The position numbers were made by a program, and so were the translations under genes. A DNA stretch of 63,186 bases, counting the filler, from Globobulimina sp. (lineage: Eukaryota), in NCBI GenBank assembly GCA_003354225.1. It is 10 parts of 10 records of this genome, joined end to end, with 100 filler letters (N's around TTAATTAATTAA, not from the genome) between each part and the next. Parts side by side here need not be neighbours in the genome. Positions count along the whole stretch, not along the records: positions 38,020 to 44,245 come from PIVH01000337.1; 9 more parts are not named here. The stretch is one strand, 5' to 3'. Under the pieces are notes generated by a model. It was not told the origin of the DNA. It did not search any database and saw nothing but the letters and a program-made list of their open reading frames with translations. Numbering within the stretch: the first letter of the stretch is position 1; each line of letters starts with the position of its first letter. This document shows, one piece after another, positions 1 to 63,186 of this stretch.

Positions 1-501
1 CGAGATGGTTTGCTTCGATCCATTTATCAAAATCAAAATCCTCACCTTCACCTTGAATCTGGTCATGGATTGTTTCTTGGAGACTTGCCATTATCTCGAA
101 GATTATTATAAAAACCTGCTCCGGCAACAAATAAAAAAATACAGAAACGTTGCTGATCTCTGTTTCAAGAATACTAATTAACAAGAATATGTAACCAAGC
201 TGAAAACCTGGTTTCTTGGAGACTTTCCATTATCTCTTAACGGATCGATTTTTCAGTTGAATTTGGTTATATTGTTTACAGTTTACTTTCAAGATTACAG
301 AAGAAAAAATAAGAAAGAGAAAATTGTTTGATTATTGTTTTATACTATTGTATGCTACATATTATTACTTGTACAACTTAATCAAGAATCTGGATTCCAG
401 ATCGCAAACCGACCCGAATTTGGATTAGTTTGCAATATTATTAAATCTGAATCGAGTTATCCAGAATATTCGTAGTATACAAAACTATTATAATATTAAT
501 G

Positions 502-1617
502 TTATTTCAACCATTTATGCTGTTTTATTTCTTCTAAGCTAATTCGTTTATGTTCATATTGAAATATTAACCCAAATAAATCCAACAAATCTTTGTTTAC
601 ATAATTTAATTTATTCCATGACGCTAATAACTCCGCAATATGTCCATTCATAATAGACACAAATCTTTGATCAGAATCGATTGAATCATGCCATGGTTTT
701 GCGCCAATTACCATTATCCATAAACATACACCCAATGAAAATACATCATTGCTTTTTGCATCAAATAACTTTTTTTTGTGTGTAATCTCTGGACTTTTAT
801 AACACCGTTTTCCGCAATATTTATTGGTATAAAAATTGCTGCAATTTTTAAAGAAATCCGATAAACCGAAATCACATATTTTAGTTTGAATATCACAACA
901 TATGAACTTTATGAATTGGCCATTATTAACTGGTACGATATTAATATTGTTTACCAAGAAGTTTTCAATTGAAATGTCAAAATGACAAACATTTTGTGAA
1001 TGAATATATTCAATACATTCAATCATTTGTTTAAATAAAACTTTTACTAATTTGTGCCATTCTGATATTGCAATTTTCCCAACTAATATAAATTGATGTG
1101 CTCTTACGATAAAATCAAAACAGGATTTACCGCCATACTCCATCACCAAATAATAATTTGCGTCACTTTCAATGTACAATGATGATATATGTGATGACTA
1201 TCATCATTTATAAAAACAAAAAAGTTCAAACCTCTTAAAAAATCCAACATATTTCGTCACGGAAGGAGGACATTTTTCATTCTTTGTTAAATATTTAAGA
1301 ATTTCTTTTTCCATTAAAATATTTTCATATACTTTATATTTACCAGTTATACCATTTACCACTGCCAATGATTTTGAATGTAAATATTTCTTTGTTACTT
1401 TTATAACAACTTTCATGTGAGATAACTCATGAAAACCACTCCATATATTCCCTGTGTTTAATATATTGGGGTTTTATGTGAATATATAGCCTTCATATTG
1501 CATGTAAATAACAACCAAACCTTGCAATGTATCTGCAATTTTGTCACAACGAACAAATCCAGCATTTTTCATATCATTTATTGTTAATGCTTCTTGTTTG
1601 TTGGTTTTGTCAGTCAT
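502..1617 (-). CDS. Ser/Thr protein kinase, 3 exons (introns 1452-1520, 1166-1231)
   Basis: Spliced reading MTDK..DTLQ/GNIW..KVVIK..ME..HFDISIEN..DFG..KSPE..DVFSLG. GT-AG introns join the ORF fragments 1204-1416 and 502-1179 in frame. Confidence 0.85.
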
Positions 1618-2242
1618 TTCAGGAATTAACAATTGTAAACAATTAGTCCGAGCAAAGCAAGTTTTTTGGAAATTTCTGGAAACTTCGAGTTAGTAGTGTT
1701 TAAAATGTATATTCAATACTAATTTTAAATGACGATATATTCAGATAGACTATACCTTAAAGATATATTCAGAATTTCAGATAGAGAGAATATTTTTCTT
1801 GCGTTTTATAATGGTATACAGGGGGGTTGGGTAACCAACTTGGGTTTAGTGTACAAATCAAAACTCTACATTTATTGGTGCTCTACAGAATGGACATTTA
1901 CAACAAGTAATGACATATCACAGATTGATTGAATAAGAATGAATTTCATATATTGTGACAAAATTGGTGAAATACGGGTATCATGAATTCGAAATGTTAA
2001 TTTGGAAACGTTGGATTTGGATCTAATTGAAAGCATAACAAGGATATTGCATATGTGTACATTTCCGTTAATAGCTCATGGTTTGGCGGTTCAGGGAATA
2101 GGCAGTTCCATTTGTTTCAGTGGAATTAATTTAAAATTCATTGTAGATTCCATCAGTGATACATAGTTACATACGCAATATACACTTATGCTTTCAATTA
2201 CAAACACAAATGCAACGTTTCCAAACCATTAAAATGATGATA

Positions 2243-2295
2243 CACTCACAAATATATTGCACTCACAAATATATTGCACTCACAAATATATTGCA
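2243..2295. repeat. 17-bp tandem repeat x3 (CACTCACAAATATATTG)
   Basis: Three exact copies read directly from the sequence. Confidence 0.9.
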
Positions 2296-2737
2296 ATTTT
2301 AATTTAATTCTACGCAAGTTTCTCTACACCACACTAAATTTTTGGGCAGTTTCGACCCCAAACATTTTATCTATCCCTTGTGTTATACCTTGATACAGTA
2401 AGTGGTTGATTTTTTTTTTATTGCAGAAGCACAGAAAAGTAGTATGCGAAAAAGTAGCATGATACGACGATGACTAATTGCGGATTCTCAGAAAAACGTT
2501 AGCATCGAAAAACGCCATCTAAAATAAATTTTATTCAAAAAAAAAAGCAACAAAAGAAGAAATAAAGGTTAATAAATTAATAATATAATCTGCTTTTACA
2601 TGCATCTATGGTAAAAATAATTTTTTTGTTTTTTTGTTAAAACACGTAAAACACACACGGTATAAGCAACAATTGTCATTATAAAGCGATTTTGAATGTG
2701 ATTTAAATTTTTAATGTTTAAACAGTTACTAATTGAT

Positions 2738-4255
2738 TTATTTCTGCTCATTCTTCTCAATCTGCGTCCACGTATTCATCTTTTCATCCGCCGCTCGAAC
2801 CTCTTCGTCCGAGAACTTTATGCCTAACACCACAAAGGACACAATAAAAACGAATATGCCTAATATCAACCACGCGGCGAAAAAACTCATATTCGACGGC
2901 ACGCGCGCAAAGATGCCGAACGCCATCAACATCGCACCCACATTGCCGCCGGCACCCACGAGCCCGGAAACTGGCCCAATGCCATCGGGCTGCACGAAGG
3001 GCACAATGGCGAAAGTCACGCCTTCTGCGGCCTGCACGAACAAACTGAACGAGATCAACATAAAGATGGTGTATCCCAACGACCCCGTCATAGCACCGAA
3101 ACTAAACCCAATTAAAAAGATGCTCTGCGCGAATAACACGATAAACAGCGACCACACGCGGCCTTGCAACGACTTCTCCGCAAACCGCGACACCACATCG
3201 GCCACCAAACCGCCAATGGAACGCGCGAACAGGTTACAGAACGAGAAGCAGAGAATAATAAAGCCGGACAGCTCCTGCGTTAAACCGAACTCGTGCATGA
3301 AATAACCGACCGCGAACCGCAAGACTGTCAATTCTGTGCCGAAGCAGGCCATGTAGCACAAATGCAAGATCCAGGTACGATAATCCTTGATGGCCAGCAT
3401 GAAGCCCTCGTTGGCGGCCTTGGCCTTGTTTCTAGACTCCATCTCCTTTGGGTCCACGGTCACGTCCACTAACTCGGTGCCGCCGACGCTCACGTCCGCG
3501 GCCGACACGCCCGGAGGCAATGGCGGCTTATCCACGGTGAAGGTCCAGTAAATGCCGGCCATCACTAAATACAAGCAAGCCGGCACCAACATGCAAACCC
3601 GCCACGACACGTTGGAGGCCATGCCGTAGGCGTTCATGAAATGCGTGTTCAAGACCGGCATAAAGAAGTTGGCGCAGCCTCCGCCGAAGTTGCCCCAGCC
3701 CGCAGAGGTCGCGTTGGCGGTGCCCACCGTCTTGCCGGCGAACATCTGCGTGGTGTGATATTGCGTGATCACGAAGGAGCCGCCCACCACGCCGATAAAC
3801 AACGACGTTATGATATAGCCCGCGGGCGTCTGCACTAATGCCATGCCGCCGACGGGGAAGAAGCAGATGCATAATAACACCAAATAGGAGCGCCGGCTGC
3901 CCAATCTCTGGCAGACCCACCCGATGAGCACCCGGAACAGCACCGTGGAGGCCACCGAGCAGCCTCCGGCGATGGCCTTATGTACGTCGGTTAAACCTAA
4001 ATCGGGCTGGATTTGCGTGTATAAGTTGGCGGTGGCGAACCAGCCAAAGAAACATAACCAAAATGTGAACCAGGTAATGTGGAAAACGCGGATGTGAATC
4101 GATTTGCAATAACAGAGCCATAATCGCGTGGCTTGGCCCATTTGGTTGGTTGGCATTCTGCGGGGACCGCCGGAGGCTGCTGGGCGAGGGTTGGATACAT
4201 CGGTCTGAGCTTGTTCGGCAATTAATGACGCCGATTTGTTCGGATCTGCAGACAT
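2738..4255 (-). CDS. NRT2: High-affinity nitrate/nitrite porter (NRT2/NNP family, MFS)
   Basis: About 12 hydrophobic segments. Nitrate-signature motifs AGWGNFGGG and GLVGAGGNVG, plus FGTELT and FARSIGG. Intronless. Confidence 0.93.
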   Translation of the reverse strand: MSADPNKSASLIAEQAQTDVSNPRPAASGGPRRMPTNQMGQATRLWLCYCKSIHIRVFHITWFTFWLCFFGWFATANLYTQIQPDLGLTDVHKAIAGGCSVASTVLFRVLIGWVCQRLGSRRSYLVLLCICFFPVGGMALVQTPAGYIITSLFIGVVGGSFVITQYHTTQMFAGKTVGTANATSAGWGNFGGGCANFFMPVLNTHFMNAYGMASNVSWRVCMLVPACLYLVMAGIYWTFTVDKPPLPPGVSAADVSVGGTELVDVTVDPKEMESRNKAKAANEGFMLAIKDYRTWILHLCYMACFGTELTVLRFAVGYFMHEFGLTQELSGFIILCFSFCNLFARSIGGLVADVVSRFAEKSLQGRVWSLFIVLFAQSIFLIGFSFGAMTGSLGYTIFMLISFSLFVQAAEGVTFAIVPFVQPDGIGPVSGLVGAGGNVGAMLMAFGIFARVPSNMSFFAAWLILGIFVFIVSFVVLGIKFSDEEVRAADEKMNTWTQIEKNEQK

Positions 4256-4766
4256 TTTGAGTGTGTTTCCCTTCGACTCTGTTTCTGTATAAGTTAGTTC
4301 GTGTGTGTTGTATATTGATTTTGTATGAGAGATTGTCAGATATTAATTTGAAACATTCTAAAATAGATAATAAGGACAGATTTATCAGATTTGTCGCATT
4401 TGCCACATTTTGCAGCTGACAATGTGCGGTTTGTCAATGTGTGCAGTAGCTGAAATTGTGGAGTTGGTATAAATGTGTGTATGATGACTAAACTCTATCT
4501 GTTTGGTTTTGATAGATTGTGTGTTTTGGAAAGAAAGTAAGTATTGTTTAAAAGAAAGGGTTGAAAGCAGATGTTTTTTTGAGTTGTTGAAAGTTTTGTT
4601 ATTTCAAACACATTTCTATTGGGAAGAAGATGTGTACTTTTTCTAAAAGTGCGATGAAAACAGACAATTTGGTGTGAACATAACATATAAATTAAAAAGC
4701 CAATCGGGGGCCAATCCGTAAGGGAAAATAAATGCATTTGGTTAAAACAAAAACTGTCAGTGAACC

Positions 4767-5534
4767 ATGGCAAATGAGCAAAAAGAGCAACTACAAATAA
4801 TCGGTGCTGGGTTTGGCCGAACCGGCACAGAAAGTTTACAACTCGCATTAAACACATTAGGATACAAATGCTATCATATGCATGAATTAAGCAAATATAA
4901 TGATAGCCATATTTGGTATGATTTATTATCGAAACCAAAAGAGAAACGGAATTGGAATCAATCAATATTTGCAAAACGTGGATATTCAGCAACTGTGGAT
5001 TGGCCCACCACTGCAATTTATCAAGATTTGTTAAAAGAAAATCCGTCGGCAAAGGTCATATTAACCATAAGAGATACACCCGAACAATGGTTCAATTCGG
5101 TGCTAAATTCCATTTATAAGTTATCAACATCGCACCGCTGGTGGCAGTTCAAATTATTATCGCGGTTTGATTCAGATCTATACAAACACGGCAAAGTCGT
5201 CCATGAGTTAATATGGGACGGTGTATTTGATGGGAGGTTTTCAGAAAAGGAGAGATCAATAAAAATATATTCGAAACAGATTGAAGATGTTCGAAAAACT
5301 GTTGCAAAAAATAGATTATTAATTATGAATGTTAAGGAAGGATGGAAGCCATTGTGTAAGTTTTTAAATAAAGAAATTCCAAAAGATTTGCCATTCCCGA
5401 GAGGCAATACAACTGCGGACAAAAACAAAAAATATCAACGATTGGTAGCAATGAAAAATAAAGTAAATGCTTTTTTTGTTGTGTTGTTTATTATTGTTGT
5501 TGGATGCTTATATAAAGTATTTACACAAACATAA
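4767..5534 (+). CDS. P-loop sulfotransferase-family protein with C-terminal TM anchor
   Basis: IIGAGFGRTGT..LG.KCYHM, VDWP, KVILTIR, EGWKPLCKFL..PFP motifs and a hydrophobic C-terminus. Confidence 0.85.
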   Translation: MANEQKEQLQIIGAGFGRTGTESLQLALNTLGYKCYHMHELSKYNDSHIWYDLLSKPKEKRNWNQSIFAKRGYSATVDWPTTAIYQDLLKENPSAKVILTIRDTPEQWFNSVLNSIYKLSTSHRWWQFKLLSRFDSDLYKHGKVVHELIWDGVFDGRFSEKERSIKIYSKQIEDVRKTVAKNRLLIMNVKEGWKPLCKFLNKEIPKDLPFPRGNTTADKNKKYQRLVAMKNKVNAFFVVLFIIVVGCLYKVFTQT

Positions 5535-5786
5535 GACGTACTTTTTAATTTTGCTAACGTACTCGGACCAAGAGATATCGATTAAAGCTCCAAAATATAG
5601 TCCAAATGAGTTCTCAAGGTTTTTGTGTGAATGCCATGACAACGAAGATGAACATAGCATCGGACCTAAAGTCATTTTTCTGCTATAAAGCGGACAGCCA
5701 ATCACAAAATGGAGCTTTTAACATACACATTAGAAACATAAACAAGTACAATATCTGTTTATTTGTTGAAATATATTATACACAAA

Positions 5787-6243
5787 TTATTTTTTAAATT
5801 TTGATTGACTTTTTTTTAGTTTCTCCGCTTTGATTCGTTCATCCAATTTATTCCCAGCAGACAATAATTTTTCCATTTCAATCAAACACTTTATCGCTTC
5901 AACCATATTTTTAACCTGATCCACCTCCGAAATGCCTAACGATGTCGTCTGATAAATTGTAATCTCTTCCTTATAATGCGACGGATTTACAACATCTCCC
6001 AAATCTTCATCATCAATCAAACCTTTTTCCTTTTCCTTTTCCTTCTCTTTCTCCATGGCATCATCAATGGGCACAGACGCAAATTTATTCATTTTGTTAA
6101 TAATCGAAGTGGTCAACGTAGCCAATGGCACTTTTGGTTCATTAATCTCATCGTTATCAGACTCAGACGATTTATTTGAAATCGCTGGCAAATTCAAATT
6201 AGACATAAAATCGTGCTCTTTTAAATCTTCTTTCATCTTACTT
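5787..6243 (-). CDS. 3' fragment of hypothetical acidic/coiled-coil protein
   Basis: Open frame running into the contig edge. Confidence 0.45.
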
Positions 6244-6343
6244 NNNNNNNNNNNNNNNNNNNNNNNNNNNNNNNNNNNNNNNNNNNNTTAATTAATTAAN
6301 NNNNNNNNNNNNNNNNNNNNNNNNNNNNNNNNNNNNNNNNNNN
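6244..6343. other. Artificial contig spacer N44-TTAATTAATTAA-N44 (also at 12585, 18923, 25260, 31590, 37920, 44246, 50566, 56881)
   Basis: Identical 100-nt linker with stops in all six frames. Contig lengths fall from about 6243 to 6215. Confidence 0.98.
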
Positions 6344-6558
6344 TGGTCGGATAAAAAGTGTTTATGGGTTCTCGATAGCGCCGAGAACGATGAAACGATC
6401 CATTTTCATGTCTAATCAACGGGATATATCCATTTTAATTAAAAAAGCTTAATACCAAGTTGTTTGTTGTTGTTGCTAAGCAACCGAAATATTTCTGACC
6501 CGTTTTTGGTCGGATAAAAAGTGTTTATAGCGCCGAGAACGATGAAACGAACCATTTT
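6344..6558. repeat. Imperfect direct repeat (6344-6406 and 6507-6558) containing a GTTCTCG..CGAGAAC hairpin
   Basis: TGGTCGGATAAAAAGTGTTTAT..AGCGCCGAGAACGATGAAACGA..CCATTTT occurs twice; the second copy has an internal deletion. Confidence 0.8.
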
Positions 6559-6578
6559 TATTAAAAAAACATATGATT

Positions 6579-6941
6579 TTAATACAAGTTAATCCATTTA
6601 TTTTCTGATTTCTTTTTTTTAATTGGATGGAAATCGGATTCATTTAATATTTTTTTGAATAGCTGATAGTCTGGAGGCAACGGGGATTTTTCTTCAGACA
6701 ACGACCATTTAATAAGGTCCAGTATAGGACTTCCGGTCGCCGACTTGCCGATGTAAGAAATTTTATTCTCATCTTTTGTAACGTAAATTCCATATGTTTG
6801 CAAAGCCTCCAATAATTTGTCAGCTTTCGTTTTCATTTCATCGGGAACCGCAGATAAAATTTGTTTCTTTAAATCATCAGTTATCTCTGTTAACTCGTCG
6901 TTTATTGGGAGCAGTTGAACTCTTTTAGGCATGTCGGACAA
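6579..6941 (-). CDS. Maverick-type small conserved protein
   Basis: ILSAVP..K.KADKLL...GSPILDLI...PPDY..F resembles a small ORF recurrent in Mavericks (recalled pattern, not searched). Confidence 0.6.
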   Translation of the reverse strand: MSDMPKRVQLLPINDELTEITDDLKKQILSAVPDEMKTKADKLLEALQTYGIYVTKDENKISYIGKSATGSPILDLIKWSLSEEKSPLPPDYQLFKKILNESDFHPIKKKKSENKWINLY

Positions 6942-7239
6942 TTAAATTATATAATTTCGGCAAAAAATCAGGTTTTGATTTCAACAAATACTTTCTTTTG
7001 CGGGAAACAGACACTTTTTTGTCGGCTAATATTGATATTAAAGCTAGATTTTGTTTTATCCAAATTTCTTGACCCTCGTCTAATATAATAGTGCTCTTTA
7101 ACAGGTTGTAACAAATTTCGGTAATACAATTGAATAAGTTATTTTTAACCTTTAGCAAAATCGGTTTTTTTAGATAAGCAAAAGAAGTAGAACTGAGTAA
7201 TTTTAATATTGGTTCACACTGAGACAATAGTGCAGACAT
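6925..7239 (-). CDS. Maverick-type small basic protein (putative core/virion protein)
   Basis: CITEICYNLLK..I.L...Q...LADKKVS..RKRKYL resembles the recurrent Maverick basic ORF. Confidence 0.6.
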   Translation of the reverse strand: MSALLSQCEPILKLLSSTSFAYLKKPILLKVKNNLFNCITEICYNLLKSTIILDEGQEIWIKQNLALISILADKKVSVSRKRKYLLKSKPDFLPKLYNLIVRHA

Positions 7240-7275
7240 AATTAAATATCAATAAAAAGATCATTATATATATAA

Positions 7276-8181
7276 TTATCCATTCTTCTCGTCTTCATCG
7301 TCATCCAGAATGGCGTATATTTTCTGATCCTGAATAACGGTAGCTTTTAACTAATATATTGGTCAATTTTTAGCTTACTTTCAATAACCCCGATCGTATT
7401 CGAAAATTCCACAAACAATTTGGTGTAAAGTCTAATAAAATAAATTCCCTTTTTTTACCACTTTCTTTGCACATTTCGTCATAGATCTTAACTAGGGTAC
7501 GGTACCTACTAGGCATAGCTTGGTTTGCCAAAGTCCTATAAATGAAAAATATTGGGAAATAATTGAAAGAAAATGGTATGCTACCTGACAGATCCCATGT
7601 TTTTTATCGATGGCAGTAATAATACATAACTACTGTTTCGTACAATGGTAGGATTATACTTTCCTTGAGGCGGATACAAATTTTGCACCAAATAAAACAC
7701 ATTAACATTGTTGTGGTGACTCCAAAAAGTAAAAATTTGGCTAAATTTTTCACTTTTCGATACCGTTTGCACTGAAACACGTGGCACGTGATTAAATTAC
7801 ACCCACGATTTAACAATATTAACTCAGATCATCGACTACAAGAATTCTTTGCTTTCCATCCGAAGGAAAAAGTCGTTTATTTTCCAGTAAATTTTCAGGA
7901 AACCCTTTTACAAATGTAACAGTTTGTGCGCAGTTGTCCTTTATGAAATTAAATAATTGTTTTTGATCGGCCTCATCCTTATATAGCCACACGATAGATT
8001 TAATCGGGTCTTCTATCGTATGATCTGATTCCGTAATAATATTAGCTACTAATGTGCTTTTGCCTTGACCAGACGAGCCTCAAAACAGTTTTTATTAATA
8101 TTCAATAATTTAATCAACATAAAATATACCAGCTACAATACAAGTAAATGGACCACACAGTTTTACAGTTTGCATTTCCAT
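7276..8181 (-). CDS. A32/FtsK-like DNA packaging ATPase, 234 aa (introns 8079-8129, 7772-7823, 7536-7584, 7330-7378)
   Basis: Splicing gives GPFTCIVAGSSGQGKST (Walker A), ILVVDDLM (Walker B), SHHNN..VQNLY, RTLANQ and FILLDF..FRIRS. Spliced length 705 nt, open frame. Confidence 0.92.
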
Positions 8182-8223
8182 CACTACATATACTAGATAA
8201 TGAAATCTCTTTTAAATACTATT

Positions 8224-9813
8224 TTATCGAGACCCAATAGGATGATGATCGAAGAGTCGTTGTTTTTTAATTAATGGTCCTACAGTATAATGTCGGTCAT
8301 ATTCGCAGTAGACTAAGATTACAATGTTGTCTTCCAGTTGGGCGTTAGCAAAATTAACTTGTAAAACACAGCTTCCGTACAAAGGTTTGCCATTATTGCT
8401 ACCATGTTTTAGGTTAATTGGCAGCATGAAAAAACCATTTTTGAACGCATCCCTTGTTATAGGGATGTTGGTAGAGCCGATAGATTCGCCCAGCTCACTA
8501 AACATCCTGAAAACAATAATTTACATAATCGTTTTAAAGAATTAGCGAATATTTACGATAAGTAAATTTCGTCATAATTGTCTAGTAGCGCAGCTTCATT
8601 ATACTGCAGTTGAAAAGCATTCTTTTTTGGTCTTTCTACCCCATCTTGCGTGAAAATGACTTCTTGAACAGAATTCGGAATAAATGAGAGAGGGTTTTTC
8701 TGATAAGACCCTACTCTACTCTTTTCTGGTTGAAACAATAGTATAATTTTCGATGGCAAATAACCCTAAAATATTATATACCAAAATAACGCTACACATT
8801 TCTTGTGCATAGTATACTTGTAAGATTTGTCTAGGACCCCAAGTTTTAACAGTTTTGTTGTGAGTAAATGTGTAGACGCAAGGCTGCACATAGCTATACA
8901 ATTCTTTGCCGATACTTGTTTTTGGTAGCACTCTAGCCACTTTCAATTTGGCACTAAGCCATTCCACACAATATTGTGCGCCAACTTTAGAACTTATTAA
9001 AGAGTGGCTTGGGTCAGCAGGGTACAATCGCAACGTAAAGTCCAAACCATCCGGGAGCAATTTATTTTGGTTTAGTGGCGCGCACAATAGCTGACCAGCG
9101 ACAAGGCAGGTTTCCGATTTGTCAATTCTTAAAGTATATGTTTTTAATAATTATTTATTCCACTACCCTTACTTTGTGGCCCGCCAGTGAAGAATTGGAT
9201 ATTCGGCGACAGTTATTTGTTCGCCTGGAAGTACCTCAAATTCACCTATAATAAACAATGGTAGGCCGTTATTGAGCAATCAGTTTATTGCCCACCTGGC
9301 TGATCTAGTTTATACAATGCCGATGCGAGTGTGGTGTCTCTCTTGCTACCGGGTGTGTAAAGAATTGTTTTCAAATAGGTTGTTAGCTGGTAGTCCATAT
9401 TTTGGTATACTTGTTGACCATTTACGAGTAATTCTATCCCCTAGAGAAAAAAGTGTGTTTCCTTGCAAAAAAAACAAATAGTGTAGTAATACTTTAAATG
9501 CCGAATACAGAAAGTTATTAATCGTTGTCACTGGTTCCTTATCTGGCAGCGCCGCAAATTGACCTGCCGGATTCTTTTTTAATACTCGAAATTGGAGGAA
9601 TATGTAAATTTCGTCGGTTTTCAAATTGTAGCCTTCTCGAGAGATTATGTTATATTGGTGAGGTGACAGATCTTGTCTAGGCATAACCGTTTCACACGGT
9701 ATATCTTGAAACAGATGATCCTATAAGCCCATCACTTTTTATTTTACTTATTTAAGTTAACTATTTACCTTGTACCCCTGTGAGGGCATTACGTTGTTAG
9801 ATTTTTTAGGCAT
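8224..9813 (-). CDS. Double jelly-roll major capsid protein (Polinton PY), 430 aa (introns 9721-9768, 9441-9492, 9246-9295, 9128-9172, 8766-8817, 8507-8556)
   Basis: Spliced motifs INNFLYSAFKGIELLVNG, YLKTIL, ALYKLDQPG, NQNKLLPDG, LPSKII..GSYQKNPLSF and NGFF..VYCEYD. Spliced length 1293 nt, open frame. Confidence 0.88.
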
Positions 9814-9855
9814 AATTAAACGTTTATTGAGTGAATAAATATGATTCAATATATA

Positions 9856-10708
9856 CTAAATGGACACATCACTGATCTTCCTTAGATGAAGAGCGGCCCA
9901 CACGTGACCCCTTGTCTGTACGAGTTCGTCTCCTCTTTCGTCTATCAGATTAATGAATATTTCTTCGATCGATCCATCACCCACCCATTTTCGATAAATC
10001 GGCTCGTCGAATGTTACAGTAATATATTCACCATAAGTTTCTTGTTCGTCGACATGAATGGTGCCCAAAGTACGCAAAATACCGTTGTTAACGAAAGATT
10101 CTTCTATACCATTGCAGCAAACGTAAATATTGTGTTGCCACGGTGATGGAAATGTATACGTGGCAGGTAATTTTACCGCATCTACCAGCATCCTTTCCGT
10201 TCCATTCAAATTGTCGAGTACGTTAGAATTGAGAGCAAGCAATGTGCATAAATTTGGACTGAATGTAGCTCTTACACCAGGACCGATCTTAATCTTTTTT
10301 ACATTACCTCTCCCCGACAACCCAAACCTTAAAAACAATAGATTAGCATAGTACACTATAAATACATGGTCGATCTTACTTTGCCCAGTTATCTGCATCC
10401 TCGCTCACTGTCATACGTTTCTCGATAGCTCCGTTGAGTTCGAGAAAAAGTTTTTCAAAAGTCTCGACTATGGCGTCTTTCAAAGTAAACTCTATAATAT
10501 GTTTACGACCGGTTTCTGAATCTATTTTTTCTAATGTAAGCCCGGCATTGGTTAAATTTGCCCATCCAGCACAAACGTGTGCTTCCAATAGACCAATTTC
10601 ATAACCACCACTGCTTAATGCGGACGGTAATTTAGCCACCGCTCTAGCTTTAGGCTCCAGAGGGGTATCGGAATTAAAATCAGAACAATAAATGTAATAA
10701 TTATCCAT
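9856..10708 (-). CDS. Minor capsid / penton protein (Polinton PX), 266 aa (intron 10328-10379)
   Basis: N-terminal LP..L..GGYEIGLLE and C-terminal IYVCC..IE...LRTL..F.EPIY..I.INLIDERG..LHLRK patterns. The intron has a GTAAG donor and a GCTAAT branch site. Confidence 0.85.
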
Positions 10709-10747
10709 TTTATTGAGAATAAGCAATAACCGTTTTATTTATATAGA

Positions 10748-11907
10748 TCAATCAGGAAGCACTACTTCCATCAGCTCTTCATTATAGTATGTACCAATTA
10801 ATTGTTCATTTTCCATATTTTTCAAACTGTAACGGTCTGGTATTCCGTGTTTCACCTAAAAACTTGATATATATACACCCTTAAACCATTATTTGTGCAT
10901 ACTTCGTCTATTAAAAATGTGACCATTGACCACGCACCTTTGTGGGTTTTCATAAAAGGGTGTCTAAAATATTCTATTTGCTTAGCGAATAATCGTTAAT
11001 TAATTACCTTAGAAGGGACACTCTCACTACCGTTCCAGGCTTAAGCTTTGGGTTTTTGTTTGTTCTTAAGTAGTCGTACAATTTTGCACCATATACGTTG
11101 TTAACTACTATATGTTGATTTGAGAAATTGATGTCGATTGGTGCGAATCCTGTAACTCTATTGACTGACCGATTTAAACCCAAAATTAAGTCATCCAAAT
11201 CGTCGATATAACGTGTAGGGTTTTTTATGCCGTAGTCTTTTTGATATGTAATAAATTTATAAATTCGTTCCTTGACACGTTTGACACCGTATTCCGCTAG
11301 AGAGGCTTTCAAAGGTTCCCGCAAAGCATACAATGTTACATTATATTGCTTTAATACATTTTGGACTTCACGATTCCAGAATTCCGTCCTAGGATTAAAA
11401 TTCATAAGATTTACATAAAATAAAAACAAACAACTACCCTAAATCTGATCCGATTAACGCGGGGGCAAATTTTGATTTAAAAAAATCTTGAATTTGTTCT
11501 GCCATGGTCGAACCTCTCTTGTTTTTTAATTTCAAAACATAAATCATTTTGCTCAGGCAATCGACCTAAACAATGGGGTTTGATGAGTTAGTATAAGAAT
11601 AACTTATTACCAAAATGCAGAGAAATTTGATTCCCCCATTAGTGCGCGAAAGTGTTGTCATATCTGCCAGATCCATCTGGAGATTATGTTCAATTCCGAA
11701 GGAGAGAATTTTTTGTCTTTTCATTTTTATTTTTCTAGGAGCATGTAAAGTGTAAGCCTTTTGACTTCTCAAAAAATTAAACAGCTGTTGTTTGGATATA
11801 TTCCACTTTTTACGCTTAATCGCTGCCATCATTTTATTTACACCTGCTAAGCCATGGTCTTTTTTGTAGTCATAATAAAGATTAGCCAACTTTTTATTGA
11901 CAGACAT
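10748..11907 (-). CDS. Maverick retroviral-like (rve) DDE integrase, 324 aa (introns 11566-11610, 11389-11437, 10964-11007, 10856-10902)
   Basis: LYYD..GV..SQKAYTLH, QMDLADM, VDCLSK, GSDLGTEF, ASLAE, VRVS, GTYYNEEL. The DDE triad is intact and intron 1 contains TACTAAC. Confidence 0.94.
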
Positions 11908-11929
11908 GTTTATAATAAATGGACGATGA

Positions 11930-12365
11930 TCACTGAATGATAAATTTATCAAAAACTCGTCTTTTCACATCTTTGCGTTCTTCATCGGAAGAAAAGGTTT
12001 TTTCCATAACCGCTTGATCAAAAGCATTGTTAAAGCTTAAATAGTCCAGAATTTTTATCCGATCGACGATATCGGAAATTTCTAGCTCCATGTCGAATTC
12101 TTCAAGGTATCGATTTATGTCGCTATCAGTTTGAGTTGATTTAGTTTCAAAGGTTTTTAATTGTTCAATCAGTACTGGGTACCAGGCTTGAACGTAAACC
12201 TTTTTAGTTTTTAGACAGTCGACCATGCCGTGTGTTTGGCGAATATGGCGCGCTAGAATAAGTTAAAACCTTAAAAAAACAGGGACCGTATCCTAACTTA
12301 CCTATATTACTACGTGAAATGTACTTGCTACAGTACATACAAGAAACCGCAACTCCCCTACTCAT
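11930..12365 (-). CDS. C2H2 zinc-finger protein, 128 aa (intron 12253-12301)
   Basis: Splicing reconstitutes CMYCSKYISRSNIARHIRQTH. Confidence 0.75.
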
Positions 12366-12684
12366 CACAGTAACAATGATTTTATTCACAAACAGAGCCA
12401 AAGAAGTTTTATTCAAAAACACAACCAATGATACATGGTATAAATAGCGTACGCCGTAACATTACACTTTTGTTCAATAATACCGTATTGCAAAACACCT
12501 CTATTAAAACGAAGGTTTACATAAGGTACTAGTTCGAAATGATATCCTCCTTTAATTTCCAGTGGTTCTAAAGTTTCGAATACTNNNNNNNNNNNNNNNN
12601 NNNNNNNNNNNNNNNNNNNNNNNNNNNNTTAATTAATTAANNNNNNNNNNNNNNNNNNNNNNNNNNNNNNNNNNNNNNNNNNNN

Positions 12685-12986
12685 ATTGGTTGAGCCAATC
12701 TTAATAAAATATATAATCCCTTCTGAACCAGTTTGAGTGAGTTACATATTGTTTGTTTGAATCTTTTCATTGTTAATTCCGCATTAATATTGCAACTAAA
12801 TTCAAACCATCCTATCTGGAATGGACGTATTTCGGTTTTAATTAAAGATTCGATGTTAACGTTAATAATATCCAATTCGAATTCTTTTTGTTTGGTTTCT
12901 TGTTGTTCTCTGGCTTCCAATCGAGAGTCTAAGAAATCGGGCAGTATTAAGTAGTCAATAGATTCAGTTTGCTTTGAGTCTGCCAT
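12685..12986 (-). CDS. 5' fragment of hypothetical protein
   Basis: ATG-initiated ORF running into the contig edge. Confidence 0.4.
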
Positions 12987-13037
12987 TGTTCTGGCTTATT
13001 AACACTACTTGAATATTAATTAACATTTACAACAATA

Positions 13038-14321
13038 ATGGAAGTCACAACAGCGATAATTGAATGCATTTTTGCTGTGGTATTATGCATGTTATTGCTA
13101 CTAATTTTAGTGAAAAGTTGCAGATATCTGTTGTGCAAAAAAACATTAGTGATTGCAGATAAACAAGTATATGTGCTGAGGGAGTCGAAAAATCGCAAGA
13201 AAAGAAAGATAAAAAAAGAGAAATTAAAAATATCATTTGAACCTTATACAAGATATGCTACAATTTGTAGCCTGACAGCGTCTTTTTTCGCCACTATTTC
13301 AGCATTGTATGCAATGATTACAATCACAATGACATTGAAAATGAATCAGACATCACTAATGCTTGCATTCTCATTGTGGTACATTGCCCGCATATTAATG
13401 AATTGTGTATTTGTTGACAGATTGCATTCGTTCAATAATACTCAATGGAATTATGGCAAATATGTATTTTACTTTTTCTACACCTTATTATCATTCATAA
13501 TTTTTATATCCATCTTAGAAATTATGACATTAATCGTTGCGGCACAATTGCACGGACAGTATACTATTATTATTATTATTGGAGTGGTGCTGTTTGCTTT
13601 GATGATACTTCTCGATATTTTGTGTTCCATTGTCCTCAGTGTCTTATTTCAACGCAAAATATTACAATTAATTAAATCATATTTTTTAACATTCCAACAA
13701 GGCATGAAACACAATGAAAAGAGTAACAATATTGATATCGATATCAATGACAACTGTGATAAATTGGAAGATGTGCAGTCGCAACGGACGCATACAACAG
13801 TATCGTTGCCAGACGTTCCCAGTGTTCATAATCACAGCAAAACGTGGTCGGAGTTATCGCATCAAATATTTTATAGCCACCTTCTTTCAGATGCGCGAGT
13901 TGGAGGGGACAAGAACGACAACTTTGAAATGGATATTACTGACAATAGAAGGCCGGATAAGGATATATTTATGAAAGAAAAGTTATATAATCATGGCAAA
14001 TTGGAGTTGATTAATACAATCACTCAACATACGATATTAATTTGTTCGTCGTTGATTACATCATTAATGGTGCTATTTATTGCCATCATTGCGTCGATTG
14101 TTATATTTGAGCAAAGGCAAAAAAGTCAACTTGCTCCCATAGTGAATGGCTGGTTTTACTTTGTTTTTTCCATTGTGGTGGATTCTTTTGTCAATTCGTT
14201 GTGTTTATATTTCCATTTTCCATTTTCGAGCTATAAATCACTGTGTTCAAAGAATATTTGTTTACATAAAATATGTTTAGCGTTTGTTGCAAAATATATT
14301 GATAAAAGGATTGCACAATGA
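13038..14321 (+). CDS. 7TM (GPCR-like) membrane protein
   Basis: About 7 hydrophobic helices, F..RL after TM3, long third inner loop, D.FVN..C in the last helix. Confidence 0.65.
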   Translation: MEVTTAIIECIFAVVLCMLLLLILVKSCRYLLCKKTLVIADKQVYVLRESKNRKKRKIKKEKLKISFEPYTRYATICSLTASFFATISALYAMITITMTLKMNQTSLMLAFSLWYIARILMNCVFVDRLHSFNNTQWNYGKYVFYFFYTLLSFIIFISILEIMTLIVAAQLHGQYTIIIIIGVVLFALMILLDILCSIVLSVLFQRKILQLIKSYFLTFQQGMKHNEKSNNIDIDINDNCDKLEDVQSQRTHTTVSLPDVPSVHNHSKTWSELSHQIFYSHLLSDARVGGDKNDNFEMDITDNRRPDKDIFMKEKLYNHGKLELINTITQHTILICSSLITSLMVLFIAIIASIVIFEQRQKSQLAPIVNGWFYFVFSIVVDSFVNSLCLYFHFPFSSYKSLCSKNICLHKICLAFVAKYIDKRIAQ

Positions 14322-14603
14322 AGTGAATCAACTATTTATTATGTTGGTGCTTTTTGATTGTTTTTATTGTTTGTATTGGATATATATCACTCCATTTATG
14401 TATTTTACATTTAGTATAATTTAATTCACGTTTTCCATCACTGCGTAAAGTCCGGTAATAAATATGTTGCAGAAAAACGTTTTAATTTTCAACATAAATC
14501 AGAGTGGCTGTGAAACAAAAATCTGTTGAAAGCCGATTTTGTTCGGTGTTTGGTTGAATTAATTTATTAATTAAATAAAGCACTTTGTTTTGGTGCATGT
14601 AAT

Positions 14604-17353
14604 TTACAATATTGATTTCTTTAAACCCAACATCTGCTGCGTAAAGAATTGCACATTAATTTTCTTTGGCATTGTGTCATTTAACTGGTGTCTATTATAT
14701 CCAGTTAATGATTGGAAACAATGTACTAATTCATCTCGCGACATTTTATCACCTTTTCTTTGCAATATTTTCATGAAATTTTCACAATTATTATTTCCAG
14801 CCATGACAGTTTCAAATGATTCATGTAATTCATCTAAACTTATCTCATAAATTGATTTATAATTTACATACAATTGAATAAATTCATTCAAATTTATTTT
14901 TTCACCAAATCGATATATTATTTCTTTTCTTATTCTTTCGATATCACTTAATGTTAAAAAACAACCCAAAGCTTGAAATATTGAAATTATTTGTTTGATA
15001 TCAATCTGATTTGAAATGGACGCAGAGACGGTCGATATTTCCCCTTCATTTTCAATTTGAGCATAGGTAAAATAATCGCAAATCTCTTCATATTCTTTTG
15101 TATCTAATAAATTTGCAAATATTTGATTTAAATTATTTTCTTCATCACAATCAATAATTTGCTTATTTAAAACATCTTCATTTATTTTCCAAATCAACAT
15201 CGATTTATCAGAACCTCCGTTTGTTATCAAATATTTCTCGTTATTCATTAAGATAATTTCAAATCTATTTATATTTCCTGGATGCGAAATACATCCAAAA
15301 TATCGCTGTGGATTCCCATTAAAAGGGCCTTGCATTAAACCAATCACTTTGTCCATAGTACAAAATAAAAATCTCTTCATATTGTTATCCAATGCAATTA
15401 TTTTTTTAATGGGTGCACCAAATGCCGGCCCAGCCACACTTTTATAAAATGCCAATGGCTCAATCTCTTCTTTTTGCTCTGGCTGTGAGTGATAAAAATG
15501 TAGTTTTAATTCATCATCAAAGAGAATTAAAGAATCATTTTCCGCCATAAACTGTATACAAGTCGGCGAACTGTTGTGCTTCGAATGAAATGTATATTTT
15601 ATTCGCAATCCAATATTTGCGTTTGATGCATGCAAATTATATTCATTTATTAAATTTTCATTACAAATACTAAATAAACGGACATTTTTATTTGAATCGT
15701 CACTAAAATGGATACATTTTATATCTTTTTCATGTGATTTATAATTACCAATTAATATCCATTCCTGATCCGCATTTTGCTTTTTTTTATAAACAGAAAT
15801 GCGATTTGATTGACAAAAGGCAATCCATTCTCCATTCATTGAAAAGGATAAATTGCAAATATTTGCACTCAAATATGAGGTCTTAAAAAATTGTATTTCT
15901 TCAAATTTATTTGTATCATAAATACGTAAATAATCTCTATCTGTGGCAAACATTAAATATTTGCCGTTTGGTGAAAATATAATATCAGTGATAATCTGCG
16001 GAGTTGATAAGGTAATATTTTTTATAATTTTTTTTTCCATAATATCCCAAATTTGTATTTCAGAATTTCCATTTCCAACAGCCATTATTGGTAATATTGG
16101 ATGGCATGACATTGCTGTACAAATTGAATTAAATGTATCCATAATCACATCATGTGTACCTGTGGCCTGCCAATATTTTATAATTTTATTCTTTTTTGTA
16201 GCAATAATCATATTCGGAACACTAAATTTGTTATTTACTGACGATATATCTCCATATTTGCTGATATTTAATGGAAACGATATCGAATTTACTTCGCCAC
16301 CTAAATAATTTAAGCAACCAATAGCACGGAATTCAAAATCATAAAAACAAACACAGCCCGACGATGATGACGATGCTAACATAATAATATCATTGTTATC
16401 CAATACAGAAATACAATTAATTGAACCACGCGTTATTTTATTAATCACTTTGGATATTATACGATGACTAAGAACTTTATCCTTAAATTGCCAAACAATT
16501 AAATCGCCGCAGTTTGTTGCTGTTATTAATGAGCCGTCATTGATGGGTAAAAACGAAGATGCTGTCAAGTCCCCAATTGCTGACAAATCAATATTGTGCA
16601 CATTATCTGTCAGTTGTGTGTAGTACGGATTTAGTTTAATTTCAGAATCATTGTTTTGTGAATATATTAACGACCAAAATATGAAATTATTTATATTTTT
16701 GCCATGTGTTACAATCTCTGATGAATCTTGATTGAATGCAATAAAATGATGTAATTCAGAGTCGTTTGCTTTGTTTTCTATTTTATGTTGAGATAATAAT
16801 TTGAATTCTGTTATTTCTTGATCAATTTCCGAATTTTCACAGTCATCAAATGTTGTATACTTTTTAGTTAATGACCAAATAATTAAATGTTGAACAATGT
16901 CGTTGTTTACTGATTCATTTATAATGGCGGACAATAAGTTGGTTTTTTTGTTGATTGTTAATGATTTGACGCCAAAGTTTGATGGTAATTCATATTGGGA
17001 TAATAAGCGATATGTGGAAGCATTCCATATTGATATTTTTGAGCTATTGTTTGATGCGCCGGAATCACCTAAAATCAATAACTTTTTATCTGATGATATT
17101 ATTGACGACGTGATTATATTTGTGTGTAATGATAAAAATAGCTGCTTTTTGGTGTGTATGTTGTAAATAACACCGTTATTTGACACTGGATAAAATATTA
17201 TTTCTTCGTTTTTATTATTGTTTTGCAATGAATGGACACAATTGGGAATGCTCGAATTGATACCAAATGCCCATTCCAATTCCTGTGGAAATTGTATGAA
17301 AGATAAAGTTGTGTTTACTAATGTATATGAATGAAACCTACCAAAGCAGCCAT
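14604..17353 (-). CDS. CFAP251: Cilia- and flagella-associated WD40 protein, WDR66/CFAP251-like (intron 17283-17341)
   Basis: LEWAFG.N start, multiple WD40 repeats, DKVIGL..PFNGNP...HPG, DYFTYAQI and a C-terminal degenerate EF-hand region. Confidence 0.8.
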
Positions 17354-17472
17354 TGGATACGCGTGGAATATATGTTATGTGCAGGGATTATTTCGATTCA
17401 GCGTTTCGTTTAATATAACTTCAAATGTATAAAATGCTTGCTTAAATTTGCTCGAAAACTGTTTGTAGAAAC

Positions 17473-18501
17473 ATGGCATCTAAAACAGCCATCTCCTCTG
17501 GTTTGTGGGTATTTACATTAATATTTTTGAGCTTATGTTCAATATATTTATCATTGTGCTTAATATGGTTATTGCATTCATTATTTAAATCAAATGGAAA
17601 CCATAGACAATCAGTGGCTACTTTCTATATTTACATATCCATTTCATGCCTGATATTTTCTATCGGAACAGCATTTAGCGATTTATGGCATGCTATCATG
17701 GCCTATATCGATGATATTCCAATGTATGATCTCAGCCTCAAACACATTACTATCATTGCTGATATTTTTTATGTCTCAACAATGACTGTAGTTTACTTAT
17801 TTATGATAGGAAGAGTGTACTATACTTTCTACAATAGTTTTTTTCAGATTTCGCAGAAATTGACAGCATTTTACTTGTTACTTATTTTGTGTAACCTTAT
17901 ACTATGGGTTATATATATTATTATTCTCATTGTAGTCACAGATTATAATATGGCTGTTATTTTACTTGGACATTTAGAAATTGCTCTGTTAATTGTCGAT
18001 TCTGCCTTAAATATGTCATTAATGGTACTATTCATTGCAAAATTGCATCAATTAATTTGTTCCTCAGTGGCCACAAATTCTGCAAATATTTCTTTAATTT
18101 CAGTGGATAACAATAGCAACAACAATGATGTTGATGTTGTACTGGAAGAAGATCAATATTGTCATTTAAATATTATTTGTAAACATACTGTATTATGCAC
18201 TTGGGCCATATTTCTCAATCTTATCTTCTATGGAACTAATTTATACAGCGACTTTATAACAACCTATAATCCATCGGAGGATATGTACAAATTGATGTAT
18301 TGCAACAGGACATTGGGCATAGTGATAAATGCAATGGTCGTGTTTTTTAATTTTAAATTTACAAAGATTTATTATGATTTCTTTTGTTATTTTTGTCACA
18401 TTGGACTCAAGAAATGTTTTTTTCGATGGACGAAGAGGAGCGTCACACGGATTGTTTCAAAGTCGATCGGGAAAACACTGAATAATAAAACAATTATCTA
18501 A
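17473..18501 (+). CDS. 7TM (GPCR-like) membrane protein
   Basis: About 7 hydrophobic segments, RVYYTF..S.F, LF..KL, KHT.L and C..CH tail shared with the other 7TM ORFs in this window. Confidence 0.65.
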   Translation: MASKTAISSGLWVFTLIFLSLCSIYLSLCLIWLLHSLFKSNGNHRQSVATFYIYISISCLIFSIGTAFSDLWHAIMAYIDDIPMYDLSLKHITIIADIFYVSTMTVVYLFMIGRVYYTFYNSFFQISQKLTAFYLLLILCNLILWVIYIIILIVVTDYNMAVILLGHLEIALLIVDSALNMSLMVLFIAKLHQLICSSVATNSANISLISVDNNSNNNDVDVVLEEDQYCHLNIICKHTVLCTWAIFLNLIFYGTNLYSDFITTYNPSEDMYKLMYCNRTLGIVINAMVVFFNFKFTKIYYDFFCYFCHIGLKKCFFRWTKRSVTRIVSKSIGKTLNNKTII

Positions 18502-18685
18502 ATACAAAACAAATGTCTGTCTTTTTTTATTTGTAACAATCAACAAAACATTCCGTAAATTAAAAAAATACATCTAGAGTTTTCAAACAATCACAAACAA
18601 GACTACAAAATGATTTATTTATTATAAATTTATTTGTTGTACAATTCTTAAAAAAAATAAAACAAAGAAACGCTCTAAATTAAAA

Positions 18686-18922
18686 TTAATTATTTCCATA
18701 ATGGCTACTTTTCGCTTCGTTAACATATTGAACCCCTCCTCTTTTTTGAACTTTATGTTTCTTTTGTTTTGAATGCCTTCCATTATGTAATTCTTCCGTA
18801 TACGTAACTCCTTTAACATGCATTTCCGTCAATTCCTCTCTATCCGCTCGGTGTGCCAATGTTTTTGATTTTAAATGATGCGCTTGTTTGATTGACTCCT
18901 TTTGATTCTCATCCATCACTCT
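18686..18922 (-). CDS. 3' fragment of hypothetical protein (possible RPEL-like motif)
   Basis: L..HRADREEL; truncated by the spacer. Confidence 0.3.
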   Translation of the reverse strand, partial: RVMDENQKESIKQAHHLKSKTLAHRADREELTEMHVKGVTYTEELHNGRHSKQKKHKVQKRGGVQYVNEAKSSHYGNN

Positions 18923-19263
18923 NNNNNNNNNNNNNNNNNNNNNNNNNNNNNNNNNNNNNNNNNNNNTTAATTAATTAANNNNNNNNNNNNNNNNNNNNNN
19001 NNNNNNNNNNNNNNNNNNNNNNTTACGATATTTTCCATATTTTCTCTGTAATTTCGGATCATTGGAAGTTTTGACGTATCTCTCAACCGTCATTTTCCTG
19101 GGTTTAAAAGTGTATTTTTTACGTAAGCTTTTTTTCGACCATTTTGCTGCTTGTGCCAACACATGGGATTCAATGTGATTTCTTTGTTTCAGGGGCATGG
19201 TTCAAACCTACTCAACCTAGCTAAAAAAAGTAAAAACTGCTTAAATAAATCTTCACAGTGAAA

Positions 19264-20282
19264 ATGAAACTGTTGAATCGTGCCCACTCTCTCCTAAAAT
19301 CAACCTCTGAGTCTGGGAAGTCTCGGAAATTATTAGTTAGACAACAACAAAGATGCATGAACGGATTTGACTACGGCAGCTGTAATTTGCCATTGTTGAA
19401 ACTTAATTTATCATCGTATCAACAACCGTTACACGATGAAGATAGTTTTTTCATTTATGACAATTCATTTGGCGTCGCCGATGGAGGTAAAAAATTTACA
19501 TTTTTGATGACTTAAATATTTTTCATTCATCATAAATAGTTGGCGGATGGAATAATGTGACAGGCGGAAATCCAAAAGAATTCTCTCGCCGAATAATGGA
19601 TAATTGTGTGTCTGAGTTACATTCGATAGTAAACAATCCAAATGGTGACGGAAATGCATATTTAAATGCAAAAGATCTGTTAGTTCGCGCATCAATCCCT
19701 GTGATGGAAGATAAGTCGTTATTGGGTGGCTCGACTGCTTTGATTGGAATGTTAATAAATAAAAATATATTAAGCATCAGCAACGTCGGTGATTCTCGTT
19801 TCTATTTATTTCGAAAATTTGTGGATAGAACTGTACCAATTTTATATTTTATATCGCCAGAACAAATATATTCATTCAATGCGCCCATTCAATTGTCACC
19901 CGCACAATATTTAGAGACTAATAATTTAGCCATTGATCCAAATCTATGGTCGGAATATTATGAATTGCCAATCACTGTCGGTGATATAATATTATTTGTT
20001 ACTGATGGTGTATCGGATAACTTATTTCCATATGAAATCAGTGAAATTGTTATGGATGGATACAAACAAAATGCACATAAAAACACAAAGGAATTAAGTT
20101 CATATTTATCAGAAAGCATTGTGAAAGCAGCCGTCCATAAACAACAAGACACAGCAGTTGATACACCATTTGGTGATACACCATTTGAAAGCATTGTGAA
20201 AGCAGCAGTTGATACACCATTTGGTGTGGCAAAACCTGATGATACTACTTGTATTGTTGGCGTTTGTACAGATGAAATGTAA
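19264..20282 (+). CDS. PTC7: PP2C-family phosphatase PTC7-like, probably mitochondrial (intron 19487-19539)
   Basis: Splicing gives EDSFF..GVADGVGGW; also GGSTA, NVGDS, FNAPIQL, TDGVSDNL and KPDDTT. Basic N-terminal presequence. Confidence 0.88.
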
Positions 20283-20434
20283 TGTGTCCTTGACAGCGCA
20301 AATCTATTCTTAGCACTCTTGGAGAGTCAACGTTTTCTGGAAGTGTGCTCTCTTGGGAATCGTTGGAAGTGACACAAATTCAATGCAAACTATAACTATA
20401 AGAGAACAAAAACAAACAAACAAACATTCTGTCA

Positions 20435-21901
20435 CTACATACTAAATACAAACTTATATTCAGCATGTGATTCTTTTCCAGTATTTGCTGTCACGCCATC
20501 TTCATCCAATTGATTCATGGAATTATCATCATTTCCATCAACATCCTCTTCATTTAGTCCATCATTCATAACGTCTCCATGTCCTAATATATGCGTATTA
20601 TTTTTATCATTTATCTCCATTTCTCCGAGTGCTTTTACTTCTGTTTCATTGATAGTATCAATAACATCATTATCATTATCCTCGCCAATAACATTAGGTT
20701 GCAACTGACCGCCAATACCCTCTTCCTCCTCTTTATACTCACCACTATTCCCATAGATATGCGCAGTATTTATCTGATCTAATGCATTATTAATATTATC
20801 TTTGTTAGCTAATAAATAATGAATTGCAGCTTCTTCGTTCTTATTTTTAGATTGATATGCTTCCATTGCATCCTTCTTATTACATCCCACCACATTTATT
20901 ATTGCATTGATGGTGGCTTCATCTTTTTGTCTAATCGTTTCTATTTCGTTTTTCATTCTTGTCTGTTCCTCAGCTTTTTGTGTGCTTTTTTCCTTTTTTC
21001 CATACCAATATCCCGCAACAATAGCTCCGCCAAACAACACTATGACTCCAACCACTATAATAATTATAATAGTTGCTGTGTACTCGTTGGAGTTTGAAAA
21101 TAACGCACTGCCAGCTGTTGGGGCCCGACTTGGGGGTGCTGTTGTCGAGGATATTGTTGACGGTGTTGGTTCCAGTTCGCCGCTGGAGATGTGCACTGGA
21201 GATGGTGCCATTGGAGATGGTCGCGTTGGGGATGAAGTGGTAAAAGCATCACATTGCTGCAAATCACACAAATATTTATTATCAACAACAATGTACTGTG
21301 GATGTGTAGTACATTCTGTGAGATAATCTTGTCCGCAATGCATGGTAATGTCATTCGAAAAAGTACCATTATTGCCGTCGTCAGTTGCGAGTAATGTCCA
21401 CTGCACAGTTTGCCAGCCATATCTGCTGTAAATGTTATTGTTGTTGCCACAGACTGAAAGCACGGGTTCTTGATAGGTTCTGTTTGTGGTTATGCCGCAT
21501 GTAATAAATGTGCCGATTGTGCTGATTGACGCAGTTGGAGTGTATATATTACTTTCGCTCAATTCGTTTGGTTGATTGTAAACATTAATTGTCAATTTTG
21601 TTGCGTGTTCAGCGTGTATAGTTAACTCATTGCAACCACGACTGTCTCCATATTCTAGTATATTGTGATCAACATCTCTGGAAGAATCACAGTTGACGGT
21701 TAACTCTGCATTTATTGGTCCATAAATGATAGCTGTCCAGCAAGCGAGAGATCCATAGCAGTTGAGAATGCAGTTCAGATCGTTGACACATACAAATGGC
21801 ACACTTGGGTCATTGTAATCGAAATATTCAAATGGAACAACACATAAAGTGCATTGAAACAACGATGCAGTAACACATAACAACAATATCCACATATGCA
21901 T
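20435..21901 (-). CDS. Type I membrane protein: signal peptide, Cys-rich ectodomain, PT-rich stalk, TM, cytoplasmic UBA-like motif
   Basis: MHMWILLLC signal; IIIIIVVGVIVLFGG TM; INVVGCNKKDAMEAY..NEEAAIHYLL is UBA-like. Confidence 0.7.
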   Translation of the reverse strand: MHMWILLLCVTASLFQCTLCVVPFEYFDYNDPSVPFVCVNDLNCILNCYGSLACWTAIIYGPINAELTVNCDSSRDVDHNILEYGDSRGCNELTIHAEHATKLTINVYNQPNELSESNIYTPTASISTIGTFITCGITTNRTYQEPVLSVCGNNNNIYSRYGWQTVQWTLLATDDGNNGTFSNDITMHCGQDYLTECTTHPQYIVVDNKYLCDLQQCDAFTTSSPTRPSPMAPSPVHISSGELEPTPSTISSTTAPPSRAPTAGSALFSNSNEYTATIIIIIVVGVIVLFGGAIVAGYWYGKKEKSTQKAEEQTRMKNEIETIRQKDEATINAIINVVGCNKKDAMEAYQSKNKNEEAAIHYLLANKDNINNALDQINTAHIYGNSGEYKEEEEGIGGQLQPNVIGEDNDNDVIDTINETEVKALGEMEINDKNNTHILGHGDVMNDGLNEEDVDGNDDNSMNQLDEDGVTANTGKESHAEYKFVFSM

Positions 21902-22493
21902 GCTAGCTAAGCACTCGTTATTAGCGTCAATTTCAGGTTGGATATATTCTTGAAACTTTTTCACGCTGACATTAACTTGAAACTTACTGCAGATTTTACA
22001 AGAATATTTTCCTGAAATGGTTTGCAAAATAAATTTATTTTGGATATGAAGGAACATGATGATAAAAGAGAGGGATAGCGGGCGGAAAGGAGGAAAATAG
22101 AACAAGCGCAGTCATTACGTAAGCAAAAAAAGGAGAGATTGAAGCTTTTCAAACGTACACAAACATGTACAAAAAAAGAAAGGAGAATTAGATTTGGAGA
22201 ATACAGACAATAAATATCAATATGATGCAAATGATGATGAAGATACAGAAAGAAAACAAAGAGTGTTGCAATTTATGCACTTTTTTGAACACGGGCGCAA
22301 AGAAAACTTAATATCTTGTAATTTAATTAAATAATATGATACAATCACAACACATATGAAAGTTCGTATCACAAGGTTAAATTGCTATGATTTCATAGCA
22401 ATAACAAACAAAACACATGCACACGTTATGTGTATCACACAGCAAATCCATACTGTCACACAATCAAAAGAAAAAAGTTAAATAATTTAATAT

Positions 22494-23210
22494 TTAATAT
22501 TCGATTCTAAATCTTTCTGTATTCCTCACATAATCACACAGCTGCTTCAAAACTTCAATTCTTTGATTCAATTTCATATTCATCGCTAATTTATTCCTTT
22601 TTATCTCTTCCTCCATTAACTCCCTTTGAAATGGAAATAGGAGAAATTCAATCAGATCTTCATAACTTATGCATTCAATCTTACTTTGATATGCCATCTC
22701 ATAAATAGAGTCAATCGAATCTAATAAGTCCGATCGTTGCTGTTCGTATGCTTTGCACTGTTAATCACGGCTCCTCCACAAACGAAAGGTTTCATCACAG
22801 TCAACTCGGCGCACCTCATATCTCGCCCCAGTCACGCATTGCATAATCTGTTGTGATATCAGTTTGGTGATTGGATCACTTTCAATCATCTCCGTAAAGT
22901 GCTGATAGCTCTGTATAATGTCACCAGCCACTAACAATAAGAATTTTCTTTGACATAAATTCATAATTTCCCAAACGACTGGCATTGGACTTTGTGGAAT
23001 AATAAATTGGACACAGTTGCGTCGACCTGAACAATCCGCAAATTGAGTGATATCTTGAAATGTAATGATGTGTTGTTCCAGCGGTATGACATCAATACTT
23101 TTTTGCTCACTTGGGTCAATATCATAGACATCTTTAATAACGAATTGTTGTCCCTCGATGTCATATCTTGCTACAGCCTGGGCTACGTCTCTGTAGATTC
23201 GCTGGACCAA
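22494..23210 (-). pseudogene. Hypothetical gene with in-frame TAA at 22761-22763
   Basis: ORFs 22761-23210 and 22494-22697 share a frame and are separated only by this single stop. Confidence 0.45.
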
Positions 23211-23599
23211 GAAGTACTATTACAAAATTATAGAAACATACCATAAATAGTGCGTTGAATAGGCGATAATGTAGGTGATGATGATGTTGGTGTAGGAAAT
23301 GAAGTAATTCCAGAAATAATCTATAGCATGTTTATTATATGATGGCTCGTTTGCATGTTTATTATATAATTCATTACAACACGATGTAGTCTCTGTATTC
23401 AATTCATCACAAACAAATCTTTTTCAAAAAAGTTGCTCAAAAAGTGATAAGAGCATCCGGTTTACAACGTCATATTTTTAAATTTTTTATTGGGCAACGG
23501 TCGAAGCAAACCGTTTCTGGTGACTGAGGAAATCTGACGCTGAAAACCATATCCTCTTAAATTTGAAAAAAAAGAAAGATGGCATAAAAAAAAGAAAAT

Positions 23600-25133
23600 T
23601 CAATATATATAGCTAGCTCTGTTTATTGCATTGTACCCACACATTTTATTCCCTTTGTTACAAATAACAATTTGCTTCTGTGCTGTCTTCAAATTATAAT
23701 TTGTTGTGGTTTTTATTGAATATAAATTTTTAACATCGTCCAATACAGTTTCCATTGTACCATCCAATTCCGATAATTGTTTAAATATAAACATAAAATC
23801 ATTTCTAACGGAGTCATTTAAGGCATTCACAAATTTTAATACATTTTTAAAATATTTATGAGAATACCAATTATACCATCTGTAAGAATACCATCTAATT
23901 TTCATATTATTTCTTTTATATTTATTTTTACTGAATATTGTATTTAATATTTCAAATTGTTTAATTGATGAACAAATATTTAAATAATTAATCTCTTCTC
24001 TTTCTGACACGATAGTTTGTAAAACATGTTCAATATTACCACGAGTACTCTCATGATGTATTTCCCAACAAAATCTCTGTAAATGTTTTGCAGAATTGAC
24101 AATAGCCACTACTGTATGGTCAGGCACATATTTATTCAAACATAATTCTTGTAAATTATCAAATGTTTTATTTGGTGATAACATGAGTTGCATGCTATTT
24201 GGTGGTGATATGAATGAAAAGATGTAAGCATTTAAATGTAATGATATTAATTGTTTGCCAATAAGTGGTAATATGGATGGTATCAGACATCCAAATTCAT
24301 TGTCAACAATTATTAATCCCTTTAGTTTTGTCATTAAATTTGCTTTTGACATTGCTGTTGGTATTAAATTATTATCCCTCTCATATCCACATCCAACATC
24401 CAATGATAAGCATTCAATATTTGTATTTGCTCGCATTACAGCAGTAAAATAATTTTGTGCAGTCACTGCAATGGATGCTTTAAGTTCTAACGTTTTATAA
24501 TTCCGTCCCATTTGGTTACAAATATTAATGATTTTCGCAGATTCTCTCTCATTGCTTTCGTTATCTAATTCGCTGGAAATATAAATGCTCGTTAAACGTA
24601 ATATATCCAAATTTAATTTATTGCATGGAAATGATTGATAGAATTCATTCGGTATATCTGCGAAACAAACAGTTATGTCTTTTACCATTCTAAGTCTGTT
24701 TAATTTTGCCATCTGATATGGACAATATTGTGGTCCATGGTTGTTTTTGTATGATGTAAACCAGTTTGGCTGATCTAGTTTTTGTATTCTTGACAATGAA
24801 GATGTTAACGATGAGAAAATATACCGATTACATTTGATCAATGATGTTTGTTGTGATAAATTTAAATATGATGCAGTATATGCAATTAATTGTGATGGCA
24901 AATCAATGAATGTAGTTTTAGTATTATTCGCATTTGACGGATATCGATTGTTATTATTTAATGATTGAGATGATAATGTTTTCTTTCTTAAATCAAGGAT
25001 ATTTTTAGTAATTTTATTTATTTTACTTACATTTTTATATTTATACTGTTTTGATTCTTCAATAAATAAATGAAATAATGATTTAATTATTAATTCTCTT
25101 TTATCATATTCTTTATATAATTTACTAGATATT
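23600..25133 (-). CDS. F-box-like/LRR-like hypothetical protein (5' end uncertain)
   Basis: FIDLPSQLIAYTASYL..CNR motif followed by LxxLxL repeats. The frame is open upstream to a probable acceptor near 25134. Confidence 0.55.
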
Positions 25134-25359
25134 CCTGTTGGTGTAAAGATGTTGATTATAAAATGTTTTTTTTATCGTGGCTTAAATGAATGTTTTTACA
25201 AAAATATTTTTGTGTAGAAAGTAATATCAACAAAAAAAAGGCCAGAGGTTAGTCGGATANNNNNNNNNNNNNNNNNNNNNNNNNNNNNNNNNNNNNNNNN
25301 NNNTTAATTAATTAANNNNNNNNNNNNNNNNNNNNNNNNNNNNNNNNNNNNNNNNNNNN

Positions 25360-27103
25360 CCCGGAACAAATCCATTGTATTAAACTCCGAATCCTGCTCT
25401 GTCAAAGAAACGCATGTTTCTCCATCTTGGAAGAAATCGTAATGCGCAGTGTCACCAAACTCGATATCGGCATATTGCAAGGTATCATAACCGATGGCGC
25501 CTTGATAAAAACCATAAAAATGGTCAAAGCCCCGGTTTGTGGGCGTGAATGCATCGATGGCATAGCCCATATGCCATTTGCCCACAGCGTACGTCTTATA
25601 GCCACCAATCGACTGCAACCAGTTTGCGATGGTTGGCTGACCAATGGGAAGGCCGCCGATTTCCGTATAATCCCAAGGCAACATTTTGCCAAACCCCATC
25701 TTATGCGCATACCTTCCAGTTATAAACTGTGAGCGCGACGGACTACACATTAAATGCGAATAATGTTTCTCCAAACTTATCGACTCTGCGTATAAATTAT
25801 CTATGTTTGGCGTGGGATAGGCGCCGCCATTAAAACTCACGTCGTTCCATCCAATGTCGTCCATCAAAATAAATACAATATTCGGTGGATCCATCGCACT
25901 CAAATATGGGTCCTTCCACGTATTATCATCAGATATTGGCTCTGGCTCTGGCTCTGGATCTGATGCATGTAACTGACGTAAAAACCATTTGTTATCATCG
26001 GATTCGAATCTTTGGGCTGGACACCAATCAGATTCAGCAGCGGATAATAACGACTCATCATAAAATGTACCAATATCATACACAACGCCCCAATCTTGGA
26101 AATCCCACAACATTCGTGGTGTGATCTCCATTTTGGATGAAATGGACCATTCGTTGGAGTCCACAAAATTAAAATGATATGGATCATCTAATTCAATCGC
26201 ACCGCATTCATGGAATCCCGGAGCACATTCTGCAGTGTACGCGTCTGGATATTCATGCAAATCCTCAGCAGCGATGGCGTTGTAACCATGACACGTGGCC
26301 CACATCGCCCGTATATACGCCACGAATGAGTGTAAAACCATAAATATTGGATCGTCGGGAGAATAGCCGGTGGCCATCGCACATTCATCGCATTGCGCAA
26401 AATACCAATGAACATGTTGATGTTCCAAAACAATGCCCCCTTTAAATGCTATAAATTCTTCGCGTGACATCACCTCAGCAATTTCCGGCGCGGTCGGCAA
26501 TAATATGCTTGGATCAACATTTCTTTTTAAACAGCAGCCATTTGCGGCATCCTCTTGTCGAGCGCATAAATTCTCTTCAATTATGGGCCACCTTTCAACA
26601 CTCCACAAAGGACCATTGACACACTCCATATCATTTGGATTACCATCACCGCCGAATACTGAATTTAATATAAATGCCTCTGTCTCATGACCTGCATCAA
26701 TGGAAAAATCATAATAAGGTAAAGCAAAGCATTTAAATTTGCCGCCTAAGGCTCGGATTTGACTGTATAGTTTCCAAAAGGTAGCATTCTAAAGCAATTA
26801 AAATATATCACTCAACGTTTCGACCTCCCAAACTAAATAAGTATGCCAGAAAAAAAAGGATGAACCGCGATGTATCATTGTATGCGTTGCATGATCGACG
26901 AGAATGTCTTGATATTTGCCATTTGCACGAATTGCATGCATTCCTTCCACGTAAAGCATTTTTTCTCCTTTTGATAATTTATGAATGGGTCTTCGGATTC
27001 GATCACATACCTCTTCTAAATATATGCCATGGCCAGAAGGCCCAAAACCAGCAATTAATTTTGTTAATATTGCAGATATTAATAATAAACCAAGTGCGAC
27101 CAT
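25360..27103 (-). CDS. Secreted tyrosinase (type-3 copper)-arylsulfatase fusion, 3' truncated (intron 26763-26816)
   Basis: Signal peptide; CuA H..IHRGSSFFFWH; LPYYD; CuB HQHVH..DPIFMVLH; PEPEPEP linker; PNIVFILMDDIGW, TPNID, CSPSRSQFITGRY, GKWHMG, RGFDHFYG. Confidence 0.87.
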
Positions 27104-27246
27104 TCTTCACTTATTACTAATTTCGAAACGATGCAGCTCTGTAACTGTAAGTGTGTTTTTTTTTAAATCCTCAAAACTTTTAATTTCATATTCTAATATT
27201 CATGTAACGGTTTTGAAAATCGGTTAGTTGGACATTCTCTAACTGA

Positions 27247-30200
27247 ATGGCAACAAAAAAGAAAAGCACGAAATCAAGCAACAAATCAACAGTCATTTTT
27301 CGATGTACCAATATAGCATTTGAGAAAAAAACAAAAAAAGATCGAAAAATAGCTACTTTAATTATTACATATGAGACTGTATCAGGTTCGTGGACTCAAC
27401 AAAAAGCATTTGAAGATGTATGGGATTTTGTTGAATCAATATGCCACTCCAAAAAAAAAACACTCCTCGCAAATGCCTCCAAATATAAAGATGAATATCT
27501 GACTAAAAACAAACCCCAAAATGCATTCAAATTAATGACTGACGCATTAAACCATATTGGCCAAAATAAAAAAATATTATCAGACTCCACAATTCCTGTA
27601 TTTATTGGTGCAAAACGTGACCACTGAAATGATATTAAAACTGCACAAAAAATGACCACTAAAAAGCCTAAACCAAAAACTGTTGAGTAACATTTTTGTT
27701 TTTGTTTTTGTTTCAACGTAACAACAACACACAAAACATACAGAAAAAAGTGTCATCCGTTGGAACAGCCACATTTATGTCCAGTTTAGGCGGCGGCGGT
27801 GGCCGCAGATCAACAAATACAGACAACGCAGACCAACGAGAAACGATTCAACAAACAACAGACGAACTGGAACTCGAGCAACACAAACAAGAGACATACG
27901 CATTGCAACTACAACAAGAGATAGATCGCCTAAAAAGGCAACATTTATCCGATACATATGACTTAAAACAAGAAAATATGCGTTTACAAGCAAACAACGC
28001 CACCTTAAAAGAGACCGACACGGTCTCACAAGATGCGATACAAGAATTGCAAGAGAAAGTGGCTAAATATGAGCAAGAATTGGGCAAAAATGAGATTGAT
28101 GACGGAATTGCACAAATATTTGCTGATGAATTTAAAAAACCGCAAGATATGGCTGACACATATTATCAACGGATACAAAAACAAACGCAAATCATTGATC
28201 GGTTAGACACAAAGCTAAGCGAATTGACGCATAGCAATGGCGATTTATCCCTGAAGTTGGCGCGGGCAAAAAGCGTAGCGGACCAATTAGCCCTTCAAGT
28301 GATACAATTAACCAATCCAAACCTGCAGCAGTTAGAGGAGGATTACGCAGAAGTCGAGGCAGAGTTAGATGAAGTGAGCAAAGTGAAGGAAAGCTACGAA
28401 CTGCAAATGATAAAAACTGCGCAGGAATTGGACCATTTGGCTCTGACAGTGGCTAAAATGAAGCCGCATTACGAACAATATCCACAGTTAATGGATACTA
28501 TCAGCACTCAACGCAATGCGTATGACAATATATTGGAGAAATTGCATGCATTGCAAGCGGAAAGGGATGGGTTTAAGGATAAATACTTGGACATACAGAG
28601 CAAAGATGTACTGCCAATGGCGGAATATAAGCAAACAGCGACTGGTTATCAGCAACAGATAAAAGAATTGAAACAGAAACACAATGAAATACAAAGTGAA
28701 AAGCAAAATGTGGTGCAGGAATTGCAAGTTGTTACGCAAAACATGGCTGCGATGAAGATGAAAGTGGCGGAGTTGGAAGCGGATAATGATAAGTTACAAC
28801 GCTGTGGTGGTCGGGATGTGAATGTAGAGCTTTTATTGGATTTGGAGAATGATTTTAGTATATTCAAAGGGGACGAATTTGAATATGCAGAGAATTTGAG
28901 TCGTGATCAATTGTTGTTATGGTGCCAACATTTAAAGGTATTCATAAAGGAAATCAATCATGAATTGTGTATGGAGATTAATAACTTATCGGAAAGGAAT
29001 GAGCGGTTGGAACATTATGTTGAATTGAAAGGTTTGCCCTTTCCGAGCGATGCTGAGGTGTTTATGGAGTGCACTTACAATGAATTGCCGGATCCATTGC
29101 CGTCTATGCATTTTGTGGATGATTTGAACGAATACAATCCAACAAAGAAACAATTGGAAGAGTATATTGATGTAATTTTTACGCAATGGAGAGAGGATGA
29201 AAAAGACGTTAATAACATGATAATGAATGGCGTGGAGGATCAAATGTTATTAAATCAATTGGAAAATGACAACAAATCTGACGATGTAGCCATCACTGTT
29301 GAAACATTACAGAAACAGTTAGAAACTGCACATTTGCGGCAGGAAGAAACCACTTTGGAGTTGAATAAAAAGATAAAGGAATTGCAAGAATCGAATGAAG
29401 CGTTATCTACAAAAGTACGCAAAGAGGAACAACATAAAACAGTGGAGGAGAAAGACGATAAATTGTTATTAAACAGATTATGCGATACAGAGCAATATGT
29501 AAAACAGTTAGAAGATGACAGGAAAGCATTAGAATTCGAGACTAGTTTACAAAAAGAATCGTTAGCGCGACAGTATAAATATGAAAATGAATTAGTTAGT
29601 ATAGATTTGCAGGAATCTCGTCAACGATGTGATGATTTAAACAAACAAATAAACAGTGATGACTTGAATTTATTAGCTTCGCGGTTTAGAAACGAAGTGG
29701 GAGATATCCGCAGAGATAATAGTGACTTAAAAAAGAAGCATGTTGAAGAGATTGGCGATTTGGAACGTGATCGGGATGAATTGTTGAGAGAGCTGAATCT
29801 ATTACGGATTAAAACCGACCGCATGGATATAAATACGGAGGAAGCAGTGTTGACACTGCAGCATGAATTGGGGAAGAAAAATAAAGAATTGCTACATTTC
29901 GAAGCAGTGGCCAGTAATCTATCCAATGTGAAGGAGAAATTGGATATTTTGGAGGCAGATCGCAATGAATTGGAGAAATCATACCGATTATTACAAGATA
30001 AATTGGCAAAGGAGAAGCAGATATATGTGCGAGAGATGCAGAGAGCGGATGTGAGAAAAAGAGAGTTAATGCTAAAATATGCCACGGCGCAAAAAGATAT
30101 TGAAAATATTAAGGTATTGCATACAGTCACAGGTTTAGCACCATTGACAATCGAGATAAACGTTTGATATTTAGATGCGACATGGAATTGATTCGGATGC

Positions 30201-31254
30201 GATTATCACCAAAACGGAGTTAGTTTCAATAAAGGAGGAGATGGATGGATTGAAAATGAAGAGAGTGGAAGCAGTGGCATCTAAAATGAAATTATTGGAG
30301 ACCTCTTCGTTAGAAATTGAGCGCATGAGACATGAAATAAAAGTGTTGAATGGGTACATGCGAAGGTATGGTAATAGGCCTAGTCGGTATTCTGTATCCT
30401 CTATGGGTTCATCCGTGCCGTTTAATGGTGCACCACATCAGGAGTTATTGGGTGATAATAATATTATGGGTTCTGCCTGGAGTTATACAATGGGAATGTT
30501 ATCCTCTTTTGGCTCAGTGTTTGCTAATAATGAGCATAGTGATAGTAAGCAAGCATATGTGTATGATGAGAATGTACAGGTACAGCGATCACAAGTTTCA
30601 TCGGTGGGTCGTAAGTCTCGTAACCACCATCATAATGATAACCATATGCGGTATGCATCCATGGCAGGATCCTATGCAGTGAATGACATACAGCATAATC
30701 GCGGGCTATCCTCGTCATTGTATAATGTAAAAAGGGAGAGAGCACATAACAGAAAACAAAGTCGACATCGACATAGCAGTCATAGTCATAGATTGCAGAA
30801 TTCATACAATCCGTACCCCATTGTTTCGAATATAAGAGACTATGGGAAACAGCGGCAGCCGTCAAGACAAGATGTGATGTTAGAGGCTGAGGATAATGGT
30901 AATATTCGTGAATCGATGGATAAGATATTTGATGCATTTGCTAATGCACAGAATAATATTAATAGACAGTCACTTGATGTTTCTGGTGTTGCTGATGATG
31001 GATTGGATTTGGATGTGTTTCGTTTGGATCATGATCAATTGGACGATAATAATAACAAAGCAACAATATATCATAGTGATTATATGAGGAAGCCACACGA
31101 TGAAAATGATTCTTTTGATAATATAGGAGGTGGTGTTGATGATTTTTGGGGTACAAATATGAACGAAGATGATATTGATGTTGATAATCATATGCATCAA
31201 TATTCTGATGAAGATCGATTTGGAATTGGCGATATCGATTTAAATACATTATAA
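27247..31254 (+). CDS. Large coiled-coil protein (introns 27682-27743, 30114-30174; in-frame TGA at 27625-27627)
   Basis: Heptad-rich 823-aa and 359-aa ORFs are joined by a GT-AG intron. The upstream 126-aa ORF is in frame across one TGA. Confidence 0.65.
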
Positions 31255-31435
31255 AATTTTTCAATTTAGCTTTTTTTTTTGTCACGCATCATTTAATGAG
31301 ACTAGAAAACATATTGTTTCAATTAGATCGGATTTTTCTATGTGTACACTGTGATTTTAAAATCACACAGAATTTAGTGGCAAATAACAAAAAAAAATTA
31401 ATAATTTATAAATTTATCTATAAGTCTTTTGATTT

Positions 31436-31588
31436 TTAATTGTTTGCTAAAAGTTTTCTGATTTTTCGTAATAACCTCTTTCTCTTTAATTTGCTGCTCA
31501 CCCCTAATTCTTTCAATGTGTCATGGTCCATATCTGCTAAATCATCTCCTTTGATATTATGTTGCTCAAATAAAATACCAATACCATT
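31436..31588 (-). CDS. C-terminal SAM-domain fragment
   Basis: LFEQHNIKGDDLADMDHDTLKELGVSSKLKRKRLLRKI matches the SAM pattern. Confidence 0.7.
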   Translation of the reverse strand, partial: NGIGILFEQHNIKGDDLADMDHDTLKELGVSSKLKRKRLLRKIRKLLANN

Positions 31589-31689
31589 ANNNNNNNNNNN
31601 NNNNNNNNNNNNNNNNNNNNNNNNNNNNNNNNNTTAATTAATTAANNNNNNNNNNNNNNNNNNNNNNNNNNNNNNNNNNNNNNNNNNNN

Positions 31690-32640
31690 TTATTATTCCC
31701 AAACATAAATATAATTTGCGGCGACGAGCTCAAGTTACTCTACAGACACAATCCGAATAAATATGTCATGTTTAAACATGTGATGATGTCAATGCGTATA
31801 AACGGTGCCGTACAATTCGAGTCATTGGGTGTTGAATGCGAGAAATGCGAATCGTGTGAATGGAATAAAATGAATGGATCATATTTGGATATCATTAAAA
31901 TTCATCACGCTGCTTTTCAACAATATATTTGGTTTCGACTGAGATCACATTTGAATATAAACAATGTCATATTTGATAGGGATAATAATCTGATTAAAAT
32001 TGCATTTATTTCGAGAGAGGGCACATCGAACAGAAAAATGATAGATTCCGTAAGGAGGGATTTTTTAAATAAACTAAATAACGACAAATATTTCGGAAAT
32101 AAAAATAAGTTTAAAATACTAATATTGAAAATGGAGCAATATGAGTTTTATCAGCAAATGAGAATAATGTCAGAGTGTTCTATAATAATTGGAGTGCACG
32201 GCAATGGCTTAACGCATATCGCATGGCTTGGGGACGATTTTTATCTTTCGGTTGTCGAAAATGAGAAGTTAGTGATTGAATTATTGCCGCCGTTTGAATT
32301 GAAGATAAATGATTATATGTTACAATCCGCAGTGACAAATTCATTTCATTTTCAATGGGATACTTATTCCGGAAAAGTAAGGAGTTCATCACATTCATTT
32401 AAATTATGTCCAATGCAGTTTTATAAACCTAATGCAAATCCAAATCAACTGATTGAAATGTTTGAAAACATGGAGGGCTTTTTTTATGCAATCAGGATTA
32501 TATGGAAACACATTATATCTTCAAATAATGATTACGATCGCCATCATTTTAGTGATATCATTCTCAAATCTTGCATTGATGTCAAGCGGCAAAAAAATAG
32601 TAAAAATGGTTTTAATTCGAACAAAGTCTGTCCAAATTGA
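31690..32640 (+). CDS. Glycosyltransferase family 61-like, 5' truncated
   Basis: FISR...R, ME...FYQQMRIM....IIIGVHGNGLTH..W, VIEL motif. Confidence 0.8.
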   Translation, partial: LLFPNINIICGDELKLLYRHNPNKYVMFKHVMMSMRINGAVQFESLGVECEKCESCEWNKMNGSYLDIIKIHHAAFQQYIWFRLRSHLNINNVIFDRDNNLIKIAFISREGTSNRKMIDSVRRDFLNKLNNDKYFGNKNKFKILILKMEQYEFYQQMRIMSECSIIIGVHGNGLTHIAWLGDDFYLSVVENEKLVIELLPPFELKINDYMLQSAVTNSFHFQWDTYSGKVRSSSHSFKLCPMQFYKPNANPNQLIEMFENMEGFFYAIRIIWKHIISSNNDYDRHHFSDIILKSCIDVKRQKNSKNGFNSNKVCPN

Positions 32641-32898
32641 AAAAGATATCTCTCGAATTTATTTAAGCAAGTTTTATTCTAAGCTTTAACCAACTCAGTT
32701 CTCCTCATATCACTAAAGTCGAACAAACAGTCTGTCCAAACAAGTGAGTGCCATCAAGTCTGAAAACGTTGACAATGCTTCATACGGAGGCTACTTACCA
32801 ACAACAGCAAGAATTACGAATTGTTTTAGAATTACGAATTAAGAATTGTTATATTTAAATCGATGAAGAAACCAAAGAAAGTGATATCATATACATTT

Positions 32899-34072
32899 TT
32901 ACCAATTTAAAGCGAAAATGAAAGTATTTAAGAATTTCTTTGTTACAGTTGAAGTAGTTTCGGAACATATGACACTTGATCTGAACCATCCCTTTCTTCT
33001 ACACTCTAAGCCACCACAACATGTATTTCCATTTCCATTGCAGCTCTTGCCCCGTTTCAAACATGTGCTACGACTACGACTTGTTGGGAATGCTGTTGGA
33101 CTAAATGTTGTTGGCGAGTTTGTCGGAATTGATGTTGGAGTTTGTTTATTTTGCCAAATTCTCACAGAATCAATGACAAAATTACCAATCTGATCTTTGG
33201 CATAATAGTGATGCCCTGTTATGTTACACCATGGCGCAGCACACACCGCAGTGTTCATAATGATAGACATTGGCTGATATGCTATTGTTGCATTTGCATC
33301 ATTAATATAACTGACTTGTTCATCATCAATATATAATGTAAGACTATCAAATGTCCAGATTAACGTCCAGTTTTTAAATTGTTTGTAAAAATCAGCACCA
33401 TTACCTGGTTTAGGATAATATAATAAATTTCCATTTTGTAGATGTCCATATAATCCTGGCCCACAATCTTTATTATATTGAGATGCGACATTATTATAAT
33501 GATAAGCAGCAGTTACACGGTTTCTGTTTCTTCCGCTCCATTGTTCCATTATATCATATTCCTGATAACATTTGATTTCCCCTCCAATCACACCATCTCT
33601 TTGTAGCCATAATGCAGTGTGTAAATGAGGAAATTGTGGATCTGGTAATTTCGCAAATATTTCTATTTTACCATAAGTAAAACTAAATTTTTTCTCTGTT
33701 GTTACAACACCAGATCGATACCAATAAGCATTACCATTCTTTGTCTTTGGGTCATAGACTGTTTCAATTACCAATCTGAATATATTTTATGTACACAGAA
33801 TGTATACAGTATTTATAATTAATTATGTACAGTATATCAAGATTACAAATAACTTACTTTCCATCTTGAACACGCACATTTGATTCATTGTAAAGTTGTA
33901 TTTGTTTTGGATATGCCCCAACTCGACGTATTGCGCTCCATTTTGATGTATCTAATGTTGTGCCTTCAAACGTATCTTCAAATATTAATTTCCATGACGG
34001 AGTATCACCTGCACCATATACAATGTGTACAATGCGATGTAATATCATACCAAATAATAAACATGAAATCAT
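32899..34072 (-). CDS. Secreted GH16 beta-glucanase-like protein with PT linker and Cys-knot tail (intron 33776-33857)
   Basis: WKLIFEDTFEG..LD.SKW, YRSG, FTYGKIE, catalytic EYDIME, IDSVRIWQ; tail CLKRGKSC....CCGGLEC. Confidence 0.88.
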
Positions 34073-34445
34073 GCTTGTTTTTTTTTAATAATTAATTTCG
34101 GAATTATAGTTTAATTAATTTTGTAAATTATGATTGCAGCGTTTAGTATATTCAGCGTCCATTATCAGTCAGTTCTATGTTTTACTGGACAGATCCGTGA
34201 CACATTTTTTTTGGGAAACGAAATCAAACGAATTTGGACAGACAGACTATAGCTTTTGTTGCAAATCAGATTTGATGTATATATACAATACTATATACAT
34301 TTTATGTGCAGTTAGAACTAAAAAGAACAACAAGAAGCAATTAATACATCAAAAAATAAATTACAAACTACTGGCTAGACAGCAAAAAATAAAAAAAATA
34401 CAAAAATAAACAATTAATAGGATACGTCATACGAATGTAACAATG

Positions 34446-36443
34446 TCATTGATAACTACCAGACTGAGCAGGTGTAATTGGAGAAATTGGAGTATGTGGC
34501 TGTGCCGCTTTATGTTCATTATCTTGCGATGTCTCTGTTGAAATTTGTACATTTGGTCTTTGCATAGCAAAATCTTGCAATGTCATAAAATTCGAAGAGC
34601 CGCCCTGTTGTATCAATTTACCCGTTGCCAAATCATGCGCGATGTCATCAAAATATTCCTCATAACCAAAGGATGTGTTTTTTTTTATTTTTTTAAACGT
34701 TTCATTCAATTTATATTCAGCATATTTTAACAATTTATACGCATCTTCAATATGTTGATGATGATCTTTTAACCGTACGGCCAATTTATACGGATATCTG
34801 GTTTTATATTTTCGCAAAAACGAAAACTTATTTTGATCAAATTGGAATCCGTCAACAATAACAACTCCGTGGTGCTCCGATTCGTTTTTTATCTCAATCG
34901 CCGCAAATATTTGCGTAGCTATAATATTATATCCTTGCGAACTGTATTCCAAATATCGCAATTTTACCTTTTCCGGATCCGTTAAACATGCAATAAAATT
35001 CAACATTTTATACGGATTCACGGCAAAATCAATATGCGGCAATGCCTTTTCATACGATTTCGACACTGACAAATCCCGCGAATGTGAAGTCACAGAGGTG
35101 AGCTTTTCATGCCTCAAACTGCCCGATTTGACGCCTAACAGATGGGCATTGTTCATATTTGATGGCAACGGTCTGTTTGGCACAGGCGATGACGGCGTCA
35201 TATTTATGCTGACTTTAGCTCGGATTTCCTGTATCATGCTCTCATCCAATGACACATCTTCGCCGTACATATCTTCACAGCTCACCACCGTATGGCATTG
35301 GGCATAAATAGTGGCAGTTTTAACTTGTGGATCGGGGTTGAAATATGGGAATAACTGCGTTATTTTGTGACTTACGCATCTCCCATGAGTCAGTCGTAAA
35401 CAACAGCCGCATACTTTTGTCACTAACGTTTCGTAGCATTTATACATCAATATAATGCACAACGATTTGGTCACCCTATCGATGGCTAATATGAATAGCA
35501 TATCTTGGCTGTAAAATATATCAAATATTAACCAACATAGAACTGATATGAACACAGACACTGACGCCAATAACGTGTGTTTCTGCATTAATTGAAATAG
35601 GCGCAATTCGCGCATATCACTTTGGCTTCCGGTCTCGCGAACGGTTACCGTTTGTAGCTGAGTTATATATGTTTTTGGCAGTGCAGATATGCGCAAAATC
35701 GCATCGCAAAGCTCATATTAAGATATTTGCACTCAACGTTGTGGAGTTTGTAGAAGAACAATGAAGCAAAGAAGATGTTGCATAATAATGTGGTGATTTG
35801 GCCGACGATATACACGAATAATATGCCACCGATATTTAATTTTGCAATGCAGTCGAATCCATTGGTTTGTTGGGATGCGTTTAGTGAGAAATCGATTTCT
35901 TTATATTGCGGTTGCATTGATATTGAGGTCAGAATTAAAAAAATTAAACAGATGAGGCACACTGCAATGCACATAATGGCCGCATTTTTGGTTTTGATTT
36001 CAAACACAGAATACTTGAAAGAGTGATAAATGCGGATAATCCAAAAAATATACAAAGTGAGTTCGAATATTATGAACCAATTGTATCGCAACCATGTGAT
36101 AGTGGAACAATATCCATTTTGTGTAGGGAATGGGTAGGATAAATTTAGTAAAATTGTAATGCATTCAAAACAAATGCCGATCCAAGCAATAAAGAGAACG
36201 CTTAGTGTCGCAAATTTGATTTTGTTGGACTGTAGATATTATTCATATTATTTGTATGTGTCATTATTGAATATATCAAAAAGTAATTGAATATGTAGAA
36301 AAGTATCGTACCAGATCTTTGCCATAGATTTGGTAGAGGAAATGCCCAAAGACACCCGATTGGAATATTAACAAACATATATAAAAAGCAAGTGAGAGTA
36401 GTATTCCTGTCGCGGCCTCTACATCTCCGACTTTGTCGACCAT
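34446..36443 (-). CDS. 7TM-like membrane protein with long cytoplasmic tail (introns 36230-36311, 35658-35737)
   Basis: Splicing joins the ORFs in frame; RIYHSFKYS.F, LF..KL and KHTLL motifs as in the other 7TM genes. Confidence 0.65.
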
Positions 36444-36610
36444 GATTAACAAAGTTTATATAGCAAGCAAAGCAAAAAGATAAGTTAAGTTAAGTTAAGA
36501 TTAGATACCAGTTTGAACGCATTGGCGAGAAAGAAATAGAAAAAAAACAAGTAGTGTTTTTATAACATTAAAAGATTAAATCAAAACATTTATAATTATT
36601 TGCTCAATGC

Positions 36611-37863
36611 TCACCAACCATCATCATCCCCCAAATCAGGATCTTCAGTGTCTGGATCCGTCTCATAATCAACATAGCCATCAATCCTTTCTTCAATTAA
36701 ATCTTTATTATCAAAATATAGATCCGTATCATCATAATAATCCTCATTATCTGTATAATCCCCATCCTCTGCAAAATACTGCGCCAAATACTCCTCAAAA
36801 TTACTGTCCACAGTGTTGTCGGAATTGGTATCCGTATCATCATAATAATCACTCTCAGTGTCCGTATTTGTGTCATATCCAAATAGGTCATCATCGTCAT
36901 ACACTTGCTGCAAATCCGAATCATCCGTTTCTGTATCTACGCCAACAATACACTCAGTAGACAAAAACCGCAATATCTCTTTATGGAAATCTTCCGGATT
37001 ACCTACAAAGGCCGCATGCTCTCCTTTTTTTATCATCACATTGCTATGATACGGTATGTTATCCATCCAATATAACGATTCCTCCTTAAACGGCGTCTTA
37101 TCCCTTTCGCCGTACATCACAAGCACTGGCACATCGACCTACATATTGACATATTTATGCATGCGAATTTGCGATAGATTCACGGAAATGATGTGTTACA
37201 AATATTAACTGATTGGTATTGCTGCTTCGAATATTTATTCGTCGATTGTGGCGCAATCGCAATAAATCCACGCAAATCAATGTCATTCTCTTCCAATAAG
37301 ACGGGTAACCCATAAATGCCTGACATGGACGGCGCAATCACCACAACTTTGGATAGCCGTAATTTGTCGATTAAGTTTTGAATGAAAGTGATATACTCCT
37401 CATTGTCAGCGGGCGGCGTGGCCTTTTTGCTCAATTTGTAGCCGGGCAAATCTATTGCGATGGTCTTATATCCCCAATACGAGAAAATTTGCAAAGTGCC
37501 TAAGCCTTTCCATGTCGCAGAGCCATACTTTGCGCCATGTAATAATAATACGTCGGGTTGTCGGTGCCCGCCTCTTCCACGCGGTTCTGTATAACGATAA
37601 AATATATTACCGACACCATCGATATTGACTGTATTCTCAAAGACTGGGATTGATTTCTTATCTGAATCCAAGGCGGACACTGTTTCGCTACCCACTAACA
37701 TTGGAGGTGGATGGTATAATGCCGGGCCAAATGATACGTATAAGAGTACTAAGACTATGACCGAGATGCAGATACCCCATACAATTATGCTATTCCATGA
37801 GCAATCTTCTTGGTTTTGTTTACGATTTAATTCTTGGTATTGTTGTTCTCTGCGATATCTCAT
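36611..37863 (-). CDS. ABHD14-like alpha/beta hydrolase, type II membrane anchor, acidic Asp/Tyr tail (intron 37139-37209)
   Basis: VLLLHG, AIDLPG, nucleophile PSMSG, YGERD, GEHAAF. Confidence 0.85.
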
Positions 37864-38019
37864 GCTTTGTAGGTGATATTTCACTGAAAAATTTACTTCA
37901 AAATAAAATTAAATAACTCNNNNNNNNNNNNNNNNNNNNNNNNNNNNNNNNNNNNNNNNNNNNTTAATTAATTAANNNNNNNNNNNNNNNNNNNNNNNNN
38001 NNNNNNNNNNNNNNNNNNN

Positions 38020-40895
38020 CCAATCCTTGGTGAAAAATCATTAAAATTGTTGCAAATTCTTGCGATTCTAATTAGTTGTGTATAGAAGACTCTGTATCCC
38101 ATAGATGTATGTACATTACTGTTTGCAAATCCATATCTCACCACATAAAAATTGAAGTCATCCGTTTTGTTATACACTGCAATTCTATGTTTATCAGGGT
38201 TAACACATACCAATATATCAAGGAAACAACTTTCATATTTTGACTTAGCTGTGTTTTCTAGTGGTAAGCAGTTTGGATAAATAAGTTTAGCATGTTCTAG
38301 GAAGTTATCACAATTAATTGAAAGAATGTCATCTATATACCTCATTGTATGGCTCATTGATTTGGCTATCGTTTTGTTATTAATGTCTGTAAGAAAGTCA
38401 TATTCCAGCATACTTAATACAAGGTCTGCAATTAAAGGACTAGCATTGCCTCCCATAGGTACACCACATATTTGTTTAAATAAGAAACCGGCAAATTTAA
38501 CGTATGTTTCATCAATAACATTGTTGATAAGGCATTTAGTGTCAATGTTGTCTAGCATTGCCATATAACTACCTTTTACTTGGTCAGCATAATATACATT
38601 ATTGTAAGTAACAATTACATATTTTTTGTTAGCATGTCCAAATAGCAAATCAACAAGTTTGAACAACTGTTTTTTAATAATTTCATGAGGAAACATTGTG
38701 TATAGAGAACTAAAATCAGCGGTACATATGCTTTGCAATTGGTTAGCTTGAACTTTATGTTCTATTTTTCTATGTGCTTCCAGACTACCTTTGATTGACC
38801 AGTAACAATTATGTCCTTTCCTTTTGCTAACTATAGCACAGTATTTTTCAAAGTGTTGTTGAAAATGTGCTAAAACTCGATGTAATATTCTTGACATTGG
38901 CTTGGTTGATGAGTTACGAGCACCTGCTATAAATCGGAATTTGTATGGATTTTTATGCAATTTGGGTGTTGCGAATATAACAGGAAGCTTTTCGTCATCT
39001 GTTTCAAATTTAATAAGTCCTGTTTGTGCTGTAAGAAGTTTATGTTTATCAATAAGTTTACTTGCATCAATGTCACATGGTTTATAAACATCATTACCTA
39101 TTACAGTACAGGTTCCGTTATTATCCGTTTTAACACCAAGTTCCTTACACATAATTTCTATATAATATTTTTTACAAATAAAAATAAAGTTATTGCTTGC
39201 TTTATCTGCTGGTGCAATGACAAACTCATTCTGTAAATGCATTAATTCCCTTTGACTATCTTCGAGTGACAAACAAGAAACCATTCTTGTATTTCTAATA
39301 TTCTTTGACAAAAATTTTATTCTATTATCAATGATATTTACATAAAGCCCTTTGTATTCCTCTGTAGCCATAGTAACATCAACATATCTTCGAATTTTTG
39401 CAAATGTCTTCTTTATATATTCATCAACAACTTCCATAGCCACTTTTCTAACTTCTGTCCAATCAAATGATTTTGGCTCTCGAAACTTAGCTCCCTTACC
39501 AAAAAGTTTTCTGAGTTTTATATCATTAATGATATTTAGATCACCTGTAATAACATGCCCACATTGACTATAAACGTATTTAGAAGTTGAACAATTACAT
39601 TGTTTATTTGCAAAATTATTTAAATCATTATTTTGCAGCGTTTTTAATGTTTTATTATAATTGAACAATTTACGACTAATAGGTGTTTCATATTTATATG
39701 TAATAATGGGTAAATCGGATTTTTTATTGTTAATTGAAATTGTTTTTTGCAATCTTCTGTCCTTGAAAATGGTTTCTAGTTTAAGTAATTCAATACCCTT
39801 ATTTGGATATCTAGCAACAACAATAACTCCTTTAGATTTATTGTTGATTTTATTATTATAACCATAATATCCAGCCATAAATGCTTGTGTTGCAAGTTTT
39901 GCATCTCCATGCCAATGATCCAGGTTACCAGTTTGAATGGTTTGATTAACGAACAGTAAATTCTTTTTTGACATTGATCGTAAGAATATGTAGAGTTTCC
40001 GTCTATCAAAAAAGCCATTTGAGCAATCAATATTATGTTTAGTTTTATTGATGATATCAGGGTCAAGTTTCTTTGCTGTTCGTTTCTTCTTTCTGTTTCT
40101 ATTTCTTCTTGTAGATGGTAATGGTTTAGTGAAGTAAGGTTGTGTTGATTTAGATGCAGGGTCAATTCCGCATGACACATCTCCGTAGCTTTTGATTCTA
40201 TCATTCATACCATAAGGAAAAGCAGTAATCAATTGTCGAATCCAAAAATCTTCATTATTTTCACATTCCTTTCTATTTTTTATTTTATCTGTAGATATAG
40301 GTGTAGATTCTATAATCTGCACTTGTAGGTCATTAACATTATGTCCACTTTTATTAAAATGCTGTACTAAATAAGTATTTGTTTCATTTTTCTTGATAGA
40401 ATATACATGTTCAGCAATTCTCTCTTTAAGTTTTCTAATAGTTTGTCCAACATATTGCAGTTTACATTTTTGGCATGTGATAAGGTAAACAATGTTTTTA
40501 GTATTACAATTTAATTGTACTTGATCTGTACATGCTATATATTTGCTATTAGTGATAGTGCAATTTATATGTTGTTTTTCTTTGATGTATTTGCAGCAAC
40601 TGCATCTATTTCCATTGCATTTTTCTGTATAGTTATTAGTTGTATTATTATCATATATTTCGGGAATACAATTACATTTATTATTTTGATTAGTTTGTTT
40701 GGTGAATATAAAACAAGCTCCTTCCAAAAATCTTCTTGGATGACTAGAAGATACACTTTGACTAGCACTCAGTCCATCCCACATAGCATGTGCCCCGGCA
40801 CCACTGTGAAATGAAGGTGGTGTTACGGAGGGTTCACCCCCAGTGATTTTAGAACCCATCTGGGGAAAAGGGCCGGTCTCTGATTGTACTTCCAT
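38020..40895 (-). CDS. PLE GIY-YIG endonuclease-reverse transcriptase (continues at 44126-43970; 1010 aa total if the first ATG is used)
   Basis: CNTKNIVYLITC..C..QYVGQT...L.ER..EH, E.FWI..L....PYGMN; ADKA, PKLHK, ADFSSLYT, GVPMGG, RYIDD, FLD. Confidence 0.95.
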
Positions 40896-41170
40896 TGTTT
40901 GATTAATGGTGGAATAAAATTGTCAAGATGAATGAAACCAGGTATTGGACAAGAGTCAATAGGTCAAAACAAAATATTTGACTTAAGTATATTTAAAGAA
41001 AAGATGAATTAGACAAATTATCTGACTAGATGTCAGTAATAAATTACTGACTCAGAGTATTATTCTATTTACAACGGAAGGAGAAATACTATAGACATTG
41101 ATATGTAAATTTGTATGGAACTTATAACTATATGTGAGTTTATTTGGAAATAGATGTAGTTTATTAGATG

Positions 41171-41480
41171 ATAAGACCACTGCCATAAGACACTGTAATA
41201 AGACAATAAATAAGAACACTGTCGACAGACAGTAATAAGACCACTGTCGAAAGACAGTAAACAAGACCACTGTCGAAAGACAGTAAATAATACCACTGTC
41301 GAAAGACAGTAATAAGACCACTGTCGAAAGACAGTAAATAAGACCACTGTCGAAAGACAGTAAATAAGACCACTGTCAGAAGACAGTAAATAAGACCAAA
41401 TGATAATGATGCTAATATCATATGCGAAACATTAGACCACTGTAAAAGACAGTAATAAGACACTGTCCAAAAGACAGTAA
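41171..41480. repeat. Tandem ~25-bp hairpin repeats (AAGACC-ACTGTC-GAAA-GACAGT-AAT)
   Basis: About 6 near-exact central units plus degenerate flanking units; the intact units carry a 6-bp inverted repeat. Confidence 0.9.
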
Positions 41481-41771
41481 AACTAATATTTGAATAAGAA
41501 TGCCAATAAAAGTATCTGGAATCTTGAATGCAAATCAAAATAAAATTTCGAAGAATTTGTTTTGTCGAAAAAAATTGAAAATACGACGAAAATTAGCCGA
41601 TTACGATTTAGTTACAGTACCCTATGCTTAACCATTGGCCCTGATATTTGTGATAAGCAGGGGTCTTGAAACGAAAATATTGGCGAAAAATTTAAATTTT
41701 TTCATCAATATTTCAACAATACGTATCAAAACCTAATTTTTATCACAAAATCACATTTATGCTAGGCCAAG

Positions 41772-43575
41772 TTATGGTTTTTCATATTCGGAGGGGTTAG
41801 AGGGAAATTCTTTATAATGCTTAGCTGCAAGATCTCCTATAGCCATCTTGTTGTAACCAACGAATTTTGCTTTAATGCCAGCATTTTTATATGCTTCGAC
41901 TACAACATTTCTCTTTTTCTTCTCTTGTTGTTCCATGTATGGTAAATCATTTTGAACTGATACATTTTTGAATTTTTGGCCTAACCCTGAGCATGGAGCC
42001 CATTGCTGTAAAGTTTTCTTAAGTGACATAATGTAACCACGATCAGAACGACGAGTAAAGGCAACTATAAATCCAACTGGAAGCTCATGAATAACATCAA
42101 TGTGCTGGAAGATTTTCTCAACGATTTCTGGATTCATACGAAGACCATCTATACAGAGGAATCGAAAGACAGATTCATAATCATTTGTGGTAATCTTCTC
42201 TTCTTTGAAAAGATAATCTTTGTCGAGACCGAAGATACGGATATTATGACCTCGTGTGACTTTTTCCAAACCATGTATCAATTGATCATGTTTATCCTGA
42301 ACTTCATGGACCTCCTTAACCTCAGTTTTAACACGTTTGATTTCCTGTTCCAACAATTGTATGCGTTTAGTGTTCATGGCAACCTGTAAGATTTGTAAAT
42401 GGTTTTTATTATAGTTATGGTGTAAAAGCAAGTGTATAAGATAATTTTTAGTTGCAACAATGTATAAAAACAATAAATCTGGTATGACATGTGACTGATT
42501 GTTTGTTATATAACATTTTAAATGTATAAAATAAGAATTTTAGGATTGTGCAGTAAATGTGAGTAAAAGTATAACTAAAATGGTATTTTATATATATGGA
42601 ATTTAAACTTGTATTATATAATTGCTAATTATGTTAGGGACTATATGTGAATTAATGTAGTTTGTACAATATATTATAGTGTGTGGGAAATGGCTTGAAT
42701 GGTATAGTGAAAGTAACAAATTATAGTTAATGAATATTGTTATAAAAAATTTTAACAAAATTTTTATATTATTTTTGGCGTAAAATGTATGAATTATAAT
42801 TATTTAACATAAAATTTAAACTTATAAAGTATATAAAGTTAAAAAGAGGATTTTACTTTTGATAGGTGAAATAGTAACTAATATATGTATTTTAATTTTA
42901 TATGATGAGTAAAATATGTTTGTATAGTGTATATTAAAGTTAAAAAATAGTACAGACCATCCACCCCTATTGGGGTCGATGTTCTGTACTATTCAGAAAA
43001 AACCCTTTTCGTTGTTATAGTTATGACTTATATACAATTTTTAAACGAAATATAGTAACACTAAATGGCTGCTTGACAGTCTAAAATTAGAACTGATAGA
43101 TAGTATATGACACTAGGAAACAACTGGATTATGATATTGTTTAACAGCGAAAAGCTAGCTAGTTACCTTGGAGCGGGCAAGCCTCTCCTCACAAGGGCCA
43201 GCTAGTGATAGTAATAAAATTATATTAAGTGAAAACCAAATAAAAAGGCTATATTTTAAAAAATTATGGAAATCCGTCCCAGTACAACTACCTAAGGCAA
43301 TTTTACTCCTATCTGAATCAGGTTTCGGTCCATTAGTTATCTAGACCTGATACAGTGCACTGGACAGGGGGACCTCGTCAGTAGACAACCTGCCAGGCTT
43401 CTTACCTAAGTACTCAAAGGAATAAAAAATGACTAAGTAAATGCAGTAAAATCTACTCTCAAAAATTAGGGCAAAAAACATTATTTAAAAAATTATAAAT
43501 TTACTTAACCTCAATTTGTGTTGTTACCTCTTCATCTTCTTGAGTCTCCTCTCTAGGACGCTTGGAATGGGGCAT
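41772..43575 (-). CDS. L1 ORF1p-like (coiled coil + RRM-like) protein, 225 aa; exon 43575-43510, putative intron 42384-43509, exon 42383-41772
   Basis: Coiled coil, then R.HNIRIFGL, IDVIH, FIVAF..RSD and VSVQNDL....KKR, as in transposase_22/ORF1p. The upstream exon MPHSKRPREE..IE joins in phase 0; that splice is inferred. Confidence 0.65.
43317..43389 (-). ncRNA. Hammerhead ribozyme, non-circularly permuted; predicted cleavage after GUC (between 43344 and 43343)
   Basis: Minus strand reads GTTGTCTA-CTGACGA-GGTCC-(18 nt)-ATCAGG-TC-TAGATAAC-TAAT-GGACC-GAAA-CCTGAT. Full core with stems I (8 bp), II (5 bp) and III (6 bp plus the core A-U). Confidence 0.8.
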
Positions 43576-43750
43576 TATACAATGTTTTAAGAGACCAAAG
43601 AAATCAGTGAAATCAGAGAAAATAAAAATAAAATAAAAATTTTACGTTTCTCAGCCCGAGTGCCTCAGCACTCTGACTTATATTTTTTGATCTGAAAACA
43701 ATTGAAATTCTAGTACTTGTTATCCATATATTTTAAACAGGTTATTTGTA

Positions 43751-43827
43751 TAAAACCACTGACAGAAGTCAGCAATAAGACCACTGACATAAGTCAGTAA
43801 TAAAACCACTGGCAGAGCCAGAAATAG
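43751..43827. repeat. Three hairpin repeat units related to the 41171-41480 array
   Basis: ACCA-CTGAC-agaa-GTCAG, ACCA-CTGAC-ataa-GTCAG, ACCA-CTGGC-aga-GCCAG. Confidence 0.8.
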
Positions 43828-43969
43828 ATGTATACTATGTAAAGTTTCTGAGTTAAAGTTTTTTTATTATGTTTTCAGGTCAAATTAGTTTGATTTGATA
43901 CTGAGACTTTTTACTCTTAGCCTATTTATTGCACTTTATATTTGACGCTAGGATATTGACCGCGCCTTG

Positions 43970-44245
43970 CTAGGCAATATGAGAAATACAAAAATTGGCA
44001 ATTTTTTGTTTATTATCAAGTTTGAATTTTAGCAATAATGTACTGTAAATGGTGGCAAATTTATAAAATGTATGATATAAGCTAGCTTTACTATAACCAT
44101 TTTTAAGCAAAGTATGTATAAGCTGTCCAATCCTTGGTGAAAAATCATTAAAATTGTTGCAAATTCTTGCGATTCTAATTAGTTGTGTATAGAAGACTCT
44201 GTATCCCATAGATGTATGTACATTACTGTTTGCAAATCCATATCT
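43970..44245 (-). CDS. C-terminus of the PLE RT ORF (wrap-around)
   Basis: Overlaps 38020-38138 exactly; ends ..LLKNGY..CISHIA*. Confidence 0.9.
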   Translation of the reverse strand, partial: RYGFANSNVHTSMGYRVFYTQLIRIARICNNFNDFSPRIGQLIHTLLKNGYSKASLYHTFYKFATIYSTLLLKFKLDNKQKIANFCISHIA

Positions 44246-44421
44246 NNNNNNNNNNNNNNNNNNNNNNNNNNNNNNNNNNNNNNNNNNNNTTAATTAATTA
44301 ANNNNNNNNNNNNNNNNNNNNNNNNNNNNNNNNNNNNNNNNNNNNGGTTGACTAGTCTACAAATACATGTCTGACTCTTCTGAGTGAGTGTCACCCTGCA
44401 GCCTGTTGGTGGGAGCATTTA

Positions 44422-46300
44422 TTGGCGAGAGAAAAAAATAAAAAACTACAAACCAAAACTACTCAAAAAAGGATCAAAAATCAACAGAATATAAGAGATG
44501 CTGAAAATATTGAGGCAGGAGCAAATATACGTTATTATTTTACACAAAATACAGTCTCATATCAACTGCAACATAAAACATTCGATTCAACCCAAAAAAA
44601 TATTGTTGCACCATATCCATCAAATTTCGAGGATGAAGAAAAGGAGTTTGAAGAAAAACAGCATGACGAAGAAAAACAGCATTGGATAATATAGATTCAT
44701 TAATGACAGATCAAAGATTGTATGATAATGATATTGAATATGAAAATAAGGACGATTCTGATGTTGAGGAAACGCAAAACATAATTCAAAAATATGAAAA
44801 TATTGAATTTGTCGGATATATCAACAGTAATGACACTGTAATATATCATCGCAATTTAATTGTAAGCAGAGGATTTGTGTCATTGGGTGTATATGAATTG
44901 TATATGCGATTTGGATTTCCAATAACAGGTGGTACGTCGGAGGAGTTTAGAATTAGTACAAAATGGTGTCATGTATCGAAAATTTCATTCCGTCAAATTA
45001 ATAATTATTTATGCTTATATATTAAATTTGCGTCGCGTTTAATTGTTAAACAATATAAAAAAATCGAGGCAAAGAAAAAGAAATCAACAGAGGCAACAAA
45101 ATATCGCTATGCATGGACTGAAATTGAACAAATTGCGTACCCAAGATCTGTTAAAGTTATGTTTCTTTGATTTAATTGTTTATTTCATATTAGTATTAGA
45201 AAACAGGCATTCTGTGACAATCCGAAAGTTGTTATTCAAATGAAAGCACATTGTTATACATTCATTCAAATGAGAAATTCGCTTCGTATGCATCCGTCAA
45301 TATTAGAAACACAATTAGTATCTTTTCAACAATTTCAAAAGGTTTGCAGTACATTTAGCAAACGAGAAGAAGCTGCAGCAAAGGCGACATATCAAGCTGC
45401 AACTTATCCATATTTGCAAAATCATTATTTGTTAAAGGAAAGAATCAAAACAATTATGTTAAAAATGTTTGATGCCAGCAATAATAGAGATTGTGTTGGT
45501 TGCATGAACAGAAAGGGATACTTTGAAGAACATCCTGTTTGTTTACAACAAGTATGTGATCTGTTTCCTGTTCTTCTTATAATAATATATGAAACTACAA
45601 CATCACAAAGAATGAAACCACTGATAACTGTGGAACAAACCTTACTAAACGCATTTATACCAAAGCCAAGAACAAATTCAGTTGTGTATTTGCTAAAAAT
45701 TATAAATTGTGTCAATAAAATAGACTAAACCACAAAATAGTTACAGATTTATTAGTAGGATTCAGTGACTGTGAATCCGTTTCAACTGAGATTATTGCTG
45801 AAAATCCATCATTATATACTACATTGTTATTAAATGTATTTTTTGAAGCTCAAAAATGGATGGTTCAAAATAAATTATCTCTAATTTTAAATTGTAGAAA
45901 GGATGAAGATTGGGATAATTTACAGATTCCAATGACCAAATGGTTACAAATTGTTGATAATGGACTAACTGTTATTATTCAAAAACAGAGAATTCCACAT
46001 AGTGGTGATGATGATAATGAGTATGAGTTATTTATTCATGCATTTCTTCGGAAAATATTTGGCTGTTTAGCATGTACTTTTCAAATCCAATTGAAATATA
46101 AAGAATATAATTCAGATTACCATTCATCAGATGAGTTATTTATAAATTGGCATTCTCATTATATTAAACAACAAGTATTAGATGATTATGAATTTGTTGA
46201 TTGGTTGTGTACAAAAAGCAAATATCTGTATGAATTTACCTTTATGCAAGAATTCATTCATCCAGAGGATGCATCTGATTATGATTCGGATATTGAGTAA
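44422..46300 (+). CDS. Hypothetical multi-exon or degenerate gene
   Basis: Four consecutive same-strand ORFs with short gaps; no recognisable domain and exon structure unresolved. Confidence 0.35.
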
Positions 46301-46607
46301 ATTAACTAAAATTCTTTGTAATTAGTTTTCTGTAAATTTAACGTTGCTCTAAAAACTCTCTTAGTGTGCAGTCTACAAGAACATGGGATGATGAGTAGGC
46401 CTTTGAACAGACAGGCTCTCATCATCTCATTATAGCTGTGCACGTGTCGCGTGATTGTTGTCGTTGTTTATGGTTCAACTCGCCCTTATTAGATTGAGGC
46501 CCACCAAATAAATCCATCCAAATTGTACCAAATAAATCCATCGACATTGTGCCAAATAAATAAATAAATGAATGCAGCCTTCATCGAAACCAAACCAAAT
46601 CAATCAA

Positions 46608-47463
46608 TCCATGCATCAAAACCAAGAAATGCAGCTGAAAAGCATGACATTTTAACATGAAATGTCATGTATTTCAGCTGCTGACTCATAATCCGTCTCA
46701 AACTTATCAGCCATTCAGCCATCGACTCATCCATTGAAACTGTACCAAAAAAACATCATAAACACCGCAGACATCGAACAATTTAAACGATTATGACACA
46801 GCATGTCAGAAACACAACCTGTCGGAGCAGGTGACACAAATATACCATTCCTCATCGCGGCGAGTCAGACAGCAAGTTTGTGAGTTACATATTCGTCATA
46901 TTCCACAGCAAATTATTGGTGTATTTAGGTCCATTTATTAGTACATGCCGCGAGTTGGCATTGGAGATGCGATCCGCTGATATGTGAGCAGTATGAAATG
47001 TGTTTGAGTTTAAACTATTAATGTGTACACTCCTTTACATTTTATGCATTGTTTTATTCAGTTCTTTGTGATGTTGTAGTTTCATATATTATTATAAGAA
47101 GAACAGGAAAAAAGTTCAACAAATTCGTTTTATTGTGACGATCTGGTATTGCATTCGAGCAAATAGTAAATTGCAACTCGTGTCATCCGATGGCATATTA
47201 TCCAAAGTGAGTCATATATCTCCATCCAATCTGGGCGAAAAATATTCATCCCTGCATACAATATCAGTGCCAAAGCCGGTCCATCCCCGGCAGCCAATAT
47301 CAGTGCCAAAGCAGGTCCATCAATATCAGTGCCAAAGCCGGTCCATCCCCGGCAGCCAAATTGTGCCTAGTTAATCCATCATGCAGCAAAACAAAGAAAT
47401 GCAGCTGAAAAGCATGACATTTTGACATGAAATGTCATGTCTTTCAGCTGTTGATTCATAATC
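46608..47463. repeat. Two ~85-bp direct repeats, each with a ~50-bp imperfect palindrome (46631-46680, 47401-47450)
   Basis: CAGCTGAAA.gCATGACATTT-7nt-AAATGTCATGt.TTTCAGCTG occurs twice with conserved flanks. Confidence 0.88.
47258..47360. repeat. Short tandem repeat CAATATCAGTGCCAAAGC(C/A)GGTCCATC(CCCGGCAGC) x3
   Basis: Read directly from the sequence. Confidence 0.85.
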
Positions 47464-47536
47464 GACAATAATGAGACTCATAAATAATAATTGCTCATAA
47501 ACCGATACAGAAATAATAATCATTACTCATACAGAC

Positions 47537-49585
47537 ATGGCCACAGCACAGAAAAGAATTGAAACAATAAACAAAAAAATACAAAATGTTGAGAATTACA
47601 AAGCTAAAGAACAGCAGTTCAGGCAAAAATGGATCAAAAACACTGGTGAGTTGGGTGAAGAGTTAAATGAATTTCGAGATTGGAATAAAGAAAATAAACC
47701 AGCATTGGTATCCGGTACAAATTGGAAATCATTTCCGGCATATATTAGAGCCGGACATTTCGAATATACAACAAAAGAAGGTGTAACCAAGGCATACTGT
47801 GAACGGCATATTTATCGCATTATGGCTTTTGGTAAACAATGGTCGAAAATTGTTGCAAAATGCGATGAAAGCAAGATGGAAATACCCGACACTCAAAAAA
47901 AATGTCTCGCAGTTGTTGGTGAGAGGCAAGGAGAGGTGTATGTGTATCCTAAAAAAAACAGGAAAAAAGTACCGCCCAAACCAAAACCAAAAGCAAAACG
48001 CACAGCAAAAGCAAAACGCACTGCAAAAGCCAAAGGAAAAGCAAAACAAACACAAAATGCAAAACCAAAAGCAATGCCAAATCCAAAAAAAAGAAAGAGA
48101 GACAGTATCATTCAAGAAAATGTTGCAGAAAATGTAGAACCCATTGTGGGCACTGCTGATCCAATATTATACAAAGAAATGATTGAGACAAACAAAGAAA
48201 TGGCGAGTTTTAGTATAAAACACGAAATTGCAACAGGTGGTTATTGCGGAGCATGTGAAGCACGATTAAACGGCTCAAATATGGTTGGTGCGCGAATTAA
48301 AGGTGATCCTGAGACTGCTGCTCATTTATCGTGTATGCATTTCAAAAAGGATTATAATAATGGACCACAGTACACTATTCCAACTCGAGTGTCAGAAATT
48401 GCAGTATCTGTACACGATTCAAACCTTACACCCGCTGAAATTTGTCGCTATCGGGTGCTTTCAACAGCGTTTGACAGGGCGACAAAGAGCCGATTTTTTC
48501 TTTTTGAGAAACCAGAAAGGAAAACAGTGTCTATCCAAAATGGAAACAAAACAATCTGCGACAGAGTTATAGACTTTGTTCCATATTTGATTAAATATAC
48601 AGAATTAGAAAAAATTGACAAAGATATTTATTGTAACTGGATTGCTGCTGTTCATTGCGAGAAAAGCCTGGAAAGTAAACATACATTTAAAAGTGAAACA
48701 AGCGAATCCTTTAAGGTGCAAGAATTACCAACAGCAACACCTAAAACAGATTATATTAACACCGATACTAAAATTGAAACATTGTTATTAAATAATGGAG
48801 GAAGGACAGGTGCTTTTGTTGTACGCGGTAGATTTAAAGAAAAAGGAATGAAAACAATGGAAGATCAAAGAAGTCCGTGCGTTTTTGATGTGGTTATGGA
48901 ACAACCAGCCAACAGTAATGGTGCAGAGCAAGAGCTCATAATCTCAGAGTCTTGTTATGAGTCAATTGGGCAGATATTTGGCGGTGTTGAAGTAAATGAA
49001 GCAAATATTTGGAAAATTATTTCGCCCAAAAATATGGGAAAAAATATATGGAGAATAAAAATGTATCAAGCATTCAATTTGGTTTATGATGCCAAAACAG
49101 CGGCAATAACAGGATTACCATTGGGAGTATATCCATGTCCCATTCCTGTATTTGATCCAGAAGCAAATGAAGAATGTACAGAAAATGAAATATTAAATGG
49201 AGTTTATGGTGTCGATTTGAGCACAGCCATTTCTTTAGCAGGTTGTGTACCATTATTACCAGATTGGGATTTAAATAACATGACAGAACAAAATCAAGTG
49301 ATGCTACAATGGCTCGGTTATGACGTTGGTGCATTTATCGAAAAACATCATGATTTAAAAGGTAAATTTGCCAAATCAATGGCAATAATTCCATTTCAAG
49401 ACTCTGTTTTTCATTGGAATGAAGATCCATCAGGCAAACCATATGGTGGTCACGAAGTTCGTTTAAAAAGAGGAGATGTTTTGATTATTTTAGAAAATTC
49501 TTTCTGTGAAAGATTTTTTAAACATTCGATATTGAAACAATTGGATCGTCGAATGTCGTGTGTAGTAAGACAAAAAAAATTGTAA
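47537..49585 (+). CDS. Hypothetical 682-aa protein with Lys/Ala-rich basic segment and a CxxC..HxxC motif
   Basis: Long intronless ORF; KPKAKRTAKAKRTAKAK repeats; CGAC..HLSC resembles a PARP-type Zn finger. Confidence 0.7.
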   Translation: MATAQKRIETINKKIQNVENYKAKEQQFRQKWIKNTGELGEELNEFRDWNKENKPALVSGTNWKSFPAYIRAGHFEYTTKEGVTKAYCERHIYRIMAFGKQWSKIVAKCDESKMEIPDTQKKCLAVVGERQGEVYVYPKKNRKKVPPKPKPKAKRTAKAKRTAKAKGKAKQTQNAKPKAMPNPKKRKRDSIIQENVAENVEPIVGTADPILYKEMIETNKEMASFSIKHEIATGGYCGACEARLNGSNMVGARIKGDPETAAHLSCMHFKKDYNNGPQYTIPTRVSEIAVSVHDSNLTPAEICRYRVLSTAFDRATKSRFFLFEKPERKTVSIQNGNKTICDRVIDFVPYLIKYTELEKIDKDIYCNWIAAVHCEKSLESKHTFKSETSESFKVQELPTATPKTDYINTDTKIETLLLNNGGRTGAFVVRGRFKEKGMKTMEDQRSPCVFDVVMEQPANSNGAEQELIISESCYESIGQIFGGVEVNEANIWKIISPKNMGKNIWRIKMYQAFNLVYDAKTAAITGLPLGVYPCPIPVFDPEANEECTENEILNGVYGVDLSTAISLAGCVPLLPDWDLNNMTEQNQVMLQWLGYDVGAFIEKHHDLKGKFAKSMAIIPFQDSVFHWNEDPSGKPYGGHEVRLKRGDVLIILENSFCERFFKHSILKQLDRRMSCVVRQKKL

Positions 49586-50665
49586 ATATTTAGTACTATT
49601 TAATATTTTAAAGCAGATTAGTTTCATTTTTTTGGAGATATTGAGGGAGTACCAGTACTAATATATGTTAATTGTGATATAAATATTTTGTCTGACATCG
49701 CCTGATCCATTGATAAAAGCATCCCAATGTTCATTAAATTTATTTCAATTTACAAAGCGAATTATTCGGGTTTTGATATGAATATATTTTGGGGCACGGC
49801 GAGCTGTGCCATTGATACGCATAATATTGACAAGAATGCGTCCGCGGCCGATATAATATGGTAGCACCCCAATACTGCGTAACAATGACAGTTCGTCTGG
49901 ATCCGGAACCGCCTGTAATATTTTCCTAGGGAATGAGAGCAAATCAGGCAGCTATTATTCATTGACTAATGATGAGATCTCCACCATTTACAGCAATAAC
50001 ACGGCCACACTCTATTTAGGCGATAGGTTAGCGTATTCCAGCGACGTTTCGTCCATGTTTATCTATGGTTTGCATTTGCAAGCATCCGTTTGGTCCAATC
50101 TATAAATTTTATCATTATGCACAAATAAGAGTTAAATTATTTTCAATGACACTGAAAACATATTTAATTCAATGAATGTTAATTTCTATTCAAATGGAAA
50201 TATTTTATTATTCCCAGCAGCATCGGTACATTTAAATGGTACACCTGCAAATTCTTTATTAGTGTAAACAAATTATAATTGTAATAATATAAATAATCTG
50301 GTGGCTCAAATGTAAGATATTATGGAAATGCCTCATATATTAATGCCTCGCAATCAATAATCACAGTGTCCGAAAGATGCTCAACAAGTTATTCAATGTT
50401 GGTGTGCGGCCCAAATGACAGAACAGCGGCAAATAATACATATGCAATGACATGATTAAACAGTGAGTTGTCTTCATTATATTCATCATCGGTTACATTT
50501 GATTCTTATTCTGGTTCAAATTATGTTGCTGGCTTTGAGCAATCAATTGATATGAATGGCACTGCNNNNNNNNNNNNNNNNNNNNNNNNNNNNNNNNNNN
50601 NNNNNNNNNTTAATTAATTAANNNNNNNNNNNNNNNNNNNNNNNNNNNNNNNNNNNNNNNNNNNN

Positions 50666-53600
50666 CTTAGATGTAGAAATATTCTCTTTTTGACCGGGTC
50701 TCTATTTATATTTGTATCCATCAATTCTTCTTGATACGGGAATAGCAGTTTGAATAAAAGCTCTTCATTCGTTACTTGTTGATACATCTCATCAATTGCA
50801 ATAATCTCCGCTTTCAATACCAATCTCTGATCGGTATACTTATCACATATACAAATAAAGTGATAGATATCTTCAACTATTTCCACCTGCTTCTCCATTT
50901 TGCAGTGATCACAGTTTCTCGTTTTTGATCCATACTTTCTCTGTCCATTCAACGCAGTGTGTCCAGAACGAAGTTGTGCCACAAATTTCCATTGTTTCCT
51001 CCGTAATGCTTTCATTTCAAACTTATAAGCATCAATGTATCGAATATTCCAATCAATCAGATTCTTACTTAGTATTTGCTCCTCATTTTTTACTTTCTTC
51101 TTTCTTAAATCTTTGTGCTTCTCCCAATCATTCAATGTGCTATAAAATCCTTTACGTTTATTTTCTTTTTTTATAGCAGTATAGCTATAATTATCCCATT
51201 CGTGATTTGTAAATCGTTTCTCAATTTCATTCCATTCCATAGTCCGATAAATATCGAACATGCCTGCTTTCGCCATATCGTCCGCTATCTCATTACCTAT
51301 CTCGTTATTATGTGCCTTAACCCAAATTAGATGAACATCCATCCCGTAATCTTCCAAATCCATTATCAATCGGTGAATAACTTTGATCTTCTCATAAATT
51401 ATTACATTTTTTATCTCATAACACCCCGCAATCCAATTTACCACCGTCTCATTATCAATAATGACACAAACATCGTCCGGTACTAAGTCCGGATCTCTCT
51501 CATAAATATCAAAACAATATCGATATAATGCCCCCAATCCTTTTTCAGCTGCATCCAATTCACAGTGATCAATTGAGCTCCTTAGACCCGTTGAAGAAGC
51601 GCCATAGTAATAATTACTAAGTCCGTTATCATACGGACCTTTTAATTGTTTGTAATTCCTAATTCGTAGAGCTTCTAAATCAGCTGTTTTCAAATAATAA
51701 TCCAAATTACACGACCAATAACCCGCACCGCCATATCCATCCTTATTTGATCCATCAGAGAATAATAATTGTATCTTCTTTTTATTTGCTTGTTTTAAAT
51801 CTAATGGGTTGCTGTCATAATAAAATAAATTATCCGACCACTCTTTCACCCATTCTTTATCAAACGACATTTTTTCGTCTTTTTCATTCCTCAAATAACA
51901 CAATAAATTCTTTGGTGATATTAATCTCTTCAAATGATACGATAATCGCTTTGGCACCACCTCATAACTGACATTTTTCATAAACTTAACATCCGAATTC
52001 TTAATATTTGCCGCAGCATCAAATAATTCAAAAAATAGATGATATCTTTTCTCAAATTTCTTCCTAAATCTATTCTTTTTCATCGTTTTCTTATTTTTAT
52101 ACTCCTCGCCTTCTTCCTCATTATTAACAAACTCCCAATCATCGCTCAAATCGTTCCTGTACATTTTATTGCTAATTTCTATTTTATTCGCATCGAATGT
52201 ATCTATTTTGTGATCCAATTTCTTTGTTTGTTTCTGCTTAAACTGATCATTCAAATCTAACCTCTCATCATTCCACATTTTCCAATATTTCTTCTCAATA
52301 ATTTCGCTTAAAATGTTTGTTTTTGGCGACCTAATAATTCTCGACCAGAATGACGATTTTCTGGACGCGACTAAATAATCAAAGCCTGTCTCACCAATTT
52401 GAACCAATTGCCAATTGACAGGGTTCGTCTTTTCAGAATAATTTGAATGCCGAATTGTGTCATTGAACAGCGATCTCAGTTTCGCTGCTAATCCATGTTT
52501 GGAATCATACCAAATTTCCGCAGCATATAATAATTTTGGATAAATTAATGCTTTATAGATATTTACTAACTGTCTCGCGATGAGATCCGATGCATATTTA
52601 TATCTCTTAAATATATTCAAAAACGATCGTCTTCCATTTACAATGACTGACTGAAACTGAGCGTTCCAGTTTAAATTCCAATCAATCCATACTCCCAAAT
52701 ATCTGACTTTGTTGAATATCTTCGTAATGGGTTGATCGCCCATTTTTAGCTCAAAGTATAGCTGTTTGTGGATCGCATTATTGACTATAACTGCAATCAC
52801 CATATAATTCTGTTTTATTGGTTGCAGAAATAGCCGTTTTTTCTTCGCCAAATACGATACGTAATCTACTGCAAATTGAAGATTCTTTCTTAGCTCATCG
52901 CCACTGACTGACCCGTCCGATGCCATCGTATTGTCGTCAGCGTAGGCAATGATTAGTATACCTATTTTTAGTCCATTTATCGCATCAAATTCTATAGTAA
53001 TAAATATGAATATAATGGGTGAGGGCGGCCAGCCTTGCGGCACTCCACAAATATCTTGCCTCCATTTACAATAAAATCCATATATTTTAACTCGGCCCCA
53101 TCTATATTCCAATGCCACATATAAGTAATCCAACGCAAATCCATTAATACCAATATTAATCCGCATACACTCGATAATAATTTTATGCTGCAATGTATCA
53201 AACGCAGCTTTAAAATCTATAAACAAAACATGCGTATTCTTATTATTTATTCTATTGTTCCAAATAATCTCCGTAAGATAGGCAATGGTGTCGGTGCAGC
53301 CTAACCCTTTGACGAAACCAAAGTGTCTGGGTTTAATTATTCTCATTTTAATGGCGTATTTTAGGTACTTAGTCGCCATCCATTTGTCATACGGATTACT
53401 GCAGCTCGATAATAATGATACCGGTCTGTAGCTATCCATATACTTTGCCGGTTTATTTGACTTCAAAATCACTGTTATATCCCTAATATTCATTGATTTT
53501 TCTCTGATACCTAATATAAATAACGCATTATAACAGAGATACAATCCCTGTCTCAGAATTTCAATGCCATTTTGTAGCAATACGTAATTTGATCTGTCAC

Positions 53601-55599
53601 TGTTGCTCGCTTTCCCTTTTTTGAACGACATGATGAGCGGCTCAACGTCTCCAATATCTAAAATTGAATTTAATTCCTTCAGCTCGGCGATATGTGCATC
53701 AGTCCCAAAATTAGCTTTATTCTTCGCGTTATAATCATTTATAATTCTTTCAAACGCTTCATTTGTATCATTCTCATCGCTCTCATTCTCTATTTCATCG
53801 TCGTCGTATCTATGCAGATAAGACATATAATTCTTTGCTTTGTTAATTGATTTGACTGCGTTCGTTGTCCCATCCTTATTATACCAAACTGGAATGGATC
53901 TGGACGTATTATTATCATATTTTATGATATTATTGATTTGCGACCATGGCATCCTGCCATTGTTGCTGATATTTCTTATTTCATCCTTAATCCATGACTT
54001 TCGCCCCGAATCACATAAATCATCGCTAATTTTCTTTTTTTCAATCAATACCTCTTTCATTATCTTTTTTTTTCGTTTACTAAATGATCTAAATCGCTCT
54101 TTGTAGCATATATAGTCTTTGATGGCGTACTTCATTTCTTTCGTCATCCACGGCTTATCATTCCCGATCGTATTTTTCCTTAATCCTAAAATGTCAATCG
54201 ATGTGTCGACGATTCTGTGTTTAAAAAAGTCCGACACTGCATCTAAAATATCATTTGTTGACAGTCCAACAAAATCTAATAAATAATCTCTGTTAATGTC
54301 GCAATTTCCATTTCCATATGTTTCAAGATAACAATTTATTAATTTATTTATATCCTTTCCATAAATATCATGCCATTCTTCAACATTTTCAGATAACTGC
54401 TTCTTCCATTGATCCCAATCTCTGTCTGATCCAGTTCTAATCGTAAATTCTGGCGCCGGTTTTTCGTACAAATCTCCCTTTTTATAAAAGGAAAACAACG
54501 CTAAATGATCAGAATAATATTTTTCCGGGTCATCTCTCGTGAAATCTTCCGCCCAGAATTCCCAATCGTCCTCTTTTAGTTTATCATTTATAAAGGATAC
54601 ATCCGGCGAAGTCCGCTGCGTCTTTCGTTGCCTCGTTGCATGTTTATCGTTCAATATAATCCATTTATTCTCATAAATCCAATCCGCTAAAACTAAACCA
54701 TGCTTCTTTGCCTTTGAAGGCCTGATATAACCATCAAACCAGGCATTATTATGGGCGTTCATGTCACCCCCAACAAATATGGGAAATGTAGCGTAATTCT
54801 TTGTTTTTGAGAGCAATTCTAAATAATTTATTAATAATTCAATATTAGAGCCCGGTGCTCCATTCTGAGGCCGATAATAATTGTTTATAATAAACGCTTG
54901 TCCCATATCGTTGTTATATACTTTTAATGTCAAAATATAAATTTTCGACATCAACAATTTCTTCTTTCTATCCCTCCCATCTTCCGTACTGATATCCAGA
55001 TTTTCAATCCGTTTATCAATCTGCGCATTGTGCTTAAAATTCAAATTTATTCGTTCGTAATGAATACCATTCCGAATTAAAGTGACTATTTTTCCAAATC
55101 CTTTCTTTTTCGTTATAACTGTGGTATAATTCTTTATTTTTACTGTCCATTCACTCTCATCGTCATCGTAGAATTTATATGGTTCCTGCAATAGAAAAAT
55201 ATCTGGCTTCTTAGTCAAAATTATATAATGAATATGCGAGCGCGCATTGACCGTAAATCCGTCAACATTCCATTGACAAATCAGGAGACCTTCCTTGCGC
55301 ATTAATAATGATTCATTTTTTAGTTCGTATTCACATTCAATTTCATCAAAAATAGGATCAAATTCATTCATCGATAGATTCAAATCAACGGTATTATGAT
55401 TGATACCATTTAAACCTTGATTATTCGACTTAAAATCTTGTTTTTCTTCAAATTTCGTACAATCGAAAGCTGCGATATTACCCAAACAAGGATATTTATC
55501 GTAGCTACACTTCTCATCTAAAACAATACCATCATCGCAAGAGAAGTCATTGCGATGACTACTTAAATGACTGTGTGTTTGCTTGGGGCCATCCATCAT
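50666..55599 (-). CDS. ORF2: APE endonuclease, reverse transcriptase, RNase H, Cys/His motif
   Basis: QWNVDG, LQEP, GDMNAH, SDH; YRPVSLL, DFKAAFD, GVPQG, YADD, YLGV; SDGS, E, DN, WVKAH, GNEIADDMAK; LRSGH..C..C..H...C. Confidence 0.95.
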
Positions 55600-56880
55600 A
55601 AGTTATAGTTGTTGGTGGATGGTGGCCCGTTATTATTATTTTTATCTGGTTTATATTGCTCAATTCCTGTCAGTTTTAGGTCGCCATTCTTCAGCCGACC
55701 AACACAGCCATTTCCAACGAGTTTGTTTACTATTTTTTCATTCCAATTGCAATACGTCAACATACGACGGGCCTCATCGTAGGTGATTTTTGCACTCGTT
55801 TGCGTTTGTATATTATTTATAAATGCGCTAATTTGCATTTCTTGTTGATTTTGTTTAAACACATCTGCATTAAATGTGCTTTTACTATGATCATCATCGG
55901 ATTTCTCATCGTTGTTTAACAGTGCTGTACTTGCACTAATTTCGTTATTTGCATCCGATTGCTGTGTAAAACTCATTGTTGCTGTAATATTTTGATCCGT
56001 TTCTCGATTTGATTGGCTATTAAACATATTCGTATCCAAATCATTTTGCTCATTTTGAGATGTTTCAAGATTTAATTCGCCCAATAAATCGTCAATAATG
56101 CTTTGTTTATACTCATTTAACGAACCATTCCAGTCCGCTACGATTGCATTCCAGTCCATAAGTAATAGTTCGCCATTTTCATTCATTTTAAACCTATTCT
56201 TCAATTCTGTTAATATCTCATCACAAAAATCTTGCGATTTGATATCCCAAATCAATAATTTCTTACTGCCAACCTCCAGCTTCTGCTCATTAAAATTTTT
56301 TAATTTCATCTCATTTGTCCATGACTCGCGTTTTTTTCTCGGTGAATTTGGCGCAAACAATGTCCAATACACTCGCTGCCCTGCACTTGATGGGATATTT
56401 TGTTCCAACCAATTTAAGTCAATGCGGCCGGACGACGTTAATAAAAGTGACTGACTGATTTTCTTTGAAATGTCACCAAATCTCTCGCACGTAATTTTGT
56501 AGCCGTTGTAATTATTTGTCACTGCCTGTAATATCTCTCGCGCCGTAACATCGTCTTCGTAGGTTCTAGAATCATAGAATTTAGCTGAAATAAATGCATT
56601 ATTGCATACAAATTTTGATAATTTGGGGGCATCATATCTTCGTCGACTAATATTTATATTGAAATCTGCTCCGAGTGTTTTCCCAAAGGCATAGTCCCTT
56701 TGGACCCTATATCTCTTCAACTGATTAAAGATTTGCCTCACTAAAACAACAAATTCCTCCACACAATAAATAGATGAGTCTGCGATGGCATATCTGTCAT
56801 TATCCCACGAAAATGTTAATTCCGCAAATTTATCTCCGCAATTCCTCCTTCTTCCTTGACCCCTACACCATGCTTTTAAC
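55596..56880 (-). CDS. ORF1 of the non-LTR element (5' truncated)
   Basis: Long ORF whose TGA overlaps the ORF2 ATG (ATGA). Confidence 0.7.
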
Positions 56881-56983
56881 NNNNNNNNNNNNNNNNNNNN
56901 NNNNNNNNNNNNNNNNNNNNNNNNTTAATTAATTAANNNNNNNNNNNNNNNNNNNNNNNNNNNNNNNNNNNNNNNNNNNNTTT

Positions 56984-59143
56984 ATGGTTTATGGTGTAAA
57001 TTGCAGTGAAGCTACACCTACAATTTCCAATAAAAGTGACTGTTCTTTGGCAGAATGGATGGAATACACAGTAACAGATGCAACACCATCTGAATATTTT
57101 GAAATCTCATTCTGGCTCTCAACCAAATGTAATAATAGTTGCATTGGTTGCAATTCAACTTCATTGTTTTGTGCAGACGACGGAGATTTTACGACTTATA
57201 ATGGATGTAATTATACAATTTGTAATGAACCGGGCTCCTTTACTTCAATACCAGGTACAAGTACATATTTTATTATATTAGAATATATCATTTTTGTTAA
57301 CGTTTATAAACATATCAAAAAGGTTCATGTCCGCTTCCATTAATTTCAAATCTGACGCAATGCGGCACTGTCAGTGGCAATATATCTGTCTACGAATGGC
57401 ACTCTTATGAGTATTTTGTAAATTCGACAATGTATTCATCTCTAAAATTTTCAACTTGTGGCAGTCAAATTGGTGACACTAAATTAAGACTCCGTGATGA
57501 ATTCGGAGACATTATATGGAGATCAAATTGTGATAATTTCGGATGGGTCGATAGTGACAAATGTGAATTTAATGAAGAATTCATTTTATATCCGACTGAG
57601 ATGTATCATGCTACGTTTATAAGTGTCGAAATCCGGACTTATGGACATGATGAAGGCAGTTATCATTTAACAGCTATTTGTTCAAACACTGAACCACCAA
57701 CAACCACATCTTTTCATCAACCGACAATTGCAACGTTAGAATGTGGTGAGTCCATAACCGGGATTTTAAGGAACGATACAGGCCAACTTGATACTCATTG
57801 GTATTCAGTTGAAGTAGACTCGTGAAGGTACAACGAAGCATTTCTTTCAACCTGCGGCAGTGATATGGCCACCCGGTTATCAGCATATGATGCAACGGGA
57901 GCTCCCATATGGGTGACATTTGCGAATTGTGACTATCCTCCAGGTGAGGTTATTGCCCTGGAGGGCTTTGATCACTTTTATGTAGAGCTTATTGCTGACA
58001 GACCAGGCAATTATACACTAAATATCCGCACAAATTCATTGTGGCGAAAATGTATTTGGGAGCACATTAGATTCCTATGGCATTAATTATGAATTTATCA
58101 ATCCAATGGATCAAACAGTGTACTTTGACATTTGTAGCGCTTCAGATGAATTTGAATTTATTTTTTATGATTCCAGTGGAACTCCGAATAATGCATTTTT
58201 TTCGTCAGAGTGGTGGGTCAGCAATATGACCGATTGCGCGCATTGGACGTATACGGCTGATATCTCTGACATACTTCCTGCAGGAAATTATACAGTGCGG
58301 ATAGAAAGGATAGCTGCGTTTTTATTGGCTGTTGTGTGTAACCAACAATATGCATTTCCGAATCCCCGCAGCAGTGATTTGATTGGTAATACATGTAATT
58401 ATATTCAACAATATCCTGATAACGAAATATGGCCAACTGACGAATGCTTTCCTTTCCAGACTGGTGGTCATAATTTTACCTATGCTTATTCCATGCAATA
58501 TGTTTGTAATGGAAATGGAAGTATTACACAGTTGTGGTATTTTGATACAGCAAACTGCGACCAACCAACAAATGTAAACTATACAAATTTATTAGAGCAG
58601 TCGGACATATTTTCATATAATTGTGCCTCTACTGAATCATGTTCGTCGCTACATATCAAGCAATTTGATGGTGGAATGATGAATGGTTCCTACGAAGGTG
58701 GAGCCTTCTTACTCGACGAATGTTATATTATTCAAACAAACGGTGGCTTTGTAAGTGTCAAAGGAAGTTGCTATGATCAGACAGTTGTTGAAACATTTTA
58801 TGTAGGCTTTGGTTGTGCTGCAGGAAACAATTATAGTTACAAAACATATGAAACTGCTGGTTTTGTGAGTGATGAGTGGGGTGATGCTTATTATTGGATT
58901 TTTGATCAGTGTCCAGCTACGACGATTGCACCCGAAACAACAGGTATACACACAACTGATTTTGCAAAAAGTACAAATCCCACCACAACTGCAACAGATT
59001 TATCGACAACCGTTTCTACAGAAACTATTATTATGGAGAGCACTGTGGAGAGTGATCCTGATCCAACAGCAATTAATGGCTCATCTGCAAAATGTCGCTA
59101 TATTTTTGCTGTGTGTGTTTTATTTGCATTTTTGCATTATTAA
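56984..59143 (+). pseudogene. Cys-rich repeat surface protein (GPI-like tail) with in-frame TGA 57823-57825 and a frameshift near 58030
   Basis: Repeated CG....G / STCGS units run across the ORF fragments; Thr-rich stalk and hydrophobic C-terminus. Confidence 0.6.
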
Positions 59144-59404
59144 AATTCTAAATTATTTTATTAATTTTTTTGTTTGTTATATAGTTTTGTGATTCTTTTA
59201 ATTATTCTCTTTTGTGTGTTGTGTATTTTTTTTTTGTTTGTATTTTTTTTTGATCATAGTCTTAATTTTTTCAATCTCGGCAATTGAGTTGCCTTCGAAA
59301 TACATACATCGGTAATATCTGTCTGCGTCATCTGTGTCATCTGTAATTCGGCAAAGATGTTTTGCTCAAATATTTGAGGATTGTTTTGTAGGTCAAGTTT
59401 GTGA

Positions 59405-62400
59405 ATGGAAGCGTTAGATTTTTTTACCAATCAATTTGGATTTTTAACGCCATTGTTATTGCCTTGGTTGCAAAAACTATGTCGTGATTCAGCAGAAGAA
59501 CAATTGCGTGTATTATTTGAAACCGAACTCGCGACACCATTACAATTGCTGTCATGCAGTAATTTTTCATATCGGTACATTCGTTTGAACATAATACCGC
59601 GTTTAATCTCATTCATCGAAAGCATTGAGATAGGCTCAGATATATATTTTCGTAATAAGTTATATAAATTTTTTTATATTCAAATCCAAGAAGAAGAAGA
59701 CGCAGAAAAGAAAGAAAAAGACATTGCGTTAGGAACTAAGTTACAGAGCAATAAAATCGACAGAAATGAACTAAATAACATCGAATTAAATGGTCGCATA
59801 TTTGAACTATTATTAAATGACATTTTAACAGATTTATTCTTCAACTTCAACGCATACAATATTTTACCCATTGAGCGGATGCAGATAATCCAATACATTC
59901 GGTGTCTAATCTATGAATGCGAGAAAAATATAAAACAAAACAAATCTGAAATAAACCTACAAAAATATTCTGGCTTAATTTGTTGCAATTTACTATCCAT
60001 TTTGAACGACGAATATGCGGCAGAATGTGTCTGCGATTCGGAGGACACAAACTTGTCAAACTTCAAAGTGTTCACAGACATAATCAACGAAAACAACGTC
60101 CAATTTCCCATTCTCAAAAACGAAAAGGAAAACATCGAAATCCATAATGAAAAATTACAACGAAAACTGAAACAACAACAACAAAATATGGCCAACAACA
60201 ACACCGGTCCATCCATGCAATCCATGCATACGCCGTATTTATCACATAACCAAAATTCAGCCGAAGCAATGCGTCAAATCCCACACACTCCGCACATTTC
60301 GGGGATGTACAACGACCAACTTAACGACTGGAAAATAGATGGCGTCGACCCCGAGAATGACATGAATCAGAAACAGATACTACGGGGACAAATGTACAAA
60401 ATTGATATGATCCAAGAAGACCACGAAGAGGATACTATCGACAGCCAGTTGAAATTAAAAGTATCAACCCCCAGACGGCAAACTGTCTCATTTGCGCCGA
60501 CCATCAACACCGCCAACAGTCAGCCTCCACCACCGCCGCCACCGCCTCATTTAGGCACTAAAAAGTCGCAGAGCGTGGATATAAACAACACAGTAAACAC
60601 ACCGCAATTATTCAGCCAAGTGCCGCCACCTCGCTCTGCTCAGTCCGCAGCATACAACAATAATAACTTTCCGTATTCAAATAATAGCAATGCTGCAGCT
60701 GAGGTACGCCCATTAAAACGGCAAAACTCACATCCTCATCCTGCACAGCAGCAATCTGTGGAACGCATCCATTTGCCGCCGGCACCGCCGCCACCCATTG
60801 AAATAGGCACACAACAGAAGTCATTGCCGATTACAATGCATAAAAACTATAACAGCACGCAATCATACGACAGCACCAAAAACGTAAACATCGACACGCC
60901 GCTTATTAATGTAACTACGCCGTACGGATATAACTTTAATCAGAGCACTCGTATCCAGCCCCCAGCGATTACCACCTTCGAAACGCCCAATGAATTGGCC
61001 ACTGGCTTGACGAAGACGCAGTTCTTCGCCAAATACCTGATCGACTCTAAAATCATTGGCCAGGGCTCTTTTGCAGTGGTACGGCGATGCAAACGCGTCA
61101 CTGACGAACGTATATTGGCGATGAAGATTATAAAGAAAAAGAACATCGACGAGGATGCCGATATGGAACTAATCCGTCGAGAGATTACCATTTTGATCGA
61201 GTTGGACCATCCGAACGTGATCCGGGTGTATGATTGGTGTGAGACCAATTCGCGTCTGTTTATTGTGTTGGATTATTGCGGCGGCGGCAATGTCTTGGAT
61301 CGCATTATCAAAAAAGGCAGTTTTAGCGAGTTTGAAACGGCGCAATTAATTCGAGAGTTAGCTATTACCATTCAATACTATCACAGCAAAGGAGTGGTTC
61401 ATCGGGATTTAAAAGTAAGTATACAGCCATTTCATTTGTTTTCTGCATGTTTTTCAAATTAAAAACAGATTGAATCACTTTAAACAGCCCGAAAACATCA
61501 TGTATTTGGACGATAATTACTCACAAATGAAACTCATCGACTTTGGTATGGCGAATACATTGAAAAATGTAAAGGGTCGCGAGCTAACCACGGCGTGTGG
61601 CAGTCCGCTCTACGCTGCGCCGGAGATCTTAAACAATGAGAAATATGGCACTGCGGTGGACGTCTGGAGTATGGGCGTGATTACATATTTATTATTGTGT
61701 GGCTTCCCGCCTTTCTTTGACACGCAAAATATAAAAAACGTCTACGCTTTGATTCGCAAAGCCAAGTTTTCTTTTCCTTCGCCATTCTGGGACCCGATTA
61801 GTGAGAATGCCAAGGATTTCATTGTCATGTGTCTGGAGTTGGATGTAGATAAACGATACACTGCGCAGAATGTGCTGAACCATGCGTGGATTGGCGGGAG
61901 TAACAAAGAGGACGATTTCTTGTATGATGACACTGAAACGGATACGAACGCGTTGCCTGACTTTGATGACAGTTCCAGCACAGATGACGACTTTGCCATT
62001 GATGAGGACGACGATGACATAAATTACGACCTGATCTTAGCGAAGGATAATGATATGATCGCGGATTTTAATGTGAACCCATTGCACGCCGTGAAAACCC
62101 CCAGAAAGAAGCAGCGAGTCAGCAATATCAGCACTGGTATCGGTGATGGTGGTGCCGGCGACATTGATTATGGCAAATTTAAGTTAAAACGTGCGCCGAC
62201 TGAGCCAGTCTTGAAGCATTTGAAGAGAACCAGTTTAGAGCCGGTATTAAAAGGGAAATACACCGGTCATGGCAGGAAAAGCAGTCTGTTGTACATGAAC
62301 CAAGGGACTATCTTCAGTGCACAACGCGATCACTTACAAAAACAAAAAACATTAATCGAGCAAGAACGGGAAGAGCTGACCGCTGAAACGAAGAAATTGG

Positions 62401-63186
62401 AACAGCAACGACAGGATTTATTGCAGCTATTGGATGAACACAATGAGTTTAAAAAAACAATGACTACATTCGAGCAACAAAAGGCTATATTTACACAGGA
62501 AAAGAACAAATGGTTAGCTGTGAAGGGGTCGGTGGAAGAAGAAAAGAAAAGATTGCAAACGTTGCAGCTATCCATGACAGAGCGGTACGAGGCAGAATTC
62601 GATAAGTTTGTGAATGAAACGCAAGAGCAACGGTTGCAACTTCAGGAAGAATATAAAAAGCTAAATGACGAACGCTTGGAATTTAAGCAGAAAAACGGCG
62701 AATTAGCTCAAGAGTTAGAAACGTTGCACGCGGAACGAGTGCAATTCGAAACGGACAGAAACAATTCGCTACCGACAGATATTCAGAAACTGCGGCAAGA
62801 TTTGGAAGGGGAATGGCTGAAAATCGCGTCGACCCAAAAACAGCACGAATCCGAGGCGAAGTCGCATGCGCAGACTAGCGTGAAATTGAAAAAAATGATG
62901 AATACTATGAGCAGAAAAGAACGTGAGATCGAGCAGGACCATAAGGAGCTGTTGGAGATCAAACAAAAGATCTTTGATTTGCAGGAGGAGAAAAAAGCAG
63001 AGCTGGAATTGGTGAAAAGCGATAAGTTCCATACTGTGCAAAAAGCGCAGATTATACAACAGCAGCGGGAGATGGACAAATTGCGGAGCGAGTTGGAAGC
63101 GGAGAAGGCGGAGTTTTATGCCGAGAACGTAGGGGATGAAGGCGATTGGAAGCAGAAATACTTTGTATGGTGCCCAAGTGAGTAGG
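59405..63186 (+). CDS. CaMK1-like Ser/Thr kinase with long N-terminus and C-terminal coiled coil, 3' truncated (intron 61415-61487)
   Basis: IGQGSFAVV, AMK, HRDLK/PEN, DFG, CGSPLYAAPE, DVWSMG, LLCGFPPF. Confidence 0.92.

Follow-up and report, generated by a model that had tools for sequence, protein, structure and literature searches.

A probable Polinton/Maverick-type fragment with 16 tiny introns in five genes and a capsid-gene intron position shared with distant relatives

Results

The window analysed here, a 63,186-nucleotide stretch of DNA from a Globobulimina sp. assembly, consists of ten unlinked 6.2-kb contigs, and neighbouring contigs are separate records. One of these contigs (positions 6344-12584; 6,241 bp) carries at least eight genes on one strand, with spacers of 22-50 nt. 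One of its ends lies inside a gene, the other consists of short direct repeats, and it comes without host flank. The minus strand carries all five intron-bearing genes (7276-12365): a zinc-finger gene (ZnF), an integrase-like gene (INT), a penton-like gene, a major capsid protein (MCP) gene and a P-loop ATPase gene, with spacers of 22, 39, 42 and 42 nt among them. A preliminary description of this DNA had listed 16 GT-AG intervals of 44-52 nt, divided 1, 4, 1, 6 and 4 among the genes, and had claimed that all five frames are intact. The intervals lie exactly where it placed them, and their removal yields proteins of 128, 324, 266, 430 and 234 aa, none of which has an internal stop.

The introns form a narrow length class (44-52 nt, mean 49.0, SD 2.5, n=16) and reach a density of 3.85 per kb of coding sequence. 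Their GC content is 0.16-0.38, compared with 0.35-0.41 in exons. If retained, 15 of the 16 would run into a stop within 33 codons; the other, MCP intron 2 (52 nt), shifts the frame. Only four have a length that is a multiple of three, and each of these four introduces an in-frame stop when retained. As a result of these interruptions, the longest stop-to-stop piece in any of the five split genes is 182 codons; uninterrupted frames of 927-1645 codons occur on other contigs of the window. Set side by side and compared by eye, the 16 introns have no common core beyond splice sites and T-rich 3' ends, and for this want of mutual likeness we rejected an introner family, that is, copies of one repeat.

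The MCP gene (8224..9813, minus strand; 430 aa, seven exons) is modelled with support from relatives and from the fold of one of them. Its introns lie at 9768-9721 (48 nt), 9492-9441 (52), 9295-9246 (50), 9172-9128 (45), 8817-8766 (52) and 8556-8507 (50), and its longest piece without interruption is 144 aa. When MCP exon 5 was searched exhaustively by HMMER, 4 matches came back from 1.84 billion representatives. In one of these, P0001 (77% identical), the match ends exactly at the end of exon 5 and continues with Val-Ser, as expected of a GT...-type donor that is read through. A 443-aa relative, P0012, is collinear with the MCP exons at about 30-35% identity, and its alignment edges coincide with both ends of exon 2 (residues 25-101) and the start of exon 6 (residue 282). 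Since P0012 could itself be a gene model predicted with splicing, it does not count as an independent intron-less copy.

The fold was modelled on P0012, not on the window's own MCP, with moderate confidence (AlphaFold2, 25-row alignment, pLDDT 59.5, pTM 0.56; TM-scores of matches 0.30-0.53). In BFVD, Foldseek found 105 matches at E<=1e-3; of the 50 rows listed, 29 are named capsid proteins. The best match is a Cotesia bracovirus protein (4.9e-16, 21% identity), the next top rows are an adintovirus capsid protein, adomavirus LO7 and virophage capsids, and the matches also span giant viruses and phages. A PDB search at the same cut-off (E<=1e-3) yielded 163 matches, led by the Sputnik capsid (2.4e-12, TM 0.50); each of the 26 rows listed is either a double jelly-roll capsid protein or a poxvirus scaffold protein. 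The MCP assignment in the preliminary description is thus supported: through the modelled fold of its collinear relative, the protein is identified as a double jelly-roll major capsid protein. As leads only, a language model places P0012 next to eukaryotic clusters (Arthropoda, Nematoda) whose proteins measure 428-459 aa; in one of these clusters, 24% of the members have a DJR-like domain.

The penton-like (minor capsid) gene (9856..10708, minus strand; 266 aa) has exons 10708-10380 and 10327-9856 and a single GT-AG intron at 10379-10328 (52 nt, phase 2). Its exons have no Pfam or PHROGs match. An uninterrupted penton-like ORF adjoins the MCP homologue in four of five related metagenomic loci (L001, L002, L004 and L005), in varying relative orientation. 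The L005 protein is continuous across the window's junction (residues 123/124). Language-model neighbours of the L002 homologue, again as leads only, are viral (Preplasmiviricota) clusters, and the cluster at rank 28 contains the Sputnik V18/19 minor-capsid family in 26% of its members.

The three other split genes are characterised chiefly by their motifs. INT (10748..11907, minus strand; 324 aa, five exons) has a putative D...D...E pattern, traced by eye over exons 1-3, and GT-AG introns at 11610-11566 (45 nt), 11437-11389 (49), 11007-10964 (44) and 10902-10856 (47). An intron had been noted near the second integrase Asp, and intron 2 (phase 2) indeed splits a Gly codon (GG/G) two residues past the SDL Asp. 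Exon 2 (42 aa) matches positions 30-73 of Pfam rve at E 0.086, below cut-off; the INT exons found nothing in PDB or PHROGs sequence searches, and a viral contig collection scan found no relatives of the gene. The putative packaging ATPase (7276..8181, minus strand; 234 aa, five exons) has Walker motifs and GT-AG introns at 8129-8079 (51 nt), 7823-7772 (52), 7633-7585 (49) and 7378-7330 (49). Intron 1 (phase 1) splits the Walker A Gly codon, as had been described (G/GC, residue 18, before SSGQGKST), and it is this split codon that makes Walker A complete. A Walker B-like VVDDL stands at the end of exon 2, an exon with generic sub-threshold P-loop matches only (NB-ARC E 0.002-0.008). Exon-level searches gave no confirmation of an FtsK/A32 family and no PDB match. 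ZnF (11930..12365, minus strand; 128 aa; exons 12365-12302 and 12252-11930) has one intron at 12301-12253 (49 nt, phase 1, GTAAGT...TCTAG), a Cys pair in exon 1, a His pair in exon 2 and a weak zf-BED match of exon 1 (E 0.013, below cut-off). The idea that splicing restores family motifs holds in part: Walker A/B and D...D...E can be seen, whereas the INT and ATPase families stay below significance in exon searches. All three identities, of integrase, ATPase and penton, are putative, being drawn from motifs, weak hits or leads.

Upstream of ZnF, the 3' end of a partial gene (12416..12583, minus strand; 56 codons) forms an open frame that runs off the contig end and has no Pfam family; against a divergent relative from run X2, 9 of the 10 listed differences (12437-12476) fall at codon position 3. 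Downstream, the ATPase stop is followed after 36 nt by the first of two closely packed, intronless ORFs on the minus strand (7239-6925, 104 aa; 6932-6579, 117 aa; region 6579..7239), neither with a match in the Pfam family search. The contig end at 6344..6581 bears direct repeats of 22-35 nt that lie 152-163 nt apart (D2, D7), and contigs of run X1 differ here by alternative joints and small indels. No protein-primed family B DNA polymerase (pPolB) or adenain-like protease occurs among the ORFs of the 6,241-bp contig, which is itself incomplete at one side; terminal inverted repeats (TIRs) and a 6-bp target-site duplication (TSD) are likewise missing from it. AATAAA motifs are concentrated between genes, with 5 of the 18 on the contig falling in the 231 nt of six short spacers (expected ~0.7). 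Spacer lengths and AATAAA placement together are a virus-like packing. The contig also stands apart in trinucleotide composition, with a mean r of 0.49 compared with 0.78-0.95 among seven other contigs. Run X1 holds 26 matching records (8 at >=99% identity, 7 at 95-99%, 4 at 90-95% and 7 at <90%), which implies a multi-copy or diverse family there. Both X1 and X2 consist of DNA-like contigs, and matching records retain the intron intervals.

We compared the restored frames with 40 dinucleotide shuffles, allowing at most six GT-AG introns of 44-52 nt. The open frame on the real minus strand extends to 1698 nt, compared with 437 +/- 121 nt in shuffles (maximum 726); under the same intron rule, the real plus strand yields 420 nt. 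Gene by gene, the INT frame (975 nt, 4 introns) is longer than any that the 40 shuffles reach (maximum 834), and the ATPase frame alone (705 nt, 4 introns; maximum 834) and ZnF frame alone (387 nt, 1 intron; maximum 489) fall inside the shuffle range. Without constraints, the search also strung different genes together by way of poor GT-AG pairs, which makes a restored frame weak evidence by itself.

Relatives provide a second line of evidence. In all five metagenomic loci (L001-L005), a GT-AG intron of 48-59 nt sits exactly where MCP intron 2 does, with codon boundary and phase unchanged (phase 0, ...MFK/D...). Because these relatives share only about 30-35% protein identity, the intron is probably of great age. 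They also have a further intron after a short basic first exon, near MCP intron 1; the two positions differ by roughly 8-12 residues, and their homology is uncertain. Frames of 345-394 codons run unbroken across the sites of MCP introns 3-6 in 5/5 loci, and the penton intron site is uninterrupted in 4/4 loci with penton ORFs. These five introns would thus have been gained in the window's lineage or lost in others. In all, relatives support 6 of the 16 intron sites (MCP 2, MCP 3-6 and penton) and leave nine (ZnF 1, INT 4, ATPase 4) without such support. The comparison with relatives thus marks the intervals as real introns, of spliceosomal (U2-type) character in their sequence.

Substitutions are likewise distributed as in coding sequence. 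Of 21 listed differences between MCP exon 2 and a divergent X2 relative, 17 are at codon position 3 and 0 at position 2. Between relatives, differences at codon positions 1/2/3 number 35/23/145 and 35/23/106, and their introns, of unequal length, align at only 63-70%. This pattern indicates purifying selection on the exons but not on the introns.

Discussion

On our best reading, to which we assign a probability of roughly 0.7, the contig is a Polinton/Maverick-type fragment with five intron-split genes, an old MCP intron 2 and splicing by the host. Its nearest kin would be the adintovirus-like members of the double jelly-roll lineage. The module would comprise a zinc finger, an rve-type integrase, a penton-like protein, a double jelly-roll MCP and a packaging-type P-loop ATPase, each with GT-AG introns. 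These genes would be transcribed in the nucleus, after which the host spliceosome would remove the introns before translation. The copy may be episomal or integrated in a host chromosome; the preliminary description had proposed a functional endogenous virus adapted to host splicing, which might serve, for example, to escape silencing. MCP intron 2 would have been kept since the split from the distant relatives, and four MCP introns and the penton intron would reflect later gain or loss elsewhere. It is also possible, if somewhat doubtful, that a whole Maverick/adintovirus-like clade has long held capsid-gene introns that travel with the viral DNA, and that one lineage now carries ~3.9 per kb of coding sequence.

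That the contig belongs to a relative of the Mavericks/Polintons rather than to that group in the strict sense seems unlikely to us. Such a relative would be a polinton-like virus (PLV), for instance one with an integrase, or some other small virus of the double jelly-roll type, in whose ancestry pPolB and an adenain-type protease were never present. Only the MCP fold is established, and its structural matches take in virophages, giant viruses and phages besides adintoviruses. Such a virus would also agree with a contig that is without pPolB and protease, whose ZnF, two ORFs and upstream fragment match no family, and for which viral contig collection scans gave no close relative. However, the top structural neighbour, which also has the highest identity, is the bracovirus record, followed by an adintovirus, and a Maverick has reportedly moved into Cotesia bracovirus. 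An rve-type integrase beside a capsid module is a Polinton hallmark, and here a putative rve-type integrase adjoins the capsid module. As a lead only, the eukaryotic language-model neighbours of P0012, including the one with DJR-like domains, point the same way.

The preliminary description had also raised a domesticated capsid module. In this scenario, which we consider improbable, former capsid, ATPase and integrase genes would now be ordinary nuclear genes with a host-like build-up of introns. Cellular genes do keep intron positions across distant relatives and do evolve under purifying selection, and every frame here is intact. Yet five same-strand genes with 22-42 nt spacers fit domestication poorly, since such spacers leave no room for ordinary promoters. 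Integrase and ATPase have been kept together with the capsid genes, many diverged copies occur within the X1 sample, and the penton-MCP orientation is not constant among relatives. The contig's composition is also unlike that of other contigs, and its 3.85 introns per kb of coding sequence contrast with their long uninterrupted frames. Finally, decayed pseudogenes with frame-restoring GT-AG pairs arising by chance are very improbable: the unconstrained search did link unrelated genes through poor GT-AG pairs and the ZnF and ATPase frames singly lie within the best shuffles, but shuffles overall fall short of the observed frames, exon edges are the alignment edges of relatives, MCP intron 2 recurs in 5/5 relatives, substitutions concentrate at third codon positions and the introns keep to one narrow length class.

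If the contig is the Polinton/Maverick-type fragment that we favour, its introns matter for how such elements are found. The expectation that ORF-based scans would miss it is plausible, as its MCP pieces reach at most 144 aa and a published filter, in the available text of its source, is 200-900 aa (PMC10120064). Polinton-like virus surveys commonly predict genes as unbroken ORFs. Given pieces of at most 182 codons and just 4 protein-search matches in 1.84 billion, lineages like the window's are probably under-counted. Were the clade with long-held introns real, virus discovery that relies on ORFs would systematically overlook it, and intron gain on a mobile genome could be dated in it as in a natural experiment. 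The two MCP introns of relatives against six in the window could already serve as a dated series for intron gain or loss on such a genome. An intron site common to capsid genes about a third identical would suggest long-standing nuclear expression, a point relevant to the question of whether Polinton-type elements lead the life of viruses, of transposons or of both.

Splicing is familiar from other nuclear DNA viruses. Adenovirus and adomavirus late genes are spliced, and some giant viruses contain spliceosomal introns. The window element would resemble them in needing the host spliceosome for its capsid genes, and adomavirus LO7 is among the best structural matches of its MCP relative. Their splicing, however, is of the leader or alternative kind on long transcripts, or else removes scattered single introns; they are not known to have several tiny introns within each coding sequence.

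Maverick/Polinton elements and animal adintoviruses are similar in gene content. Like them, the window module has a double jelly-roll MCP (by the fold of its relative), an adjoining penton-like gene, a P-loop ATPase, a putative rve-like integrase and tight same-strand packing. Unlike them, it has 16 spliceosomal-type introns in five genes, along with a ZnF gene and other ORFs of no known family. Their core genes had been taken to be normally intronless or intron-poor, and the available parts of the sources describe them as intronless (PMC8097293; 10.1101/2022.07.12.499685; PMC10120064). Intact vertebrate Mavericks are described as intronless (PMC8097293), and in the nematode Maverick, as far as the accessible text goes, core genes are intronless and introns lie in cargo genes, which does not match the intron-bearing nematode Polintons mentioned in the preliminary description (10.1101/2022.07.12.499685). 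A survey of endogenous PLVs and virophages in protists likewise used a prokaryotic gene finder because endogenous viruses were held to be intron-free, and kept only products of 200-900 aa, according to the part of the source available (PMC10120064). The window contig resembles those elements as a set of capsid-encoding small DNA virus genes in a eukaryotic assembly; its MCP departs from the survey's premise in being intron-split, with a largest piece of 144 aa.

A parallel in intron content comes from dinoflagellate Maverick-Polinton-like proviruses, whose introns, in the available text of that study, are transposable introner copies acquired mostly after integration (PMC11957031). Both cases are polinton-like, have spliceosomal-type introns and still encode capsid genes, although the dinoflagellate proviruses are integrated elements and the window element is known from a contig without host flank. 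Unlike the introns described there, those of the window are 44-52 nt long and mutually dissimilar by eye, and at least one of their positions is shared with relatives of about 30-35% identity.

Results

The module under study sits on one contig of an artificial concatenation. Eighteen runs of 44 N, paired around a 12-base six-frame stop linker, split the window into ten pieces of 6,206–6,243 bases, which stand in order of descending length with junctions at 6244–6343, 12585–12684 and seven more sites. The window is thus a set of joined contigs, so that genes on other pieces are not physical neighbours of the module and their adjacency to it is artificial. The module lies on the second piece (6344–12584; 6,241 bases), and every gene is on the minus strand.

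The preliminary description had listed 16 GT–AG introns in five genes, and its intervals, frames and coordinates were all reproduced. Placed from five start codons, the introns measure 44–52 nt (mean 49.0, SD 2.5) and number one in a zinc-finger gene (ZnF), four in an integrase-like gene (INT), one in a penton-like minor capsid gene, six in the major capsid protein gene (MCP) and four in a P-loop ATPase gene. As had also been claimed, removing them restores uninterrupted frames; these measure 128, 324, 266, 430 and 234 aa, respectively, with no internal stop. They run from 12365, where the ZnF start codon begins, to 7276, where the ATPase stop codon ends. GC content is 0.16–0.38 in the introns versus 0.35–0.41 in the exons. 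In four introns the length is divisible by three, and every one of these four contains an in-frame stop. ATPase intron 1 interrupts the Gly codon immediately ahead of SSGQGKST, and INT intron 2 interrupts the Gly codon two residues past the Asp of the SDL motif.

By itself, the recovery of open frames proves little, because a search that maximised frame length chained separate genes together through poor GT–AG pairs. One such product, a 55-nt "intron" at 12010–11956 joining ZnF to INT, was rejected: its sites are poor, it falls outside the length class and neither frame needs it. We therefore set the models beside a chance control of 40 dinucleotide shuffles, allowing introns of 44–52 nt. With up to six introns, the longest open frame was 1698 nt on the real minus strand, versus 437 ± 121 nt in the shuffles (maximum 726) and 420 nt on the real plus strand. 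With up to four introns the shuffle maximum was 834 nt, which INT exceeds (975 nt) and ATPase does not (705 nt). The ZnF frame (387 nt, one intron) lies inside the shuffle range (maximum 489). DNA-like contigs from four sequencing runs are collinear with the studied contig and keep the introns, an observation uninformative on expression. Eliminated sequences of the ciliate type were dismissed as an alternative, since the intervals end in GT/AG rather than being TA-bounded, and the standard code leaves the long frames of the other contigs open.

Relatives of the module proved scarce. Pfam returned no match above cut-offs for stop-to-stop ORFs and in-frame exons, PHROGs none for the exons, and PDB sequence searches nothing meaningful for an INT exon, an ATPase exon or the MCP family profile. 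The 144-aa MCP ORF had no match in a word-indexed search of proteins of longer lengths, a metagenome scan with MCP exon 2 no relative, and viral contig scans no relative with any of five queries (MCP exon 5, penton exon 2, ATPase exon 2, INT exon 3 and an alignment called A2). Exhaustive HMMER with MCP exon 5 retrieved four proteins among 1.84 billion. One of them (P0001, 77% identity) matches until exactly the end of the window's exon 5 and then continues Val-Ser, as expected of a donor site read through. Another (P0003), a 1683-aa repeat protein matched over 31 residues, looks spurious and was left out of all alignments. Through P0004 we reached a small unnamed family (P0004–P0016), to which a profile search with A2 returned again, finding nothing beyond. 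A 443-aa member, P0012, gave collinear tblastn matches in the window to MCP exons 2, 3, 5, 6 and 7; match edges are exact at both ends of exon 2 (residues 25–101) and at the start of exon 6 (residue 282). Scanning metagenomes with the MCP family alignment yielded seven loci, L001–L007.

These loci share an intron with the window. All five that span the 5' half of MCP (L001–L005) carry a GT–AG intron, of 57, 53, 48, 50 and 59 nt, in phase 0 between ...MFK and D..., the same site as the window's 52-nt MCP intron 2. Among relatives this shared intron varies in length and aligns at only 63–70%. In the same five loci a short basic first exon of 8–12 aa precedes a further MCP intron, the first exon of the window's MCP being 15 aa; the aligned position is off by roughly 8–12 residues, and we do not claim that MCP intron 1 would be homologous to theirs. 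Between residue ~102 and the stop codon, L001–L005 are a single uninterrupted frame of 345–394 codons. MCP introns 3–6 of the window are therefore absent there, and the raw DNA of relatives confirms the spliced reading. P0012 passes both 5' junctions without extra residues and so may represent a spliced gene prediction instead of a copy that lacks introns.

Homologues of the penton-like gene are also uninterrupted. They adjoin MCP in four loci, on the same strand as MCP in L001 and L002 and on the opposite strand in L004 and L005. The L005 protein aligns without a gap across the window's intron site (WVK/FGG in the window, WAK/FGL in the locus; slash, site). In all, relatives support six of the 16 introns. 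Nine (ZnF 1, INT 4, ATPase 4) are predicted from their frame and motifs, together with canonical ends, size class and composition.

Upstream of the MCP first exon, four loci hold a conserved stretch whose translation reads ...RGDDL(L/F)K(Y/F)... followed by a basic run (L002, ~1066–1266; L003, 10–210; L004, 1059–1244; L005, 1089–1256). A small gene or a conserved regulatory element may account for it, and the window's 42-nt spacer lacks it. After MCP, three loci have a conserved ORF of ~100–140 aa without a Pfam family (L001, 2540–2845; L002, 2628–3053; L007, 551–865). The window has ATPase in that place, so gene order varies within the family.

Structure prediction places P0012 among capsid proteins. 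AlphaFold2 with ten close sequences gave an unusable model (pLDDT 30.9), whereas a 25-row alignment, with the window exons and 5' exons of the loci added, gave a beta-strand-rich one (pLDDT 59.5, pTM 0.56). Foldseek against viral predicted structures returned 105 matches at E ≤ 1e-3, led by a Cotesia sesamiae bracovirus protein (4.9e-16, 21% identity) and an adintovirus capsid protein (2.0e-14). A Maverick is said to have entered a Cotesia bracovirus. Among the best 50 of the 105, 29 are named capsid proteins, 12 are nameless and nine are otherwise named, including adomavirus LO7, ASFV B646L and a poxvirus 62-kDa protein. The PDB yielded 163 matches at E ≤ 1e-3, the first being the Sputnik virophage capsid (2.4e-12, TM 0.50); the best 26 of the 163 are all double jelly-roll (DJR) capsids or poxvirus D13-type scaffolds. 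TM-scores are modest (0.30–0.53), in keeping with the middling confidence of the model. Language-model neighbours, taken as leads only, were eukaryotic clusters for P0012 (Arthropoda, Nematoda; 428–459 aa), one with a DJR-like domain in 24% of members, and viral clusters for the penton homologue, one with the Sputnik V18/19 family in 26%.

For the other genes we infer putative families from sequence. In INT, the D, D and E residues are visible over exons 1–3, and exon 2 matches positions 30–73 of Pfam rve below threshold (E 0.086). ATPase exon 2 has generic P-loop matches only, and ZnF exon 1 a weak zf-BED match.

Exon differences among relatives fall mostly at third codon positions. A sequencing run, X1, holds 26 matching records with identity from at least 99% down to below 90%, and X2, a marine metagenome from another study, has pieces with 1–2 differences over 110–242 bases. 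For a divergent relative in X2, position 3 holds 17 of the 21 differences listed in MCP exon 2 (eight further rows apart) and position 1 the other four, with none at position 2. Over the long 3' exon of MCP, the counts at positions 1/2/3 are 35/23/145 between L001 and L002 and 35/23/106 between L003 and L004. A divergent relative's contig in X2 joins 9723 to 9867, with 143 nt (penton stop, spacer, MCP exon 1 and intron 1) skipped or replaced; that copy thus has a differently built MCP 5' end.

The five genes are packed tightly, in a manner typical of a virus. The spacers between them, of 22, 39, 42 and 42 nt, are too small for ordinary nuclear promoters. Beyond ATPase, two more ORFs follow after a 36-nt gap, and short direct repeats then close the contig. 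Five of the contig's 18 AATAAA copies lie inside the 231 nt of six short spacers (~0.7 expected). By eye, trans-splice acceptors were not consistently present in the spacers ahead of each start codon. At 12437–12476, nine of ten listed differences between a divergent X2 relative and the contig fall at position 3 of a frame running off the contig end, which indicates one more gene upstream of ZnF. Two 25-nt direct repeats (12380–12431), each with a minus-strand AATAAA, stand between that upstream gene fragment and the ZnF start.

In intron density the element looks unlike its presumed host. It has 3.85 introns per kb of coding sequence, versus sparse candidate introns of ~50–80 nt in other contigs with uninterrupted frames of 927–1645 codons. 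The trinucleotide signature of the studied contig correlates with the others at a mean r of 0.49, against 0.78–0.95 among seven of those.

Three of the other contigs carry frames of separate interest, all on the minus strand. A 967-codon frame at 38022–40922 joins an N-terminal GIY-YIG to a C-terminal reverse transcriptase domain and may be a Penelope-like retroelement with permuted domains; its contig is the strongest trinucleotide outlier (mean r 0.22). A 534-codon major-facilitator transporter frame (2741–4342) includes a stretch of 56.6% GC, especially at 3001–4000, in a contig otherwise of 29–38% GC; the stretch could be of foreign origin or an assembly chimera. A frame at 25361–26788 combines a tyrosinase central domain with a sulfatase domain, an unusual pairing, and runs off the contig end.

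Discussion

Our best reading is that the contig carries a fragment of a Polinton/Maverick-like element, with putative INT, ATPase and penton, whose genes contain genuine introns of the spliceosomal type, one or more being ancient; their splicing is predicted.

Published accounts, each as represented by its available portions, describe different arrangements. Intact vertebrate Mavericks are intronless (PMC8097293), and nematode Mavericks have intronless core genes, their introns lying in cargo genes (10.1101/2022.07.12.499685). A protist survey used gene prediction that assumes endogenous viruses without introns (PMC10120064). Among polinton-like viruses, those of cryptophytes contain group I introns (PMC12220804), and in those of Oxyrrhis GT–AG sites were sought and none found (PMC12721341). 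The main-text passages covered contain no account of Polinton capsid genes with dense spliceosomal introns at conserved positions. The nearest precedent, to judge from the accessible part of that study, is the introners in dinoflagellate Maverick-Polinton-like proviruses (PMC11957031), which are transposon-derived and mostly recent.

What the first reader, a model, noticed from the sequence alone, without database searches (positions are those of the whole stretch)
43317..43389. Non-circularly permuted (pseudoknotted) hammerhead ribozyme in a Penelope-like element
Seen: on the element's sense (minus) strand, strand A is GTTGTCTA-CTGACGA-GGTCC (43389-43370), strand C is ATCAGG-TC-TAGATAAC (43351-43336) and strand B is GGACC-GAAA-CCTGAT (43331-43317). 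All core nucleotides and three helices are present, including a G-U pair that favours this strand. Established: hammerhead types I-III are the circular permutations ABC, BCA and CAB, and PLEs commonly carry hammerheads. Here the order is A-C-B, so the cleaved strand sits inside the stem II loop and standard descriptors would miss it. Inference: the linkers fit the 3D fold, with 4 nt between the adjacent ends of stems I and II and 18 nt between the opposed ends of stems II and III. The long linker holds a perfect palindrome, CAGTGCACTG, that could drive dimerisation. I recall such permutations being reported only rarely; novelty in this PLE clade needs a literature check.
Basis: partly seen in the sequence, partly recalled or inferred. 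Interest (0 to 1): 0.92.

Follow-up and report, generated by a model that had tools for sequence, protein, structure and literature searches.

The report
Permuted hammerhead ribozyme in Naiad-like retroelement
The motif is a real, conserved hammerhead self-cleaving RNA whose three strands are in the rare published 'type-CSG' order. It sits in a retrotransposon group that was reported to lack canonical hammerheads, so it gives that rare ribozyme form a biological home.

Summary
Minus strand 43390-43313 carries all hammerhead core nucleotides and helices I (9 bp), II (5 bp) and III (6+3 bp) in the order CUGANGA block, cleavage-site block, GAAA block.

- **Not chance.** It is the only hit in the window. 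None of 300 shuffles reached its 20 bp.
- **Conserved.** The same knotted layout recurs on the sense strand, 3' of the ORF, in 27 of 79 distantly related elements (at most 41% protein identity). None occur on the antisense strand. All helices covary.
- **Host element.** A 6.1-kb tandem or circularly assembled Penelope-like element with every tested Naiad diagnostic: N-terminal GIY-YIG, CCHH, CxC and DKA.
- **Already published topology.** Eckert et al. 2023 named it type-CSG, from two similar metagenome sequences that cleave in vitro.
- **What I did not find in print.**
  - Type-CSG hammerheads belonging to Naiad-like elements, which Craig et al. 2021 reported to lack canonical hammerheads.
  - A fourth bridging helix P in these elements.
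  - A sister clade in which helix II's 5' strand is detached from CUGANGA.
- **Untested.** Cleavage itself. No RNA run was listed.
- **Earlier scan notes.** They held nothing like this.

The parts
38020..44245 (-). One contig of the window, holding the whole retroelement unit. Its two ends are identical over 119 nt, so the unit is 6107 bp, assembled as a tandem or a circle.
   Evidence: the window is 10 contigs joined by N spacers, and this one has a 119-nt terminal overlap; one independent Logan contig (depth 18) joins 44126 back to 38020.
43391..43398 (-). Helix P, 5'-flank strand (GCCUGGCA), directly before helix I.
   Evidence: Nested MFE pairs it with 43366-43357, with two 1-nt bulges. 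Relatives have a 4-14 bp helix at the same place.
43382..43390 (-). Helix I, 5' strand (GGUUGUCUA).
   Evidence: 9 pairs with 43343-43335, two of them G-U. Helix I covaries in relatives.
43375..43381 (-). Catalytic box CUGACGA (C3 to A9).
   Evidence: These columns are invariant in alignment A2.
43370..43374 (-). Helix II, 5' strand (GGUCC; G10.1 first).
   Evidence: G10.1-C11.1 is present in 26 of 26 parsed instances.
43357..43366 (-). Helix P, linker strand (UGuCCAGuGC).
   Evidence: MFE. Analogous strands sit 0-6 nt after helix II in relatives.
43346..43355 (-). Helix III, 3' strand (CUG-u-AUCAGG).
   Evidence: 6 bp, a U-U mismatch, then 3 bp.
43344..43345 (-). U16.1 and C17. The predicted self-cleavage is after C43344, before U43343.
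   Evidence: GUC triplet in the position defined by helices I and III. The site is placed by analogy with type-CSG ribozymes cut in vitro (PMC10085705, section 15).
43335..43343 (-). Helix I, 3' strand (UAGAUAACU).
43327..43331 (-). Helix II, 3' strand (GGACC), 3 nt after helix I.
43323..43326 (-). GAAA box (G12 to A15.1).
   Evidence: Invariant in A2.
43313..43322 (-). Helix III, 5' strand (CCUGAU-u-CAG).
38020..40895 (-). ORF2, main part. It starts at the ATG at 40895 and encodes the GIY-YIG endonuclease (N-terminal), the CxC linker and the reverse transcriptase. It runs off the contig end and continues through the 119-nt overlap.
   Evidence: Pfam GIY-YIG at aa 143-193 and RVT_1 at aa 656-869. 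Motifs: C102x4C107xxC110; C150, C153, H172, H188; C442xC444; D573-K574-A575.
43970..44126 (-). C-terminal end of ORF2 with its stop codon (43972-43970). The ribozyme begins about 580 nt downstream.
41772..42377 (-). ORF1 (201 aa from the first ATG; heptad-rich N-terminus), downstream of the ribozyme and upstream of ORF2.
   Evidence: Pfam gives only a weak DUF1192 match.

Best explanation
The motif is a type-CSG hammerhead ribozyme, with block order CUGANGA, cleavage site, GAAA.

**Where it sits.** It lies in the non-coding stretch between the end of ORF2 and ORF1 of a Naiad-like Penelope-like retroelement that lies in tandem copies.

**How it folds.**
- The RNA forms the usual hammerhead core through three mutually crossing helices.
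- A fourth helix, P, pairs the 5' flank with the II-to-III linker and clamps the outer ends of helices I and II together.

**What it does.**
- It cuts its own backbone after C43344.
- In a read-through transcript of tandem copies or pLTRs, this would give unit-length RNA. That RNA starts with the I3'/II3'/GAAA/III5' segment and ends with the CUGANGA segment.

**Status of each step.**
- Shown: the motif, its conservation, the covariation of the helices, its fixed strand and position, and its co-inheritance with the element's protein.
- Taken from the literature: type-CSG sequences cleave in vitro.
- Inferred: that this copy cleaves, and what cleavage does for the element.
- Also inferred: after the cut the 3' product stays held by strands of all three helices (20 bp or more). 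The two ends of a unit-length RNA can therefore re-associate. That would favour religation or circularisation, or require unwinding.
For: **The core is intact.** CUGACGA, GAAA, GUC, G10.1-C11.1, A15.1-U16.1 and C15.2-G16.2 are all present.

**It is unique in the window.** It is the only hit, and 0 of 300 shuffles reach its 20 bp.

**Relatives carry it.**
- The strict descriptor on 79 related loci, both strands, gives 7 hits. All 7 are on the sense strand and all are non-circular orders. None are canonical.
- The four-helix parser gives 28 of 99 sense-strand CTGANGA sites scoring 20 or more.
- The controls give 0 of 43 antisense sites and 1 of 402 sites in 10 local shuffles.

**The helices covary (type-CSG).**
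- On A4 (15 rows), 90.2% of cells pair against 68.9% in shuffles.
- The covariation score is 0.363 against 0.105.
- 11 of 14 pairs change on both sides. No shuffle in 500 reaches the observed value on these three measures.
- Slid partners give 36-50%.
- Helices I and II were not part of the model that made that alignment.

**Positions the parser did not require also pair.** I4 pairs in 24 of 26, I5 in 24 of 26, and II5 in 25 of 26.

**The ribozyme type tracks the protein tree.** One change is needed on the tree, and 0 of 500 shuffles are as low.

**The host is a Penelope-like element with Naiad motifs**.

**Type-CSG ribozymes cleave at the analogous site in vitro.** This is from PMC10085705, sections 15-16, which I read.
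Against: - No cleavage assay was done. No RNA run was listed, so there is no in vivo end at 43344/43343.
- The nested MFE of the 95-nt region is not exceptional: z = -1.44, and 16 of 200 shuffles fold as well.
- That MFE also contains a small hairpin (UUGUC/GACGA) that competes with the core.
- Helix P of the window copy needs two bulges.
- The two published type-CSG ribozymes are slow, at 0.004 and 0.026 per min (PMC10085705, Table 1).
- In 10 of 23 relatives with 1000 nt or more of 3' flank I found no hammerhead with an intact core.
- In a Poseidon PLE, hammerhead mutants did not change retrotransposition in vitro (PMC11167929, passages read). The benefit to the element is therefore unknown.
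Confidence: 0.85

Rival explanations
1. The motif works only as a dimer or in trans. The palindrome CAGUGCACUG pairs two transcripts, and the site strand of one molecule is cut by the enzyme strands of the other, as minimal PLE hammerheads do through a palindromic helix III.
For: A perfect 10-nt palindrome lies in the linker. It arises in only 519 of 100000 shuffles of that linker. Canonical minimal PLE hammerheads are reported to cleave as dimers (Lunse et al. 2017; seen only as reference 58 of PMC10085705, not read).
Against: None of the 25 parsed relatives has a linker palindrome of 10 nt or more; the longest is 8 nt. In the window both halves are used intramolecularly, by helix P and by the helix III extension. 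All three helices are long enough (9, 5 and 6+3 bp) to form in cis. The published type-CSG examples cleave co-transcriptionally (PMC10085705, section 15).
Confidence: 0.06
2. A conserved hammerhead-derived fold that no longer cuts. It would be kept as a structural signal of the element's RNA, for example a binding site for its RT/EN protein or a mark for where reverse transcription starts.
For: The role of hammerheads in PLEs is unsettled. Catalytic mutants did not affect insertion in vitro, and no RNA-seq ends were seen at the site in Poseidon (PMC11167929). The knotted topology holds both products together after a cut.
Against: All catalytic nucleotides are kept in 28 instances, across elements whose proteins are only about 30-40% identical. 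That is hard to explain without selection for catalysis. Type-CSG ribozymes do cut in vitro (PMC10085705).
Confidence: 0.08
3. Chance resemblance, or a scrambled hammerhead created by misassembly of a repeated element.
For: The contig comes from a short-read assembly of a multicopy element, with many 90-99% variant contigs. Summed over a scan of very many windows, a 20-bp chance hit is not impossible (tail).
Against: The same order, strand and position occur in independent contigs from other assemblies, with different helix sequences. A model built on the family finds the window copy and no other place in the window (the window copy was one of its 11 seeds).
Confidence: 0.01

Closest known systems
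Type-CSG hammerhead ribozymes (CSG-1, CSG-2) of Eckert, Friedrich, Weinberg & Weinberg 2023, Nucleic Acids Res 51:2850 (PMC10085705)
   Same: Same block order: CUGAnGA block, site block, GAAA block. Same two core pseudoknots, a short linker from helix I to helix II, and a helix that brings stems I and II together (my helix P). Both are found in DNA of metagenomes.
   Different: The paper had two similar sequences, reported 'modest covariation', and named no host or gene context in the main text. 'Penelope' occurs there only in a reference. Here there are 12 divergent instances, tied to a retroelement ORF, a fixed strand and a fixed position. I could not compare sequences because its supplements are closed. 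By length, L006 and L002 could be close to CSG-1/2 (about 46 nt and 27 nt on either side of the cut, against their 48-49 and 29-nt products). This is a guess.
Type-SGC hammerheads (HRIMA-1 motif and variants), same paper
   Same: A non-circular permutation with crossing helices I-III, a roughly 3-nt I-to-II linker and a stem bridging stems I and II. It is a circular permutation of type-CSG.
   Different: They occur in metatranscriptomes beside hairpin ribozymes (presumed circular RNA replicons), with block C contiguous. The sister clade found here has site and GAAA blocks first. Helix II's 5' strand lies upstream of the site block and is not attached to CUGANGA.
Canonical type I (minimal, dimer-forming) hammerheads of Penelope-like elements (Cervera & de la Pena 2014; Lunse et al. 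2017; both known to me only from citations in the papers read)
   Same: Same catalytic core, same kind of host (PLE), and the same general place (non-coding repeat or pLTR region, sense strand).
   Different: Those are an unknotted three-way junction with a very short palindromic helix III. Here helix III is 6-9 bp, the strand order is C-S-G, and Rfam models do not match.
Naiad elements: N-terminal-endonuclease PLEs of Craig, Yushenova, Rodriguez & Arkhipova 2021 (PMC8557442)
   Same: N-terminal GIY-YIG with CCHH, the CX2-5CxxC finger, the CxC motif, DKA in place of DKG, tandem or pLTR organisation, and relatives on short 'bacterial' metagenome contigs.
   Different: That paper states that Naiads lack canonical hammerheads. 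It records only unexplained 'HHR_core' and 'HHR_half_core' matches, with halves 35-50 nt apart (passages read). Here the two halves are shown to belong to a complete permuted hammerhead. The unit here is 6.1 kb, against 3.4-4.4 kb given for Naiads.

Membership tests
Hammerhead ribozyme (any topology) | Conserved core: CUGANGA, GAAA, and a UH cleavage dinucleotide with A15.1-U16.1 | tested here: met
   CUGACGA, GAAA and GUC, with A43323 pairing U43345. The core columns are invariant in A2.
Hammerhead ribozyme (any topology) | Helices I, II and III flank the core in the right register and are supported by covariation | tested here: met
   90.2% of cells pair against 68.9% in shuffles, and 11 of 14 pairs change on both sides (0 of 500 shuffles). 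One search gives per-position pair types.
Hammerhead ribozyme (any topology) | Site-specific Mg-dependent self-cleavage | not testable with these tools
   No RNA run was listed. The contigs laid cannot show RNA ends.
Type-CSG permutation (Eckert et al. 2023) | 5'-to-3' order block C, block S, block G, each block uninterrupted | tested here: met
   for the window. Of the 11 related CSG loci, three carry one extra U after CUGANGA and L070 carries a 30-nt insertion there.
Type-CSG permutation (Eckert et al. 2023) | A helix that brings stems I and II together | tested here: met
   Helix P is 4-14 bp in 12 of 12 CSG instances by the parser. In the window it is 8 bp with two bulges, or 10 bp if the two pairs that compete with the distal end of helix I are counted. 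It could not be put into one alignment for the type-CSG set. The analogous helix in the sister clade pairs in 94.7% of cells, and 9 of its 10 pairs change on both sides (fitted by the model).
Canonical type I/II/III hammerheads (Rfam hammerhead families) | Unknotted three-way junction; one of the strand orders CGS, GSC or SCG | tested here: not met
   The order is C-S-G. There were 0 Rfam hits in the window and in 40 related loci. There were 0 canonical-order descriptor hits in 79 loci.
Naiad clade of Penelope-like elements (Craig et al. 2021) | GIY-YIG endonuclease N-terminal to the RT | tested here: met
   Pfam GIY-YIG at aa 143-193 and RVT_1 at aa 656-869 of the same ORF.
Naiad clade of Penelope-like elements (Craig et al. 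2021) | CCHH with two Cys between GIY and YIG; CX2-5CxxC finger; CxC motif; DKG changed to DKA | tested here: met
   C150, C153, H172, H188; C102x4C107xxC110; C442xC444; D573-K574-A575. All are invariant or at least 90% conserved in 44 sequences.
Naiad clade of Penelope-like elements (Craig et al. 2021) | Placement inside the Naiad clade in an RT/EN tree with named Naiad and Chlamys references; an IFD insertion | not tested
Naiad clade of Penelope-like elements (Craig et al. 2021) | Partial tandem or pLTR organisation | tested here: met
   119-nt identical contig ends and a back-joint of 6107 nt. Direct repeats are spaced 5.0 and 5.27 kb in L070 and L069. Four more loci have identical contig ends.

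The most novel reading that the evidence does not exclude
N-terminal-endonuclease Penelope-like elements (Naiad-type) did not lose the hammerhead. They carry it, vertically inherited, in non-circularly permuted forms that standard descriptors miss. This explains the 'missing HHR' and the orphan 'half cores' of Craig et al. 2021, and it gives Eckert's orphan type-CSG ribozyme its host.

One clade of these elements also uses a further topology outside the six-block scheme. Its order is helix II 5' strand, helix P, site block, GAAA block, helix P, helix I, CUGANGA. The backbone is therefore open between A9 and G10.1. That layout is a circular permutation of type-CSG whose ends fall inside the catalytic core.
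Probability: 0.5. Interest if true: 0.82.

Novelty: new member of a known kind. Interest (0 to 1): 0.7.

Why it matters
Type-CSG hammerheads were known from two similar orphan metagenome sequences, with weak covariation support. This finding supplies a dozen divergent examples, a host and a genomic position, which settles their biological reality.

It also bears on an open point in retroelement biology. Naiad and Chlamys elements were reported to lack the canonical hammerhead found in all other Penelope-like clades. That absence was used to argue that the ribozyme is dispensable or parasitic.

If the permuted forms are general, the ribozyme is near-universal in PLEs. Its topology then becomes a clade marker.

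The knotted topology keeps both cleavage products base-paired. That makes testable predictions about end-joining or circularisation of the element's RNA. The sister-clade form, if active, would show that a hammerhead tolerates an open backbone between A9 and G10.1.

Tried and rejected
- **Whole genome.** None is held for this window (error). Copies elsewhere in the genome could not be counted.
- **Sequencing runs.** One holder (X1) was listed, with no RNA holder.
  - Laying X1-X3 gave contigs only, so there is no information on RNA ends.
None of the rows shown falls in the motif.
- **MAFFT alignments.** A2, A3, A5 and A6 placed the site block or the detached helix II strand in the wrong register for several rows.
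  - I therefore used model-based alignments (A4, A7) and my own structural parser.
  - L026 and L074 stay misaligned at the site block in A4. The counts are thus conservative.
- **One-mismatch cores.** These added only L078 (CGGAAGA). The rest scored alike on both strands.
- **Loci without a hammerhead.** Rfam gathering on 20 of them found no other ribozyme family.
- **Model R1.** It found nothing in 16 of 30 sources, among them the variant L001 and the cut L044.
- **Dimerisation through the palindrome.** Considered and rejected as a family feature.
- **Closing helix in the sister-clade form.** By eye, the flanks of the open A9/G10.1 junction show no conserved pairing.
- **Earlier notes of this scan.** They held only canonical rotifer and phage hammerheads.
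Full report
**What is there**

| Part | Sequence | Coordinates |
|---|---|---|
| Helix I 5' strand, core box, helix II 5' strand | GGUUGUCUA-CUGACGA-GGUCC | 43390-43370 |
| Linker (18 nt) | | 43369-43352 |
| Helix III 3' strand, U16.1-C17, helix I 3' strand | AUCAGG-UC-UAGAUAACU | 43351-43335 |
| Linker | AAU | 43334-43332 |
| Helix II 3' strand, GAAA, helix III 5' strand | GGACC-GAAA-CCUGAU | 43331-43317 |

- Helix I has 9 pairs, two of them G-U. Those become C-A on the other strand, so the minus strand is the one that folds.
- Helix II has 5 Watson-Crick pairs closed by G10.1-C11.1.
- Helix III has A15.1-U16.1 plus 6 pairs. After a U-U mismatch it can add 3 more (43355-43353 with 43315-43313).
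- The triplet is GUC, so the predicted cut is between C43344 and U43343.
- All three helices cross one another.
- Rfam finds no hammerhead, at gathering scores or at E<=10.

**Surroundings**

- The window is not one chromosome stretch. It is ten contigs of about 6.2 kb, sorted by length and joined by N spacers.
- The contig 38020-44245 has 119 identical bases at both ends, so the unit is 6107 bp, assembled as a circle or a tandem.
- One independent Logan contig of the only run that holds the sequence makes the same back-joint. Many 90-99% variants in that run show the element is multicopy.
- On the minus strand one ORF starts at 40895. It runs off the contig end and continues through the overlap to a stop at 43972-43970.
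- That ORF has GIY-YIG at aa 143-193 and RVT_1 at aa 656-869. It is therefore a Penelope-like element with the endonuclease at the N-terminus.
- It carries all the sequence diagnostics that Craig et al. 2021 give for Naiads (passages read):
  - CX4CxxC (C102, C107, C110)
  - two Cys between GIY and YIG plus two His (C150, C153, H172, H188)
  - CxC (C442, C444)
  - DKA (573-575)
  - Each is invariant or at least 90% conserved in 44 homologues.
- The ribozyme lies about 580 nt after the ORF2 stop and about 940 nt before the ORF1 ATG. This is the non-coding part that would be the pLTR.

**Chance**

- My descriptor takes the core boxes plus three helices in any of the six strand orders. It has one hit in the window at I>=4, II>=3, III>=3, and that hit is this motif.
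- In 300 dinucleotide shuffles, hits at much looser thresholds reached at most 18 bp in total, against 20 here.
- This tail is not steep enough to exclude chance over a very large scan. The weight therefore rests on relatives.

**Relatives**

- The protein has 124 homologues at E<=0.001. The best is 41% identical. Nearly all are on short metagenome contigs.
- With an alignment of 44 of them I fetched 67 loci from metagenome contigs and 12 from contigs filed in bacterial or archaeal MAGs. All are oriented with the ORF on the + strand.
- The strict descriptor on all 79 loci, both strands, gives 7 hits. All are on the sense strand, all 3' of the ORF (L074 by circularity of its contig), and all in non-circular orders. 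None are in a canonical order.
- I then read every CTGANGA context outside the ORFs. More instances had been missed, because of one mismatch in helix I, one extra U after CUGANGA (L026, L043, L068), or a 30-nt insertion there (L070).
- A parser for the full architecture scores 20 bp or more at 28 of 99 sense-strand CTGANGA sites (27 loci plus the window).
- The controls give 0 of 43 antisense sites (maximum 17) and 1 of 402 sites in ten local shuffles.
- Among loci with at least 1000 nt of 3' flank, 13 of 23 have an intact-core hammerhead. The box lies 258-1926 nt (median 673) after the end of the protein match.
- Further incomplete or decayed copies:
  - L002 and L044 are cut by the contig end.
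  - L017 has the first helix III pair broken.
  - L001 has a bulged helix I.
  - L078 has the core CGGAAGA.
  - A second partial copy sits at L070:1-36.
- L069 and L070 have direct repeats 5.27 and 5.0 kb apart, which fits tandem or pLTR structure.

**Covariation**

- I built a covariance model from 11 type-CSG instances, giving it helix III only. The alignment of its 15 matches is A4.

| Measure on A4 | Observed | Control |
|---|---|---|
| Cells forming standard pairs (helices I, II, III) | 90.2% | 68.9% after shuffling partners |
| Covariation score | 0.363 | 0.105 |
| Pairs changed on both sides | 11 of 14 | mean 5.8 |
| Shuffles reaching the observed value on these three measures | | 0 of 500 |
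| Cells paired with partners slid by 1-3 columns | | 36-50% |

- Helices I (92%) and II (90%) were not in the model, so the alignment was not fitted to them.
- Two rows (L026, L074) are misaligned at the site block, which lowers the counts.
- My structural parse of 26 non-identical instances shows 2-6 pair types at nearly every helix position.
- It also shows the classical invariants: G10.1-C11.1 in 26 of 26, and C15.2-G16.2 in 12 of 12 type-CSG instances.
- Positions the parser did not require are paired in 24, 24 and 25 of 26 (I4, I5, II5).

**A fourth helix, and the palindrome**

- In all 12 type-CSG instances the bases just 5' of helix I pair with the bases just 3' of helix II's 5' strand. 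This helix is 4-14 bp with different sequences, for example 12 bp in L068 and 14 bp in L047 and L043.
- In the window it is GCCUGGCA (43398-43391) with UGuCCAGuGC (43366-43357), with two bulges. The nested MFE contains it together with the extended helix III.
- No relative has a palindrome of 10 nt or more in that linker (0 of 25). It is, however, unusual for the window's own linker, arising in 519 of 100000 shuffles.
- I therefore do not see dimerisation as the mode of action.

**A second architecture in the sister clade**

- Sixteen loci (14 distinct) have the order: helix II 5' strand, P, [III3'-UH-I3'], [II3'-GAAA-III5'], P', I5'-CUGANGA.
- The 5' strand of helix II lies upstream of the site block. 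The bases after CUGANGA do not pair with the strand before GAAA.
- A model given only P and III finds its five seeds plus five further members in 80 sources, and nothing on the antisense strand.
- On that alignment (A7):
  - 94.7% of cells pair, against 67.9% in shuffles.
  - The covariation score is 0.643, against 0.175.
  - No shuffle in 500 reaches the observed value on any of the five measures.
  - Helices I (95.6%) and II (92.0%), which were not in the model, pair well.
- Segment by segment, this form is the type-CSG form with [P'-I5'-CUGANGA] moved from the front to the back. It is a circular permutation whose ends fall between A9 and G10.1.
- That is the place where three CSG members have an extra U and L070 has a 30-nt insertion.
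- Whether this form cleaves is inference.

**Phylogeny**

- I built a FastTree tree of the 42 sequences with an ORF of 600 aa or more, out of 80.
- The 11 type-CSG and 12 split-type elements fall on opposite sides of one branch (SH-like support 92).
- The label needs one change, against a shuffled mean of about 8. No shuffle in 500 is as low.
- The window sits in the CSG clade.
- The ribozyme type is thus inherited with the element.
- The root is unknown, so I do not say which form came first.

**Literature**

- Eckert et al. 2023 (PMC10085705; I read sections 13, 15, 16, 17 and 18) named six block orders.
  - They had two similar metagenome sequences, which cleaved at the expected site (kobs 0.004 and 0.026 per min).
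  - They reported 'modest covariation' and gave no gene context in the main text. 'Penelope' occurs only in reference 58.
- Craig et al. 2021 (PMC8557442; passages read) state that Naiad and most Chlamys elements lack canonical hammerheads. They list unexplained core and half-core matches, with halves 35-50 nt apart. In the window 48 nt separate the two boxes.
- Full-text searches:
  - 'type-CSG' and 'type-SGC' occur only in the Eckert paper.
  - Naiad + hammerhead + non-circular gives 0 papers.
  - 'non-circular permutations' + hammerhead since 2023 gives 8 papers (6 were listed). None concerns PLEs by title. I checked one by passage.
  - Naiad + Penelope-like + ribozyme gives 4 papers (3 were listed), none on permuted forms. 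I checked the 2026 retrozyme preprint by passage.
- Supplements are closed. Eckert's contig annotations or Craig's consensus notes could hold more than I saw.

**Mechanism and limits**

- The best-supported reading is a cis-acting, self-cleaving type-CSG hammerhead that processes read-through transcripts of tandem or pLTR-flanked copies.
- It is an inference that the cut RNA stays held by strands of all three helices, which would favour religation or circularisation.
- Against over-reading:
  - There are no RNA data.
  - There is no assay.
  - The nested folding energy is unremarkable (z = -1.44).
  - The published type-CSG rates are slow.
  - In a Poseidon PLE, hammerhead mutants did not change insertion in vitro (PMC11167929).

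Noticed in passing
L007:3833-3907, L009:2858-2938, L011:3801-3876, L018:3740-3821, L029:2063-2134, L032:2937-3030, L036:2693-2769, L049:1960-2035, L052:1839-1909, L053:1170-1250 (also L016, L020, L023/L077, L025/L073): The sister clade of the same retroelement family carries a hammerhead in which helix II's 5' strand lies upstream of the site block and CUGANGA is at the 3' end. The backbone is therefore open between A9 and G10.1. This topology lies outside the six block orders of Eckert et al. 2023. All four helices covary.
   Followed up: yes
L026:3803, L043:1696, L068:4371 (one extra T after CTGANGA); L070:4947-4976 (30-nt insertion): Type-CSG members tolerate an insertion between A9 and G10.1: a single U in three loci, and a 30-nt stretch that looks like two hairpins in L070. 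This is the same place where the sister clade's backbone is open.
   Followed up: partly
window 1-63186: The window is ten contigs of 6206-6243 nt in descending length, joined by 44 N + TTAATTAATTAA + 44 N spacers. ORFs or repeats that cross a spacer are artefacts; for example ORF 37968-40922 as listed runs into a spacer.
   Followed up: yes
window 41185-41481 and 43750-43825: Arrays of a 25-26-nt tandem repeat, each unit a short hairpin (ACTGTC-GAAA-GACAGT on the + strand). They occur at two places of the element, between ORF1 and ORF2 and between the ORF2 stop and the ribozyme. Function unknown.
   Followed up: no
L059:~895-965 (+): A distant locus that matches only the GIY-YIG part carries what looks like a canonical minimal PLE-type hammerhead: CTGAAGA, a 5-bp helix II hairpin, GAAA, then a palindromic CCGG before UC. 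Rfam did not report it at gathering score.
   Followed up: no
L011:3868-3918 and L018:3813-3863: In two split-type loci the contig ends exactly 43 nt after the CUGANGA box; L011 ends in a T run. This may mark the element's 3' end or be coincidence.
   Followed up: no
L068-L079 (MAG contigs): Twelve relatives sit on short contigs binned into bacterial or archaeal MAGs (Flavobacteriales, Omnitrophota, Nanoarchaeales and others). They are eukaryotic retroelement contigs mis-binned, as Craig et al. 2021 also noted for Naiad hits.
   Followed up: partly
window 37180-37908 (-), neighbouring contig: An ORF with an alpha/beta-hydrolase fold (Pfam Abhydrolase_6, E = 3.8e-6). It is on a different contig and unrelated to the element.
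   Followed up: no

Follow-up and report, generated by a model that had tools for sequence, protein, structure and literature searches.

An L1 ORF1p-like gene beside the GIY-YIG/reverse transcriptase gene of a tandem Naiad-type Penelope-like element in Globobulimina sp., with a putative intron containing a permuted hammerhead motif

Results

Organization of the locus

The DNA analyzed here (the window, 63,186 nucleotides with filler, from Globobulimina sp.) is made of some 10 contigs, 6243 to 6206 nt in length, separated by spacers of N44+12 nt+N44 as determined from a map of the N runs. The real context of the ORF1p-like gene is limited to 38020-44245, the 6226-nt contig PIVH01000337.1; the other contigs of the window are unrelated to it. 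Self-BLAST revealed a 119-nt terminal overlap (38020-38138 vs 44127-44245, 100% identity). Since the contig ends share these 119 nt, the contig represents a 6107-nt unit that is arranged head to tail or is circular. The unit joint from 44126 to 38020 was bridged by a public contig ("goes back 6107") at a depth of 18. One public run, not recorded as RNA, was found to contain the unit. The features of the unit, with the basis for each, are as follows.

38020..44245, minus strand: collapsed head-to-tail Naiad-type Penelope-like unit (6107 nt plus the 119-nt terminal overlap)
38020..40895, minus strand: RT ORF, residues 1-958, with N-terminal GIY-YIG nuclease, CxC motif, ADKA motif and RT (translation, Pfam, 96 homologues)
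41185..41398, minus strand: 26-nt x 8.3 tandem array with a 6-bp hairpin per unit, within the ORF1-RT spacer (Tandem Repeats Finder, self-BLAST)
41772..42383, minus strand: putative exon 2, the L1 ORF1p-like body, 203 codons plus stop, internal ATG at 42377 (homologues, profile, fold)
about 41966-41829, minus strand: predicted C-terminal domain, in exon 2
about 42251-41994, minus strand: predicted RRM, in exon 2
about 42380-42252, minus strand: predicted coiled coil, in exon 2
42384..43509, minus strand: putative GT-AG intron, 1126 nt, containing the hammerhead (sequence, analogue in locus L002)
43317..43390, minus strand: predicted type-CSG (non-circularly permuted) hammerhead (descriptor scans, block order of Eckert et al. 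2023)
43510..43575, minus strand: coding part of putative exon 1, 22 codons that include an NLS-like KRPR + acidic motif; the exon could also end at 43528 (sequence, locus L002)
43750..43816, minus strand: 25-nt x 2.7 tandem array with a hairpin-forming unit (Tandem Repeats Finder)
43970..44126, minus strand: last 52 codons of the RT ORF and its stop TAG (43972-43970), reached across the unit joint

An earlier note on this DNA had described a GIY-YIG-RT ORF downstream of, and co-oriented with, an ORF1-like ORF, and this is the arrangement found (RT ATG at 40895, minus strand). The spacer is not the end of the RT ORF, which runs on from 44126 to 43970 for a total of 1010 amino acids; its stop is at unit position 276, and an ORF at 43970..44209 repeats the RT C-terminus. 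Read depth was comparable across the unit (10.3 over ORF1 vs 11.7 over the adjacent part of the RT, in exact-match contigs), a comparison that the note had proposed. At 43211, depth fell from 62 to 16, and three contigs had discordant loose ends there; a junction between tandem copies probably lies near this position, inside the putative intron.

The nuclease/RT gene

Pfam matched GIY-YIG at residues 134-184 (E 3.4e-6) and RVT_1 at residues 647-860 (E 4.3e-5; 23.8 bits, below the 29.6-bit cut-off). Among 17 aligned relatives, C93, C98 and C101 (C93-x4-C98-xx-C101) together with C141, C144, H163 and H179 were invariant or nearly so. The cysteines of the CxC motif KQCNCS (C433, C435) were invariant, as were A563, D564 and K565 of APADKA, with A566 nearly invariant. 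The gene therefore shows a GIY-YIG nuclease N-terminal to the RT, a CX2-5CxxC linker, a CCHH motif, a CxC motif and DKA in place of DKG, the same set that is given for Naiads in the excerpts of PMC8557442 (Craig, Yushenova, Rodriguez and Arkhipova 2021), where the linker and the CCHH motif are present in the Naiad nuclease and absent in Chlamys. Judged from its sequence, the RT gene has the Naiad hallmarks of Penelope-like elements (PLEs). The RT tree is composed of anonymous metagenome loci, and the Naiad assignment rests on the features described in those excerpts. A scan of viral contigs recovered no relatives of the RT.

The ORF1p-like protein

The ORF1-like ORF extends from ATG 42377 to the stop at 41772 on the minus strand and encodes 201 amino acids. 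The ORF is not a chance frame because homologues exist. A family profile of 22 members searched against the PDB matched human L1 ORF1p (2YKP, E 1.3e-9; 2YKO, E 1.8e-9; profile positions 6-175), although identity to L1 ORF1p was only 12-18%. The RRM-CTD construct 2LDY, which is free of the coiled coil, was also matched by the 22-sequence profile (E 4.2e-5, profile positions 49-175). PDB searches with the single protein or a 4-sequence profile returned nothing beyond coiled-coil noise, and single-sequence scans did not match Pfam Transposase_22 with either the ORF1 protein (maximum E 1) or 20 homologues (maximum E 0.1). Pattern scans for ORF1 in metagenome contigs and genome contigs found zero relatives. 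In the protein atlas, Baculo_FP_2nd was present in 55-60% of the members of the nearest named clusters (score 0.91), and several of the ORF1 homologues, among them P0008, P0009, P0011, P0014 and P0018, are encoded on contigs of 4-6 kb. The LINE at 50614-55599 was considered as a donor of ORF1 and was rejected; the ORF upstream of its ORF2 is unrelated (hhalign probability 0.5%).

The AF2 model of the ORF1 protein had a pLDDT of 76.9, and its secondary structure fits a coiled coil, an RRM and a C-terminal domain. The best 10 Foldseek matches in the PDB were L1 ORF1p chains throughout, 9 of them trimer chains that aligned across 189-199 columns (E 3.1e-5 to 3.5e-4) and the tenth 2LDY (E 1.5e-3). 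With VIA, the top 5 matches were L1 ORF1p entries (Z 9.2, 8.2, 8.2, 7.7 and 7.7), and generic RRMs reached at most 6.7; the alignment at Z 9.2 covered 164 residues and that at Z 8.2 covered 139 residues with an rmsd of 4.9. The L1 ORF1p fold was thus recovered from the model by both methods, and the claim of the earlier note that the coiled-coil/RRM-like ORF resembles L1 ORF1p holds for the profile (E 1.3e-9 to 2YKP) and for the best fold matches alike. On profile and modeled fold, the ORF at 42377-41772 is a true L1 ORF1p homologue consisting of coiled coil, RRM and C-terminal domain.

Prediction with three copies of the protein gave 0.78, vs 0.00 for the best of 3 controls, a value that may merely mirror the solved L1 ORF1p trimer. 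In the predicted trimer, the runs shared at least 98% of contacts, the pLDDT of the partners was at least 83, and the interface was a parallel, in-register heptad of residues 4-43. Of proteins solved as one-chain pairs, 21 of 30 reached the mark used for oligomers, as against 0 of 23 solved as single chains; for eukaryotes the figure was 17 of 29, but only 1 of the 7 without an older solved relative.

Linkage of the ORF1p-like gene to Naiad RTs

The earlier note had asked whether related RTs have the same neighboring gene, and three of them do. HMM matches to ORF1 were present in 3 of the 87 Naiad-RT loci fetched (L001, L002 and L020), and each of these matches is co-oriented with the RT and upstream of it. 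These loci come from 2 other assemblies and have RTs of only 34-40% identity. Most Naiad loci lacked ORF1, but most such contigs are too short to test; where the RT was near-full and the contig offered 800 nt or more upstream of it, ORF1 was present in 3 of 7 loci. All testable carriers (the window element, L001 and L002) are grouped in a single RT clade of 17 rows (SH-aLRT 94), and the testable loci without ORF1 (L010, L026, L050 and L051) are all outside the ORF1-carrying clade. The spacer from ORF1 to RT is 876 nt in the window and roughly 420-480 nt in L001, L002 and L020. These comparisons support the ORF1p-like gene as part of the element, conserved in a Naiad subclade. A fourth ORF1-like copy (L091), from the genome of L002, was uninformative: its contig is 1.7 kb long and lacks an RT, and an in-frame stop is present.

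A putative intron across the copy junction

Upstream of the ORF1p-like body, a frame from ATG 43575 to 43510 encodes MPHSKRPREETQEDEEVTTQIE. It would be joined to exon 2 by removal of a 1126-nt GT-AG intron (GT at 43509-43508, AG at 42385-42384); both exon edges are in phase 0, and the predicted product has 22+2+201 = 225 amino acids. An alternative in-phase donor, GAG|GTAACA at 43528|43527, would leave a 16-codon exon. The usual donor consensus is GTRAGT, to which the donor of the window, GTTAAG, is a weak match.

Locus L002 has a parallel layout. Its candidate exon 1 has 37 codons (RKRPRDD...EE) and ends CAG|GTAGAT, and its acceptor, tttgcatag|ATC, starts exon 2 in phase 0 with no ATG ahead of the coiled coil. 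The putative L002 intron crosses the pLTR/body junction of that element (L002 1-90 = 5008-5097) and holds a hammerhead-like motif. In both the window and L002, the phase-0 borders are at the start of the coiled coil. Of 8 loci, only these two have a mini-ORF with the KRP motif in the stretch from the RT stop to the hammerhead, and a KRP motif is also present in the contiguous N-termini of family members P0011, P0012 and P0018. In L020, the N-terminal extension is contiguous with the body and the intron is absent. Exon 1 cannot be joined in phase to the RT ORF, as a phase-0 AG does not occur within the 9 codons that are open ahead of ATG 40895. The 22-codon exon in phase across a 1126-nt intron, as the earlier note had drawn it, is exact in the sequence, and the exon/intron model has comparative support from which we infer splicing.

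A permuted hammerhead in the putative intron

That note had also placed a ribozyme within the putative intron. Its location stands (43390-43317). The motif is not a canonical hammerhead but has the permuted type-CSG form, a point that the note had missed. Stem I has 9 bp, stem II has 5 bp and stem III has 7 bp, the core reads CUGACGA...GAAA, and cleavage is predicted after C17 (GUC|U), between 43344 and 43343. A strict type-CSG descriptor found 6 sites in 290 kb, each in a Naiad locus (the window element and five others), where shuffles gave 0.1. Each of the 6 sites follows the RT stop by 278-938 nt on the strand of the RT, and the stem sequences differ in every one of the six loci. The descriptor itself requires the stems; support for these diverged 63-77-nt sequences comes from the shuffle control, the strand and the position. 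Self-cleavage of these sites is a prediction from their architecture. The versions in L002 and L026 have a 29-30-nt insert after A9, which may inactivate them. The descriptor found zero type-CSG hammerheads in the other 56 kb of the window. Over the whole window, Rfam gave nothing that passed the gathering thresholds, and in 43200-43500 a hammerhead family did not come up even at E 10; covariance models are unable to represent the permuted, pseudoknotted order, so this was to be expected.

Type-CSG hammerheads are represented in the excerpts of PMC10085705 (Eckert, Friedrich, Weinberg and Weinberg 2023) by 5 sequences, 2 of them unique, from soil metagenome DNA and without context; the examples cleave slowly, at 0.004 and 0.026 min^-1. 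As described in those excerpts, the published set and the sites reported here share the block order C-S-G (also the order of the RNAmotif descriptor), two pseudoknots, all core nucleotides, a short linker joining stem I to stem II, and a size of about 70-77 nt. They differ in that N7 is C, A or G in our sites, A9 is followed by an additional U in 3 of the 6, the linkers between stems II and III are longer (18 nt in the window compared to a published limit of 10), and our sites reside in Naiad retrotransposons whereas the published set has no known context.

Tandem arrays

The arrays at 43750-43816 and 41185-41398 are about 79-80% similar. The former precedes the exon 1 ATG by about 175 nt and the latter precedes the RT ATG by about 290 nt. 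That the ORFs are separated by 876 nt, including a repeat array, speaks against a simple bicistronic translation of the L1 kind.

Discussion

Endonuclease-containing (EN+) PLEs have been described as single-ORF elements. The literature that we searched lay outside subscription journals and Repbase reports; within it, there was no description of an L1-type ORF1p in an EN+ PLE, and the term "type-CSG" had a single source. We consider it likely that the contig is a unit of a tandem Naiad-type PLE with an ORF1p-like gene, a nuclease/RT gene, a ribozyme, a pseudo-LTR exon and an intron.

According to the excerpts of PMC8557442, Naiad bodies measure 3.4-4.4 kb and lack a canonical hammerhead, and these excerpts mention no upstream ORF for Naiads. 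The tandem or pseudo-LTR arrangement is shared with those elements, which were likewise recovered as eukaryotic contamination in metagenome bins. In contrast to the Naiads described there, the window unit is 6.1 kb and has an ORF1p-like gene, a candidate pseudo-LTR coding exon and a permuted hammerhead. The ORF1p-like protein has the same domain order as LINE-1 ORF1p (PDB 2YKO/2YKP/2YKQ trimer, 2LDY RRM-CTD, 2W7A RRM), its gene is likewise upstream of an RT gene, and a parallel, in-register trimer is predicted. However, the partner enzyme is a GIY-YIG/PLE RT where L1 has an APE/LINE RT, the coiled coil, at about 43 residues, is short, the N-terminus would be on a separate exon, and the spacer between ORF1 and the RT ORF is long (876 nt). 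In Penelope of D. virilis and in Chlamys-3_cRei, according to the same excerpts, transcription starts in the pseudo-LTR and a genomically retained intron lies over the pseudo-LTR/body boundary, as we propose here by analogy. Those introns are in the 5'-UTR and are 75 bp and 398 bp long, whereas exon 1 of the window appears to be coding and the putative intron, with a predicted ribozyme inside, measures 1126 nt, compared to about 640 nt in L002.

The scenario that we favor is as follows. Transcription would start in the preceding partial copy (pseudo-LTR), as in Penelope and Chlamys-3_cRei. Exon 1 in the pseudo-LTR would provide the start codon and an NLS-like KRPR-acidic tail, exon 2 would provide the ORF1p body, and removal of the 1126-nt intron that crosses the copy junction would take out the hammerhead. 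The product, with its coiled coil predicted to form a trimer, could coat and chaperone the element RNA into an RNP, and the GIY-YIG nuclease/reverse transcriptase encoded by the second gene would copy that RNA into the genome. Unspliced transcripts could instead self-cleave after C17 (43344|43343) to give uncapped, unit-length RNA, on which the internal ATG 42377 would yield a shorter ORF1p. The Naiad subclade would then be a mosaic of a LINE-type ORF1p gene, a PLE nuclease/RT gene and a type-CSG hammerhead, in which the start codon and NLS-like tail of ORF1p are held by the previous tandem copy and the ribozyme is in an intron that bridges the copies. We put this mosaic reading forward tentatively, as one real possibility. 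The bicistronic mRNA and the capture of the gene that the earlier note had inferred would be conjectural, the latter at an identity to L1 ORF1p of only 12-18%.

Parts of it could be read in other ways. The ORF1 gene could be real and part of the element yet functionally intronless, starting at ATG 42377 (201 amino acids), with the upstream 22-codon frame and GT-AG being coincidental or a non-coding leader. The Met at the start of exon 2 is kept in 4 of 4 close homologues, gene callers begin at this ATG, the donor is weak, and L020 has no intron at the corresponding place. L002 is difficult to reconcile with such a start, as it has no ATG before the coiled coil and its KRPR-acidic upstream exon joins in phase 0. 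Moreover, the KRPR-acidic motif recurs in the contiguous N-termini of P0011, P0012 and P0018, and of the 8 loci, the mini-ORF is confined to the two that have an acceptor where the coiled coil begins. We therefore consider an intronless gene unlikely. It is also conceivable, if rather doubtful, that ORF1 and RT are two transcription units and not one bicistronic RNA, each promoter being marked by a hairpin array; related 25/26-nt arrays upstream of both the exon 1 ATG and the RT ATG, the long spacer, and the lack of a phase-0 acceptor joining exon 1 to the RT frame would fit, but the template RNA must carry both genes anyway.

A foreign origin of the ORF1 gene, whether as a LINE fragment, a nested host gene or a chimeric assembly, could be suspected because proteins of the ORF1p type typically belong to LINEs, the same assembly contains a LINE (APE + RT) at 50614-55599, and repeats in short-read assemblies can be chimeric. 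Yet the arrangement of the genes, in order and strand, is repeated in 3 other loci of 2 other assemblies whose RTs have only 34-40% identity, depth is equal along the unit, and the contig at 38020-44245 has neither an APE nor a LINE RT, all of which make this explanation highly improbable.

An L1-type ORF1p conserved in a Naiad subclade would extend the use of the RNP-forming module of LINEs to a different class of retroelement, and the protein would be a tractable entry to the assembly of PLE RNPs. A coding exon in the pseudo-LTR would give a functional reason for the tandem arrangement and the retained introns that distinguish PLEs. With six diverged loci, the type-CSG hammerhead gains a biological home, and the picture of hammerhead-free Naiads would be revised. 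If the mosaic reading is true, full-length ORF1p would come from tandem copies only, and each primary transcript would commit either to splicing, giving a capped mRNA, or to self-cleavage, giving a unit-length template. Naiads would then have hammerheads after all, and the two orphan type-CSG ribozymes from soil metagenomes would stem from such retrotransposons.

Chlamys-2_cBra from Chara braunii, as described in the excerpts of PMC8557442, is similar in being a PLE with an N-terminal EN, an extra upstream ORF for a nucleic-acid-binding protein and a hammerhead. Its extra ORF encodes a gag-like zinc knuckle (zf-CCHC) and its 3' hammerhead is canonical, whereas the window has an ORF of the L1 type (coiled coil, RRM and C-terminal domain) and a predicted hammerhead that is permuted.

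Organization of the unit

The window strings together about 10 contigs in order of decreasing length, from 6243 to 6206 nt, with spacers of N44, 12 nt and N44 in between. In the piece that bears the element, the 119 nt at either end match at 100% identity, which makes the piece a head-to-tail assembly of a 6107-nt unit. X1, the only public run to contain the unit and one stored as contigs, has a contig (depth 18) that links 44126 back to 38020. The upstream exon frame, putative intron and ORF1 that the earlier note had described were present, in phase 0 and co-oriented with the reverse transcriptase (RT) gene.

Features of the element-bearing piece
38020 to 44245, minus-strand features: element-bearing piece, 6226 nt
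43575 to 43510, minus strand: upstream exon frame (exon 1), 22 codons
43528/43527, minus strand: alternative donor, in phase, GAG/GTAACA, giving a 16-codon exon 1
43509 (GT) to 42384 (end of AG), minus strand: putative intron, 1126 nt, phase 0 at both borders
42377 to 41772, minus strand: ORF1, 201 codons
40895 to 38020 (contig end), resuming at 44126, stop at 43970, minus strand: RT ORF, 1010 aa

The depth comparison that the note had proposed came out in favor of one unit, with X1 contig depths by exact matches of 10.3 for ORF1 and 11.7 for the adjacent N-terminal part of the RT gene (intron, 9.7; spacer between the genes, 7.0; RT end and joint, 18). Neighbouring pieces, which encode an MFS transporter, a WD40 protein, kinases, a sulfatase and a LINE, are other, unrelated contigs from a eukaryotic assembly and give no genomic context for the element. 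ORFs that run into the spacers (e.g., 37968..40895) are artefacts at that end. A protein kinase domain was spread across two adjacent ORFs at 59405-63185 on the plus strand (profile positions 4-126, then 133-263); an intron or frameshift would explain the split, which fits a eukaryotic host.

A Naiad-type RT gene

Pfam placed GIY-YIG at residues 134-184 of the RT ORF (E 3.4e-6) and RVT_1 at residues 647-860 (E 4.3e-5, under the curated cut-off). The protein carries, in order, C-x4-C-xx-C, a nuclease with two Cys and two His, KQCNCS and APADKA, and these motif residues were invariant or nearly so in 17 aligned relatives. The available text of Craig et al. 2021 (PMC8557442) gives an N-terminal EN, a CX2-5CxxC linker, CCHH, CxC and DKG changed to DKA as Naiad features. 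We therefore assign the gene, and the element with it, to the Naiad-type Penelope-like elements (PLEs), by motif match to that description. The nearest of 96 RT relatives was 42% identical. The contigs that carry these relatives are mostly 3-7 kb long, and some of the relatives bear bacterial MAG protein labels.

The ORF1 product is a homologue of L1 ORF1p

A word-indexed search returned 3 relatives at 52-69% identity. When 1.84 billion representatives were searched exhaustively with HMMER, 21 matched at E up to 1e-3, one of which, a 4799-residue protein, was excluded. Single-sequence Pfam scans found no Transposase_22 in ORF1 or 20 relatives. Over positions 6-175, a 22-member ORF1 profile matched the human LINE-1 ORF1p structures 2YKP (E 1.3e-9) and 2YKO (1.8e-9). 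It also matched 2LDY, an RRM-CTD construct lacking the coiled coil (E 4.2e-5), and the match to L1 ORF1p is therefore no coiled-coil artefact. In the AlphaFold model (pLDDT 76.9), a helix of 43 residues leads into a beta-alpha-beta-beta-alpha domain, after which comes a second alpha/beta domain. The model's best 10 Foldseek matches in the PDB were L1 ORF1p chains: 9 from trimers (E 3.1e-5 to 3.5e-4, 189-199 columns) and 2LDY (E 1.5e-3). By VIA, the best five entries were L1 ORF1p (Z 9.2 to 7.7), compared to at most 6.7 for ordinary RRMs. The ORF1p-like identity claimed in the earlier note thus held in both profile and fold.

Three copies were predicted to form a parallel, in-register coiled-coil trimer (score 0.78 versus 0.00 for the best of 3 controls), with contacts agreeing in at least 98% between runs and partner pLDDT of at least 83. 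Of proteins whose structures are pairs of one chain, 21 of 30 passed the mark used, as against none of 23 solved single; in eukaryotes it was passed by 17 of 29, but by 1 of 7 among proteins without an older solved relative. Because the L1 trimer is already solved, the pass may show likeness only. In a protein-atlas feature search, the closest neighbours of the ORF1 protein (P0001) were unnamed clusters from eukaryotes (Cnidaria, Arthropoda), and some of these clusters carry Baculo_FP_2nd in 55-60% of members, a proximity which hints that baculovirus FP-like and ORF1p-like proteins may be related.

Linkage of ORF1 to the element

We gathered 87 loci with the RT alignment (27 from genome_contigs and 60 from metagenome_contigs) and scanned them in six frames with the ORF1 profile. 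Most of the 87 are too short for a presence test; ORF1 was present in 3 of them, namely L001, L002 and, as a frameshifted copy, L020. In this check of related RTs, which the note had proposed, all 3 had ORF1 upstream of the RT gene on the same strand, and their RTs were only 34-40% identical to the window RT. Seven loci combined a near-full RT with 800 nt or more of upstream sequence; 3 of them had ORF1, and the six-frame profile scan did not find it in L010, L026, L050 or L051. In a quick maximum-likelihood tree built from 56 RT rows, the window RT grouped with those of L001 and L002 in a clade of 17 rows (SH-aLRT 94), and the four testable ORF1-less loci lay outside it; L020 was left out because the RT part used is missing. 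The ORF1-bearing rows formed no clade of their own within the 17, ORF1 status being untestable in 12 other members. ORF1 belongs to the element, and the note's core reading, a PLE carrying a second, L1-ORF1p-like gene, is supported.

The LINE on a separate contig (50614-56309, minus strand) has a 1661-aa ORF with an APE-type endonuclease and RT. We considered it as a donor of ORF1 and rejected it; the 237-aa ORF preceding it is unrelated to the PLE ORF1p-like family (hhalign probability 0.5%), so no donor was identified.

Exon 1 and the putative intron

Support for splicing is comparative and is drawn here from sequence. In L002, the RT stop is followed by a 37-codon frame containing SSRKRPRDDGYDLEE and ending CAG/GTAGAT, with a hammerhead-like motif beyond it; the ORF1 frame of L002 begins right after tttgcatag in phase 0, with no ATG before the coiled coil. 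Positions 1-90 of L002 repeat 5008-5097 and then diverge, so the putative intron of L002 spans the pseudo-LTR/body junction. Exon 1 of the window bears SKRPREETQEDEE, and relatives with a contiguous N-terminal extension carry SRKRPADDE, RRKRPAEP or PRKRPATEE. Among 8 hammerhead-bearing loci, only the window and L002 had a KRP-bearing mini-ORF in the stretch from the RT stop to the ribozyme. The ORF1 of L020 starts MPGASKRM... without an intron. This frameshifted copy (41-726) has an Arg-Ser-rich N-terminus like the start of window exon 1, and may represent an intron-less lineage or have been made from spliced RNA.

In the available text of Craig et al. (PMC8557442), the TSS of Penelope and Chlamys-3_cRei lies in the pseudo-LTR, and an intron bridges pseudo-LTR and body; both elements share the window layout, but their intron lies in the 5'-UTR. 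The window donor is weak and the Met at the start of exon 2 is kept in 4 of 4 close relatives, so a shorter protein from the ATG at 42377 is also likely.

Three X1 contigs cease matching at 43211, each with a different continuation, and summed depth falls from 62 at 43220-43427 (the ribozyme region) to 16 at 43012-43219, with about 10-16 on the ORF1 side. These data fit an element whose 3' end lies about 130 nt beyond the predicted cleavage site of the ribozyme, inside the putative intron, and the excess over the ribozyme region fits 5'-truncated copies.

A predicted permuted hammerhead in the putative intron

The most unexpected part of the element is its ribozyme, a predicted hammerhead of the rare type-CSG form. 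It lies at 43390-43317, inside the putative intron (43509-42384), as the earlier note had placed it. Rfam gave no match because the order of parts is unlike that of any canonical hammerhead. From 43390 to 43317 we read stem I 5', CUGACGA, stem II 5', an 18-nt linker, stem III 5', U, C17 and the cut, followed by stem I 3', a short linker, stem II 3', GAAA and stem III 3' (stems I, II and III of 9, 5 and 7 bp). By sequence, this C-S-G block order is a non-circular permutation. Type-CSG is represented in the available text of Eckert et al. 2023 (PMC10085705) by 5 soil-metagenome DNA sequences (2 unique), which are given no known biological context there and cleaved in vitro at 0.004 and 0.026 min^-1. 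The RNAmotif descriptor given there has the same element order, but its fixed CUGAUGAG and linker of at most 10 nt would miss the window hammerhead. The term type-CSG appeared in no other paper in the literature library searched, and a 2026 preprint on PLE retrozymes did not mention it.

A strict descriptor, run on both strands of 290 kb (the window unit and the 87 loci), found 6 sites versus a mean of 0.1 in 30 mononucleotide shuffles; allowing an insert after A9 raised the total to 9 versus 0.95.

Candidate type-CSG sites
Strict descriptor: window 43317-43390, minus strand
Strict descriptor: L001 4365-4436; L028 2787-2849; L036 2925-2991
Strict descriptor: L044 3798-3864; L059 1691-1767
Relaxed scan, C-S-G: L002 4934-5041 (30-nt insert)
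Relaxed scan, C-S-G: L026 772-866 and 5330-5424 (29-nt insert, both pseudo-LTR copies)

All 9 sites lie on the RT strand, 278-938 nt beyond the RT stop, and their stem sequences vary in every locus around a constant core. The relaxed descriptor found none in the remaining 56 kb of the window. The inserts of L002 and L026, two unrelated loci, sit between A9 and stem II and can fold into two small hairpins; these are predicted ribozymes of doubtful activity. The available text of Craig et al. (PMC8557442) reports canonical hammerheads to be absent from Naiads and notes 'HHR_half_core' cases with core halves 35-50 nt apart, a pattern that fits type-CSG.

Proposed working of the element

The unit's two genes run in the same direction, its ORF1p-like protein and the permuted hammerhead near its 3' end are conserved, and its exon/intron layout recurs in L002. 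We propose that transcription would begin in the upstream partial copy, and that splicing would take out the ribozyme and copy junction and leave an mRNA that encodes ORF1p of 225 aa, NLS-like tail included. RNA left unspliced would self-cleave after C17 to give unit-length template RNA, which ORF1p trimers could coat and the nuclease/RT could integrate.

No phase-0 acceptor was found that would let exon 1 join the RT frame. The 876-nt spacer between ORF1 and the RT gene contains 8.3 copies of a 26-nt hairpin unit (41185-41398), and a related 25-nt array of 2.7 copies lies upstream of exon 1 (43750-43816), giving one array upstream of the ATG of each ORF. The units contain an inverted repeat (ACTGTC..GACAGT versus CTGAC..GTCAG) in which pairing is kept through changes on both arms. 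The arrays could serve as modules of a promoter or enhancer or as hairpins that bind protein, and as a pair may mark two promoters.
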